A stretch of DNA of 42,200 nucleotides from UHGV virus genome UHGV-0106589. One strand, written 5' to 3'. Shown here in pieces: positions 1 through 42,200 of this stretch; position 1 is the first letter of the stretch; each line of letters starts with the position of its first letter. The notes under the pieces are model-generated. The model ran no database searches. It saw only the letters and a program-made list of their open reading frames with translations, and was not told the origin of the DNA. The translations under genes were made by a program, and so were the position numbers. The DNA comes from a virus.

Positions 1-124
1 CAAATGGTAGACAAAACCGCATCTATATCCCAAAAGCCACAAAAGAGGAACCGTCAAAAGACGATTCCCCTTTCTGTTTAAAAGTTCATTTTTCCTTGTA
101 AATCCAAGGTTTTTTATTAGAACT

Positions 125-157
125 TGCCTTCCTTAGCAGCCTCCTCAATCGAAACAG
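125..157. repeat. 33-nt imperfect direct repeat, left copy (29/33 identical to 1197-1229)
   Basis: tgccttccttagcagcctcctcaatcgaaacag versus tgccttcttttgcagcttcttcaatcgaaacag. On the minus strand both copies encode a terminal ...VSIEEAAKEG(K/R)F-stop. The differences are four synonymous changes plus K/R. Confidence 0.5.
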
Positions 158-250
158 GAAACCTTGATTTTAAGCCATTTCTTCCAGCAAAATGTAGGAA
201 TAAAATAGAAATAATCTACACTTAAATACTTCTAACTACTTCTATGTTGA

Positions 251-829
251 TTACGTCTCATTTTTTCTGTTTTTCAGCCATTCCCTCATTGCGTTTTCAC
301 AACATGAAAAATCACAGTATGTACGCCTTATATTTTGTGTTTCTTTTTGATGCTTATAAATTTTTTCTGCTTTTGTCAGTATTTTATCCTTAATGGTTAA
401 GCAAAAAGCATATTCCTTTTCAAATAAGTCCTGATAACGTTCATCGCCCAACTCATCAAATATAATTCTTTTGTAAGCCTCATCCGGAACAGGTATCATT
501 TTTTTGATATCCAAGACAGACAACACATGCATTTTTTTATCTTTGGAATATTCTTTGTATACATCACCCGAAATATTTACAGACTTATCTATCACTTCAT
601 ATATTAAAAAATGTTCGTCACAACTATTTTTCCACTTCTTATGTTTCTCCTTTGCCGATGTTAAAGGAATAAAATATTTACATTCTGTCATGTCTATGAT
701 AATACCAACAAAAGGTTTTATCGCATACCTATAAGAAGCATTATAATATACTTCTGAATTCTTATTATTTAGATATTCCAAATAATCAGCATCAATAGTA
801 TAGAAACCAAAATTTTCAAATTCGGCCAT
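251..829 (-). CDS. toxN: Type III toxin-antitoxin toxin, ToxN/AbiQ-family endoribonuclease
   Basis: 192-aa ORF. The motif KPFVGIIIDMTECKYFIPLTSAKEKHKKW matches the ToxN/AbiQ core (FIGIVLEI-GHKYLAPLTSPKKWH). C-terminal RTYCDFS resembles ToxN GTCDFAV. RBS AAGGAGA lies upstream. The gene sits directly downstream of tandem repeats plus a terminator, the canonical type III TA layout. The gene is AT-rich. Confidence 0.75.
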   Translation of the reverse strand: MAEFENFGFYTIDADYLEYLNNKNSEVYYNASYRYAIKPFVGIIIDMTECKYFIPLTSAKEKHKKWKNSCDEHFLIYEVIDKSVNISGDVYKEYSKDKKMHVLSVLDIKKMIPVPDEAYKRIIFDELGDERYQDLFEKEYAFCLTIKDKILTKAEKIYKHQKETQNIRRTYCDFSCCENAMREWLKNRKNET

Positions 830-840
830 AGTTCTCCTTA

Positions 841-873
841 GTCAAAAAGTGGAGAAGATTTCTCTTCTCCACT
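841..873 (-). terminator. Rho-independent attenuator between toxI repeats and toxN
   Basis: Perfect 11-bp inverted repeat agtggagaaga/tcttctccact (848-873) with a 4-nt loop, followed on the minus strand by TTTTG. This mirrors the ToxIN terminator that sets the toxI:toxN ratio. Confidence 0.6.
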
Positions 874-880
874 AAGCTTT

Positions 881-962
881 AATGTTCCACCTTTGGGATA
901 TAGGTAGCGGGACACCTTCTTTAATGCTCCACCTTTGTAATGGGTAGTGGGACACCCTCTTT
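881..962 (-). ncRNA. toxI: ToxI-like antitoxin RNA: two tandem repeats (881-922 and 923-962, about 41 nt each, about 80% identical)
   Basis: Direct repeats aatgttccacctttgggatataggtagcgggacaccttcttt and aatgctccacctttgtaatgggtagtgggacaccctcttt lie immediately upstream (in transcript orientation) of toxN and before a hairpin terminator. Confidence 0.6.
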
Positions 963-986
963 AACATTTTCCCTTTTTCTAATTCT

Positions 987-1015
987 AATATACATTAGTA
1001 TATGCGCAAAGTCAA
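987..1015 (-). promoter_or_regulatory. putative sigma-A promoter for the toxI-toxN transcript
   Basis: On the minus strand: TTGACT (reverse complement of 1010-1015), 17-nt spacer, TATATT (reverse complement of 987-992). Located about 20 nt upstream of the first repeat. Confidence 0.4.
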
Positions 1016-1196
1016 TAACTTTTGTCAAACGACAATATTATGTAAATCAATTATTCACACATCAAAATGTAGGAATATCATATAGGATTAATGTATAAAT
1101 AGTGTAGGAGTGACCCCTTATTTGCCATAAAAAGTCACTCCCAAATTACTCTTAATTACTTCTAAAAACCGCTAAATACGGCTATTTACTAGAATC

Positions 1197-1229
1197 TGCC
1201 TTCTTTTGCAGCTTCTTCAATCGAAACAG
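1197..1229. repeat. 33-nt imperfect direct repeat, right copy
   Basis: See 125-157. A second patch, caGCAAAATGTAGGAATA (187-204) versus caTCAAAATGTAGGAATA (1061-1078), and cttaaatacttcta versus cttaattacttcta are also duplicated around the toxIN cassette. Confidence 0.5.
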
Positions 1230-1789
1230 CTACAGCTACAGTAGCGCCAACCATTGGGTTATTACCCAAGCTTAGCTGTAACATTTTGCATGATTTATGT
1301 ATGCTATAGAATCATCTACAGCCCTTTATTTACTAATATATATCTACATTTCCGAAAATCTGTAAACCTATAGTATCATCATATATATTATAGACGAATC
1401 TGCTCAAGGTAGACAAATGGTTGACACTGCCTACCTTTTTATCTTTTATGATTTTCCACAGGACAAAACTAAAGCCTCCGGAGTTGCCGCTCTGGGGTTT
1501 TCTTGCTCTTTACGGCGAGCCAATCCGTTTAGGCTGTTGCCGCCTGTTCATCGTCTGTCCATCCATATTTGCAAATCCACCCTTGACACTTGCGAGGATA
1601 GGTATTATACTTTAAGTACATTGTCGATGCAAATGTATCGTGGATTTAAGCTTTATTATATTTTTTGTTATGTTGAGTTTCGACTCATATGCGGATTTTT
1701 TCCAAAAAAGCGACTGCCTTTTATTTGGTAGCCGCTTTTTTCTTTCTTTATTTCCGTAAATATTGATTTAATAGTGTATTTTACTCCGG

Positions 1790-1818
1790 TTGACAAAAAT
1801 ATATAAATAATGTAAAAT
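1790..1818 (+). promoter_or_regulatory. near-consensus sigma-A promoter (TTGACA, 17 nt, TAAAAT, with TG just upstream)
   Basis: TTGACA at 1790-1795 and TAAAAT at 1813-1818, 17-nt spacer. Lies about 30 nt upstream of RBS AGGAGGA and ATG at 1849. Confidence 0.5.
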
Positions 1819-1848
1819 AGGCTCATGATTAAAAATATAGGAGGACAT

Positions 1849-2478
1849 ATGCTTACTCAGTTTAAAGATATTTTTACTTCTCGTGAACTTAAAACACTGG
1901 CATCAATCGTGCAGGTCGGCGATGTAACCTATCGTGAGCTTATGGAAACGCAACGCCCAATGTTGGGACACCCCTATTTTGCTGACACAAGAGGACGGTT
2001 ACGGACAAAACTAGTGCAAATGCAATGTGAGATTGAGAGCCATGACCCGAAATTTCCGTTTGAATTTATTCAACGTGAGTTTCGATGCAAGCAACTGATA
2101 CCAGAACTCAGAAATAAAAATGTAATCCTTCATGTTGCACGTAGTTCAGCACCTGATTTATTACCTTATGCTTCAAAGTACAAGATCAGACTATCAAACA
2201 ATAATCATGCATTACAGAGACAGATGGTTATTGACTTTGATGAAACACCTCCTTATAGCAATGAACCTTATTATGCTATTTTAGCATTTGGAGGACGCAA
2301 TCAGACGTTTTCTGTTGTTCAGTTTCCAGAACCTGGATATACTGGTATTGCAGAATGTTTACCCCTTCCTCAAATTAGTCTAACCACTGAAAATGAAAAC
2401 ATGAAAGTATTTGAACGAAAAAAAGCTGTATTAAAGAAAGAGTTCTTAGCGCATGGAATTGAGGAGAATATTTCATGA
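1849..2478 (+). CDS. hypothetical protein (209 aa from the RBS-supported ATG; ORF track start 1825)
   Basis: RBS ataGGAGGAcat precedes ATG 1849. The stop overlaps the start of the next gene (ATGA at 2475-2478), indicating translational coupling. No recognisable motif. AT-rich. Confidence 0.55.
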   Translation: MLTQFKDIFTSRELKTLASIVQVGDVTYRELMETQRPMLGHPYFADTRGRLRTKLVQMQCEIESHDPKFPFEFIQREFRCKQLIPELRNKNVILHVARSSAPDLLPYASKYKIRLSNNNHALQRQMVIDFDETPPYSNEPYYAILAFGGRNQTFSVVQFPEPGYTGIAECLPLPQISLTTENENMKVFERKKAVLKKEFLAHGIEENIS

Positions 2479-3620
2479 CTAGCACAATTATATCTTCCCG
2501 CATAACAGAAGCTCGGGAAGCTCGTGCTAAATCTATGGAAGATTTAGCTAGTGACATTGGCGTTACAAGGCAATCTATTTCAAAATATGAACGAGGTATA
2601 GTGCGTCCTTCGCCGGAAATGCTACAGGCCATTTCATATAGTCTTGGGTTTCCTACAGAGTTTTTTTATAAATCAGAAGCAAAAATCAATGCTGGTAGTA
2701 GTCCATTATTTTTTCGCTCTAAATCTAATATTGCTAAAAAAGTTAAAACAGCATGCAAATATCAGATAAAGTGGACTGACGAAATAAAAAAACAACTCGA
2801 GAAATATGTTGATTTTATTGAACGGGATCTTCCGACAATCGACAAGAACTACGAAGATTTATCCTTTGAAGATATTGAGGAAATAGCACTAACTATTCGC
2901 AAAGATTGGGATATAGACGATGATCCGATCAATGATTTAATAGGATTATTGGAAAATAAAGGTGTTATCGTAACACAATTTGCCACAAATAGTTTCTGTG
3001 CTTTCAAAGGTATAGATGCTTTTTCTTGTTGGAAAGATGGGACACCATATATTTTGTACCATTCGATTCCTAAGAGTGCTGTACGTACTAGATTTAGCAT
3101 CTTACATGAATTAGGACATCTTATAATGCATAGTTCTATCGCAGAAGATGATTCTGTTAAAAAAGAAATCGTTGATCTAGCAGATATGCAGGCAGATCGA
3201 TTTGCAGCAGCATTTTTACTTCCGGCAACATCATTCCCAAAAGATATACGAAGCACCTCTCTAATTTCATTAGAGGCTGTTAAAAAAAAATGGGGATGTG
3301 CTATGTCCACCATTATTAAGCGTTGTGAGACACTTGAATTGCTAACGGAAAATCAAATAAATTATTTAAAGCGACAAATGACCACAAAAAAGTATTGGCA
3401 TAAAGAGCCGTTAGATGATATTTTAACAATTGCCGAACCCGAAATGATACGTGACGCAGTCTATCTTTTGATCGATAATAGGATAATTACTAAAACTGCA
3501 TTTATCAATGCATCTGGATTATCTATTGATGATTTAAAATGTATCTGTGGATTGCCAGATGAATTTTTTGACGATTTCAATCAGCGGCGCAAACCAATAT
3601 TGCGATTGGTAAAAAGCTAA
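2475..3620 (+). CDS. XRE-family HTH fused to an ImmA/IrrE-family (M78, COG2856) zinc metallopeptidase
   Basis: N-terminal HTH (EAREARAKSMEDLASDIGVTRQSISKYERG). Central HEXXH zinc motif within SILHELGHLIMH. Domain order matches the fused XRE-COG2856 family. Confidence 0.8.
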   Translation: MTSTIISSRITEAREARAKSMEDLASDIGVTRQSISKYERGIVRPSPEMLQAISYSLGFPTEFFYKSEAKINAGSSPLFFRSKSNIAKKVKTACKYQIKWTDEIKKQLEKYVDFIERDLPTIDKNYEDLSFEDIEEIALTIRKDWDIDDDPINDLIGLLENKGVIVTQFATNSFCAFKGIDAFSCWKDGTPYILYHSIPKSAVRTRFSILHELGHLIMHSSIAEDDSVKKEIVDLADMQADRFAAAFLLPATSFPKDIRSTSLISLEAVKKKWGCAMSTIIKRCETLELLTENQINYLKRQMTTKKYWHKEPLDDILTIAEPEMIRDAVYLLIDNRIITKTAFINASGLSIDDLKCICGLPDEFFDDFNQRRKPILRLVKS

Positions 3621-3772
3621 GAATATTATGATATTTCTTCCTATATAAGGGGTGACTGCCAAAAACATAGAATCAAAAGATTTTCAGGGATATTGCATTT
3701 CAGAATTGCATATGCTATAATGCCAGTAGGCAATAAAGGATATAGTTGTTCCATAGTGAGCGACAACAAAAA

Positions 3773-3808
3773 ACCCGGAGGTGTGCGAGACCTTCGGGTT
3801 TTTCTATT
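3773..3808. terminator. bidirectional Rho-independent terminator
   Basis: aaaaaCCCGGAGGtgtgcgagaCCTTCGGGtttttc: an 8-9-bp stem with one G-U pair, flanked by an A-run and a T-run. Lies between the convergent HTH-ImmA gene (+) and the small peptide gene (-). Confidence 0.5.
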
Positions 3809-3854
3809 CCTATTTTTGGAGTGGGAAGGCTTAACCCCACAGGCTGGTTACCGG

Positions 3855-3941
3855 TTATTTATCGCCGTCCAACCATTTGATGATGTAGTGGCAAACCACA
3901 CCAGCCGCGACAGCGACGATAAAGGATATAATAAATTCCAT
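3855..3941 (-). CDS. 28-aa hydrophobic peptide, Fst/Ldr-like type I toxin candidate (or small lysis-associated membrane peptide)
   Basis: MEFIISFIVAVAAGVVCHYIIKWLDGDK: a single TM helix plus a charged tail. Strong RBS GGGAGGTG sits 7 nt upstream. Convergent with the plus-strand terminator. Missing from the ORF track because it is short. Confidence 0.35.
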   Translation of the reverse strand: MEFIISFIVAVAAGVVCHYIIKWLDGDK

Positions 3942-4034
3942 AGTAAGCACCTCCCTTCCTTACCAGTATAGGAGGCGGTAACATCAGCATTATATCACAT
4001 CCATATTGTCCCTGCTACTTCTTTTTCTACCTTT

Positions 4035-4895
4035 TTATTCCGCCAGCCCCGGCCATCTCAGCGCCCCATCCTGATCCGGTGTAAGCGTCACCGGCTCCAC
4101 AATCATGCGGCCCTCAGTATCCATGATGTACCACTTACCGTCTATCGTCTGCTGTCCTGTTACCATAGCACCATCAGCACCCAGGTAGTACCAGTGGTCT
4201 TTATACTTGTACCATGTATCATGCACCATTATGCCGGAGCCGTCGAACCAGTACCACTTGCTCTCGTACCAGTACCAATCATTTCGGACTGGCTGACCGT
4301 TACCAAGGTAGTATCTCCAGCCACCATCTTCCTGCTGCCAGCCAGACTTTTTCTGCGGTTCGGTCAACGCCACCTTAAAATCGATCCACAGCTGCGGCTG
4401 ATCCAGCATCTTACGGGGGCAATGCTTACGCTTTGCATCATAGTGCCGGATCACATGATCGGCCCCGATCCCTGTCTCCGCCACGATCTGGCGTACAAGC
4501 TCCACGCAGTTTGCGCGGGCGGTATCATAATCGGAGTCCGGGTTGACGCAGATCTCAATGTTGATGCTGTTGGTGTTGGTGACTCCTGCCACCAGAGGCG
4601 TACCGTATTGCCTACCTACTGCATAGGCACCGTCTCTGTAATCTAAGGTTTGCACTGCCGCTTTATCATCTACATACCAGTGGACAGAGGTGGACAGGTT
4701 GCCGTTTCGATGGGCTTCGGAGTGTTTAAGGGCACCTGCACCCATCTTGTAGTTGTCCGTCTCGTGGATCACGATCCATGCTGGGCGGTTTTGACCTGCA
4801 TAACAGTTAATCTGTCTGATTTCTTTTCGTATTTCCATAGTTTCCTCCATTATTCTGCCAGTTTCCATCCTGCCGGGTATGTATCCGGCCCCCAT
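4035..4895 (-). CDS. endolysin: N-acetylmuramoyl-L-alanine amidase (Amidase_2/PGRP) with C-terminal choline-binding-type cell-wall-binding repeats
   Basis: AWIVIHETDN...HCP amidase_2 signature. C-terminal GW/WYY repeats (GWQQEDGGWRYYLGNG, DGKWYIMDTEG). True start is probably an internal Met (METGR or MEIRK). Confidence 0.85.
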   Translation of the reverse strand: MGAGYIPGRMETGRIMEETMEIRKEIRQINCYAGQNRPAWIVIHETDNYKMGAGALKHSEAHRNGNLSTSVHWYVDDKAAVQTLDYRDGAYAVGRQYGTPLVAGVTNTNSINIEICVNPDSDYDTARANCVELVRQIVAETGIGADHVIRHYDAKRKHCPRKMLDQPQLWIDFKVALTEPQKKSGWQQEDGGWRYYLGNGQPVRNDWYWYESKWYWFDGSGIMVHDTWYKYKDHWYYLGADGAMVTGQQTIDGKWYIMDTEGRMIVEPVTLTPDQDGALRWPGLAE

Positions 4896-5293
4896 ACACA
4901 GTTATCCATCTGGCATACATACCGCTTGCCGTCTGTGTATGTCATCTTATCCCCTGTGTTATAAGCATCATGCGCCCCTGTGGGCTGTACCCATGCAGGA
5001 TACTCTTCTGTCTCTGGCGGGGTTACGCTGCCGCCATCCAGTTTACTGACCTTGTCTGTCAGACTGAGGATCGTCTTACCCATTTCGGTCATATTGGCAT
5101 ACAGAGTGTCAATCTGCTTCTGGAGTGGCGCATAACTGTTTTCTGGGTCTGCACCGGTGCGGGCCAGATCAATCAATTCCGTGCGCTGCTCCTCAGTGAG
5201 GGTGCCTTGGAGCCAGATAGTGTCAATCTTTTTGAGGATGTCCGTCAGCTCATAGCTTCCGGACGTGATTACATTTTTAATGATATCGTACAT
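4850..5293 (-). CDS. phage protein with XkdX-like N-terminus
   Basis: RBS AGGAGG then MYDIIKNV. ELTDILKKIDTIWLQGTLTEEQRTELIDLARTG resembles the XkdX family. Lies between the fibre-like gene and the lysin. Confidence 0.4.
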   Translation of the reverse strand: MYDIIKNVITSGSYELTDILKKIDTIWLQGTLTEEQRTELIDLARTGADPENSYAPLQKQIDTLYANMTEMGKTILSLTDKVSKLDGGSVTPPETEEYPAWVQPTGAHDAYNTGDKMTYTDGKRYVCQMDNCVWGPDTYPAGWKLAE

Positions 5294-5303
5294 TATGTAC
5301 CTC

Positions 5304-7232
5304 CTATAACAATGCAATTTGAGTGTTCACGATAGCTTGATTTAATTCCTTAAATTTCTTGTCGATGTAAGCCTTGGTATCCGCTACATACGTCACTTCC
5401 ATTCCTGCTCCTGCGTCATTGGTAATCACGGTAGTCGGGCCATATGTCCGCAGGGCCTTGTAGGCGGCAATCTCTTCGGGGGTAAGATCACGCTCGATGG
5501 GGGTTTCTAATTGATAATAAATCGTAGTCTGATTATCAACAAACCATTGTTTACATTCCTCAACTGTAGTTACTGTGGATGGAAGATAAAAATAGACGTC
5601 GCTATTATAAGTAAAAGAACCTCCAAGCATATGCCCAGAAGAAAGAAAAGTAAATCTGTTACTTAAAATTTCAGATCGTACTGTTTTCTTAGCAGCATCC
5701 GTTCCTATAATTTTGAATCTTAAGTTCCCAGTTGTTTTATCTGAAATCCATCGATCATAATCAGCAGGATTGATTTCTTTAACTCTCTGCACATACTTTC
5801 CGCGCTCCAGATCAATCTCATCGCACACCCACTGCTGACCGTTGGAATCTGTGTAGTTGCCGTCCTTGCTGACTGGCACACCGGGGAGACCGTTAGGAGT
5901 GGCGAGGGTGAGGGATTGGCTCTGACTTCCGCTGTCGGAAATAGAGACGTTGATTGTGCCGCTCTCACCAGCACTCACAATCGGCACTGGATTTTCCACA
6001 CTCGGTGCCCCATCCTGCGTACTCTTCCCAAACACCCTCAGCCTCCGGAACGGACGACCCTCTGCGGCATCATTGGCGGTAATGACGGAGCCGGAAGCCG
6101 TGCTATGGATTGCCGGTGCCAAATCGGTCATCCCTTCCACCAGACCGGCTATATCAGTCTTATTCTGGCTGATCTGCTCCCTATCCGCTATAATCCCAGC
6201 AGCCGCATCCTCAACCCTTTTGGTCTGCTTATCGCCCTCCGTGGTGACTGCCTGTACTGCTGTAGTCTTAGCCTCAGCAACCTCACTGACCGCCTGTGTG
6301 CCTGCCTCCTGTACCGCTGTGGTCTGTTTATTGCCCTCGGCCTTAACAGCTCCCACAGCTGTGCTCTGAGCCTGTCCTATGGCTGTAAGGGCGTCTTGGG
6401 CGGTCTGTCCAAACTGCGCAGCGGTCTGCTCTACCGCCTGACGGTCTGCCGCCACTGCTTCCCTCATCTGGCTAACTACCTGCTTATCATTGGCAACTGC
6501 CTGCCGGTCTGCCTCCGTCTCCTCAGCGTACTGTCTTGCTGTATCCTCAGCCGCCTCAGCGCCCGTCTGTGCCTGTGCTGCGGCTGTCTCTGATAACTTG
6601 GCTGCCTGTGCCGATAACGCCGCGTCTGAGGCCTCCTGCTGTGCCTGAGAGAGCATCCCTGTTACTGCCTGCTTATCCTGTGCCACGGTATCGGCATTGA
6701 TCTCTACCTGCTCTGCAAGCCCCTGTACGGCTTCCAAATGCTCCGCTGTCTGGGTGGCTGCTGCCTTGGCCTCATCCGCAGCGGCTACAGCCTTGTCACC
6801 GGCCTCTTCCGCACGTTTGGCAGCGTCATTCACGGCCTCGATGGCCTCCCGAAAGATCTCCCCATCTCCCGGTGCCTCAAAGGCTTTCGGCTTGGGGCGT
6901 GATTTGACCTGCATGGTAATGCGCTTGATCGTCTCACCGGATGTCCGGTCTGACAGGTATATCCATGCGTGGATGTTGTACATCTTTTCGGCCGTCCATA
7001 CTGTACTGTTGCCCTCCAGCATACTGTCCGGGATCGTGACGGTTGTTACGCCGTCTTTGGTGGTACCCACACGGGGTATAGCCTCGCCGCCCATCTCTTG
7101 TAATGCAAAGTGAATCTCAACCGCCGTCGGAAGATGTAATCCCTCTATCCTGAGCTGCTGACCATAATCCCACTGCCATAGGCCGTAGGTGCGGGCATAA
7201 TCATCGTTATCTGTAAATACTGCTGTAACCAT
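5304..7232 (-). CDS. fibre-like structural protein: N-terminal domain, long Ala/Gln-rich coiled coil, C-terminal globular domain
   Basis: 642 aa. Residues about 130-380 are low-complexity AEAxxQ heptad-like repeats. RBS GGAGGTG. Unusual position between holin and endolysin. Confidence 0.5.
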   Translation of the reverse strand: MVTAVFTDNDDYARTYGLWQWDYGQQLRIEGLHLPTAVEIHFALQEMGGEAIPRVGTTKDGVTTVTIPDSMLEGNSTVWTAEKMYNIHAWIYLSDRTSGETIKRITMQVKSRPKPKAFEAPGDGEIFREAIEAVNDAAKRAEEAGDKAVAAADEAKAAATQTAEHLEAVQGLAEQVEINADTVAQDKQAVTGMLSQAQQEASDAALSAQAAKLSETAAAQAQTGAEAAEDTARQYAEETEADRQAVANDKQVVSQMREAVAADRQAVEQTAAQFGQTAQDALTAIGQAQSTAVGAVKAEGNKQTTAVQEAGTQAVSEVAEAKTTAVQAVTTEGDKQTKRVEDAAAGIIADREQISQNKTDIAGLVEGMTDLAPAIHSTASGSVITANDAAEGRPFRRLRVFGKSTQDGAPSVENPVPIVSAGESGTINVSISDSGSQSQSLTLATPNGLPGVPVSKDGNYTDSNGQQWVCDEIDLERGKYVQRVKEINPADYDRWISDKTTGNLRFKIIGTDAAKKTVRSEILSNRFTFLSSGHMLGGSFTYNSDVYFYLPSTVTTVEECKQWFVDNQTTIYYQLETPIERDLTPEEIAAYKALRTYGPTTVITNDAGAGMEVTYVADTKAYIDKKFKELNQAIVNTQIALL

Positions 7233-7284
7233 CAGTCACCTCCAACTAAAAAGAGCCCCAGAGTTTCCCCCGGGGCCTGTCTGC

Positions 7285-7300
7285 GTTGCGACGTCGCACA
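7285..7300. repeat. palindrome family member TGTGCGACGTCGCAAC (minus-strand reading)
   Basis: 15/16 match to GTTGCGACGTCGCAAC. Intergenic, upstream of the 642-aa gene. Confidence 0.7.
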
Positions 7301-7302
7301 GC

Positions 7303-7491
7303 TTACTTATCTTCCGTGCCTACCGCTCTCTCGTCCTCCTTGCCGGTTGCAGGGCCGGTGGTTGCAAAAGTGGTATCCTGTGCACCCTTGGGTCTTCTCT
7401 TCTGTGCTGCGTCATTTCTTCTCTGCTCTGCTGTTCTCTTGTCTGCTCTCTTACCTGTTGCGTTTGCCATAATCTTTGTCCTCTCTTTCAC
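7303..7491 (-). CDS. small highly basic hypothetical protein (62 aa)
   Basis: ORF only. Lys/Arg-rich. Compositional call. Confidence 0.25.
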   Translation of the reverse strand: MKERTKIMANATGKRADKRTAEQRRNDAAQKRRPKGAQDTTFATTGPATGKEDERAVGTEDK

Positions 7492-7559
7492 TGTTGATAT
7501 GTAATAGTAGTTGCTCCGGCTCTGACCCTGCCGGACGGGAGATGTTGGATCACCCCCTC

Positions 7560-7790
7560 TCAGGTCTTGGCTGGCAGCTCCGGAAGTCCTGCGATGGACG
7601 TTGCCACTGACAGGATACCTGCCAGCGCGGATGCACTGGCTACCATAGGCCAGTTGACCTCACCCATGACCGCTGCTGAGCCGATGGTGGCGACAAATGT
7701 CTGCGCCATAGTCTTGACCGCACGGATACCTGCGGCCTTGACCCACTGGATGGTATCCACGTCGGCACGGAATACACAGTTCTTAAGCAT
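7560..7790 (-). CDS. holin (two predicted TM helices)
   Basis: RBS GAGGAGGTGAG then MLKNCV. Hydrophobic segments AQTFVATIGSAAVMG and MVASASALAGILSVATSIAGL. Short polar C-terminus. Adjacent to the XhlA-like gene. Confidence 0.6.
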   Translation of the reverse strand: MLKNCVFRADVDTIQWVKAAGIRAVKTMAQTFVATIGSAAVMGEVNWPMVASASALAGILSVATSIAGLPELPAKT

Positions 7791-7804
7791 ATACTCACCT
7801 CCTC

Positions 7805-8143
7805 TCAATGGATAGTCTGCGACAAAATTAAAATAAGCCCAGTTGCCAGTGATCCGGCAAGCGCGCTTACTATCGCTGTGATTACTGTTTTTTTAATGTC
7901 CTTGTAGGTGTTGCCCGGTTCCCGTTCCAGGGCGTCCAGACGCTTACTCTGGTTGTCCAAGCGCTTCCCCTGCTCTTTCTGCTCCTGGAGCATCTGTTCC
8001 ATATCTTTTGCAAGGCCATGGATGGAGAGTACCAGATCCTGGATCACCTTACTCATGTCCTCCAGCAGCTCAATGCGCCGGTTCTGGCGCTGATCCTCGT
8101 CACGGATGCGGGCCAGCTCTGCTTTTGTTAATTCATCCATCAT
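7805..8143 (-). CDS. XhlA-like lysis-associated protein (coiled coil plus C-terminal TM anchor)
   Basis: 112 aa. QKEQGKRLDNQSKRLDALERE coiled coil. C-terminal VITAIVSALAGSLATGLILIL. Same position as xhlA upstream of the holin in PBSX-like lysis cassettes. Confidence 0.5.
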   Translation of the reverse strand: MMDELTKAELARIRDEDQRQNRRIELLEDMSKVIQDLVLSIHGLAKDMEQMLQEQKEQGKRLDNQSKRLDALEREPGNTYKDIKKTVITAIVSALAGSLATGLILILSQTIH

Positions 8144-8197
8144 CTGGCTCCTTTTCTGGTTTTGTAATCATTTGAATCATCTCCTTTCGCAATAGTC

Positions 8198-8629
8198 GTG
8201 ATAATGGGTCTTATCGGAAGTTTCCAAGGTTGGGTTGGCGACGCAGGTGATCTATATATTAATGGTGCGAATAACGCAGGTTTTACCTCGAAAGAATGTG
8301 GTTTTCTTCAGGATCGAATAACCTTATCCGGTACACCACATCTCAAAGCAACACGAAGTTATACCATAACAACTTCTCAGAAATTGTATGTACAAGGGAT
8401 AGATATAAATGCCAGTTTCGGAGCTGGTCAATCTTCTGCTGCCCGTTACATTCAATTAATAGATACCAGTAATTATAATATTATTTCCTCAATAAAACTG
8501 GGGGATGTATCTATAGCTAATGGTTTTTCATTTTCTATAAATAGAAATGTAACATTTACACCGCAAATCTCGTTTCCATACGCTGCCAATGGTTGGAGAG
8601 GTTCTATTACTCGTATTTATATAGCTTAA
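8198..8629 (+). CDS. inverted, promoterless paralogue of the tail-fibre C-terminal (receptor-binding) cassette
   Basis: MIMGLIGSFQGWVGDAGDLYINGANN...GSITRIYIA is homologous to the C-terminal 150 aa of the 8631-9677 protein (SIMGIIGSFEGWVPTPQDLYYNGVNV...GTYITRIRLE) but sits on the opposite strand, tail-to-tail. Starts with GTG. Only plus-strand ORF inside the late operon. Confidence 0.6.
   Translation: MIMGLIGSFQGWVGDAGDLYINGANNAGFTSKECGFLQDRITLSGTPHLKATRSYTITTSQKLYVQGIDINASFGAGQSSAARYIQLIDTSNYNIISSIKLGDVSIANGFSFSINRNVTFTPQISFPYAANGWRGSITRIYIA
8201..8223. repeat. inverted repeat, left copy (ataatgggtcttatcggaagttt), bounding the putative invertible segment 8224-9074
   Basis: 22/23 identical to the reverse complement of 9075-9097. 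Both copies encode the IMG(L/I)IGSF junction. Confidence 0.6.
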
Positions 8630-8630
8630 T

Positions 8631-9677
8631 TTATTCCAATCTAATGCGGGTAATATATGTCCCCTTGGCAATATAACCAATACTGATATAATATTTATTG
8701 GCTTCAAAAGTAGTGAGTTGTGAAATGTCAAGTTGAAAATTTCCAATAGAGGCTCCATATCCTCCATCCCACTTAACTTTTGCAATCTCCTCATCACTAT
8801 TATACGTCTTATATCGACAAAGACTGATCCATGACGGAGGGATGCCATTATCAGGATCATTTTTCCAATATCTAAGAAATTGTCCTTCAAAAATCAACTT
8901 ACTATAACTTCGTACATCAATCGTGTTTGGGAAAACAATAGCTCTATGGTTCCATGTTGAGTAGTCGCCTTTCATAAGTAGTCTGGTATTCTCTTGCGCA
9001 AACAAGTTGATTTGCAATCCCCCAACATTTACACCGTTATAATATAGATCCTGAGGCGTTGGTACCCACCCCTCAAAACTTCCGATAATACCCATTATCG
9101 ATTCGCCTTTTTTGATCTTCACCGCTGTAATCCCCGCCATGTTGCGGATATCCGCCCATGACAGGAACACATTGGCGTTCTCGTTATAGTATCCCTGTGG
9201 TATTTTAACCCACATCCGCTGATTGTCTGCATCATTGCCTTTGCTGTTGCCCCAGCCGTTGTAGTCGCCACGGTTGGGCATGGTGCCAGTATATTCTACA
9301 CCATCGTTGTTCGTAAACGTCTTACCTGCCAGAACATCCGACGGCACCGCATTGCCGCTTCCCAGGACAATCTTTCCGATATTGGCCGCCATCTCCCCGA
9401 ATGTTGCGGTTGCCGCTGTAGGTACCCGTTTCGCAGTGATGGCTGCGGCAACCTGTGCTTTTCCATCACTGACAGATTTTTTTAGGTCTACCATATCCTC
9501 TGACAGACCGTTTACTGCCTCGTTGGTGGCGTTGATATGTTCAGCTGTGAACAGGTCGCCTTCCTGACTATAGACCGTCACATCCTGAATCTCAGTATTT
9601 CCCGTACCATCCTGGGACAGCTTATACTTCCTGTTTCCCTCAAAAATATCATCCTTGAAATCTGTTTTTAATGCCAT
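8631..9677 (-). CDS. tail fibre / receptor-binding protein (constant N-terminal part plus exchangeable C-terminal domain)
   Basis: 348 aa, downstream of the tail/baseplate genes. The C-terminal domain beginning at IMGIIGSFEGWV is duplicated in inverted orientation at 8198-8629. Confidence 0.65.
   Translation of the reverse strand: MALKTDFKDDIFEGNRKYKLSQDGTGNTEIQDVTVYSQEGDLFTAEHINATNEAVNGLSEDMVDLKKSVSDGKAQVAAAITAKRVPTAATATFGEMAANIGKIVLGSGNAVPSDVLAGKTFTNNDGVEYTGTMPNRGDYNGWGNSKGNDADNQRMWVKIPQGYYNENANVFLSWADIRNMAGITAVKIKKGESIMGIIGSFEGWVPTPQDLYYNGVNVGGLQINLFAQENTRLLMKGDYSTWNHRAIVFPNTIDVRSYSKLIFEGQFLRYWKNDPDNGIPPSWISLCRYKTYNSDEEIAKVKWDGGYGASIGNFQLDISQLTTFEANKYYISIGYIAKGTYITRIRLE
9075..9097. repeat. 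inverted repeat, right copy (reverse complement ataatgggtattatcggaagttt)
   Basis: See 8201-8223. Confidence 0.6.
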
Positions 9678-9680
9678 GTC

Positions 9681-10094
9681 TTACCTCCTGTTTCCCATCA
9701 TCTTCCGCCCCAGATGAAAGCCTAACCGCCTCTGCCCCGATATCATACTGTCATACATATCTCCCAGATCCTTTAATATCTGCTCAATATCATTGGCCTG
9801 GTAGATGTTATCATATGTGATCTTTACCGGAGTTGGCGGGGTGCTGGACTTTACAAAATATGCCGTTCTCACCTTTTTGATATTTTCGAGCAGTCGGGCC
9901 ATTTCCGTATCTGTACGGTAGTCCTCCATCTTCCATTCCTTGGTTTTTATATCTACGCCAAACCGCTGTGCCAGAAGAGCACAGGCCTGCTCTACCCGGT
10001 TAAGGCAGATATAATCTGCATAGACCTTATCCAGATCTGCTGCAAGGTCTGCACTGGTCCGGTCTGTAATCAGTGTATCCAGCACTGTACTCAT
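9681..10094 (-). CDS. hypothetical tail-associated protein (137 aa)
   Basis: ORF lies in the tail module between the baseplate-like gene and the fibre gene. Confidence 0.45.
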   Translation of the reverse strand: MSTVLDTLITDRTSADLAADLDKVYADYICLNRVEQACALLAQRFGVDIKTKEWKMEDYRTDTEMARLLENIKKVRTAYFVKSSTPPTPVKITYDNIYQANDIEQILKDLGDMYDSMISGQRRLGFHLGRKMMGNRR

Positions 10095-12190
10095 CCCACT
10101 GTCACCTCCGCTGTGATTTTTCTCCGTGAAAATTTCATATCCAGTTTCCGGATCATTCCCTCCATTGTGCCTTTAAATCCTGTTGTTACCCGAACACGAT
10201 TTCCAAGTTCCTGATCGTTGATAACTGCCCGGAAGCTGACACTCTCATTATTGCTGTAGTAATCATATACCCTGTTTAATACCGCCTGCGCATTTTCCAT
10301 GGTGACAAGGGTTGCTTCTTTTACCTCGGCAATATTTTTATTCTGGGTAATCTTAGGGTTCTCTTTTAAAAGAGTGATCGTATTGTGGTTATATCTAAGC
10401 CCCGTCAAGACAACCTCTCCGCCGCCATTGGAAGTGATATACGCATAGTTGGCCCCATGCTTTTCTATAGTACCGCCTATGATCGACAGACTATGATACG
10501 GTTCGGAAAACTCCAGCTTAGTTTCTCCTGTTAAGCTTCCCTTATACAGCTCTGCTGACTCCTGGCTCGGTATATAGCTGTGTGCATACAGCCGGATTCC
10601 CGTCACCATTTCACTGTGATCCACAGTGAGACCCAGAAAGATATCCCGTCCAGTAAATTCTGCCGTCACTTCTGTCTGCTCCGGATATACATACAGCTGG
10701 CGGTCATAGCTTGTATCTACCAAAGCACCAATCGCAAACGCAAGCTGCTGCAGGGCGCTGCGTTTACTGGTAACGGGTAAATATCCGCTTATTCTGGTCT
10801 CCTTATAGGCATCATCTAAAAAATATGCAATGCCTTCACCTTCCATAATATTGTCCAAAATCTCAGACACCAACATATTTTCATAGATTCCACCCATAAA
10901 CGGATTGTTATCCAAAATCCCGACCGCATCCTGTGTCTCCACTGAGTACCGTTTTTCCCCGATCTGTTTTCCGTCCTTAAGGTAATAAATCCCCAGAATC
11001 GCCTCGTCAAAATACAGGGTCTGTTTCTGCTTTTTCTGGAACTCAAACGCATACTCTGTTTTACTTCGGATCGTGTAATCCATCGTATTTATGCTGACCT
11101 CTTCAGAGATTGAATTGAGTTCCATCAGGCAGTTAATGTCCTCTATTTCATCATCCTTAAATACCCGGATCAGCCCCCATATAATATGAGTCAAAAACAC
11201 ATTACGATATGGCTTGCTGGTTTCCAAAAACGTAATGACTACTTTATTGTAATAATCCACTACTCCGTAACAGAAATAATTATAACTGTCCGGCTCGTAA
11301 TCCTGATCCTTTAACAGTTCCTCATCACGATACCATTTTATATTGATCCGGCTGCACCGGTCTTCTGTATAATCGTTGAATCTCAGCGTAACCCCAACGC
11401 TGGAATAATTCTGGCTGAAAGAAAATGTGATTGCAGGCGGTACTGCAAATGCACCATCAGGGCCGGATATACTGTCGCTTACATACCCCATCTCTTCCAG
11501 CTGATCCGGAGCGTTGGAATAACCTCCGTCCATCTTTGCATAACGCGGCAGGCACAGTGCATAATCCGGAAACTCAACCCCTTCTTTCAAATCCTGCAAA
11601 TTTACATAATAATCCTTGTCCGGTGTCTCTGCTGTATTATTCTCTGCTGCTCCCAGAGCGATATCGTCATAAACGATTTTCAAGCCGCCTGCATCCGTCA
11701 TCCTCTGGTTTTTAATAACAGCTAGCCATAGATAACGATAGGGCCTACTGCTTTTAAGGAATGTAATTGCGATCTGATTGAACAGCGGCACTTTGGCTCG
11801 ACAGAAATACTCTGTCCCGTCCGGCTCAAAATTCTGCTCATGCACCAGCTCCCCGTCCTTATTCCATCGGATCTGAATACTGGATGCATAGTCGCCACTT
11901 AATCGGTTAAAAACCAGATATATACCATTACTTGTCTTTAGACGGTCAAATGTCACCGTGATTACCGGAGGATTTTCAAACCTTCCATCTTGGCCGCTAA
12001 GGGCTGTACTGATGTAACCATACAGCCCCTTTTCTATCTGGTCTGGGGCATTAGGATAGTTGCTGTCCATTTTTGCATACCTCGGAAGGCACAGAGCATA
12101 AGGTGGGAGCTGCTGCTCCATATTTGCAAGATCCTCGACTGACGCATATGGCTGCTGTCCATTGCTCTCCACCCTGATATCCCATTTCAT
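10091..12190 (-). CDS. tail/baseplate protein (Dit/Tal-like) with two tandemly duplicated ~130-aa N-terminal domains
   Basis: 699 aa. Internal repeats PYALCLPRYAKMDSNYPNAPDQ...RPYRYLWL and DYALCLPRYAKMDGGYSNAPDQ...KPYRNVFL. Position is immediately after the tape measure and a small tail gene. Confidence 0.6.
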   Translation of the reverse strand: MKWDIRVESNGQQPYASVEDLANMEQQLPPYALCLPRYAKMDSNYPNAPDQIEKGLYGYISTALSGQDGRFENPPVITVTFDRLKTSNGIYLVFNRLSGDYASSIQIRWNKDGELVHEQNFEPDGTEYFCRAKVPLFNQIAITFLKSSRPYRYLWLAVIKNQRMTDAGGLKIVYDDIALGAAENNTAETPDKDYYVNLQDLKEGVEFPDYALCLPRYAKMDGGYSNAPDQLEEMGYVSDSISGPDGAFAVPPAITFSFSQNYSSVGVTLRFNDYTEDRCSRINIKWYRDEELLKDQDYEPDSYNYFCYGVVDYYNKVVITFLETSKPYRNVFLTHIIWGLIRVFKDDEIEDINCLMELNSISEEVSINTMDYTIRSKTEYAFEFQKKQKQTLYFDEAILGIYYLKDGKQIGEKRYSVETQDAVGILDNNPFMGGIYENMLVSEILDNIMEGEGIAYFLDDAYKETRISGYLPVTSKRSALQQLAFAIGALVDTSYDRQLYVYPEQTEVTAEFTGRDIFLGLTVDHSEMVTGIRLYAHSYIPSQESAELYKGSLTGETKLEFSEPYHSLSIIGGTIEKHGANYAYITSNGGGEVVLTGLRYNHNTITLLKENPKITQNKNIAEVKEATLVTMENAQAVLNRVYDYYSNNESVSFRAVINDQELGNRVRVTTGFKGTMEGMIRKLDMKFSRRKITAEVTVG

Positions 12191-12232
12191 TTCCTATCGC
12201 CTCCTCTGCGGTTCCATTGCCGTGAAATTCAA

Positions 12233-12595
12233 TCACAGGCCATCCATGCCCCACAGGTTCTTCCCGTTCCGGATACGGAGCTTGTCCTTGCCCTGGGTGA
12301 CGTAAGCACGAAAGGTTAATGTCTCCTGTCCATATGGGAACGTCATTTCATGGCTGTCCCTATTAGGATCTGAAACAGCGTCATAAAATGCATCGTAGGA
12401 GGCTGTATCCCCATCTTTTGGGTATACCTTCATAGCATAATTATAAAACGTGCCAATTACATCACGCTCCATAGTGTAGTCCATGGTACGCCCTGACTGG
12501 TCTGTGTCTGTCACTGCAAAACTCCGTTCCAGAGAATCAGACTCCACTTCCACGTTATACGCTCTGCCATCCATTAAAAATACACTGTCCGCCAT
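12233..12595 (-). CDS. small tail protein (120 aa)
   Basis: ORF between the tape measure and the 699-aa tail protein. Start overlaps the TMP stop region. Confidence 0.45.
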   Translation of the reverse strand: MADSVFLMDGRAYNVEVESDSLERSFAVTDTDQSGRTMDYTMERDVIGTFYNYAMKVYPKDGDTASYDAFYDAVSDPNRDSHEMTFPYGQETLTFRAYVTQGKDKLRIRNGKNLWGMDGL

Positions 12596-15500
12596 CAGGT
12601 TCCTCCTATCACTACCAGGCTTACGCCTCTACGCGCCGCCTCACGGTCAAGCTCTGGCTTTAATGCTCTTGCCAGTGCCGCCATACTTCCGGTCAGATTT
12701 AATACGATCTGGATTGGCTGGCTGCGGTCTCCCTGTTGCTGGCTAAGCAAAGTATCGAGCCTTGCAATCAGATTAGACAATAATTCTTCCTCCGCATAAG
12801 ATCGGCTCCGCATAGACGCGGCCATATCTCCAGCCCGTGGCGGAACAATACTCCCTCTTGCCATCTTAGGAAGATATGCTGCCGCATTAGGGATATCAAT
12901 CCCTATAGGAAGACGGATCTGTACGCCGTCAAATACATCCATAACACCATCCAGCCAGTCCTGCACAATACTACGGGACGATCTTGCCATATCAGCAATA
13001 CCATTGTTGAATCCACGGACCACATACTCTGCAATGTTGTAAAACTCTCTTGAGGGAGAATTGATGTCAAACTCTTCCTCAGCTTCTTCCATTGCCTCAG
13101 CCGCCCACTTCCGGATCGCATCCTTTGCCATATATGCAAAATCGCTGATACCATTTGCAAAGCCCTCGTTGATCCGCTTTGCCATGTCGTAGAATGCTGC
13201 ATACATTCCGCCAGTTCCCTGAGGATCACTGTCTCCCCAGAACCATTCCCTGACATTTCTGGCCCACGTTTCTACAGGCCCCTGAGTTTCGGAATGGCTA
13301 CCTTCTATTTTGGCTTTAAATGTCTGGATAATAAGGTCTGCGAATTTCGTCCAGGAAAGCTCATTTACTCCCTGGTTTTCGTCAACACCCACGAACCACT
13401 TCCTTACGTTTTCGGCCCATGTTTCCATTACCGTCTGGGACTGGGTATAATTCTTCCTTACAGTATTGTTAAATCCTGACATAATACTATTGGCCCACTT
13501 CTTGGATTCTACGGAATCCCCTGTTCCTATTCCAAACTTTTCTGAGAACCAGTTTGCCACGCCAGAAGCCCATGACTGTACCACATTCTGGGAAGCAGTC
13601 TGTTCGCTCGTCACGCCCTGGTTAAATCCCTGCACTGTGTAGGAGCCAATCCCTGCCAGAACAGTAGACGGGCTATGGATTCCAAGTAGGCTCTTCAAGC
13701 CGTTCACAAATGGATCTGTAATGTTTGCCTTAATAAATGCTCCGGGATTTGAGAAAAACTCTTTAATACCGTTACAGAAACCATCCCAGAGATACTGACC
13801 CATTTCAGCCATAACGGTAGAAGGGCTGTGGATTCCGAAAAGTTCTTTGAAATACTTCACAAAAGGATCCACTATATTATCTCTGATAAATGCTTTCGGA
13901 TCAGAAAAGAATGTTTTCACTCCCTTGCAGAATCCTTCCCAAAGACTCTTTCCTATTTCGGATAAAAGACCCCAAGAAGCCAAAACTACAGCCTTCAATG
14001 TCTGGAGCACAGCATCAATAACAGCTAACAGGATTCCCCACCAGTCTATCGCTAAAGCCATTTCAGCAACGCCAGTTCCTAAGGCTGTCCAATCCGTTTC
14101 TTTTATAAATGTTACAAACGCATTTAACAATCCCAGAACAAAATCGCTGATGGCTGTACCAGATCCGGCCCAATCAAATGTCTGGAAAAACGTACTTAGG
14201 CTCAAGGCGATTGAGCTACCGAATCCTGTCCAGTCAAACGTCTGAGCAAAATTCCCGGCAATAGCAAATAATCCGCTCAATCCTGTGGCAAATAGCAGCC
14301 CAAGCATTCCCCAGTCAATTTGTGATATGATTCCGTTAAGTCCATTTCCAATAGCCTGTCCGATCAAGGGCCAGTCAGCAGTGTCCACAAAACCATACAG
14401 ACCCGAAATTTTTGCTTGGAAAAATGCTCCCAGAGTGGCTCCAAATAAATTCCAGTCAACCGTAGCGACCATACCGTTAAGCCCCGTTGCTAAAGCTGAT
14501 CCCAGCATAAGCCAGTCAATCTGAGTAAGAAGCAGATATAGTGTATTCGCTAACGTATTGATCCCTGTCCCCATCATGATACCGATCGAATACCAATCAA
14601 TATTTGCGACCAGGCTGTTAAACAGCGTAGTAAATGCTGTCACAAATGCGGTGATCTTAACGCCTACATTGTCCCAACTTATATAGTCCGTAAACTTCTG
14701 GACTGATTCATTGACCTTCTGACCAATCAACTGCCCAATACCTTCCCAGTCTCCGGCCTGCCACAGTTCTTTCAGCTTGTTTGCAAAATCACTGATTCCC
14801 TGATCGATTGCTACAGTTTCAAACATCTGTGAGGGATCTATACCTCCACCTGATCCACCGGAGGAACCGTCAGCCCCTTCTCTTTGAATTTGCACCAGAT
14901 CATCAAACGGAGCCAGTGCCTTTTTCGCATCCTTTCCTGCCTGCTTTGCTGCACCTCCGGTCTTTTTCAGACTGGCTGCATAATCTTTATTTACTCGTTT
15001 GGCTCTAGTAAACGTACTTTTACCTGTAATGGCTGATAAAAACTGACCGATTACGTTAATAGCCTGAATCAACTTCTGAATCAGAATATCCAAAGCAGGA
15101 ACTACAACACTGGTTAATGGTGCAAATGCAGCCGCAAATGAATATTTAAACTGGCTCAAGGATGAAGTAAACGAACTCATGACCACATTAAACGAAGAGG
15201 AATATTGAGCCATGCCCTGAATACCGTCTTTAAATGCTCTCGTTATTGCCGAAAGCCCTCGAAACACAGCCGAAAACATGATGCTCTGTCCCAACATTCT
15301 GAACATGGACAAACCTTTATTCCCTTTTTTGGCACTTTTCCCTAATCCTAAAAATGCCTTACTCATTTTTAACAATGCTTTCGTCGCACTGGATGCTGCG
15401 GCCTTAATTCCCTTTAATCCAAGAGTCCCCATTGTCACAGCCACTTTTCGGGCCATGCCTAACACGCCATTTAGTGCAAGGTGAAACAGTTTAATCGGAG

Positions 15501-16419
15501 CGACTTTAAATCCATTTGCAATTTTTGCTCCTAATACAGTAAAAAAAACAGGTAAATGTGCAAATGCTGCTTTTACAGATGCGACCACTCCTACATATTG
15601 CTGTGTCTGGGCTTTTGTGTTTACCAGTGAAGCCTCGTACTTCTTTAATTCAGCGGTCATCCGTGCAATCTCAGAAGCATTTCGGTCATATTCGGCATAA
15701 CCCAGTCCTACTCCAGCAGATTTAAGTTCTTTCTGTCTTGCCTGAAGCTGTTGCAGTCTTCTGGTAAGATCCACGATCTTCTGGTTACTAACTTCCGCAC
15801 TTTCTGCTATAGCTGATAATTTTGAGGCTTCTTTTGCAGCCTTCCCTTCTTTTCCAATCAGCTCCATCAGGCGTTGCTTTTGTATATACAGCTGATTGTT
15901 TAAATACTCCAGATCAGAGGCCTTCTTTTGGTATGATGAGCTTTCCTTCCCTGATGTAAAAGCCCGGTCTCTGTTGATGGTATCCTGCAACTCAGCTTGA
16001 TATATTCTAAGTTTCTGGCTTGTCTCATCAATATCATATTGCAAGTTTTTCCATCTGGAGGAATTTTTCTTAACACCCTGTTCCTCCATTTTGTTTTGCC
16101 GCTCAAGAAGTCCGTCTAGCTTTTTACTTGTTTTCTCTACTGCATTGGACAGCGTATTATACTCATCGGTCGGTATCTCCGTTTCACCTATATGCTGTAT
16201 TTCTGCCTGAAGCTGTTTTATCCTTGCCTCTGTCCGTGCTATCTGATTTTCTACACTAGAGATCTGTATCGGTTTTGAAAAAAGACTATTGATCTCACGG
16301 CCTGCGGCCCCCACAGCTTTGGCGCATCTGTCTGCTGCTTTTTTGATAGAACTCGTTCCGTCCTTGAACCCCTCTGTATTGACCGCAGTATCAAATCTCA
16401 GGCTTCCATCTGCTGCCAT
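12595..16419 (-). CDS. tail tape measure protein
   Basis: 1274 aa. N-terminal coiled coil, central Gly/Ala-rich hydrophobic repeats, tandem FxxGFxxG-type repeats. Follows the chaperone pair. Confidence 0.9.
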   Translation of the reverse strand: MAADGSLRFDTAVNTEGFKDGTSSIKKAADRCAKAVGAAGREINSLFSKPIQISSVENQIARTEARIKQLQAEIQHIGETEIPTDEYNTLSNAVEKTSKKLDGLLERQNKMEEQGVKKNSSRWKNLQYDIDETSQKLRIYQAELQDTINRDRAFTSGKESSSYQKKASDLEYLNNQLYIQKQRLMELIGKEGKAAKEASKLSAIAESAEVSNQKIVDLTRRLQQLQARQKELKSAGVGLGYAEYDRNASEIARMTAELKKYEASLVNTKAQTQQYVGVVASVKAAFAHLPVFFTVLGAKIANGFKVAPIKLFHLALNGVLGMARKVAVTMGTLGLKGIKAAASSATKALLKMSKAFLGLGKSAKKGNKGLSMFRMLGQSIMFSAVFRGLSAITRAFKDGIQGMAQYSSSFNVVMSSFTSSLSQFKYSFAAAFAPLTSVVVPALDILIQKLIQAINVIGQFLSAITGKSTFTRAKRVNKDYAASLKKTGGAAKQAGKDAKKALAPFDDLVQIQREGADGSSGGSGGGIDPSQMFETVAIDQGISDFANKLKELWQAGDWEGIGQLIGQKVNESVQKFTDYISWDNVGVKITAFVTAFTTLFNSLVANIDWYSIGIMMGTGINTLANTLYLLLTQIDWLMLGSALATGLNGMVATVDWNLFGATLGAFFQAKISGLYGFVDTADWPLIGQAIGNGLNGIISQIDWGMLGLLFATGLSGLFAIAGNFAQTFDWTGFGSSIALSLSTFFQTFDWAGSGTAISDFVLGLLNAFVTFIKETDWTALGTGVAEMALAIDWWGILLAVIDAVLQTLKAVVLASWGLLSEIGKSLWEGFCKGVKTFFSDPKAFIRDNIVDPFVKYFKELFGIHSPSTVMAEMGQYLWDGFCNGIKEFFSNPGAFIKANITDPFVNGLKSLLGIHSPSTVLAGIGSYTVQGFNQGVTSEQTASQNVVQSWASGVANWFSEKFGIGTGDSVESKKWANSIMSGFNNTVRKNYTQSQTVMETWAENVRKWFVGVDENQGVNELSWTKFADLIIQTFKAKIEGSHSETQGPVETWARNVREWFWGDSDPQGTGGMYAAFYDMAKRINEGFANGISDFAYMAKDAIRKWAAEAMEEAEEEFDINSPSREFYNIAEYVVRGFNNGIADMARSSRSIVQDWLDGVMDVFDGVQIRLPIGIDIPNAAAYLPKMARGSIVPPRAGDMAASMRSRSYAEEELLSNLIARLDTLLSQQQGDRSQPIQIVLNLTGSMAALARALKPELDREAARRGVSLVVIGGT

Positions 16420-16464
16420 GCTCTCACCTCATTTCCGGGCATAAAATAAGACACCTTCCGGTGC

Positions 16465-17025
16465 CTAACCCAATAGCTTATTCCAATAATCAATCTCTTT
16501 CTGTTCTTCTTCTGTATATCGGGTCTTCAGATCACACAGCTTTTTGTTATTTCTGTAAAATTCCTCCTCCCATTTTTCCAGCCGCTTCCCCTTGGCCTTT
16601 TTCTGACGGATTCCCAGAACCGTGGAAAACGTTCCCTCCTCAATCTCCATGAAATACCCAGCAAACGTCCACCAGTGAAGATAGGGGACAGCTCGTGTTT
16701 CTATGCCGGCTACTTTATTGACCGCAGGGAACAGGATCGCCTCATCCTGCTCCCAGTCCATCATCTTTTTAGCCGGTCTTTTATCATCATCTTCCCTGCC
16801 GCAGTCCACAAACCATTTCGCCTGCAAGACAGCTTCCCCTATATGTTCCTGAGGGATCTGGCTGTATCCCTTCCTGTACAGCCTTCTTAGAAGTATTTCA
16901 AGCTTTTGGGCGGCTGTCAGACCCGGATCTGTACAGGCAGACAGAAAGATCAGGATATTGCGGTAATCTGTTTCAATCGGATATGTAACTCCGCCCACTT
17001 CAAGGCTGTCCGGCAGGAACTTCAT
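16465..17025 (-). CDS. tail assembly chaperone, downstream overlapping frame (gpT-like part)
   Basis: Overlaps the 3' end of 17000-17461 by 26 nt in the +1 frame. Classic position between the major tail protein and the TMP. Confidence 0.5.
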   Translation of the reverse strand: MKFLPDSLEVGGVTYPIETDYRNILIFLSACTDPGLTAAQKLEILLRRLYRKGYSQIPQEHIGEAVLQAKWFVDCGREDDDKRPAKKMMDWEQDEAILFPAVNKVAGIETRAVPYLHWWTFAGYFMEIEEGTFSTVLGIRQKKAKGKRLEKWEEEFYRNNKKLCDLKTRYTEEEQKEIDYWNKLLG

Positions 17026-17461
17026 CGGCTTCCACGTCCTTTAAATACTGGTTCATCTTCTCTCGGTTCTTTTCGTTATAGGCTTTTACAGCCGGCTGCA
17101 TCAGTTCCAGCAATCCATTTAAAACCTCTTCAAAAAGATAATTCTGACCGATAATGCATAACGGGGACTGGCCTGCAAAAATCGTGTCATACACATCTGC
17201 ATTGAAAATGCCATTAAAGGCCTTACGCATGGCAGCCGTAAATTCAGCCACATATGCCCCGTTCTTTTCCAAATCCGTTTTAGGGCTTCCGTCCGGATTC
17301 AGCTCAATCCCTTCCGGGATCTGGTAAGCGCCAAATTCACTCTGGACGCTCAAAACACGGTTGATAATCTCCGGATCAGCCGGGTTAAACCGGATCACCC
17401 GGTTCGGATCATCGTTAACCATAAAACTCTCATAACCATCATTAAAATTAAGACTTCTCAT
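17000..17461 (-). CDS. tail assembly chaperone (gpG-like)
   Basis: 153-aa acidic protein directly after the major tail protein. Its 3' end overlaps the next ORF. Confidence 0.55.
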   Translation of the reverse strand: MRSLNFNDGYESFMVNDDPNRVIRFNPADPEIINRVLSVQSEFGAYQIPEGIELNPDGSPKTDLEKNGAYVAEFTAAMRKAFNGIFNADVYDTIFAGQSPLCIIGQNYLFEEVLNGLLELMQPAVKAYNEKNREKMNQYLKDVEADEVPAGQP

Positions 17462-17473
17462 TTGGATTCCTCT

Positions 17474-17992
17474 TCATTCTTTCCCATCTTCTGTAAATGT
17501 CTTTGTAGTCAATGCGAACAGCCCCTTGATCCGGTTGCCCGTGTGATGTACATTAAACGGGATCTGGTATCCGGTTGTATCACCGCCATAGCTGGAAACC
17601 TCAATAATGGCATCTTCTTTATATGCCACATAGGAGCCAGTCTTTGACTCATCCTCGTCCCAAAGATGCACTTCCACCACGGAAGTCTTCAGGTCATCCA
17701 AAGTCTGGCGCTCATCAATGATTGCCTGCAACCGTTCAAACAGAGGATCGCCAATTTCTGCATAATACGGTTCAGCGGATGCCTGAGGCTGATAGCTGTC
17801 CAGATTTACAGAGGTTTCACCTAAAATATTGTTTTTAGTTTCCACATTGGCGTTCATTTCCACATTGAACTCTTCCAGATCCTTGCCTAAGCGGACATAT
17901 TTTGCCGTCTCTGATCCCGCTCCCGGAGCTGCCGAATCAATATAGTGCGCCATGAATTTACGTTTGATTTTCCCTGTTACTGTTCCTGGCAT
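17474..17992 (-). CDS. major tail protein
   Basis: 172 aa. Position after the head-tail connectors and before the chaperones. RBS present. Confidence 0.65.
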   Translation of the reverse strand: MPGTVTGKIKRKFMAHYIDSAAPGAGSETAKYVRLGKDLEEFNVEMNANVETKNNILGETSVNLDSYQPQASAEPYYAEIGDPLFERLQAIIDERQTLDDLKTSVVEVHLWDEDESKTGSYVAYKEDAIIEVSSYGGDTTGYQIPFNVHHTGNRIKGLFALTTKTFTEDGKE

Positions 17993-18448
17993 TTAAAATT
18001 CCTCGCTTTCTATTTTATACTGGGCGTAGATCTGTAGCTGATACATTACGCCGCTGTCAATGGTGTCCCCCATCAGTCCCATGCTCATTGCATTGGCTGC
18101 GGTTGCCTTTAAAAAAGTTCCCTTTAGTTCCTGTTCTCCGGCCTGAAATGTAAGCTCATCCCCGGAAGGCAGACGCTCCAGCCAGAGTGACAGCTCCAGA
18201 AGGAAGTTACTGTTTGCCAGCCGGTTATAGTCCGTAAAGGACTGACCGACTGCATACATAACAAAATTATGCTGCCGGATCTGGTTTCCCAGCACATCCT
18301 CTTTTACGAGTCTGTCCCCGTTGCTGGTCAGGCCATAATTGACCGGATCAGGCTCCGTAAAATCAATGTGGATCTCATCTCCAGCCAGAAACTCAGATAT
18401 CTTCGGATACTCCGTCAATGTCTGACGCATATAGTCTATGATGGTCAT
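17993..18448 (-). CDS. head-tail connector / tail completion protein
   Basis: Small ORF in the connector cluster, coupled to its neighbours (ATGA overlap). Confidence 0.5.
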   Translation of the reverse strand: MTIIDYMRQTLTEYPKISEFLAGDEIHIDFTEPDPVNYGLTSNGDRLVKEDVLGNQIRQHNFVMYAVGQSFTDYNRLANSNFLLELSLWLERLPSGDELTFQAGEQELKGTFLKATAANAMSMGLMGDTIDSGVMYQLQIYAQYKIESEEF

Positions 18449-18870
18449 GAACTTCCCCTCCTATCTGCCAGAGCCTGCGCCGCTTGGAGGATATCATCCT
18501 TGTGGTCTGCCTTCATCCTCTCAAACCACTTTTTTCCCCGCATGGGAGCCCCTGCATAGGTCAGCGCCTTCCCGGTCGGAACTTTAATCTCATTCTTTTT
18601 CGCCCACGCGCTTCCTGTGGTAGGTGACACATACAGAACCCCCTCATAGAGGTAATGAGCATAAGGCCCAGGAATGTCGATCTGCCCGGATCCGACCACA
18701 GTCGCCATAACCATCATGTGCTCCAACTCCCCCGCCTGTCTTCGGGGCATATATGGGGACATGTACCTCATGCACTCACTGTCTACCAGCTTTTGTACCG
18801 GCCCATTTTTCTGCAAGCCACGGGTTCTCAGAAGAGCCTCGGTGGACTTCATTTCAAATTCAACCTCCAT
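18445..18870 (-). CDS. head-tail joining protein
   Basis: Small ORF in the connector cluster. Confidence 0.5.
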   Translation of the reverse strand: MEVEFEMKSTEALLRTRGLQKNGPVQKLVDSECMRYMSPYMPRRQAGELEHMMVMATVVGSGQIDIPGPYAHYLYEGVLYVSPTTGSAWAKKNEIKVPTGKALTYAGAPMRGKKWFERMKADHKDDILQAAQALADRRGSS

Positions 18871-18879
18871 ACTGCCTCC

Positions 18880-19296
18880 TTACTTGCAGGACAGCTCATA
18901 ATGCCACACAGATTCACTGCCATACAGCCGTTCATCTGCTGTAGTAACGGTCACATAATCATGGGCCGCCTTTAAGGCTGCCAATGATTTTGACAAGGCC
19001 TCCGGCGTGCTGCTGTCGATTTCATTTGTGATATTTCCTTTGACAGCCAGATCCTTTCCTCTGGTAATATGCAATGGATGATTCAGGCTCTCATATGGGA
19101 TTACCAGCAGGACAGAAGCTGCATCCTTCTGCCCTGTCTTCAGGAATGTGGACTGCTGCACATCCTCCCAGTACACTCCCTCAATAGGAACACGGGTATA
19201 TCGTACGTCCCTGCCCTCTTTGCTGTACAGATACAGCGTTGCGTCTGAGTTGGTATACATCTCACACCCCCTGATAGCACAGGCCGGTACCTCCAA
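18880..19296 (-). CDS. head-tail adaptor protein
   Basis: Small ORF in the connector cluster. Confidence 0.5.
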   Translation of the reverse strand: MEVPACAIRGCEMYTNSDATLYLYSKEGRDVRYTRVPIEGVYWEDVQQSTFLKTGQKDAASVLLVIPYESLNHPLHITRGKDLAVKGNITNEIDSSTPEALSKSLAALKAAHDYVTVTTADERLYGSESVWHYELSCK

Positions 19297-19630
19297 GCCA
19301 TTTCATCACGATGGCCTCCTGTTCCCCGGCATATGCAGAATCACTCTCTCCCGAAGAGGCGAAGCTGATGGAATAGGTTCCGATCTTCTCAGATGTTTTT
19401 CCGCCAGAATCCATCTTCTGCTTTTCTCTGGAAAACTCAGCCTCTGCCAGCTCACAGCAACACAGGCGCACCGCCTCCGGAATCTTCGCCGTCTGCTTTA
19501 AACGTCCGAACGTATAACTGTCAATCACCTGGCTGGCCTGACGGGAATAGAAGTCAAAGCCGGCGCTGATGACCGGCTTACGGCCTAACAAATATCGGTC
19601 TGTATAGAATCCTTCATCTGCATAACTCAT
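19262..19630 (-). CDS. head completion / DNA-packaging connector protein
   Basis: Small ORF immediately downstream of the major capsid gene. Confidence 0.5.
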   Translation of the reverse strand: MSYADEGFYTDRYLLGRKPVISAGFDFYSRQASQVIDSYTFGRLKQTAKIPEAVRLCCCELAEAEFSREKQKMDSGGKTSEKIGTYSISFASSGESDSAYAGEQEAIVMKWLGGTGLCYQGV

Positions 19631-19647
19631 CAGCGCCCAGCTCCTTT

Positions 19648-20841
19648 CTACGCATTCGGGATCAGGGTAACTGCTTTAGGTACTGCGGACTTGTCCACAG
19701 TCACTGTTTCTGTCACAGTGCCATACCCGCTCTTCCTGATCTTTGCCGGATAGGTACCCGGACGCAGATGGAACTCTGCCACGCCGGAAGCATTGGTTTT
19801 CAGTCTGGAACCATTGACGTCTACAATGGCACCTTCAACCGCTTTCGGCTCACTGTTGTTGTCCTTGACTGTAAATGTAACCTTCTGGGTGGTCATTGCC
19901 GTCGCTGGCTCCAGATAAGCAAACGGACAGCCCACACGATCCTCATCCATCCTGGTTGCAGGGTTCGGGAGCGCCCATCCCATACGAAATACGACACGCA
20001 GCGCCACCATGTCCTGCTGAGCCAGGTTGTAAGCGATTTCTTTTGTAGCAGGATCCTGAATAACACCCTGATCCAGGATCTTTACAGTGATATCCTGACG
20101 GATCGCGTATACAGCCTGTTTGAAATCACCAATAATCAGCTGAGCAATCGTATTGTCAAATGCACCGTTCTGCGGGAAATACATAGGCGCACCATCCAGT
20201 GCATAGTTTGTGGATCCCTGCATATCTGACTTAAAGATCGGGGTTCCATCCGTAGCCTTAATCCCTCTCAGTTTTGCCCTCATTCCCATGGAAGCCAGAG
20301 CACCTGTGGACATATAGCCATCTTCCTCTACCTTGGAAATAACGCCGCCTTCTCCGAGAATCAGATCATAATAATCAGGACTGCCACCAGGCGCTACGTT
20401 ATTCCCTGCCTGACGTGCCAGAGTAACAATATCGTTCTGCCATTCTGCCGGACGGTTCACACCAAAGATAATGGCACTGTCCACCTTCTGGCCGATCGCC
20501 TCATTCACCCTCGGAGTGATCTCTCCGAAAATGTCAAACTCTGCATCATCCAGTACCGCCTCCGGAATCGGAATGATGACTGCCAGCTCTGCCGCATTGA
20601 TATACACATTATCCCATGCCTGCTTGCTGGTCTGCTTCATACCGGTATCACCGTTTACCCAGTAAGCAGTTGGCAGGAAATCCAGTACGCGGATACGGGT
20701 CTGGTTGCTTGTCATATTCGGCAGCTTGCGCGCTAAAGACATAAATACCGACTGTTTGGGCGCGTCCTGAAAAATAGTGGATACCACCTGCTCACGGATA
20801 ATGGCCTCTGCATCGGCCCTGCTTGTAATATGTACTGCCAT
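19648..20841 (-). CDS. major capsid protein (HK97-fold family) with a C-terminal Ig/CarboxypepD_reg-like decoration domain
   Basis: 397 aa following the scaffold. C-terminal about 80 aa (VKDNNSEPKAVEGAIVDVNGSRLKTNASGVAEFHLRPGTYPAKIRKSGYG) looks like a beta-sandwich add-on. Confidence 0.8.
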   Translation of the reverse strand: MAVHITSRADAEAIIREQVVSTIFQDAPKQSVFMSLARKLPNMTSNQTRIRVLDFLPTAYWVNGDTGMKQTSKQAWDNVYINAAELAVIIPIPEAVLDDAEFDIFGEITPRVNEAIGQKVDSAIIFGVNRPAEWQNDIVTLARQAGNNVAPGGSPDYYDLILGEGGVISKVEEDGYMSTGALASMGMRAKLRGIKATDGTPIFKSDMQGSTNYALDGAPMYFPQNGAFDNTIAQLIIGDFKQAVYAIRQDITVKILDQGVIQDPATKEIAYNLAQQDMVALRVVFRMGWALPNPATRMDEDRVGCPFAYLEPATAMTTQKVTFTVKDNNSEPKAVEGAIVDVNGSRLKTNASGVAEFHLRPGTYPAKIRKSGYGTVTETVTVDKSAVPKAVTLIPNA

Positions 20842-20854
20842 ATTGTTTGCCTCC

Positions 20855-21514
20855 TTATTCTCTTCCTAAAATGTTTCTTAATGCTGCATTGGCTCTGGCT
20901 TTTGTGTCCTCCGTCGCTGCACCGCCCGGGCCAGGCGTAGAAGACACCACTCTGGGAATACTGACGTCCTGAAACAGATATGCATTGTCCTTCTTCACCG
21001 CATCCAGGGCGGCCTTGATGTCTGCTTCCTGGTTCTTGCTGCCTTTCAGCTTTTCAACGTCCAGGAATGGCATGACGGCTTTCAGATTCCTTGGTTTATA
21101 GCCCTCTGCCGTTGCCTTTAACAGGTCATTGAAATCCCTGTCGGCAATCTGTTTCTGATACTCTGTCTCCTTGTTTGCCAGATCAGCAGTCAGCTGGGTA
21201 ATCTTGCCCTGAAGTTCCTGGACATTTACTCCCTCAAAGCTCTTGAGCGTAGTCTGGGCCGCCGCAAGCTGGGTCTTGTAGTTGTCCCGGTCCTGCTTAA
21301 TCCCGTTAAGCTCCTTACCATACTCGGCCATTACATAATCGATCTGTTCCTGCGTCAGACCCTTTGCCTGTAAATCTTCTGTTTTCATTCCCTGTGTCCT
21401 TTCTTTGTATTGATTCGCCATTAGGTTATTTATAGGTGTGTAACCATCCACCAAACGAATGACTGTTTTAGGTCTCATCATCTGACCGAAAAAAGGCGTA
21501 AAAATAACACCCAA
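20855..21514 (-). CDS. scaffolding protein (start uncertain: TTG at 21514 or an internal Met)
   Basis: Coiled-coil, charged, Gln/Lys-rich protein immediately upstream of the capsid gene. Confidence 0.65.
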   Translation of the reverse strand: MGVIFTPFFGQMMRPKTVIRLVDGYTPINNLMANQYKERTQGMKTEDLQAKGLTQEQIDYVMAEYGKELNGIKQDRDNYKTQLAAAQTTLKSFEGVNVQELQGKITQLTADLANKETEYQKQIADRDFNDLLKATAEGYKPRNLKAVMPFLDVEKLKGSKNQEADIKAALDAVKKDNAYLFQDVSIPRVVSSTPGPGGAATEDTKARANAALRNILGRE

Positions 21515-21529
21515 GCCTCTGCCTGCGTG

Positions 21530-21571
21530 TCTATGACTAATTCTATGACTATCTTAAATCTTTCTATGACT
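21530..21571 (-). promoter_or_regulatory. three direct repeats TCTATGACT (starts 21530, 21542, 21563) upstream of the head-module start
   Basis: AGTCATAGA occurs three times on the minus strand, 15-55 nt upstream of the scaffold TTG start. Spacings are 12 and 21 bp. Confidence 0.45.
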
Positions 21572-21717
21572 TATTCAATTTTTCCGCACTTAACGCACCG
21601 CCTCACATAGCCGCCATAAGGGCCATGACGGCGGCACCAGTGCTTTCTATACTGATGTTCACATCCAGGCTTTGTTCTGCAAAAGAACTGTTTCAGCCAT
21701 CTTAACAATCTACTCAT
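21571..21717 (-). CDS. small zinc-ribbon-like protein (48 aa; C-x5-C ... C-x2-C)
   Basis: MSRLLRWLKQFFCRTKPGCEHQYRKHWCRRHGPYGGYVRRCVKCGKIE. RBS GGAAGGAG sits 7 nt upstream. Not in the ORF track (short). Immediately downstream of the 16-bp palindrome. Confidence 0.35.
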   Translation of the reverse strand: MSRLLRWLKQFFCRTKPGCEHQYRKHWCRRHGPYGGYVRRCVKCGKIE

Positions 21718-21732
21718 TGTGTGCTCCTTCCT

Positions 21733-21748
21733 GTTGCGACGTCGCAAC
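21733..21748. repeat. perfect 16-bp palindrome GTTGCGACGTCGCAAC
   Basis: Seen directly. Lies in the 5' region of the zinc-ribbon ORF and head module. Confidence 0.8.
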
Positions 21749-21753
21749 GCCCA

Positions 21754-22020
21754 TTACATGGGATAACAGATATTTTCCCACTTCTTATAGGCATCAAAGT
21801 ACAGCTCATTCTTATCGCCGTTGTAAGTCAGCTCATAATACATACCATCAGATACAGGCGTACTGAGCAGAGCCTTGTGATTCTGAAGGCTCTTGCTGTA
21901 CCAGACCACAAACACATCATTCACCGTCATAGTCGGAGTTGCGTCTGTCTTATCCTTCTTCTGGTTGTGATACTCTGCTACCTTGGCCTTGCAGATGTTT
22001 AAAAATTCCTGACTTCCCAT
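21754..22020 (-). CDS. hypothetical protein (88 aa)
   Basis: ORF between the MuF-like gene and the zinc-ribbon ORF. Confidence 0.4.
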   Translation of the reverse strand: MGSQEFLNICKAKVAEYHNQKKDKTDATPTMTVNDVFVVWYSKSLQNHKALLSTPVSDGMYYELTYNGDKNELYFDAYKKWENICYPM

Positions 22021-22190
22021 TGTGATTCCTCCTTAATTTTGCGTATAAAAATACCACCGGCCATTACTGACTGGTGGTATCTACTCTTCTTCCCATTCGG
22101 TTAAATCTTCACTTTCCTTTTTCAATCGTTCTAATTCTGCATTTCTTTCCTCTTCTGTCATTTCTTCATGGACTATGGCATCCTTACCCC

Positions 22191-23984
22191 TTATTTTAAC
22201 TCCTTCCATTCAATTCCAAACTCCTTTTCAAATTCTTTTAATGCAATCAGCTGTGCATCTTCTATGCCATAAGTGTATGGCTTGGAAACATATTTGTCAA
22301 CGGTCTTATTAAAATATTCACTGCGAAATGGTTTATCTCCGGCTTTATACTGGAACACTCTTCCATCATGGGTGACTACTACTCCAAATACATATCCTCT
22401 TGCTCCAGCAGATACAAAATCTCCTCCTGTAGGATATAAATTTGTTGGGTGATTGTGCATCCCTATAATCCCCTCTGTTTTAGCATAACTCCGAATCTTC
22501 TCGATCTCTTCTTTGGATAATTCCACTCCCAGGTCATTAGATCCGCTTGTTTTAGAAAAAAGCCTTTTTCCGCTCTTCGCACTGATAATATACAGATCTT
22601 CTCCGTCACTTCCATTTCTATGGACAAGCATGGATCTTGCATATTTCCTTAAAGAATCATTTACTGTTGAATTTCCAGTAAGTTGTGTAAATTTACTTCT
22701 GAACAGATCCGTTTCAATCTTCTTTAAGTCAACAATATTGCTGCCCTTACGAAGATTCTCAATATTCGCACTTTCTGTTTCTGTACGAATAAAAGTCTTT
22801 TCTCTCCCGGATATATTTTTTGCGATCCTCAGCCGTTCCCGCTGCTGCCTAATCCCCATTGCCTTTGAAAACTCCACATAGGTCTTGTTAGTCAGCCTCA
22901 GCCTGCTCTTAGCCGCTGTAATATCATCCGGGTCAGCCTTAGCCTCCTCTAAAAGCTTAACATCCTGCTTCTGTTTCCGGATTGTGCGCTCCAAGCGCCG
23001 TTGATACTGTAAGGCTCCATATGTATCATATTCGTGCCCGTTAAACAGCTTTTTTTCATTTTCTTTCCGGTTCTGTTCTTCCAGCCACTCATCTGTATAC
23101 CTCCGTTTGCTGATACCGGGAAGGAAGGGAAAACGGATATGGTAGCAGTTAATGCCGGCAAATCCCAGCATCTCCCCCAGCCCGCAGACTGTCCGCATCT
23201 CCTCAGAGGAATAAACCTTCCCCTGCCAGCTCTGATGATTCAGGTACCCGGTTCCTGTGTTTCTGGCCCCCATGTGCCAGTCTACTTCCCAGTAATCTGT
23301 CCCCAGCTCTCCGGCGTTCTTCTCATTCACCTTGTCAACCATCTGGGCGATTCCGGTCATCACCGCTCGCCTTGCAGCCACCTCAATCCGGTCGGATTTT
23401 CCAGACGCATAATCCACAGTCCGTATGCCGCTGGCTGTCATCTCGTCAATGACTTCCCCTATGGCCTGGCTGTATGTCCTTGTGCCGGTGGTGATCCCCA
23501 GCATGGCCTTGTCCAGGCTACGCTCCAGATACTCTGACAGCGGCGTGAATACCTGCCTTCCGCCCATCTGCACATTGAACCCGGTTGTCTGGGTGATGTT
23601 TTCCATCGGCCTCAGGCTGTCTCTAGTCTGTTCCCTGACCGCTTCCACAACCTGCTGGAGCCATTGGTTTTCTTCGTAGGGCAAATAGTCCCGGCCTGCG
23701 GCCTCATAGATAGCCTTGTTGCGGATATAATCAGACTGTGCCGCCTGATCGTAGATCTGATCAATATCAAGCCCTGCAGACTCTATCCCCTCCCGAAGCA
23801 GGTGCTTGATTTCTTTCCGGCTCTTGCCAATGGCGTCCATCCGGATCAGCAGCCAGTCAATCACCGGAGTAATCTGGGACACCTCTTTTATGCGCTGTAT
23901 GATTTCAGACATAACAGCCAGCTCCAACGCTGTCATAGTGCGCTCTAATGGCTTTGGTAGCTTCTCCAGTTCTTCCGGTGTCAT
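22191..23984 (-). CDS. minor head protein, MuF/SPP1 gp7 family, with a C-terminal JAB/MPN-like domain
   Basis: Central head-morphogenesis domain (GTDYWEVDWHMGARNTGTGYLNHQSW). C-terminal about 190 aa contains EEIEK...IIGMHNHPTNLYPTGGDF, which fits the JAMM pattern E...HxHx(6-7)(S/T)xxD. Confidence 0.75.
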   Translation of the reverse strand: MTPEELEKLPKPLERTMTALELAVMSEIIQRIKEVSQITPVIDWLLIRMDAIGKSRKEIKHLLREGIESAGLDIDQIYDQAAQSDYIRNKAIYEAAGRDYLPYEENQWLQQVVEAVREQTRDSLRPMENITQTTGFNVQMGGRQVFTPLSEYLERSLDKAMLGITTGTRTYSQAIGEVIDEMTASGIRTVDYASGKSDRIEVAARRAVMTGIAQMVDKVNEKNAGELGTDYWEVDWHMGARNTGTGYLNHQSWQGKVYSSEEMRTVCGLGEMLGFAGINCYHIRFPFLPGISKRRYTDEWLEEQNRKENEKKLFNGHEYDTYGALQYQRRLERTIRKQKQDVKLLEEAKADPDDITAAKSRLRLTNKTYVEFSKAMGIRQQRERLRIAKNISGREKTFIRTETESANIENLRKGSNIVDLKKIETDLFRSKFTQLTGNSTVNDSLRKYARSMLVHRNGSDGEDLYIISAKSGKRLFSKTSGSNDLGVELSKEEIEKIRSYAKTEGIIGMHNHPTNLYPTGGDFVSAGARGYVFGVVVTHDGRVFQYKAGDKPFRSEYFNKTVDKYVSKPYTYGIEDAQLIALKEFEKEFGIEWKELK

Positions 23985-23988
23985 GATA

Positions 23989-25377
23989 TCACTCCTCTAT
24001 CAGTGCTGGCTCTGGCAGGTTCTTAGCAGCCTCTTCTAGCGTCTCGCCATACCACTTACTGCGGTACTCAGCCAGAGACATTACGCCCATAGCCACATCC
24101 TGCCGGTCTGTCTGCCTCTCAGCTTCCGCATCCACAATAATACTGTCATCCCAGACAAAGGATACCTGATACTTGTTCCCAAGCGGGATAAGGCCATACA
24201 GCACTGCCCAGAAGTTCATTGCGTACACCAGGTCCTCCAAAGCCTTCTGTAAAGCCATCTGCGTGTCAGATACGAATGTATAAGACCGCTGTTTGCTGAC
24301 CTTGATCTCTGTAGCCGTCTTATCGACATTCTGGGGATCTGACAGGGTGCCATATGCCAGATTGCAGGCAAACTCAATCAGCCTTAGCTGGTTATTAAAA
24401 CCGTTGAAAAGAGCGGTATCTCGAATCTCTGGTGAGAAGGTATCGATAAAAGGCTTGTCCGCAGCACCAGCATTATATTCTACGTTCCGGTACAGACGTT
24501 CCTGGCCCCCGGGATATTCAAACTTATTGCGATCATTATTATATTTTAATAAAGATGTGGCAATATGAATGGCCAGCTGCGTCCCTTCATACTCCCAGCA
24601 GATATTTGAATATCTCCGGTCCGCTTCCTCGACCAGCTCCGGCGCCCTGGAATACACAGACACCCCCAGAGGGCTGTCAGAATCCTCCGCATTCGCCATA
24701 GGGACCTTAAAGTATCCAAACAGAAGCCGGTCTGCCCCTTCCAGGGTGAGCTCAGGCGCCAGTTCAGACCATCGCTCTATACTGCCTATTTCTATCTCAG
24801 TCCCCAGACTGTAATCATTCGTAGCCACAAATACCCGGTTCGTGAGATGGATCCTGTCCCCTTGCAGGGTATGTACTTCCAGCCGGGTATAGATCTTTTT
24901 TCCTTTCCGGAACTGCTCCGTAAATACGCACTGCTGGATCCTGCCAGAATCGTCAAATGCCAGCGGGAAGAAGCTGTCTGCCTGCACATACTGTATGGAC
25001 AGCCCTGTCTTTGTCACATACGGTTTCAGGATCAGCCCGCCTTTTGCACAGCCATACTCTACATACCGGCGCAGATCAGCCAGGACTTTCTTCTGATATT
25101 CCCGGTTCAAAAACAGGGCCCCGGTCCCTCCAGTGATCTCTGATTTCATCTCCAAGGTGACCAGGCGGGCAATTTCTGAAGCGATTGCTGCCGGTATCTG
25201 TGCACTTTTTGTCTTTTGCCGGTCAACCCATGGAGCATGGTTCTCATACATGGCTGTCCATAACTCAATCGCCGAGGCCATCTGGGAGGTCAGGCACACA
25301 TCCACCTGCGTATCTGCATCTTTATTTAAAACGTCTGTAATCAGGCTCAGCATCTTTGTAAACCGCATTGCTGCCAC
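23989..25377 (-). CDS. portal protein
   Basis: 462 aa immediately downstream of TerL. Portal-like length and position. Confidence 0.8.
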   Translation of the reverse strand: MAAMRFTKMLSLITDVLNKDADTQVDVCLTSQMASAIELWTAMYENHAPWVDRQKTKSAQIPAAIASEIARLVTLEMKSEITGGTGALFLNREYQKKVLADLRRYVEYGCAKGGLILKPYVTKTGLSIQYVQADSFFPLAFDDSGRIQQCVFTEQFRKGKKIYTRLEVHTLQGDRIHLTNRVFVATNDYSLGTEIEIGSIERWSELAPELTLEGADRLLFGYFKVPMANAEDSDSPLGVSVYSRAPELVEEADRRYSNICWEYEGTQLAIHIATSLLKYNNDRNKFEYPGGQERLYRNVEYNAGAADKPFIDTFSPEIRDTALFNGFNNQLRLIEFACNLAYGTLSDPQNVDKTATEIKVSKQRSYTFVSDTQMALQKALEDLVYAMNFWAVLYGLIPLGNKYQVSFVWDDSIIVDAEAERQTDRQDVAMGVMSLAEYRSKWYGETLEEAAKNLPEPALIEE

Positions 25378-25380
25378 CTC

Positions 25381-26766
25381 CTATCCATATTTGATCAGAC
25401 GGCTGATCAGCCGCTCAAAGGTATATTCAAAGCTGTCCAGGCTGTCAATATCACTGGTGCCATCATCCAGCCGTACATTCTTTGTCAGCTCCTTAGGGTC
25501 CCATACCGCTGTACTCAAAGCGTTTACCAGGCTCTGGCACTCATCCTGGACATAATAAAAACGCCCCTGTGCCATCAGAATGGCGGTAGCGTTGATCCTG
25601 TCATTTACTTCTGTCTTCAGCGCATTTTCCACCCGGACCCATCCAAGGCCATGCTTACGCAGGCTGCTGCGGATCCCGGCGATCAGCGTCTGTTCTGCGC
25701 TGTCTGCATATACAATCGTCACATACCCATACCGGCTGATGATTTTCTGGCAGAAATCGCAGAACCGTTTCCCCAGCATATCCGGATCGATCTCAATCTG
25801 GTTTCCTCTCTCATCCTTGCAGCCGATCCACTCAGAAGCCAGAGGGATTACATTCTGATACCCTCTGGTAATGGCCGTCGCTGTGAAGGAGTGGCCGGAG
25901 TTGCTTCCACCAAAATCAATCCCCAGATTGATCTCCATGATGTCCTTCGGTTTACCCTTAAGCCGGAAGGAATACTGCTTCGTGCTAACATCATCAGCAA
26001 ACCGGCGGTAAATCAGGCCATTCGCCACTACCCGCATTCCTTTAATGTCCCGCAGATACCAGATACTGTTCTTATCGTATCGGCTTTCAACCTCCCTCAG
26101 ACGCTCCTGGGTAATGTTTATGTTATCATAAATGGTACAGTGCATATAATTATACCCACCGGGAAAGTCTCCTGCGTCTGCCTGCTTCTGGTATTTGTCT
26201 ATGTATTCAGAGTAGATCGGAGCCCTGGGGTTATCCGGATTCAGGTCCCAGAAGATTTTCAGACGCTTAGAAGCCAGCTGGCGGTTAAATGCCTCTTTGA
26301 TGGTGTTATCATGGTGCAGGTTGATCTCTGTTGCGATCCACATCCCGTAGGAATTACCACGAATCTTCTTGTAGCTGTCTTCCTTGGCGCCTCCGGCAAA
26401 AATGATAATTTTCTGCTTGTTTTTGGTAGCCGGGCCTTTAATAAACAGGGCTTCATTGTCCTTATATTTTCCCCAATGACACTGGCCGCGAAAGATCCAT
26501 TCAAGACCGAAACCATTTGCATCACCGATATTCAGTTTCGCATTTCCCACTGTAGAGCCAGTTGCCAGGTGGATCCGGTCCGGCGTTGTTTTCAGCTCGT
26601 AGGCAAAAGCAAAAATATTATCTACTGTCTTCCCTGCCCGGACAGCCCCTTCAGCCACGTTGTAGGAACAGGAACGGCATTTACGGATATACTCCTTATG
26701 TTTCTCCCCGAAGTTAAAAGGGATGCTCTTTTTACGGGTATAGTTACTCACTGCCGTAAATATCAC
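25381..26766 (-). CDS. terL: terminase large subunit
   Basis: Walker A in AEGAVRAGKT. 461 aa. Overlaps the TerS 3' end. Confidence 0.9.
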   Translation of the reverse strand: MIFTAVSNYTRKKSIPFNFGEKHKEYIRKCRSCSYNVAEGAVRAGKTVDNIFAFAYELKTTPDRIHLATGSTVGNAKLNIGDANGFGLEWIFRGQCHWGKYKDNEALFIKGPATKNKQKIIIFAGGAKEDSYKKIRGNSYGMWIATEINLHHDNTIKEAFNRQLASKRLKIFWDLNPDNPRAPIYSEYIDKYQKQADAGDFPGGYNYMHCTIYDNINITQERLREVESRYDKNSIWYLRDIKGMRVVANGLIYRRFADDVSTKQYSFRLKGKPKDIMEINLGIDFGGSNSGHSFTATAITRGYQNVIPLASEWIGCKDERGNQIEIDPDMLGKRFCDFCQKIISRYGYVTIVYADSAEQTLIAGIRSSLRKHGLGWVRVENALKTEVNDRINATAILMAQGRFYYVQDECQSLVNALSTAVWDPKELTKNVRLDDGTSDIDSLDSFEYTFERLISRLIKYG

Positions 26767-27445
26767 CTTCTATCTCGTCCATGTCCTCAATCTCCTGATT
26801 ATTGCCTGTGAGCTTGTCTGTCTGGGCATGAAGCTGGGCAATGCGGGCCTTCTGCTCCTCGCTGGCAAGATCCCAGCGCTTATGCAGCAGTTCATCGTAC
26901 TGCTTAACCAGGCTTTCCAGAGTCTTCTGCGCTCTGGCCTGCGCCTGAAGAAAATTTCCATGTTTATCCCACGCCTGCTGTACCTCCCATTCCTCGCCGG
27001 ATATTTTCCCCTTTTTGATGCCTACCCGCTCGATGGTCTTATCATCCCGGTCCCGCACATACATGATCTTCTGGGCCCGGATAATGGCAGCGTAAGCAAT
27101 CTGTACCTGATCCCAGAGAATATCAAGGGGATCTGTCGGCATTTCCTGTATAATAGAAACGGTCTCCTCAGGAAGATACTTCGAGAAGAAACCATATTTT
27201 TCAGCTTTTTTATTCTTTGGCGGGCCGCCTGCGCTGTTATGATTTCCCGGCTGCGCACCCCGTTTTCGTTTATGCGAACGTTCGCTTTTTCTTTCCGAAC
27301 GTTCGCTTTCCCACTTATGTGTAGATTTCCATCGGCGGACCGTTCCTTCCGGCAGGTTTAGTTGACTTGCAATCTCAACTAATTTCTGACCTTCAAGATA
27401 CATGGCCCTGGCCTGCTCTATTCTCGGATCCGGCGCTCTGGCCAT
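26744..27445 (-). CDS. terS: terminase small subunit
   Basis: N-terminal HTH (LVEIASQLNLPEGTVRRWKS), basic linker, coiled-coil C-terminus. Immediately upstream of TerL. Confidence 0.7.
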   Translation of the reverse strand: MARAPDPRIEQARAMYLEGQKLVEIASQLNLPEGTVRRWKSTHKWESERSERKSERSHKRKRGAQPGNHNSAGGPPKNKKAEKYGFFSKYLPEETVSIIQEMPTDPLDILWDQVQIAYAAIIRAQKIMYVRDRDDKTIERVGIKKGKISGEEWEVQQAWDKHGNFLQAQARAQKTLESLVKQYDELLHKRWDLASEEQKARIAQLHAQTDKLTGNNQEIEDMDEIEGDIYGSE

Positions 27446-27602
27446 GCTGTCTCACCTCGATTCGTCGGTTTTGGTAAAAGAAAAGAGATAGCCGAAGCTA
27501 CCCTAAAAAGACCAATACCAGTAACCACAACCATCCAATACCATAATTAACTGCCATATATACTGCTAAAAATACAATAGCTGTTTGGCACAAACATTTC
27601 AT
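27396..27602 (-). CDS. possible small membrane protein (69 aa; N-terminal TM MKCLCQTAIVFLAVYMAVNYGYWMVVVTGIGLF)
   Basis: RBS GGAGGGG sits 8 nt upstream of ATG. 3' end overlaps the terS start in another frame. Not in the supplied ORF track, so treat with caution. Confidence 0.25.
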
Positions 27603-27663
27603 ATGCCATACCCCTCCATATCCAAAACGAAGCAGAAGATTTCATATTCTCCTGCTTCAAACA

Positions 27664-28500
27664 TTAAACTATCTTAATATTTACTGTAAAACCATTTTTC
27701 TCATAATAATTTTTTATATAGTCTAAAAAACCATCAACGGATTTTCTAACCACAATATTCGAAAGGATCCGACCAACTTCAGTAAGTGAAACGTACCCAA
27801 TCGGAACCTGTTCCCTTAAGTTCCCGATTTCAATAATATTACCATGATATTCAAATCCAATACACGCTTGTTCCAAATGCCAGTTTTTAAGAATCAATCT
27901 GTCATCTATCGCATTTACTTTTAACAATCCTAACGATTGTAAATCATTCAATTTCTGATACGACACTCTTACACTTTTGAGAATTTCCGTACTTTCATCT
28001 GCCGCAATTATTAACATTCCCTTTCCTAAGCCGTAATCGAATATTCTATTAACCGCAAATTTACATACATTATCAAAATCAGCCGCATCATCAGCACTCA
28101 TTATGCTCAATATATGAACCAATTGTTTTGGAATACACCCATTATTTTTACTTTCTTCTGATAATAATTTCCCCCATAATATTTTAGCATCATCGCGGCA
28201 AATATTTTTAGCTTTGTCTAAAAAGAATGCACACCAATCATCATCTAAGAATCCCTGGTTCATATTCTCATAAGACATTCCAAAACTAATAGCATGCTGA
28301 ATAATATCATGCATATTTGTGAATTCTTTTAATTCCCTTCTAACTTTACTAATTTTCATCGCCTTTATCAATGGCGGCATTTCTGCATCGTTTTCATATT
28401 CCTCTTTTAAGTATTCAACAGCATCTTCAAAATCCTTTTTAGATCCACGAGGGGTAACTAAAAACTGCATCAATTCCAAAGGCGAAATTTTATCAAACAT
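27664..28500 (-). CDS. AT-rich moron, hypothetical protein (278 aa)
   Basis: Markedly lower GC than the flanking structural genes. Inserted between tRNA-Asn and terS. Has its own terminator upstream. No recognisable motif. Confidence 0.55.
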   Translation of the reverse strand: MFDKISPLELMQFLVTPRGSKKDFEDAVEYLKEEYENDAEMPPLIKAMKISKVRRELKEFTNMHDIIQHAISFGMSYENMNQGFLDDDWCAFFLDKAKNICRDDAKILWGKLLSEESKNNGCIPKQLVHILSIMSADDAADFDNVCKFAVNRIFDYGLGKGMLIIAADESTEILKSVRVSYQKLNDLQSLGLLKVNAIDDRLILKNWHLEQACIGFEYHGNIIEIGNLREQVPIGYVSLTEVGRILSNIVVRKSVDGFLDYIKNYYEKNGFTVNIKIV

Positions 28501-28631
28501 ATCGCACTCTCCAATCCGACATTTTTCTACATTATATCACACATTGAAAAGGAAAATCTTGCCAAAGTTTGGAGCGCTATTTTGTTGATTTGTCATCACA
28601 GAACATACGCTCTGTTTTGTAAAATAACTTA

Positions 28632-28668
28632 ATATAATAAAAAGACACCCTCTCTCAAGGATGTCTCT
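28632..28668 (-). terminator. Rho-independent terminator downstream of tRNA-Asn
   Basis: Minus strand: agacaucc/ggguguсu forms an 8-bp stem (one G-U pair) with an 8-nt loop, followed by UUUUUAUUAUAUU. Confidence 0.55.
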
Positions 28669-28710
28669 CTGTACCTGGAACGTCTGGGTGGAGATCCCTA
28701 AACCAGGCAA

Positions 28711-28783
<73 letters not shown>

Positions 28784-28923
28784 GAAGAAGGGGGCGTCCA
28801 GCCCTGGGATGGAACCAGAGCCAGACGAACCGGCCGCCCGGCTGTAGCACCCTGGCGACCGTCGATTTAAGTGTAAGCCGTCGGCGTTATGCCTTTGGCT
28901 TCATGGTACACTATAACATTTTG

Positions 28924-28950
28924 ATTCGTAACATTGGTAACATTCGTAAC
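28924..28950. repeat. three tandem 9-mers ATTCGTAAC / ATTGGTAAC / ATTCGTAAC
   Basis: Perfect tandem array immediately downstream of the ArpU-like gene stop. Confidence 0.5.
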
Positions 28951-28955
28951 AAACT

Positions 28956-29390
28956 TTATGCCGCAGACATAAATCTTTGAAATTCCATTTTTACACTTGC
29001 TTCTGTAGCCTTCCGCCCCATCTTCACAGCTACCTGCGCCCAAGTCAATTCCTCAAATATCCTATACCGGATAATCCGCTGCATTCTGGGTGAGATTGTA
29101 TTAAGCCATGCTTCCACCTGACGCTTAATCTTCTCTGCGTTCCGGATCCGCTCCTCCAGCAGCACTTCCATACGTTCCAGCTCATCCGGATCCTTAACAG
29201 CTGCATATCCAAGCCCCTCCAAATGATAGGTCTGTAAGGTGTAAGGGAACTCATGCGACGATCCCTTAACGCTGTCCTGCTGGATCTGGCTCCGGTGCTT
29301 CCTCAACTTCCGGATCTCATCCTTGGTATCCTTAATCAGCTCGCAGGCATCTATGTACTGCTCCAAAATCTGCTTGTCCAACGGTATCAC
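28956..29390 (-). CDS. ArpU-family / sigma-70 region-4-like late transcription regulator
   Basis: 144 aa. C-terminal HTH ELTWAQVAVKMGRKATEASVKMEFQR resembles sigma region 4. Position at the start of the late operon upstream of terS matches ArpU/Alt-type regulators. Confidence 0.55.
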   Translation of the reverse strand: MIPLDKQILEQYIDACELIKDTKDEIRKLRKHRSQIQQDSVKGSSHEFPYTLQTYHLEGLGYAAVKDPDELERMEVLLEERIRNAEKIKRQVEAWLNTISPRMQRIIRYRIFEELTWAQVAVKMGRKATEASVKMEFQRFMSAA

Positions 29391-29617
29391 CTCCTCGCCC
29401 TCAAAATCCTCTGTCTGGCCTCATTCCACTCATCCGCCCAGGTTTCCATATCCACTCGGACAATCAGGTACCGCTTCTGGTACAGGATTCCCATGTCGCT
29501 GTACTTGTCGACCTGAGGCCTACATTTCCAGCCGAATCTCTTTTGCAGCTCAATGCCACTGTACCGCCCCACAAGCTTCCCGCAATCATACAGGTCATAA
29601 TATACTGGCCCCGGCAT
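29387..29617 (-). CDS. hypothetical protein (76 aa)
   Basis: ORF coupled to the ArpU-like gene. Confidence 0.35.
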   Translation of the reverse strand: MPGPVYYDLYDCGKLVGRYSGIELQKRFGWKCRPQVDKYSDMGILYQKRYLIVRVDMETWADEWNEARQRILRARR

Positions 29618-29621
29618 AACA

Positions 29622-29825
29622 TCACCTCCAAATCATCAGCACCGCCATCAGAGAGCCCCAGACCATAAGGTAATCCCAACGGTCAATGTTATGCCGTATC
29701 AGATTGACCGTCCCTGTTATGGCCCACAGAATAATTACCACGCCCTTAAGTACATTCACGGCCACAACCTCCCTGTTTTCTCGTCTCTTAACCTGATCGT
29801 ATCCTCCACATGGTAGCCCATACAC
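29622..29825 (-). CDS. hypothetical small membrane protein (67 aa)
   Basis: Hydrophobic stretch VVIILWAITGTVNLI. Overlaps the next ORF by 70 nt, so one of the two may be miscalled. Confidence 0.3.
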   Translation of the reverse strand: MYGLPCGGYDQVKRRENREVVAVNVLKGVVIILWAITGTVNLIRHNIDRWDYLMVWGSLMAVLMIWR

Positions 29826-29941
29826 TTCGCGGTGAAGAGCATCATGCGGACGGCTTTGTGGTAATCTTCCGGCGGCCTGTCCGCTTCCCGGATCGCAGCT
29901 CCTGCGGCTGGATCTGGATATCCTTCATGATTCTTGTACAT
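29756..29941 (-). CDS. hypothetical protein
   Basis: ORF. Start is probably the internal Met (MYKNHEGY). Confidence 0.3.
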   Translation of the reverse strand: MYKNHEGYPDPAAGAAIREADRPPEDYHKAVRMMLFTAKCMGYHVEDTIRLRDEKTGRLWP

Positions 29942-30044
29942 TATGTTTTCTCCTCTAAATGTCAATTTAACTCGACTTTAATTCGTTTTAACTCGATACA
30001 ACAACTATCTGTTTAATACCACAACTGTTTACTACAACTGGATC

Positions 30045-30737
30045 TTAAACCATCCCCAAACCATGTAATGTCAGCTGTGCCCTATGCTCTTCAAGCCTCT
30101 GTTTCGACAGCTCATACCGCTTAGGATCAATCTCAAATCCAACATACGGAATCCCTGCTTCCTCATATGCGATTAGGCTGCTGGCACTCCCTACATGGGT
30201 ATCCAGTACCTTCCATCCCGGCTGTACATATTTCTGGACCAGCCAGCGGTAGAGATTAACTGGCTTCTGGGTTGGGTGGATCCGTTTCTCGTTAAGCTTC
30301 TTATTTCCCTGCTGGATCCAGCCCTCTTCGATGCTCTTTCCCTGCATCATCCCATTCCACATATACCGGAACAGGCGGACAGAATCATGCAGACTGCAGG
30401 AGGCTATCTCACAATCCGAGAAACTGTTGGAGCCATTGCACTTGTCCCATACGATCCTTCCCGTTGGAAAATTCCAGTCAAAATAATTACAGCCCCATAT
30501 GATCTGATGTTTGGAAACACGTTCCAGTTCACGGAAGTAATCTTCTCCTGGTACTTCCCAGTTTTCTGAGGGTTCGTAGTGCCTCTGTACGCCTATCGGA
30601 CTTACTTTCCGACCATAATACCCTCTGCGTTCCGGGCCGGAAAAGTAAGGAGGATCCGTGATAGCAATATCGAAATACTTATCTGGGAATTGTTTCATGC
30701 CCTCCATGCAGTCCATGTTATAATAACCATAATCCAT
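30045..30737 (-). CDS. orphan DNA amino-methyltransferase (N6-adenine or N4-cytosine, beta class)
   Basis: DPPY motif (FDIAITDPPY) near the N-terminus followed by an AdoMet motif (VLDTHVGSASSL). No restriction partner seen. Confidence 0.85.
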   Translation of the reverse strand: MDYGYYNMDCMEGMKQFPDKYFDIAITDPPYFSGPERRGYYGRKVSPIGVQRHYEPSENWEVPGEDYFRELERVSKHQIIWGCNYFDWNFPTGRIVWDKCNGSNSFSDCEIASCSLHDSVRLFRYMWNGMMQGKSIEEGWIQQGNKKLNEKRIHPTQKPVNLYRWLVQKYVQPGWKVLDTHVGSASSLIAYEEAGIPYVGFEIDPKRYELSKQRLEEHRAQLTLHGLGMV

Positions 30738-30740
30738 AAC

Positions 30741-31322
30741 TCACTCCTCCTTCCGGTACGGCTCCGGCAGTGGCATCCAGGCGGTCACTGTGTCATACAC
30801 ATTTGCCAAATTCCTTTCCTCTTTCTCCACTGCATCACAGTATATCCATTCGTTATAATCATCCGAATACTGCCAGATCCCTCCGCCTATATATTCCGCC
30901 TTATACACACCGTAGCTTTCTGGATGATATTTCTTCTCTTCTTCCGGAAGCCAATCAGTGTCATAATCGTTGATCCATTCAGAGTGTTTTATAGTCGCCC
31001 AAACTGGTTCTCCCTGCACCGGCAACCTCTCCTCCACGGGAATCCAGCGGTGCTGCTCCTTAAGCCGTTCGATTTCTTCCGGTGTCAGCCCGGTATCCTC
31101 GTACTCCATCAGCTTCCAGAGAGCTCCATACAGCCGCTCCCGTAAAGACTTGGTGATTACCTGTCCTTCATGCAGCTGTTCCCATGACACACCCTTCAAG
31201 CACCAATTTCCCTGCTCATCTTTCTGTGTTAATCTCTTCATTCTCGCCTTCCTCCTCCCACTCAAGTGCCTCACCGCATATCTGGCAGTATTTCTGCCCC
31301 GGCTCAATCCTCTCATTCTCAC
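30741..31322 (-). CDS. DUF551-like phage protein
   Basis: C-terminal VTAWMPLPEPY resembles the conserved DUF551 terminus. Real start is probably an internal Met. Confidence 0.45.
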   Translation of the reverse strand: MRMRGLSRGRNTARYAVRHLSGRRKARMKRLTQKDEQGNWCLKGVSWEQLHEGQVITKSLRERLYGALWKLMEYEDTGLTPEEIERLKEQHRWIPVEERLPVQGEPVWATIKHSEWINDYDTDWLPEEEKKYHPESYGVYKAEYIGGGIWQYSDDYNEWIYCDAVEKEERNLANVYDTVTAWMPLPEPYRKEE

Positions 31323-31373
31323 ATACCGGGCACATAAACATTTCTTTGCCCTGCATCCATATCTTAGCCATAT

Positions 31374-32990
31374 CTATTTTCCTTTCTGCAATGCCTTCAA
31401 AAACTCCACCAGCTCCGTCTCGCTATCCGGATACCGACTGTATGTCTCATGACGCTGCCATCTTCCATAGGCCCCAGTAGGATGCTTTTCAGGCTCCGGT
31501 CCGCCGACCAGATGCAGGTATGAGGATTCATAATCCTGACCGATAAATTCATTATGCTGTGTGTATACCTCTGCGATCAACCGTGCCCCGTTGTCAAAAT
31601 CATACTTGTAATACCTGGCCCCGATATGCTCATCTGTATACCACAGACCCCATGATTTATAATCCCTAAGCCATTCCTTACGCTGATCGTTGTTCTTCAT
31701 GATAGGGAGTTCTGGCCGTTGTTCTTCCTGTTCCGGCATTTCCAGGTCGCACAGCATACCTGCAAGGGCTGCCACCAGTATTTTCTTCTTCTGGAGCAAC
31801 TTTTTCGGGAATCCTTCCACTGCATCAACCTTTATCATTTCCTCCAGATACTTCTTCTCCTTCCCTAACATCTCTCGGAGTAGTTCCATATCTGTAGGCT
31901 CAGCGGCCTCCTCCGGTTGCGACGTCGCAACTTCCTCTATTTCTTCCCCGCTGCTATTTTCGCAGCGGATTTCTTCATTCTGCTGCACTTCCGCAGCAGT
32001 CAGTTCCTGATCCAACGCCCTCATAGCCCGCCCGCAAATATATTCGCAAGGATTCTTGCAATGCTTACAGCATGGGCTTGGCTCCCCGTCTCCGGCCCGG
32101 TGGTAGGCCAGATCGTGGTTCACGAACTCGCAATCATCCCTTACAAGTTCCCGGATCTCATCCAGATCTCTAATCTCGCACGGAAATGGATTCCCGCAAG
32201 GTGCCTCTACGCACCACCGGTCTTTTTGCCGGATTCCACACTCCATAGCGCAGGAATCACAGCAATGACCTCCCTCACATCCTTCTGTTACGATCAGACT
32301 GTCTGCCGGGTATTCCCGTTTGGGTGTCCCATAGGCCGATAGCTGAGGGACCAGACGGTTTTCCTGTTGCGACGTCGCAACGCTTTCCACTGACAGAGGC
32401 TCCATAAGGTCCTCCACCGATATCTCACAGCTCTGCATAGCTGCTCTTTCTGGTTCCGGCGGTACATCCGTCACATCTGGAGCGGCCTCCGGCTCAATCC
32501 CCGGAAAGTCTGTAATACTGATCTGCCCCGGAAGCTCCACATATGGGATTTCCTTAGGCTGTTTCATGGCTCGGATCTGGCGCACGGTCATATCTGGAGT
32601 TACCTGCTCCAACTGCTCATCATCAAGCCCAAGCATCTCCTGAAGCTGTGCTTTGCTGAAATCCCTGTACCGGTCATCCAGTATGGGGCTGTTGCCTCCC
32701 TTGGAAAACCGGATGCACCGGTCTATATAGCGTTTGGTGGTTGACCGGCTGAAACCGAACTGCCTGGCAGCATACTCATTGATATCGCTGTATCCGTATT
32801 CCTGGAACTGATTACGATCCCGCACATACATCAGCCAGTACCCGATGGATATCACACTTCTGGCGGCCGTCTTAAGGTCTGTATGTATATACCGCCCGAT
32901 CTCATCCAGCGGGATCTCCATCTGGTACCACTCCGGGCCTGTATGGTCAATGGTTCCTGTCTCAGGAACCATGGTATTCTCATCTTCCAT
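31374..32990 (-). CDS. Cys-rich early protein (538 aa): N-terminal HTH-like region and a central cluster of about 20 Cys
   Basis: YSDINEYAARQFGFSRSTTKRYIDRC is HTH-like. CEGGHCCDSCAMEC...CCKHCKNPCEYICG is a metal-binding-like cluster. Contains two copies of the 16-bp palindrome, each encoding VATSQ. Confidence 0.55.
   Translation of the reverse strand: MEDENTMVPETGTIDHTGPEWYQMEIPLDEIGRYIHTDLKTAARSVISIGYWLMYVRDRNQFQEYGYSDINEYAARQFGFSRSTTKRYIDRCIRFSKGGNSPILDDRYRDFSKAQLQEMLGLDDEQLEQVTPDMTVRQIRAMKQPKEIPYVELPGQISITDFPGIEPEAAPDVTDVPPEPERAAMQSCEISVEDLMEPLSVESVATSQQENRLVPQLSAYGTPKREYPADSLIVTEGCEGGHCCDSCAMECGIRQKDRWCVEAPCGNPFPCEIRDLDEIRELVRDDCEFVNHDLAYHRAGDGEPSPCCKHCKNPCEYICGRAMRALDQELTAAEVQQNEEIRCENSSGEEIEEVATSQPEEAAEPTDMELLREMLGKEKKYLEEMIKVDAVEGFPKKLLQKKKILVAALAGMLCDLEMPEQEEQRPELPIMKNNDQRKEWLRDYKSWGLWYTDEHIGARYYKYDFDNGARLIAEVYTQHNEFIGQDYESSYLHLVGGPEPEKHPTGAYGRWQRHETYSRYPDSETELVEFLKALQKGK
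31916..31931. repeat. perfect 16-bp palindrome GTTGCGACGTCGCAAC (in-frame, encodes VATSQ)
   Basis: Seen directly. Confidence 0.8.
32366..32381. repeat. perfect 16-bp palindrome GTTGCGACGTCGCAAC (in-frame, encodes VATSQ)
   Basis: Seen directly. 20-nt context ctgttgcgacgtcgcaacgc is identical to the site at 21731-21750. Confidence 0.8.
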
Positions 32991-33855
32991 CTGTCTCCCC
33001 CTCTCTCAAAAACTCCCTCGTCCGCTCCATCATGATCGCATCATAGTCCACATCCCTTTGTTCAAAGTTGTGGAACCGGTTGGACGATGGACCGGGAGTC
33101 TTTTCGCAGGCAGGTTTCCCCTCTGTCGGGTTCCGGTAGTTCCCATCCAGCACCTTTGCCATATTGGCATCAGCAATCAGCCAGTCAAACGTAGCTGACC
33201 AGTTCCTGCGGTTTTTGCCCTTCAAAAAGTCACTTTCCTCCGCAGTCTCAAAAAGCCGACGGAAGTCCTCAACGGTATATCCTGCCCTCAGTCTCGCACG
33301 GATCGCCTTCTTCCTCGCTTCCGACAGCTTCACCAGGCGGGGATACGACCCGCAAACGGAATTATATAATTCTCGAATCGTGGTGATCTGGGAGGAAAAG
33401 TCGTCCGGCTTTTCTGGTACCTCTTCAGAGGTACTCTTTTTATTTTGTTTTTGTTTATGTTTATATATGTCTGCGCTTTGTACTTCGCTTTCTACTACGG
33501 GAAATACTTCGCTTTTTACTTCGCTATATACTTCACTTTTTACTACGTTTTTGAAAGTGAAATACACCATTTTGTATTTATTAGGGCTTCCTTTTCTGCC
33601 CTTCTGGTAGATGATACGGCCAGCCTTTATGAGTTCGTCCCTCGCCTTGATGAATGTGGCTTCTCGACCCATTGACATGGCTGCCATCAATCTCAGGTTA
33701 TCTACTATAACCCACTCGCTCCACCCGCTCCGGTTGAAATAGTTCATCATCTTGTACCATAACAACTGCGACGGGATCGGTAAGTAGTTAGTTTCGAGCC
33801 ATCGTTCGAAGGCTATGATCTCTGCCAGATAATTGATCTCCATGTAGGCTGTCAC
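32980..33855 (-). CDS. replisome organiser / DnaD-like replication initiation protein
   Basis: N-terminal DnaD-like region. C-terminal TFDWLIADANMAKVLDGNY matches the conserved phage replisome-organiser C-terminal motif. Internal SEV-type peptide repeats encoded by DNA iterons. Confidence 0.65.
   Translation of the reverse strand: MTAYMEINYLAEIIAFERWLETNYLPIPSQLLWYKMMNYFNRSGWSEWVIVDNLRLMAAMSMGREATFIKARDELIKAGRIIYQKGRKGSPNKYKMVYFTFKNVVKSEVYSEVKSEVFPVVESEVQSADIYKHKQKQNKKSTSEEVPEKPDDFSSQITTIRELYNSVCGSYPRLVKLSEARKKAIRARLRAGYTVEDFRRLFETAEESDFLKGKNRRNWSATFDWLIADANMAKVLDGNYRNPTEGKPACEKTPGPSSNRFHNFEQRDVDYDAIMMERTREFLREGETDGR
33478..33560. repeat. about six tandem ~12-nt iterons (tacttcgctttt-like) with adjacent AT-rich tract (33436-33470): candidate replication origin inside the rep gene
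   Basis: tacttcgctttc, tactacgggaaa, tacttcgcttttt, acttcgctatat, acttcacttttt, actacgttttt, preceded by tttttattttgtttttgtttatgtttatatatg. Confidence 0.5.
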
Positions 33856-34203
33856 CTACCTCTCTTTCGCTTTTAATTCCCTCCAGGCCTGAGCGTCCCT
33901 GTATAACTCTATCCAGTCCACGAACCGCATCGTCACCAGCCATTCGCAGCGGTCTCTCCGATGGAACACCGCCGGAAGAAGCCCCTTAGCGGCGTCTCTG
34001 ACTGCCTGTGATACCGCATCTAAAAGATTCAGGCGCTCCACCCGCTTGCACTCTATATGGATACCCGGGAGTCCTACCACGTCCGCATCACCGGAGGCCC
34101 CGCAGTACTGCTGGCCTCTGCGGCAGTCATAACCGTACTCCCTCAAAAGCCCTGCCAGCTCACGTTCCCCACGCTTGCCTTTTTCTCTTTGTGATCTTCC
34201 CAT
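33856..34203 (-). CDS. Hjc-like Holliday junction resolvase (PD-(D/E)XK)
   Basis: GERELAGLLREYGY...GASGDADVV...IHIECK matches the Hjc/PD-(D/E)XK pattern (GxxxERxL...D...ExK). Start taken at the internal Met (MGRSQREKG); ORF track start is 34359. Confidence 0.5.
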   Translation of the reverse strand: MGRSQREKGKRGERELAGLLREYGYDCRRGQQYCGASGDADVVGLPGIHIECKRVERLNLLDAVSQAVRDAAKGLLPAVFHRRDRCEWLVTMRFVDWIELYRDAQAWRELKAKER

Positions 34204-34297
34204 GTGCCTCCTTCCCGACCGGCGGACGGTCAGCCATGCCGGTCTTAGGACTTTTATAACCAAATGACATTTAATATCGTGACATATTATCCTGCCA

Positions 34298-34609
34298 TCA
34301 GAGGTAACTCTTTCCAAATTCTTGCCGGAAATCTCCCCGGCTTCCATAATGCTCCTCATAATATTTCTGAGCCTTACGTTTTAATGACTCATCAAACTTC
34401 TGATCCATATGCACACTGTAAGGAGCCATATTGTGCCAATCTGGACGCAGCGGGACCAGAAAACCGTATTTCTCTGATAAAGGCCGGTTCGGCCCATTAA
34501 ATACATGGTGGATAGCAATATTGCAGTCCCCTGTGATAATACAGTGGTGCAGATCATCTGTAAGTACACTATGCAGTTTCTTCATGGCGTTTCCTCCAGT
34601 TCTTCTCAT
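34298..34609 (-). CDS. hypothetical protein, possibly HNH-like
   Basis: HHCIITGDCNIAIHHVF-G-NR...WHN has an H/N/H arrangement reminiscent of HNH. Weak. Confidence 0.3.
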   Translation of the reverse strand: MRRTGGNAMKKLHSVLTDDLHHCIITGDCNIAIHHVFNGPNRPLSEKYGFLVPLRPDWHNMAPYSVHMDQKFDESLKRKAQKYYEEHYGSRGDFRQEFGKSYL

Positions 34610-35162
34610 ACATTTCCATCATACGTTCCAGCTCTTGAGGCGGGATTGTTTCAATCCCTTGTTCCTTACACTCTGACACCAGCCCGTCAATCAATGCAGA
34701 CATTTCTGCGGTATCATAGGTGCTTGATCCACGCAGCATTACATATGTACGGTACAGTTTCCCGTCCTTCCCTGTCTTTACTTCTGACGTAGGTCGGATA
34801 TGGTAGGTCTCAGCTTCATCCGCCTTTTTAGTCCCTTCCTCGCTATCTGGAAGAACCAGAAATACCATCTGCCCGTCAATGACCTCCGGACGACCGTGCC
34901 GCCTCAAGAGTATGTTGTGCAGGTACGGCTTGGAAATGTTGAGCTTGTCCGCCAGTTTTGTCACCAGCTGCCAGTAATAAGCATTTGCATCCAAACTGCG
35001 TTTCTTCTTCCATGGTTTCACAGTAAAAGCCAGCTTTTCATTTTTTCTTAAATCATCCCATTCCGGGCCGATATCATCCCGGTCACACTGCACTGTCAGT
35101 TCTATTCTGTGGGATTCCAGATCAATACGTAGGCCGCCTACAAACCTCCCTGTAAATTCCAT
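34569..35162 (-). CDS. NinB/Orf-family recombination mediator
   Basis: RSLDANAYYWQLVTKLADKL parallels lambda NinB RSLDQNRKLWACLGDVS. Confidence 0.5.
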   Translation of the reverse strand: MEFTGRFVGGLRIDLESHRIELTVQCDRDDIGPEWDDLRKNEKLAFTVKPWKKKRSLDANAYYWQLVTKLADKLNISKPYLHNILLRRHGRPEVIDGQMVFLVLPDSEEGTKKADEAETYHIRPTSEVKTGKDGKLYRTYVMLRGSSTYDTAEMSALIDGLVSECKEQGIETIPPQELERMMEMYEKNWRKRHEETA

Positions 35163-35165
35163 AAA

Positions 35166-35957
35166 CTACTGCCTTTCCGGATTATTCCACGGAAGTCCAT
35201 CGGCCCCATTTTCCGGAGGAATTGTGGCAGGGTCTATTGGCTTATCCTGCTTTCCCTTCAAAACATCCATTGCGTCCCGGAACTGGTCTATATTCATCTC
35301 GTGAATATTATTCAAACCATAATTCTTTAGAATCCCTTTTAAGCCCACTCCCGTTCTGGATAATTCCAGATACAGCGTATTGATATGCGCTGTTTCTACC
35401 AGTATCGTCCCCTGCGCTTCTGAGACCTCTGCATTTTCATCTGGTTCAAGCTGCCCCATCGTAAAAACCACCTTATTCTTACACTTAATTACCAATGCAT
35501 TAATATTATTTTCAGCGTCATAGCCAATCTGGCTCACTGAAAACCGATCTCGGCAGGTGAATCTTGCTCTTCCGCTACCTTCTGCCTTCTCAATCTTGCA
35601 TTTCCCGGATGGGATCCAAATAAACGGCGCTGTATACAGCTCCCGGCCGATTCCCCAATTAAAGCAGGCCCGCTTAAAAGAATCAGAAGCTAATCCCTTT
35701 TCTTTTTCTGTGTTGCTCTCTGTACCTGTATCTTCTTTCTCGATCCACTGATTCTTGCTATCGTCCCAGATAGCTACTGTACAGTTTGCATTATCTCTGG
35801 AATGGTGGCGCTGCCAATTTTCCGCCCCCACAGCTTCGTCCAGGATATTCATATCACATCGGGCGTCCTTATACAGCAAAAGGGTGATGCCTTTCTCTGT
35901 TACTGTGGCTACCCTGCAATCAATCTCATCTGCCCTCAACGTTCTGAATTTTTTCAT
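35166..35957 (-). CDS. Rad52-family single-strand annealing protein (Sak-like)
   Basis: FKRACFNWGIGRELY matches the Rad52/Sak signature (NWGIGRYLY). Confidence 0.65.
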   Translation of the reverse strand: MKKFRTLRADEIDCRVATVTEKGITLLLYKDARCDMNILDEAVGAENWQRHHSRDNANCTVAIWDDSKNQWIEKEDTGTESNTEKEKGLASDSFKRACFNWGIGRELYTAPFIWIPSGKCKIEKAEGSGRARFTCRDRFSVSQIGYDAENNINALVIKCKNKVVFTMGQLEPDENAEVSEAQGTILVETAHINTLYLELSRTGVGLKGILKNYGLNNIHEMNIDQFRDAMDVLKGKQDKPIDPATIPPENGADGLPWNNPERQ

Positions 35958-36145
35958 TTTTCCCAGTCCTCCATTTCAGCCCAATTCCCGGAATAATACC
36001 AGTCCACAAACTCCTGCTTCTCTTCCAGAGTGGCATTTGCACACCGTTCCAAGGCGTACTGATATGCCTGATCTTCTTCTACGATCGTCCCAGCCTCAGG
36101 GCCTATTCCTTTGTAGTACATTCTTTCTCCTTCTTCTCGTCGCAT
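35954..36145 (-). CDS. small early hypothetical protein
   Basis: ORF coupled to neighbours. Confidence 0.3.
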   Translation of the reverse strand: MRREEGERMYYKGIGPEAGTIVEEDQAYQYALERCANATLEEKQEFVDWYYSGNWAEMEDWEK

Positions 36146-36339
36146 TCAGCACCCAAATCGAACCCCAATACTGCCGCCACAGTCTCACATTCGATCATCG
36201 TATACCTGCTTGCCTTAATGATTCCAGCCAGCGCATTGACCCGCCCCATAAGCATCAGGGCTTCCTCATACTGGTTGTCTGCGCAAAAAACATCGTTTTT
36301 TCGGTTTGCCATCTTGATTTTCCCTCGGTTCTCCCTCAT
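36103..36339 (-). CDS. small early hypothetical protein
   Basis: ORF. Confidence 0.3.
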   Translation of the reverse strand: MRENRGKIKMANRKNDVFCADNQYEEALMLMGRVNALAGIIKASRYTMIECETVAAVLGFDLGAECDEKKEKECTTKE

Positions 36340-36357
36340 AATAGAGGGTGTTGATTT

Positions 36358-36684
36358 TTAGTTTCCGGACCTAACACAGTTGCCGCTGTGCAGGTCCTTT
36401 TTCAGTTGCCTGAGTTCACAAAGGATCTGATCCATTTTCCCAGGCCTGTCCAGCCGCTCCTCAAAATGTCGGGTAACAACTGCCTCTCTGCTCCATCCAG
36501 ATGCATAAAAATCCCCATCTACCATGCCGATATGTCCCCAAAAATGCATAATCGCTGTGGGATGGTTTCCTGTAAGCTCCTTCTTGCTTTCCTGCAGCCC
36601 ATTGATCTGCAAACACAGATCCAGCGCCTCACAGATCTGCTGTCTCCTGCGCTTCTCGATCTTACGCTTCAATCTCTGATTCAT
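36358..36684 (-). CDS. early hypothetical protein (108 aa)
   Basis: ORF. Confidence 0.35.
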   Translation of the reverse strand: MNQRLKRKIEKRRRQQICEALDLCLQINGLQESKKELTGNHPTAIMHFWGHIGMVDGDFYASGWSREAVVTRHFEERLDRPGKMDQILCELRQLKKDLHSGNCVRSGN

Positions 36685-36699
36685 ACATTTTATCTCCTC

Positions 36700-36924
36700 T
36701 CACAGTGCTATGATTCCGGCGGCCATCAAAAACAGCACCGCTGATTCCATCCCCAGCAGGAACGCCATCACCGTAGACAGTCTGCCAAACAGGCGCACAT
36801 CCTTATGGCTCTGATCCAGCTGTTCCCTCATGATCCGGCCCAGCTTCAGGATCTGCTGTTCCTCTTCCTGAGTAACTACAACGCCCTCCACTGGGGGCTG
36901 ATACTTAATTACTTCTGATTGCAT
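36700..36924 (-). CDS. small membrane protein (74 aa, C-terminal TM)
   Basis: VMAFLLGMESAVLFLMAAGIIAL. Confidence 0.35.
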   Translation of the reverse strand: MQSEVIKYQPPVEGVVVTQEEEQQILKLGRIMREQLDQSHKDVRLFGRLSTVMAFLLGMESAVLFLMAAGIIAL

Positions 36925-37123
36925 GATTCCCTCCTTCTTCCGGCTGTGCCACCGGATACTTCTCTATAAATTGTTCCAGATCCGAACCCCGGATCTTTTT
37001 CTGCCCTAATAACAGGTACGGCAGCTGTCCGGTGTTTATCAGTTCATATACCTTTGAGGTATTGACCCGTAAAACCTGGGACGCTTCCTTGACCGTATAT
37101 AATGGTTGATAGGGTGCTACCAT
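36905..37123 (-). CDS. excisionase-family HTH DNA-binding protein
   Basis: YTVKEASQVLRVNTSKVYELINTGQLPYLLLGQKKIRGSDLEQFIEK resembles the Xis-type HTH (TIGR01764-like). Confidence 0.55.
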   Translation of the reverse strand: MVAPYQPLYTVKEASQVLRVNTSKVYELINTGQLPYLLLGQKKIRGSDLEQFIEKYPVAQPEEGGNHAIRSN

Positions 37124-37214
37124 CTTTTTTCACCTCCCTTGTCATTTCTTCCCCTCTGCCCTATACTGTACTCACAGGCCCCGCCAGGCCAAGTACAAAA
37201 GAAAGGGCATTATT

Positions 37215-38039
37215 ATGAACACAGATTACCAATCTCTCATAGCCGCAATTTCCGCATTTCAAAATTCTTTAGAAAAAATGAATGTGGATTTGACCGCTGC
37301 CTACTCCCCCATAATTCAATCCATTTCACAAATGCAAAGTATACTTGCTTCTGCCATGTATCCACAGGCAATCTTAACCACTCGAATGCAAGATATGTTA
37401 AATACTTTGCTGATACCTATTCATGAAATGCAGTATTCTGTGAATGTATCAATTGCAAATAGTATTGCTAATTCTTTAACTGCTAACGACTCTGTTATCC
37501 AAGATTTAACAAAAGATATTCAGAAGAACCTTGTTAATTTTAGCTCCCATATCTCAACTGCTTTTTCTTCGATATTGGAAAATATTTCATTTCATCAGGA
37601 ATATGTAGAAGTGCCTGAATATTTATACTCTTTGACTATTCATGAGAATGAATATCCACAAGAAATTCCTCTTACCGTTGAGACCCCACTTCCAAAACGA
37701 CGTATAACGCTGGAGTTCTTTTTAAGTTGTATATTACCGAATATAATTGCTTTATTCAGCGTGTGGCTGACCATCTACTATCACAACATAGATGCATCTT
37801 CTCAAAATACCTCTGCACAAGCTGAAGCCGCTATGTTCGAAAGTTACACTGAATCGTTGAATCGCCTTAATGACTCTGTATCTGCACTCAACGATTATTT
37901 AGTATCTCAGTCAAAGTTGTCTCCAGATTCATGTTCAAGTGTTGCAACAAATTCAAATGCTGTTCCTGCAGCAGCTGAATCTGATTCCGCAACTGCTGGT
38001 GAATCTGAAAATCTTGATACGCCCCAACAGCCTGATTAA
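37215..38039 (+). CDS. plus-strand AT-rich moron: coiled-coil / single-TM protein (274 aa)
   Basis: On the lysogen-expressed strand. TM segment ITLEFFLSCILPNIIALFSVWLTIYY. Low-complexity Ser/Ala-rich C-terminus. Confidence 0.5.
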   Translation: MNTDYQSLIAAISAFQNSLEKMNVDLTAAYSPIIQSISQMQSILASAMYPQAILTTRMQDMLNTLLIPIHEMQYSVNVSIANSIANSLTANDSVIQDLTKDIQKNLVNFSSHISTAFSSILENISFHQEYVEVPEYLYSLTIHENEYPQEIPLTVETPLPKRRITLEFFLSCILPNIIALFSVWLTIYYHNIDASSQNTSAQAEAAMFESYTESLNRLNDSVSALNDYLVSQSKLSPDSCSSVATNSNAVPAAAESDSATAGESENLDTPQQPD

Positions 38040-38145
38040 TTGATATAACCGCTATTGCTATCCAAACCATAGTGATATGCGGTTTATTTTTTTCTACCAT
38101 CTCTCTCACCTCCCGTCCTCAGTCTCTTTTAATAGTTCCTCACCC

Positions 38146-38874
38146 TTACGCTATCCCTAAATTCATCTGAGAATTTGCTTCGCTAATCAGCTCCTCTAAA
38201 TAAGTGGGAACCTCATAGCAGTCAATCAGCTCATGGGCGTCTGCTATGTACTTCCGTTTCAGCGCTTTGTATGACTGGGGCCGGCCACTATCATCGTAAA
38301 TTCCGAACTCCCTCTTGACCTGATCGTAAATATCTCGGTACACCTTGGAACGGATTTCTGTATCCTTATAAGCTTCCGACTGCTTTCCTCCTAATACGGC
38401 TACGCCCTTGCGTTTTACATGACTGGAAAGCTCATCTGCTTCAGAACCGTACAGAGGGATGTCGTACTCAAGTCTATCCATACGCTGCTCCATCTTGACT
38501 TGTTTCTGATCGATCATCAGAATGGCTTTCATCTCGGTGGACATATTAGGCATCTCATAGGAACCGGTCTTGCGGAGGGTGGGAAGAACTTCATCAAATA
38601 CCCAACTTTCAAAGCGTTCTGCGGACTCCAGCTTACTGTGAGTAATAAGACGGTACATATCACCTTCACCAATAAAGTTAACATCTTGCATCTTACCACT
38701 GATAGGGGTAGAACGTTTCGTTATAGCCCTACAATGGTCATTGATTGCTTTATTAGGATTTGTATATCCCAACGCTTTTGCCACATCACTTGCCATGAAA
38801 TACGGCTTTTCATCGATCTCAACCGTTCTGATCTGGCCGAACTCCTCATTATTAAAAATCATTAACTCGTGCAT
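38146..38874 (-). CDS. antirepressor (BRO-N / KilAC domain)
   Basis: FMASDVAKALGYTNPNKAINDHC Bro-N signature. 242 aa. Confidence 0.75.
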   Translation of the reverse strand: MHELMIFNNEEFGQIRTVEIDEKPYFMASDVAKALGYTNPNKAINDHCRAITKRSTPISGKMQDVNFIGEGDMYRLITHSKLESAERFESWVFDEVLPTLRKTGSYEMPNMSTEMKAILMIDQKQVKMEQRMDRLEYDIPLYGSEADELSSHVKRKGVAVLGGKQSEAYKDTEIRSKVYRDIYDQVKREFGIYDDSGRPQSYKALKRKYIADAHELIDCYEVPTYLEELISEANSQMNLGIA

Positions 38875-38912
38875 TTTGTGTAACCTCCTTTTTTTGTTGC
38901 GCTATGCAACCA

Positions 38913-39116
38913 TTAGCCAAAAAAATATATTTGAAATTCCTCCGGCTTAATATCTAATAATTCTGCTAACTTTTCGGCTTCATTCAAATCCATTGGACGA
39001 ACATTATTGATTTTTTGATTTACCGTTGGTTGAGCGATTCCCAAAATATTTGCAACATCTTTTTGCGTCAAACCTTTTTCAACAAGGCGTCCTTTTAATT
39101 TGTTGCTATTTATCAA
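38913..39116 (-). CDS. Cro-like XRE-family HTH regulator (67 aa from TTG)
   Basis: RBS AAGGAGGGG sits 7 nt upstream of TTG. HTH LTQKDVANILGIAQPTVNQKIN. Divergent from the repressor gene. Confidence 0.65.
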   Translation of the reverse strand: MINSNKLKGRLVEKGLTQKDVANILGIAQPTVNQKINNVRPMDLNEAEKLAELLDIKPEEFQIYFFG

Positions 39117-39249
39117 TGGTCTCCCCTCCTTTCTACTGCATTGTAGCACTGTGCAACCTAGTTGTCAATAGCGTTATGCAACTTTTTTTATTATTTTTCA
39201 TTTCTTCTATTGCACAGTGCAATAAACTGTGCTATATTATACATAGGAG
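39117..39249. promoter_or_regulatory. divergent lysogeny-switch region with palindromic operators TTGCAC-N-GTGCAA
   Basis: tagCACTGTGCaa (39144-39156), TTGCACAGTGCAA (39208-39220) and the half-site aaaCTGTGCta (39223-39233) lie between the divergent cro-like and cI-like genes. Confidence 0.55.
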
Positions 39250-40212
39250 GTGAGTCACACGGACGTAAAACTTATAGGTGAACGAATTAAATATGCCAGA
39301 TCTTTGCGTAATCGTACATTAGACGACGTAGCAAATGATATTGGAGTTACAAAATCCACTATACAACGATACGAAAATGGTTTAATAGGTAAGCCGAAAA
39401 TTCCTGTATTAGAATCCATTGCAAAATCATTAAGAGTAAATCCTTCATGGGTATCCGGACAGAATGTCCCTATGGAATACCGTTCTCTAAACTTTCCGAC
39501 AAAGCCCGATGATTGCCCTTTTAATTCTGCATTGGCTAAATTACAGAACAATGATTATTCTCTAACCCAAGAGGAACAGGAGGCCCTTAAAGAAAGGCTC
39601 CCCTCAGTAATGGAACGTGCAACAAAGGCTTTGGATAATTTTTCTTATAAATTATCCTCTCCATATGAAGTTGAAAAAGCCAACGAATTACTTAAAAATT
39701 TTGTTCTGCTAAACAGCGTAGGGAAAGACAAGGCCATTGAGCAGGTGACATTATTAACTAAAATACCTGATTATCAGGATTTAAACGCTAGAGATACCAG
39801 TCATACAACTATCATAGAATTTCACCCTAAACCAAAGAACAAAATTCTTGTCCTTCCCTACTTCCGTGCCGGAGTATCTGCCGGATCGGGTATTTTCATC
39901 CTTGGCAATGAGGCAGAGGACGAAATAGAGTTACCCAATCTGCCAGAGTATGAAGCAGCTGACTTTGCCATTGACGTAAACGGCGACAGCATGGAACCGG
40001 ATTTCTCTCATGAGGATATTGCACTGGTGCAACGGGACGCGGAAATGCATATCGGCGATATTGGCGTATTCATAGTAAATGGGGATGCCTTTATTAAGGA
40101 ATTAGGGGGAAAAGAACTGATTTCCAGAAACAAAAAGTATAAAAATATTCCCATTCATGAAGGGGATAACGTAGTCTGTATGGGAAAAGTGATCGGAAAA
40201 GTACTCTATTAA
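39250..40212 (+). CDS. CI-like repressor: XRE HTH plus S24 (LexA-type) autopeptidase
   Basis: N-terminal HTH LDDVANDIGVTKSTIQRYENG. C-terminal GDSMEP...FIKEL Ser/Lys dyad. GTG start is tight against the RBS, so the exact start is uncertain. Confidence 0.8.
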   Translation: MSHTDVKLIGERIKYARSLRNRTLDDVANDIGVTKSTIQRYENGLIGKPKIPVLESIAKSLRVNPSWVSGQNVPMEYRSLNFPTKPDDCPFNSALAKLQNNDYSLTQEEQEALKERLPSVMERATKALDNFSYKLSSPYEVEKANELLKNFVLLNSVGKDKAIEQVTLLTKIPDYQDLNARDTSHTTIIEFHPKPKNKILVLPYFRAGVSAGSGIFILGNEAEDEIELPNLPEYEAADFAIDVNGDSMEPDFSHEDIALVQRDAEMHIGDIGVFIVNGDAFIKELGGKELISRNKKYKNIPIHEGDNVVCMGKVIGKVLY

Positions 40213-40261
40213 AACGCCAAAGGCGGTTTAATAAAAACCAAAAGAAGAGAGGAAGATTGGT

Positions 40262-40795
40262 ATGAAAAAGACAAAATTATTCTTAGCAACGCTTATGATG
40301 TCAACCATTTTAGCCAATACTGTTTTAGCAGGGACGTGGACACATACCCATGAAACTGACAGCAGCATTAACACTTATGATAATCTTTGGTTCTATGTAA
40401 AAGATAATGGTGAGTATGCTGAAAATGAATGGATTCAAGATGAAGGTGGTACATGGTATTGGATAGATAATGGCGGAACATTACCATCTTGGCCCGGCGT
40501 AGCAACCGATGGATGTTTATATGATTCAACCGGCAAATATATTGACATGACTATTGATGGAAGAAAATACGCTTCAGAAGATCTCTACAATCAGCTTCAA
40601 GAAGGCATGACCTACGATCAAGTAATATCTATCTTAGGCAAAGAACATGAAGTTAGAAATACTGAACGTAGACAAATAGGAAGTGAAACCTACGACTATT
40701 TACAAGTGCGTTGGTATTCCCAAGATGCAGAGTCCAGTATACGAATTACATTTAAAAATGGTCTTCTCCATGCCCGTCATGCAACTTGGAGATAG
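40262..40795 (+). CDS. secreted protein moron between repressor and integrase
   Basis: Signal peptide MKKTKLFLATLMMSTILANTVLAGT. WYWIDNGG cell-wall-binding-like motif. Plus strand, so lysogen-expressed. Confidence 0.55.
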   Translation: MKKTKLFLATLMMSTILANTVLAGTWTHTHETDSSINTYDNLWFYVKDNGEYAENEWIQDEGGTWYWIDNGGTLPSWPGVATDGCLYDSTGKYIDMTIDGRKYASEDLYNQLQEGMTYDQVISILGKEHEVRNTERRQIGSETYDYLQVRWYSQDAESSIRITFKNGLLHARHATWR

Positions 40796-40913
40796 TTCTT
40801 TATAACACAAAAACCGCCCCTGCGCCAACAGGAACGGCTTTAGATAAATTCTGTACAGGCCCGTAGGTCTGATACAATATAGCTTAACCACCTACATTGT
40901 ACCATACCTCCAC

Positions 40914-40937
40914 ACACCTGTACAGGTGTATTTTTAT
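40914..40937 (+). terminator. perfect 16-bp palindrome ACACCTGTACAGGTGT plus T-run: terminator or operator upstream of int
   Basis: Hairpin-capable palindrome followed by ATTTTTAT. Lies about 40 nt upstream of the int RBS. Confidence 0.4.
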
Positions 40938-40946
40938 ACCCAAAAA

Positions 40947-40962
40947 TGTGCGACGTCGCAAC
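40947..40962. repeat. palindrome family member TGTGCGACGTCGCAAC
   Basis: Same 16-mer as the reverse complement of 7285-7300. Sits 18 nt upstream of the int start codon. Confidence 0.7.
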
Positions 40963-40979
40963 AAATAGGAGGAATGATT

Positions 40980-42170
40980 ATGGGACAATTAAGAACACGC
41001 AAGCGCGGAGCAACCTGGGAGTGGTCTTTTGAGGGAGCACGAATCAATGGCAAACGTAATTCCATCAGCAAGGGCGGATACCGCACTAAGGCGGAAGCTC
41101 TGGCCGCTGGAACACAGGCAAAGGCGGAGTATGATAATGCCGGATCCCACTTTGTACCATCTGAGATATCTGTATCTGATTTCTATGAACTTTGGTTGGA
41201 AAAATATTGCAAAACAAATCTCAAAATAGATACCTACTTGAATTATAAGAAAAAAGTATCTCTCCACATCACTCCGATTCTTGGAAGCTATTATTTAAAA
41301 TCTCTAACCCCTGCCATTATACAGGGATTCATAAATGATAAATTCAATGCAGGGTATAGCCGAAATACGCTATCCGTGCTCAAAGGGCTTCTGACAGGTG
41401 CCCTTGACTATGCCGTAGAGCCTATGCAATTCATTAAATACAATCCTGCCAAAAGCGCAAAATTGCCACCCAAAAGGGCAACTTCCCAGATACCTACACG
41501 AAAAAAGATTCGTACTCCTATATCCGCTGAGGAATGGAGCATTATTATCGGCAGATTCCCGGAAGGGCATTCCTGCCATATCCCTCTACAGCTTGCATAC
41601 CGATGCGGTTTACGGCTTGGGGAATCGTTCGCGCTTACCTGGGACGATATTGATTTTGAGAACAGCACTTTGAGTGTCAATCAGCAAATTCAGAATGTAA
41701 ACGGCGCTTGGGTTTTCAGTAATCCGAAATATGATAGTTTCCGAACGATTGAATTAGATGAAAAAATGCTCAGTCTGTTGCGTAATACATACAACCACCA
41801 AGTTAAAGCAAAAGAATTTTATGAACAGTATTATACTCAACTCTATGTGGACGATCAATGCGTCCTGAATGCCGATGAACGCGGAAAGCCTATTCATATG
41901 ATAAACTGTCGTGAAAATGGTACTTATATCCAACCCAGAGTTATGCAGCACTGCTGCCGTGTGATTCATTACAATCTTGGCTTTAAAGATTTTGACTACC
42001 ATTCCCTCAGGCATACTCATGCAACTATGCTGCTGGAGGCCGGTGCCGATATAAAAGACGTTCAGAAAAGATTAGGGCACAAACATATTGATGTTACTCT
42101 TGATATATACAGCCATGCAACCCCTCGCATGGCCGCACATACGATTGATATTTTAAATCAAATCGAATAA
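40980..42170 (+). CDS. int: tyrosine-type site-specific integrase
   Basis: RBS AGGAGG sits 7 nt upstream. C-terminal catalytic region with R...HxxR...Y (LRHTHATMLLEAGADIKDVQKRLGHKHIDVTLDIYSH). Confidence 0.9.
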   Translation: MGQLRTRKRGATWEWSFEGARINGKRNSISKGGYRTKAEALAAGTQAKAEYDNAGSHFVPSEISVSDFYELWLEKYCKTNLKIDTYLNYKKKVSLHITPILGSYYLKSLTPAIIQGFINDKFNAGYSRNTLSVLKGLLTGALDYAVEPMQFIKYNPAKSAKLPPKRATSQIPTRKKIRTPISAEEWSIIIGRFPEGHSCHIPLQLAYRCGLRLGESFALTWDDIDFENSTLSVNQQIQNVNGAWVFSNPKYDSFRTIELDEKMLSLLRNTYNHQVKAKEFYEQYYTQLYVDDQCVLNADERGKPIHMINCRENGTYIQPRVMQHCCRVIHYNLGFKDFDYHSLRHTHATMLLEAGADIKDVQKRLGHKHIDVTLDIYSHATPRMAAHTIDILNQIE

Positions 42171-42200
42171 TCATTTGTCTACCACTCAAAAAAGGGTTGA

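What the first reader, a model, noticed from the sequence alone, without database searches (positions are those of the whole stretch)
100..1320. Complete type III toxin-antitoxin (ToxIN/AbiQ-like) locus with only two antitoxin repeats, embedded between patchy duplicated flanks
The locus has a ToxN/AbiQ-family toxin (251-829), two ~41-nt tandem repeats (881-962), a perfect 11-bp-stem terminator (848-873) and a candidate promoter (987-1015), reproducing the canonical toxI-terminator-toxN architecture of a phage abortive-infection system. Sequence either side is duplicated in patches. A 33-mer is 29/33 identical at 125-157 and 1197-1229. On the minus strand both copies encode VSIEEAAKEG(K/R)F-stop, and all differences but one are synonymous, suggesting a coding 3' end under selection. 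The 18-mer caGCAAAATGTAGGAATA is found at 187-204 and 1061-1078. A further short patch is cttaaatacttcta at 231-244 versus cttaattacttcta at 1151-1164. This suggests the cassette was inserted into, or is exchangeable within, a duplicated locus (a defence hotspot flank or a gene-fragment duplication).
Basis: partly seen in the sequence, partly recalled or inferred. Interest (0 to 1): 0.65.

Follow-up and report, generated by a model that had tools for sequence, protein, structure and literature searches.

The report
ToxIN on an integrase-less att-flanked cassette
This is an ordinary type III toxin-antitoxin (ToxIN) anti-phage locus, but it sits on a 1,072-bp insertion with no integrase, bounded by phage attachment-site repeats, in the end of a conserved bacterial gene where several temperate phages, including the one filling this window, also integrate.

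Summary

**The locus.** The toxin is a ToxN/AbiQ protein (Pfam E 5.5e-42, and its predicted fold matches only ToxN/AbiQ structures). The two 40-42-nt repeats, the terminator and the promoter are conserved in relatives down to 58% toxin identity. The repeat variation supports a pseudoknot. Two repeats is normal: the published range is 1.9-5.6.

**The duplicated flanks.** These are not a pre-existing duplicated locus. toxIN belongs to the host, labelled Clostridium sp. AT4 / Enterocloster sp., and not to the 41-kb prophage that fills the rest of the window. The repeated 'VSIEEAAKEG(K/R)F-stop' is the 3' end of a GGGtGRT-family gene.
- A strain without toxIN shows the gene ending in the 113-157 copy, followed by window 112→1.
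- toxIN-positive strains carry an exact 1,072-bp insertion (window 158-1229) bounded by this 45-nt repeat.
- The shorter patches are motifs that a phage family found in a viral-contig collection carries at the same distances from its attachment-site core.

**Spread.** The cassette is 92-99% identical in another species whose flanks are only 77-81% identical. It also occurs at an unrelated gene. It is therefore a phage-derived, integrase-less relic of the CIME (cis-mobilizable element) type. Whether it still moves is untested.

The parts
1..112 (-). Native sequence downstream of the GGGtGRT-family gene, with terminator-like hairpins at 109-94 and 74-41. The window prophage's integrase-proximal attP arm is its homologue: window 1-157 as a whole is 98% identical to attP.
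   Evidence: It directly follows the gene in the toxIN-free strain L175. Window 1-157 is 98% identical to attP L012 6222-6378 and attL L011.
113..157 (-). Copy A of the 45-nt repeat D1. This is the displaced native 3' end of the GGGtGRT gene (…VSIEEAAKEGKF, stop at 117-119) and acts as the attR-type end of the toxIN cassette. It keeps only 7 nt (151-157) of the 46-nt core used by the window prophage.
158..250 (-). Right arm of the cassette. It contains patch D5' (185-207, TATTCCTACA motif on the toxN strand) and patch D3' (217-244, two AGAAGT motifs). Bases 156-207 are identical over 52 nt to the arm end of a phage family in the viral-contig collection (here 'Z-type').
251..829 (-). toxN, encoding a 192-aa ToxN/AbiQ-family endoribonuclease toxin.
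   Evidence: PF13958 E 5.5e-42. PDB sequence hits are 4ATO, 2XD0, 7D8O and 4GLK only. The AlphaFold model has pLDDT 91, and the only Foldseek matches below E 0.3 are those same four structures.
848..873 (-). Intrinsic terminator between toxI and toxN (11-bp stem, 4-nt loop, T-run). It is inferred to set the antitoxin:toxin ratio.
   Evidence: An equivalent hairpin sits at the same place in relatives.
877..964 (-). toxI antitoxin repeats. R1 is 958→919 (40 nt), R2 is 918→877 (42 nt), and a 6-7-nt partial unit (964→959) supplies the upstream junction.
   Evidence: In an alignment of 53 distinct units, both proposed pseudoknot helices pair in 100% of cells, with C-G↔U-A and A-U/G-U/G-C exchanges.
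987..1015 (-). Candidate sigma-70-type promoter of the toxI-toxN transcript (TTGACT-17-TATATT).
   Evidence: A -35/-10 pair with 17-nt spacing is present in all relatives printed.
1016..1184 (-). Left arm of the cassette. It contains patch D5 (1060-1082), a hairpin (1143-1105) and patch D3 (1147-1174). Its motif positions match the integrase-side arm of Z-type phage attP.
1185..1229 (-). Copy B of D1. This is the element-borne 3' end now terminating the GGGtGRT gene (…VSIEEAAKEGRF, stop at 1189-1191) and acts as the attL-type end of the cassette.
1218..1263 (.). A 46-nt stretch identical between attP of the window prophage and the host site. This is the crossover region of the prophage's left junction (attR). 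Host similarity ends at about 1268.

Best explanation
**What the locus is.** Window 251-1015 (minus strand) is a canonical type III toxin-antitoxin / abortive-infection module of the toxIN family.

**How it most likely works (inferred from the family).**
1. A constitutive promoter transcribes two toxI repeats.
2. A terminator lets only some transcripts read into toxN.
3. ToxN, an endoribonuclease, cuts the repeat precursor at the conserved A-rich junctions into 40-42-nt pseudoknots.
4. These pseudoknots bind and silence ToxN.
5. When an infecting phage shuts off host transcription, the labile RNA decays. Free ToxN then degrades RNA and aborts the infection.

**Where it sits (shown here).**
- The module is not part of the prophage in the window.
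- It is the sole cargo of a 1,072-bp integrase-less element (window 158-1229).
- The element inserted by site-specific recombination into the last 45 nt of a host GGGtGRT-family gene.
- The insertion duplicated that gene end: copy B (1185-1229) stays attached to the gene, and copy A (113-157) is displaced.
- The two cassette ends carry the arm motifs of a temperate-phage family, here called 'Z-type'. Its integrase is a zinc-ribbon tyrosine recombinase.
- The cassette is therefore a deletion derivative of such an element that kept attL, attR and both arms. This is what defines a CIME (cis-mobilizable element).

**Inferred.** The cassette spread between Lachnospiraceae by hitch-hiking on Z-type elements that integrate next to it. 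The window's own phage ('W-type') later integrated in the 46-nt core just upstream of copy B.
For: **toxIN identity.** Pfam, PADLOC and PDB sequence matches and the predicted fold all point to ToxN/AbiQ. Residues aligned to ToxN_Pa Y29/K33/T52/S53/K55 are Y35/K38/T57/S58/K60. K38, S58 and K60 are invariant in 26 homologues. The promoter / repeats / hairpin / toxN order is conserved in 80 metagenome loci with 58-100% toxin identity, carrying 1-3 repeats and mostly 2. In the proposed pseudoknot, every cell pairs. No shuffle out of 500 reaches the observed covariation, and slid registers pair in only 25-75% of cells.

**Host, not phage.**
- The exact ToxN lies upstream of Asp23-nusB-xseAB in all 10 places shown. 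In six of them the upstream neighbour is the intact GGGtGRT gene with no prophage, and in the other four it is a phage or other element.
- The empty site L002 matches window 1268→1 at 99.3%.
- The circular 41-kb phage contig L012 joins the integrase arm directly to window 1185 onward, without toxIN.

**Insertion.** L175 is a toxIN-free strain of the same species, with flanks 99.3-99.7% identical. Its gene ends in the copy-A-type D1, followed by window 112→1 and Asp23. L002 differs from it by exactly 1,072 nt, with a 43-nt overlap.

**Phage-derived arms.** The cassette's right end is identical over 52 nt to the arm end of 16 IMG/VR contigs. Measured from the start of D1:
- the circularised cassette has TCCTACA at -42, +120 and +155, and AGAAGT at -86, -76 and +66;
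- Z-phage attP has TCCTACA at -42, +120 and +145, and AGAAGT at +66 and +76.

**Spread as a unit.**
- L078 and L106 have flanks 77-81% identical but the cassette 92-99% identical, with the breakpoints inside D1.
- L109 and L121 carry the same cassette fused to an unrelated PGA_cap gene.
- Tandem arrangements with Z-type elements occur in the same species (L001, L005, L096, L099, L103, L108).
Against: - No experiment supports toxicity, antitoxicity or phage resistance.
- The first pseudoknot helix has only one compensatory change. I derived the structure from these same sequences.
- No Rfam family matches the repeats.
- No excised circle and no phage carrying this cassette was found. A ToxN protein-pattern scan of IMG/VR returned only a 60% homologue, and an exact 22-nt cassette-arm pattern returned only one provirus end.
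- The integrase that made the insertion is inferred from arm similarity. It was not identified next to this cassette.
- Cross-species similarity could in principle come from transfer of larger segments followed by homologous recombination.
Confidence: 0.85

Rival explanations
1. toxIN is a cargo gene (moron) of the prophage that fills the window. The 157-bp repeat (window 1-157, repeated just after 42200) would then mark the true ends of that phage.
For: The window starts exactly at the first base of the repeat and ends just before its second copy. Two short metagenome contigs, L101 and L113, read phage arm / core / copy B / toxIN / copy A / arm / integrase. This joins window 1 to window 42200.
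Against: The circular phage contig L012 (41,156 bp) lacks toxIN. Phage-free strains carry toxIN at the same place. Of the 24 contigs read for the exact integrase, the three distinct places shown have integrase next to the GGGtGRT gene or next to attP, never next to toxN. L101 and L113 are short-read contigs crossing a repeat. They may be assembly-graph walks or double lysogens.
Confidence: 0.07
2. The cassette is only an immobile scar of one ancient prophage. Its occurrence in several species reflects vertical descent, or homologous replacement of larger segments, and not movement of the 1-kb unit.
For: It has no recombinase and no excised form was seen. Decayed prophages between duplicated ends of this gene exist elsewhere, for example L053 with an integrase fragment, a holin-like ORF and an amidase.
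Against: The cassette is present or absent within one species, and the native site is clean where it is absent. Cassette identity of 92-99% contrasts with 77-81% in the flanks, and the breakpoints lie inside D1. The same cassette ends occur at an unrelated PGA_cap gene.
Confidence: 0.25
3. One reading: the two flanks are a pre-existing duplicated locus, with two short genes or gene fragments both under selection, inside which defence cassettes are exchanged.
For: The differences between the copies are mostly synonymous. Other Lachnospiraceae hold different cargo between duplicated ends of the same gene, for example NYN / HEC-09-like in L067.
Against: The toxIN-free strain has a single copy. 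The synonymous pattern is explained if each copy was a working gene end in a different lineage, one host and one mobile element. The ORF at 1189-1284 is a chimera of host and phage DNA.
Confidence: 0.05

Closest known systems
ToxIN of Bacillus thuringiensis pAW63 (PDB 4ATO) and ToxIN of Pectobacterium atrosepticum pECA1039 (PDB 2XD0)
   Same: They share the Pfam family and the fold (TM-score 0.67-0.82). The promoter / tandem repeats / terminator / toxN order is the same. Each repeat can form an H-type pseudoknot. The 5' part of the repeat (AGGUG…GCUACC) resembles ToxI_Pa, as I recall that sequence from memory.
   Different: Protein identity is only 22-25%. The repeats are 40-42 nt in about 2 copies, against 36 nt × 5.5 in P. 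atrosepticum. The locus is chromosomal, on an att-flanked cassette, and not on a plasmid. Two non-identical repeat types are kept in a fixed order.
AbiQ/antiQ of Lactococcus lactis pSRQ900 (PDB 4GLK)
   Same: It belongs to the ToxN/AbiQ family (PADLOC AbiQ 1.2e-29). It also has few repeats, 2.8 as I recall from memory.
   Different: It is plasmid-borne, and its sequence similarity is the lowest of the four solved relatives (E 3e-07).
CIMEs (cis-mobilizable elements) derived from ICESt1/ICESt3 of Streptococcus thermophilus
   Same: By definition these elements have lost their integration and transfer genes but keep attL and attR. They can also sit in tandem with a related element (PMC5704250). 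This cassette meets that definition and is found in tandem with related elements.
   Different: This element derives from a temperate phage and not from a conjugative element. It is only 1.07 kb, and its whole cargo is one type III TA module. Mobilisation has not been shown.
Phages that integrate in the 3' end of a protein gene and carry a replacement gene end, such as phage 21 and e14 in E. coli icd (from memory)
   Same: Integration duplicates the gene's 3' end. The element supplies a near-synonymous substitute tail, and the native tail is displaced.
   Different: The target here is a GGGtGRT-family gene of Lachnospiraceae. A full-text search for 'GGGtGRT' returned 13 papers; from the 8 titles and abstracts listed, none concerns phage integration, and I did not read them. 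At least two integrase types use adjacent parts of the same 90 nt.

Membership tests
Type III TA, toxIN family (ToxN/AbiQ) | Toxin matches the ToxN_toxin domain | tested here: met
   PF13958 E 5.5e-42, 144 bits against a cut-off of 25, profile positions 2-159 of 159. PADLOC AbiQ 1.2e-29.
Type III TA, toxIN family (ToxN/AbiQ) | ToxN fold | tested here: met
   The AlphaFold model has pLDDT 91.3. The Foldseek PDB top four are 4ATO, 7D8O, 2XD0 and 4GLK (E 2e-09 to 4e-07). The next hit is at E 0.35.
Type III TA, toxIN family (ToxN/AbiQ) | Catalytic residues conserved (ToxN_Pa Y29, K33, T52, S53, K55; their roles recalled from memory) | tested here: met
   They align to Y35, K38, T57, S58 and K60. 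K38, S58 and K60 are invariant in 26 homologues.
Type III TA, toxIN family (ToxN/AbiQ) | Tandem direct repeats upstream of the toxin on the same strand | tested here: met
   877-964, 2.1 copies of 40-42 nt. Conserved in relatives with 1-3 copies. Within the published range of 1.9-5.6 copies and 31-62 nt.
Type III TA, toxIN family (ToxN/AbiQ) | Palindromic terminator between the repeats and the toxin | tested here: met
   873-848, 11-bp stem plus T-run. Conserved in position in relatives.
Type III TA, toxIN family (ToxN/AbiQ) | Repeat RNA folds into a pseudoknot | tested here: met
   In silico only. Two interleaved 4-bp helices pair in 100% of 424 cells, with 19 double changes. No shuffle out of 500 reaches the observed covariation. 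RNAalifold independently finds the second helix. The first helix has a single compensatory change.
Type III TA, toxIN family (ToxN/AbiQ) | Toxin is toxic, the RNA neutralises it, and the locus aborts phage infection | not testable with these tools
   Needs expression assays and phage challenge.
cptIN family | Toxin related to CptN | tested here: not met
   The PDB sequence search at E ≤ 0.01 and the fold search return only ToxN/AbiQ chains.
CIME (cis-mobilizable element) | Bounded by attL and attR direct repeats at a site used by integrative elements | tested here: met
   45-nt D1 copies at 113-157 and 1185-1229. Each is a host/element hybrid of the kind site-specific integration produces. Phages integrate at the same gene end.
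CIME (cis-mobilizable element) | No integrase or transfer genes of its own | tested here: met
   Between the repeats, toxN is the only ORF with a family match. The other listed ORFs are at most 76 aa, and those over 35 aa lie antisense to toxN or toxI; they were not searched against any library.
CIME (cis-mobilizable element) | Derived from an identifiable integrative element | tested here: met
   52-nt identity to the Z-phage arm end. Arm motifs sit at the same distances from the core (-42, +66, +120).
CIME (cis-mobilizable element) | Found in tandem (accretion) with a related functional element | tested here: met
   Z-type elements abut copy B in L001, L005, L096, L099, L103 and L108. Whether these elements are intact was not checked.
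CIME (cis-mobilizable element) | Excises or transfers when a helper integrase is present | not testable with these tools
   Only indirect evidence exists: presence/absence within a species, cross-species identity, and a secondary site.
Cargo gene of the window's prophage | Present in the excised or circular phage genome | tested here: not met
   The circular contig L012 lacks toxIN. Phage-free strains have it.

The most novel reading that the evidence does not exclude
The 1,072-bp cassette may still be an active hitch-hiker: a minimal phage-parasitic element whose only gene is an anti-phage toxIN.

Z-type temperate phages integrate next to it. Their integrase could then occasionally recombine the outer att sites, so that phage and cassette excise, package and re-integrate together. 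This would spread toxIN among gut Lachnospiraceae.

A second route is homologous recombination between the 157-bp repeats flanking [toxIN + W-type prophage]. That would load toxIN onto the phage in this window. Contigs L101 and L113 show the junction this route predicts.
Probability: 0.3. Interest if true: 0.6.

Novelty: new member of a known kind. Interest (0 to 1): 0.4.

Why it matters
The toxIN locus itself adds little. NCBI already annotates this exact protein as a ToxN/AbiQ toxin (WP_418926365.1).

The useful result is the context:
- The 3' end of a highly conserved GGGtGRT-family gene is an integration hotspot used by at least two integrase types in gut Lachnospiraceae.
- A defence module persists there on a 1-kb element that has lost everything except its att sites and arm motifs, yet is shared between species.
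- If mobilisation were shown, this would be a very small example of how anti-phage genes travel on the integration machinery of temperate phages.
- It would also explain how phages pick up defence cargo next to attP.

There is a practical caution as well. Prophage boundaries drawn from direct repeats here wrongly include a host defence cassette.

Tried and rejected
1. **Rfam.** Neither gathering thresholds nor permissive E-values gave a ToxI family match. The only hits were insignificant ones such as rli28.
2. **Public phage and plasmid records.** Megablast of window 1-4000 against both collections, and of 16000-40000 against the phage collection, gave no match.
3. **The 31-aa ORF at 1189-1284 as a small toxin or peptide gene.** Rejected. 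It is the tail of the GGGtGRT gene cut by the prophage.
4. **Copy A as a relic attL of the window's phage type, or as the attP-like junction of a decayed tandem lysogen.** Both rejected once the toxIN-free strain L175 showed that window 1-157 is the native gene end plus its terminator.
5. **cptIN membership.** Rejected.
6. **A phage carrying this cassette in IMG/VR.** A protein-pattern scan found only a 60% ToxN homologue (L014). A cassette-arm pattern found only the end of a W-type provirus (L201).
7. **Looking up the integrase from the GTG start.** This failed. The ATG at 40980 is the start on record.
8. **Reaching cassette-free strains through an Asp23 homologue search.** The search returned only representatives on short contigs. 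The exact-sequence cluster look-up gave a usable id.
Full report
**1. Observation**

The minus-strand ORF at 251-829 encodes 192 aa. It matches Pfam ToxN_toxin at E 5.5e-42 over the whole profile and PADLOC AbiQ at 1.2e-29.

Upstream on the same strand lie:
- a hairpin with an 11-bp stem and a T-run (873-848);
- a tandem repeat of period 40-42 with 2.1 copies (877-964);
- a TTGACT-17-TATATT promoter-like site (1015-987).

The flank repeats are real. The large one is 108-157 vs 1180-1229 (50 nt, 82%). The two short ones are 185-207 vs 1060-1082 and 217-244 vs 1147-1174. I call these D1, D5 and D3.

**2. The toxin-antitoxin module**

*Toxin.* Against solved structures, the protein finds only ToxN of B. 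thuringiensis, P. atrosepticum and E. coli, and AbiQ. It does not find CptN. An AlphaFold model (pLDDT 91.3) has those same four chains as its only Foldseek matches (TM-score 0.67-0.82). Residues aligned with ToxN_Pa Y29/K33/T52/S53/K55 are conserved. Their catalytic role is from my memory of the ToxN literature.

*Architecture in relatives.* A scan of metagenome contigs with an alignment of 26 homologues gave 80 loci with 58-100% toxin identity. Almost all have the same order: promoter, one to three repeats (mostly two), hairpin, ribosome-binding site, toxN.

*Repeat structure.* The 53 distinct repeat units align over 42 columns. Two interleaved helices form an H-type pseudoknot: GGUG/UACC (columns 3-6 with 13-16) and CCAC/GUGG (columns 9-12 with 29-32).
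- Every one of the 424 cells is a standard pair.
- One pair switches C-G to U-A in 16 units. Another shows A-U, G-U and G-C.
- No shuffle out of 500 reaches the observed covariation.
- Sliding the partners by one to three columns drops pairing to 25-75%.
- RNAalifold finds the second helix on its own.
- Caveats: I derived the structure from these sequences, and the first helix has only one compensatory change.

*Other checks.* Rfam has no match. The toxIN family is published as having 1.9-5.6 repeats of 31-62 nt (PMC3401426, Table 2), so 'only two repeats' is ordinary.

*Mechanism.* The working model is taken from the family and was not tested here. It comprises processing of the repeat RNA by ToxN, inhibition of ToxN by the processed pseudoknots, and release of ToxN when transcription stops during infection.

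**3. What the window is**

The window is mostly a temperate phage. It has an amidase endolysin, tail genes, a tape-measure protein, major head protein, portal, terminase and an integrase at 40980-42170.

toxIN is not part of this phage.
- In all 10 places shown for the exact ToxN, the gene lies upstream of Asp23-nusB-xseA-xseB.
- The other side varies. In six places the neighbour is an intact GGGtGRT-family gene (PF14057) with no prophage. In the other four it is a phage or other element.
- The phage-free locus L002 matches window 1268→1 at 99.3%.
- A 41,156-bp contig with the same integrase (L012) runs from the integrase straight into window 1185-1951 and lacks toxIN. It is the circular phage, and it gives attP.
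- L011 gives the other junction: integrase, then the full 336-aa GGGtGRT gene.
- attP and the host share a perfect 46-nt stretch (window 1218-1263).

The ORF at 1189-1284 is therefore the gene's tail severed by the prophage.

The host is labelled Clostridium sp. AT4 / Enterocloster sp. in public records.

**4. The duplicated flanks**

*The native site.* The phage's integrase-proximal arm is 98% identical to window 1-157. This looked at first like a relic of an earlier prophage.

The exact host Asp23 protein led to a decisive comparison. L175 is a genome of the same species, with flanks 99.3-99.7% identical, and it has no toxIN. Its GGGtGRT gene ends in the copy-A form of D1. That end is followed directly by the sequence of window 112→1 and then Asp23.

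L002 differs from L175 by exactly 1,072 nt, with a 43-nt overlap at D1. So:
- window 1-157 is the native gene end plus its terminator;
- window 158-1229 is an insertion bounded by D1;
- copy B is native on its 5' side and element-type on its 3' side, and copy A is the reverse, as expected for attL and attR.

The mostly synonymous differences arise because each copy was a working gene end in a different lineage.

*The source of the arms.* Other elements in the same species (L005, L001) join the host inside D1. Their arm ends resemble window 158-193.

A pattern from that arm found 16 IMG/VR contigs of one phage family, which I call Z-type. Their arm end is identical over 52 nt to window 207→156. 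Five of them show attP: arm, D1, a second arm, then a 416-aa tyrosine integrase with an N-terminal zinc ribbon.

D5 (TATTCCTACA) and D3 (AGAAGT) are motifs repeated on both arms of that attP. The table gives positions counted from the start of D1.

| Sequence | TCCTACA | AGAAGT |
|---|---|---|
| Circularised cassette | -42, +120, +155 | -86, -76, +66 |
| Z-phage attP | -42, +120, +145 | +66, +76 |

I read these motifs as arm-type recombinase-binding sites. That is an inference.

The cassette is thus a miniature Z-type element that kept both att ends and both arms but lost its integrase. This matches the definition of a CIME (PMC5704250).

**5. Evidence that the cassette has moved as a unit**

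- In L078 and L106 (another species), the neighbouring gene and the GGGtGRT body are 77-81% identical to the host. The cassette arms, toxI and the post-toxN arm are 97-99% identical, and toxN is 92-98%. The breakpoints lie inside D1.
- In L109 and L121, the same cassette is fused to the 3' end of an unrelated PGA_cap gene. It has 28-nt and about 21-nt D1 remnants.
- L107 has the cassette between an L001-like element and a different downstream sequence.
- L110, L111 and L062 have degenerate versions.

The gene end is a hotspot more widely.
- L053 holds a decayed prophage between two gene ends: an integrase fragment, a holin-like ORF and an amidase.
- L067 holds a NYN-domain gene that matches the candidate defence family HEC-09.
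- L044 holds an 800-nt insert with no obvious gene.

A full-text search for 'GGGtGRT' returned 13 papers. From the 8 titles and abstracts listed, none concerns phage integration; I did not read them.

**6. Unresolved**

Contigs L101 and L113 read phage arm / core / copy B / toxIN / copy A / arm / integrase. They join window 1 to window 42200. Three readings are possible:
- a circle formed by recombination between the 157-bp repeats, meaning a phage that captured toxIN;
- a double lysogen;
- an assembly walk through a repeat.

The window begins and ends exactly at that repeat. This suggests its limits were set by a repeat-based rule, which would explain why host toxIN sits inside a 'phage' window. 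No phage carrying this cassette was found in IMG/VR.

**7. Verdict**

The toxIN locus is a new member of a well-known family and is already annotated as such. The flank pattern is fully explained by site-specific insertion. The cassette is a neat, phage-derived, CIME-like carrier of a defence module, but whether it is still mobile is untested.

Noticed in passing
window 1825-3620 (+): A two-gene module sits in the prophage arm next to attR. The second protein (2475-3620; HTH plus M78 peptidase) matches PADLOC RmrA at 7e-105. The first (1825-2478) matches RmrT weakly, at 1e-08. This looks like a RosmerTA-like phage-borne defence system. A related phage at the same site (L009, L101) lacks it.
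   Followed up: partly
window 6-15, 1408-1417 and 42174-42183 (reverse): GGTAGACAAA occurs three times, twice inverted in the integrase-side arm and once in the other arm of this prophage's attP. These are its only occurrences in the 42.2-kb window. They may be arm-type sites of the window phage's integrase.
   Followed up: partly
L101 1862-4734 and L113 1533-4690: These contigs join toxIN / copy A / arm directly to the integrase, so window 1 is contiguous with window 42200. They could reflect capture of toxIN by the phage through the 157-bp repeats, a double lysogen, or an assembly artefact.
   Followed up: partly
window 1 and 42200: The window limits coincide exactly with the edges of a 157-bp, 98% identical direct repeat. 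The second copy starts just beyond the window. This suggests repeat-based delimitation that swept a host cassette into a 'phage' window.
   Followed up: partly
window 877-958, and alignment A2: The two toxI repeats are not equivalent. Across the clade, the upstream unit has a short loop (36-40 nt). The downstream unit has a long loop (42 nt) and, in distant relatives, a paired C-G→U-A change. The order is fixed, which hints at two specialised antitoxin units.
   Followed up: partly
window 21422-21487 (-) and 28711-28783 (-): Rfam GP20-b RNA (44 bits, above the gathering score) lies upstream of the head-gene region. A tRNA gene also lies inside the prophage.
   Followed up: no
L196 1652-2848 (+): Z-type phages encode a reverse transcriptase (RVT_1, E 1.6e-17) about 1.6 kb from the attP core (D1). 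It may belong to a diversity-generating retroelement or a defence RT.
   Followed up: no
L097 1131-2100: In one strain the GGGtGRT gene body is only 86% identical, while the upstream gene is 97% and toxIN 100% identical. This suggests replacement of the gene itself, perhaps through traffic at this hotspot.
   Followed up: no
L067 5471-6115; L053 5150-7373; L109 872-3200: Other occupants sit next to duplicated GGGtGRT gene ends: a NYN / HEC-09-like gene (L067) and a decayed prophage (L053). The toxIN cassette also occurs at a secondary site, in a PGA_cap gene (L109).
   Followed up: partly

Follow-up and report, generated by a model that had tools for sequence, protein, structure and literature searches.

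The rmrTA gene pair in the window, by which we mean the entire analyzed stretch of 42,200 nucleotides of the virus genome UHGV-0106589, belongs to a temperate phage with a gut Clostridia host and is located at the lysis end of this phage. The pair very probably constitutes a two-gene toxin-antitoxin or abortive-infection cassette of the RosmerTA type, which forms part of the cargo at this end of the phage. The module as such has already been described and the locus is a divergent copy of RosmerTA, not a new system. A preceding sequence-only reading had regarded the module as uncharacterised, which does not hold, since its architecture is the one published for RosmerTA (Millman 2022 preprint; NetFlax) and both PADLOC models, RmrA and RmrT, match the window. 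Its general view of the pair as toxin-antitoxin-like, defence-type prophage cargo with a coupled partner was supported. It had also considered that a standard module of the ImmR/ImmA type might emerge; the module is indeed of a known kind, but this kind is RosmerTA. The features of the locus are compiled in Table 1.

Table 1. Features of the rmrTA locus and its immediate surroundings in the window
Feature	Position	Strand	Basis or remark
Mobile rmrTA cassette	1763..3629	+	Match to IMG/VR contig L019, conservation limits, GC content
Promoter (very likely)	1790..1818	+	TTGACA 1790-1795, 17-nt spacer, TG and TAAAAT 1811-1818
rmrT ribosome-binding site GGAGGA	1840..1845	+	Read from sequence and conservation
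rmrT, predicted toxin, 209 aa	1849..2478	+	Divergent RmrT-superfamily member (profile matches, synteny)
Codons Q125-M-V-I-D-F130	2221..2238	+	In the one segment that is strongly conserved across the superfamily (Y111, N119, Q125)
Internal SD GAGGAG in rmrT 3' end	2461..2466	+	8 nt ahead of the rmrA ATG
rmrT stop/rmrA start overlap ATGA	2475-2478	+	Read from sequence
rmrA, antitoxin, 381 aa	2475..3620	+	XRE-HTH, M78/ImmA-like Zn-peptidase, C-terminal helical region
HTH_3 (XRE) DNA-binding domain, aa 12-61	2508..2657	+	Pfam PF01381, E 7e-13
Peptidase_M78 domain, aa 182-283	3018..3323	+	Pfam PF06114, E 9e-13
HELGH, aa 211-215	3105-3119	+	Start of HELGHLIMH
A9 homopolymer, Lys270-272 codons	3282..3290	+	Incidental
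Terminator, A-tract/hairpin/U-tract	3769..3803	.	RNA fold -28.2 kcal/mol, z -4.0

The product of the second gene, rmrA, matched the PADLOC RmrA profile PDLC03947 (383 positions) with an E-value of 7e-105 over amino acids 3-366, and phrog_2439 with an E-value of 1e-94. Its HTH domain is also similar to a transcriptional regulator in the PDB (9sf2, E 2e-5). The zinc-peptidase motif HELGHLIMH, to which attention had already been drawn, is present and starts at residue 211. Its HELGH core was invariant in 14 homologues, and a candidate for the third metal ligand lies within D237-M-Q-A-D241-R-F-A. The closest solved peptidase is CapP (PDB 7t5t, E 5e-4), with which both HELGH and QADxFA could be aligned. 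Matches to the PADLOC models capP (7e-15) and capH (6.5e-9) reflect a likeness at the domain level only, and an assignment to the CapH/CapP regulators of CBASS was rejected: the HTH and the protease are fused in RmrA and no CBASS genes occur near rmrTA, whose neighbours are ToxN and an amidase. The A9 run within the peptidase gene, which the sequence-only reading had mentioned and placed at 3284-3292 instead of 3282-3290, has no conserved role. It is broken up in all 19 other homologues examined and was rejected as a site of programmed slippage or phase variation, as it is absent even from a cassette of 97.7% identity. Two public contigs contain an A10 frameshift allele of rmrA next to an intact rmrT. 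If these alleles are real and not sequencing errors, full-length RmrA is not strictly needed.

For rmrT, the ATG at 1849 was taken as the start, because the 217-aa variant in the ORF list, beginning at ATG 1825, has no ribosome-binding site and the homologues comprise 209 aa. The protein had been described as devoid of recognisable motifs, which is correct for Pfam, NCBIfam and PHROGs but not for PADLOC, whose RmrT model PDLC03933 recognized it weakly (E 1.2e-8) and only over amino acids 86-173. A profile search of the superfamily, whose members are approximately 210-230 aa long, yielded 140 representative clusters; 71 members revealed no Pfam match. Nine out of ten distant members tested matched PDLC03933 over nearly its full length (approximately positions 7-207 of 212) with E-values between 1e-6 and 4e-15. 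Judged by its profile matches, gene 1 belongs to the RmrT superfamily, and this assignment is reinforced by the distant relatives. Close homologues of the 209-aa protein (154) originate from gut Clostridia, and those bearing a source name are called 'hypothetical protein'. The AF2 model of RmrT (pLDDT 86) exhibits a soluble alpha/beta fold, and the protein has no hydrophobic segment. A PDB search with the sequence gave a match at chance level only (5ted, E 0.028), while a Foldseek comparison of the model with viral structures revealed nothing significant.

The limits of the cassette are sharp. One IMG/VR contig is 97.7% identical to the window over exactly the interval listed in Table 1 and unrelated outside of it. 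Upstream, conservation begins at the -35 box (nine loci compared), downstream it ceases about 12 nt past the rmrA stop, and the flanks differ from locus to locus without any relationship. The GC content amounts to approximately 35% in the cassette versus 50-59% in the prophage body. A megablast search of GenBank phages gave no match to the cassette. The TTGACA-17-TAAAAT promoter proposed previously was found, with its TAAAAT box at 1813-1818 and TG just before it, and it is conserved in nine of nine related loci. It agrees with the consensus at 11 of 12 positions. In the AT-rich stretch, 18 promoter-like sites were counted versus 17.3 expected from shuffled sequences, which is not above chance. 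That the promoter is conserved and real is very likely, because G-TTGACA and TGTAAAAT are invariant in all nine loci even though the remaining upstream flanks cannot be aligned. A search for operators at the promoter did not disclose a palindromic site; an AT-rich inverted repeat lends no support to an operator, since it is only 73%-complementary and lies partly beyond the conserved region.

Translation signals are conserved as well. In the alignment of related loci (A2), the AGG core of the rmrT ribosome-binding site does not vary, and GGAGG as a whole is largely retained. The 209-aa gene and its ATGA overlap with the XRE-HTH::M78 gene, both noted before, were confirmed by the sequence, and the HTH and M78 domains by Pfam. 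At the junctions compared (the window and 19 loci), an (A/G/T)TGA overlap and an internal SD resembling GAGGAG are retained in nearly all cases. No terminator-like site was seen between 3620 and 3769. The first terminator downstream of rmrA (Table 1) is probably shared with a convergent small-peptide gene. Rfam gave no significant family within positions 1-4300.

The order of the two genes is equally stable. In all 20 related loci examined, rmrT and rmrA are adjacent with the toxin gene first: each rmrA homologue is immediately preceded by one of rmrT in 10 of 10 genome loci, two IMG/VR loci and eight metagenome places, among the latter a relative with only 23% identity. Thus, the neighbourhood check proposed by the sequence-only reading had a positive outcome, homologues of the 209-aa protein always co-occurring with an HTH-M78 fusion in the loci examined. 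At one locus (L010), a natural in-frame deletion has reduced rmrT to a 59-aa remnant without its core, rmrA being intact. On plasmids of Clostridium beijerinckii and Ligilactobacillus salivarius, the partner genes of rmrA scored 154 and 69 bits, respectively, with the family HMM. Related cassettes reside next to the endolysin of prophages, on plasmids and in conjugative elements, in one of which the copy is inserted between the relaxase and NikA. Because of its sharp boundaries and these differing contexts, rmrTA is a mobile cargo cassette. It shares with RosmerTA the two-gene operon, an antitoxin composed of an N-terminal XRE HTH and an M78/ImmA Zn-peptidase that matches over its full length, the toxin-first arrangement, which is the commoner one in Rosmer systems (58%), and the location on phages and other mobile elements. 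It differs in its 209-aa toxin clade, which the RmrT model recognizes weakly and partially and which Pfam, NCBIfam and PHROGs do not contain.

In the window, the pair lies beyond the amidase and adjoins the ToxN/AbiQ unit; the vicinity of ToxN stated before was confirmed, whereas the label 'Fst-like' for a 28-aa peptide found no support in Pfam. A HEXXH M78 metallopeptidase together with an XRE-type HTH is also encountered in ImmR/ImmA of ICEBs1, IrrE/DdrO of Deinococcus and CapH/CapP of CBASS. Following the logic of the first two, and the PHROGs label 'transcriptional regulator' of the rmrA family, one could regard the pair as a switch for induction or transfer of the element, with the 209-aa protein as an accessory regulator and not a toxin. 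This is very unlikely. In the three known systems, protease and repressor are separate proteins controlling element induction, a stress regulon or the CBASS operon, whereas in the window the HTH and the peptidase form a single protein, which is partnered by a predicted toxin and encoded at a distance from the lysogeny genes. A CI/LexA-like repressor, Ant and an integrase belonging to the phage itself are encoded at 38-42 kb, 36 kb from rmrTA, and the same self-promoted cassette occurs at unrelated sites of unrelated elements. Furthermore, the full-length match of gene 2 is RmrA and not a stand-alone ImmA. The decay of rmrT at L010, where rmrA persists, and the lethality published for an rmrA deletion, described below, also argue against a switch. 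An ImmR/ImmA-type element switch was rejected on account of the fused domains, the distance to the integrase and the separate lysogeny module.

The anatomy of the pair, its family assignment, the conserved synteny and its status as mobile cargo were observed directly, and the mechanism proposed for RosmerTA in this prophage is inferred from the published Rosmer and RipAB relatives. By analogy with them, a single, conserved promoter of the sigma-70 type would give rise to a bicistronic mRNA. The rmrT product would be a soluble alpha/beta toxin causing growth arrest, and RmrA, whose synthesis would be translationally coupled to that of RmrT, would neutralise it. Also by analogy, since no palindromic operator was found, RmrA probably autoregulates the operon, its XRE-HTH repressing the own promoter. 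The intact HEXXH M78 peptidase domain is probably the switch, responding to infection or DNA damage as might be expected from ImmA, IrrE and CapP. Alternatively, the antitoxin may simply be lost or degraded, for instance upon loss of the element. Once RmrT is freed, the infected cell would stop growing, by which the lysogen population would be protected and the element also stabilised.

The polarity of the pair is important for this model. It was reportedly Makarova who, in 2009, first proposed the COG2856 peptidase as the toxin of Xre-COG2856 pairs, and this original comparative-genomic prediction would leave gene 1 unrelated or protective. Such a reversal is hardly credible for rmrTA. Stand-alone COG2856 proteins were not toxic upon overexpression (PMC4257102), a published Rosmer system with a deleted rmrA could not be transformed (Millman 2022 preprint), and ripB (Spr1629) of Streptococcus pneumoniae can be dispensed with only in the absence of ripA (PMC12795458). 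For these reasons, and because the natural locus L010 retains rmrA alone, RmrT is considered to be the toxin.

The RipAB system (Spr1630/Spr1629) resembles rmrTA in several respects. RipB likewise combines an HTH with an ImmA-like domain, and its alignment with RmrA is full-length; RmrA scored 197 bits with the NCBIfam spr1629 family NF052239, covering positions 5-376 of 377, which is below the cut-off of 335 bits. In both systems the toxin gene lies upstream, the predicted order of secondary structure elements is alpha-alpha-beta3-alpha-loop-beta3-alpha, and the toxins have the co-linear motifs Y...N...Q-h-x-h-E/D-h, 'YYxxxTY' and 'P' in common. What separates them is that neither protein of the window reaches the NCBIfam cut-offs and that the toxins differ in length (209 versus approximately 250 aa). 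RipAB is further characterised by its dependence on ClpX and by DnaN as the toxin target. Gordonia phage Kita also encodes a Rosmer system with an ImmA-type antitoxin, RmrTA (NetFlax D5/D25), which confers narrow-spectrum defence (NetFlax). By contrast, the Kita toxin resides in the membrane and acts by depolarisation, while the toxin of the window was modelled as a soluble protein.

It is conceivable that the cassette is purely an addiction module which stabilises the prophage or ICE by post-segregational killing and plays no role against other phages. The cassette is always found on mobile elements (prophages, ICEs, plasmids), and the adjacent ToxN/AbiQ unit is itself of the toxin-antitoxin type. 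Anti-phage activity has been shown experimentally for RosmerTA but is of narrow spectrum (Millman 2022 preprint; NetFlax), published homologues frequently failed against the phages used to challenge them, and RipAB has a physiological role outside defence (PMC12795458). On the other hand, protection against phages is established for several Rosmer systems, RosmerTA, like AbiQ, is enriched in phage genomes, and the slot behind the lysin beside ToxIN/AbiQ is typical of prophage defence cargo. Moreover, addiction and defence are not mutually exclusive. An addiction module without any defence function is rather improbable.

As for the target of RmrT, our preferred guess, made by analogy with RipA of the Spr1630 family, would be the replication sliding clamp. 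The segment Q125-F130, located in a mostly coil region of the AF2 model, in our view resembles the QLxLxL motif for binding of the beta clamp; the position of Q125 is occupied by Q in 66 of 71 sequences and the pattern may be written as Q-[LMI]-x-[FLIM]-[DNE]-[LFI]. According to this idea, the motif would block the hydrophobic pocket of DnaN and replication would stop. Comparison of the RmrT and Spr1630 families by hhalign resulted in a probability of 6-9%, which is statistically weak. Gene 1 did not match the NCBIfam spr1630 toxin model NF052238 (cut-off 125 bits), to which nine of 97 superfamily members showed weak matches (best E 2e-5), true members scoring 226-264 bits. A homologue search with an alignment of distant members returned seven proteins, the spr1630 family not being among them; the spr1630 members used for comparison were found as plasmid neighbours of RmrA homologues. 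It is doubtful, though conceivable, that the soluble 'common-fold' Rosmer toxins, this 209-aa clade included, are RipA homologues, consisting of an inactivated restriction-endonuclease-like scaffold whose clamp-type motif plugs the DnaN pocket. Another possibility, that RmrT is a divergent nuclease of the PD-(D/E)xK (restriction-endonuclease-like) type degrading DNA after its release, is regarded as unlikely.

Taken alone, the locus represents a known system in an ordinary form. The cargo slot behind the prophage lysin may be interpreted as a small defence or addiction island harboring ToxIN and Rosmer. For the gene family, which is widespread in gut Clostridia under the name 'hypothetical protein' next to an 'XRE family regulator', the assignment provides the labels RosmerTA toxin and antitoxin. 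The tentative link between RmrT and the DnaN-targeting RipA, together with the shared loop motif, is a concrete hypothesis that is cheap to pursue. If it is true, a large share of the Rosmer defence systems that phages, ICEs and plasmids carry would be poisons of the replication clamp that are gated by an HTH-metallopeptidase.

The two-gene cassette is built as the sequence-only reading had described it. The promoter, the ATGA overlap, the 209-aa open reading frame and the XRE-HTH plus M78 peptidase protein were confirmed in the sequence and by Pfam, which places HTH_3 at aa 12-61 and Peptidase_M78 at aa 182-283 of the second gene product; HELGHLIMH begins at residue 211. A 217-aa version of gene 1 (ATG 1825, from the ORF listing) was rejected, as it has no ribosome binding site and the homologues comprise 209 aa. 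Since promoter-like sites are not over-represented in the AT-rich stretch (18 found versus 17.3 expected), the case for the promoter rests on conservation: G-TTGACA and TGTAAAAT are unchanged in nine related loci, and the sequence farther upstream is unalignable. Nearly all related loci also retain the NTGA overlap, with an SD-like GAGGAG motif within the 3' end of gene 1. A search for operators at the cassette promoter detected none.

Features of the cassette, the surrounding cargo region and the lysogeny module
Feature	Position	Strand	Remarks
ToxIN/AbiQ-type unit, complete-looking	251-1015	-	Pfam ToxN_toxin + PADLOC AbiQ
toxN	251..829	-	Pfam ToxN_toxin, E 5.5e-42; PADLOC AbiQ
Terminator-like hairpin	873..848	-	between repeats and toxN
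Repeat array	877-964		~2.1 copies of 40-nt repeat; ToxIN/AbiQ-type unit
Promoter-like site	1015..987	-	ToxIN/AbiQ-type unit
Cassette promoter	TTGACA 1790-1795; TAAAAT 1813-1818	+	sequence; 17-nt spacer, TG before TAAAAT
rmrT RBS GGAGGA	1840-1845	+	sequence
Gene 1 (rmrT)	ATG 1849, stop 2478	+	209-codon ORF
Gene 2 (rmrA)	ATG 2475, end 3620	+	381 aa; ATGA common to both genes
Extended -10 TGcTATAAT	3714-3722	+	convergent with 28-aa ORF
Strong bidirectional terminator	3769-3803		common to 28-aa ORF and site 3714-3722
28-aa hydrophobic ORF MEFIISFIVAVAAGVVCHYIIKWLDGDK	3859..3945	-	strong RBS; directly after amidase gene
Amidase endolysin	4035-4895	-	cassette lies beyond it
Anti-repressor	38146-38874	-	lysogeny module
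CI/LexA-like repressor, 320 aa	39250-40212		LexA/UmuD-like C-terminal part; lysogeny module
Tyrosine integrase	40926-42170		lysogeny module

Among the PADLOC anti-phage models, RmrA matched the gene 2 product along its entire length (PDLC03947, E 7e-105, aa 3-366, 383-position profile). The gene 1 product, which had been noted to lack recognisable motifs, indeed gave no family in Pfam, NCBIfam or PHROG, and its match to PADLOC RmrT was weak (PDLC03933, E 1.2e-8, aa 86-173). Its 154 close homologues, where named by their source, are 'hypothetical proteins' from gut Clostridia; an exhaustive profile search yielded 140 clusters of proteins of 205-233 aa. Because nine of ten distant family members tested aligned to the RmrT model along almost its whole length (E 1e-6 to 4e-15), gene 1 is regarded as encoding a divergent member of the RmrT superfamily and a predicted toxin. 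The PADLOC models thus assign the module to the known RosmerTA family, so that the pairing is not uncharacterised, as had been proposed, while the general idea of a toxin-antitoxin-like defence cargo module was right. RosmerTA consists of RmrT, a toxin of unknown function, and RmrA, an antitoxin with a Zn-peptidase (Millman 2022 preprint). In NetFlax, the ImmA-protease/HTH protein is a hub antitoxin with many different toxin partners, the toxin gene being first in 58% of cases.

The co-occurrence with HTH-M78 genes that had been suggested as a check was borne out. A gene 1 homologue is directly followed by a gene 2 homologue (66-89% identity) in all ten genome loci, and the same order was found in two IMG/VR loci and at the metagenome places of the homologous proteins P0017 and P0105. 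Even next to P0146, a relative with just 23% identity, a gene 2 homologue adjoins. The genes upstream of RmrA-like genes on plasmids of Clostridium beijerinckii and Ligilactobacillus salivarius (pMP118) scored 154 and 69 bits, respectively, against the family HMM. On other plasmids, the partners are spr1630-family toxins (Enterococcus faecalis, 264 bits; Bacillus cereus, 226 bits) or, in Jeotgalibaca, a DUF5986 protein. These differing partners are an instance of the partner swapping reported for Rosmer systems. RmrA-like genes occur on 169 plasmids, annotated just as 'XRE family transcriptional regulator' or 'ImmA/IrrE metallo-endopeptidase'; on the five plasmids L021-L025 among them, the upstream partner switches between RmrT-superfamily, spr1630-family and DUF5986 proteins, and one spr1630-family protein also has a precomputed DUF5986 hit.

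Published data on relatives support RmrA as the putative antitoxin. Delta-rmrA constructs were not transformable (Millman 2022 preprint), ripB of Streptococcus pneumoniae (Spr1629; HTH + ImmA-like) counteracts RipA and is essential only if ripA is present (PMC12795458), and COG2856 proteins on their own are non-toxic (PMC4257102). In a metagenome-assembled genome of an uncultured Lachnospiraceae (L010, 3759-3938), rmrT is cut to an in-frame 59-aa remnant, in which ~aa 14-41 are joined to ~aa 180-209 (N-terminal helix fused to C-terminal helix), and which still overlaps an intact rmrA. This looks like natural toxin decay and fits RmrA being the antitoxin. HELGH of the RmrA active site is intact and invariant among homologues. 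The closest solved peptidase is CapP (PDB 7t5t, E 5e-4), whose E-A-Q-A-D-L-F-A aligns with D237-M-Q-A-D241-R-F-A, the segment of RmrA that holds the candidate acidic residues for the third metal ligand.

The run of nine A lies at 3282-3290, two bases upstream of the 3284-3292 previously given, and encodes Lys270-272 of RmrA. It is interrupted in every other homologue examined, including the 97.7%-identical cassette (AAAAAAAAG), and is without conserved function. In two public contigs the run is A10 instead (L026, 2084-2107, from the same prophage at 99.86% identity; L027, 1566-1589). A10 truncates RmrA after residue 272 and splits rmrA into ORFs of 281 and 105 aa, rmrT being intact; it could reflect a sequencing error in the homopolymer or else a real but rare slippage/frameshift allele.

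The cassette is mobile cargo and not the switch of the phage. An IMG/VR contig (L019) is 97.7% identical to the window across exactly 1763-3629 and unrelated outside this interval; among the loci, similarity extends from the -35 box to ~12 nt past the stop codon. The contexts vary: one locus is flanked by relaxase and NikA-like genes in a conjugative element, and others lie next to a CHAP endolysin at the terminus of other prophages. The cassette has ~35% GC, compared to 50-59% in the phage body, and adjoins the ToxN/AbiQ gene. An ImmR/ImmA-type induction switch, which the HTH and peptidase domains might suggest, is disfavoured since the phage's own repressor, anti-repressor and integrase form a separate module (38146-42170) at the opposite end of the window. 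Elsewhere in the cargo region, the region 3694-3945 is laid out like a type I toxin-antitoxin locus, though Pfam gave no Fst_toxin match for the 28-aa ORF that had been called Fst-like. A 31-aa ORF (1189-1284, minus strand) aligns with the final 22 positions of the Pfam GGGtGRT profile, scoring just under the cut-off (E 4.5e-6), and is probably what is left of a bacterial gene after truncation. Just upstream of the cassette, a ~110-nt transcript could run from another near-consensus promoter-like site (TTGACA-17-TATACT, 1583-1611) to a terminator-like hairpin (1714-1731); the region 1583-1745 falls outside the interval common with L019, and an Rfam search of it returned nothing.

In the AF2 model of the gene 1 product (pLDDT 86, pTM 0.84), two long N-terminal helices lead into three strands and a helix; after a coil segment, three more strands and a long C-terminal helix follow. 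The model contains no membrane segment, by which the protein would differ from the membrane-depolarising RmrT of phage Kita. As just L105, P106, Y111, N119, Q125 and P160 are nearly invariant across the superfamily, no nuclease catalytic motif appears to be conserved. The only model to match more than two superfamily members was NCBIfam 'spr1630 family ClpXP-sensitive toxin', with weak matches to 9 of 97 (best E 2e-5); the next one recurs in just two. Genuine spr1630-family proteins were gathered via plasmid neighbours and one homologue search. Profile-profile comparison of the two families gave P 0.004-0.006 at a probability of just 6-9%, in an alignment co-linear over the whole length that pairs Y..N, Q-h-x-h-(D/E)-h, YYxxxTY and P of both. 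An independent AF2 model of the spr1630 family (pLDDT 67.5) shows the same elements in the same succession as the gene 1 model. Remote homology of the two families is regarded as likely, though not proven. The segment Q125-[LMI]-x-[FLIM]-[DNE]-[LFI], whose Q is conserved in 66 of 71 sequences, resembles QLxLxL clamp-binding motifs. It falls within coil or low-confidence parts of both models. Since hydrophobic residues alternating in this way could just as well belong to a buried strand, a clamp-binding-type motif is put forward as a hypothesis only. RipA, the S. pneumoniae toxin of the spr1630 family, is reported to act by binding the DnaN sliding clamp in its hydrophobic pocket (PMC12795458). 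Whereas the anatomy, family membership, synteny and mobility of the cassette are shown here, statements on its mechanism are drawn from published relatives, and this possible link to RipA and the clamp is the sole part of the finding that could raise its interest.
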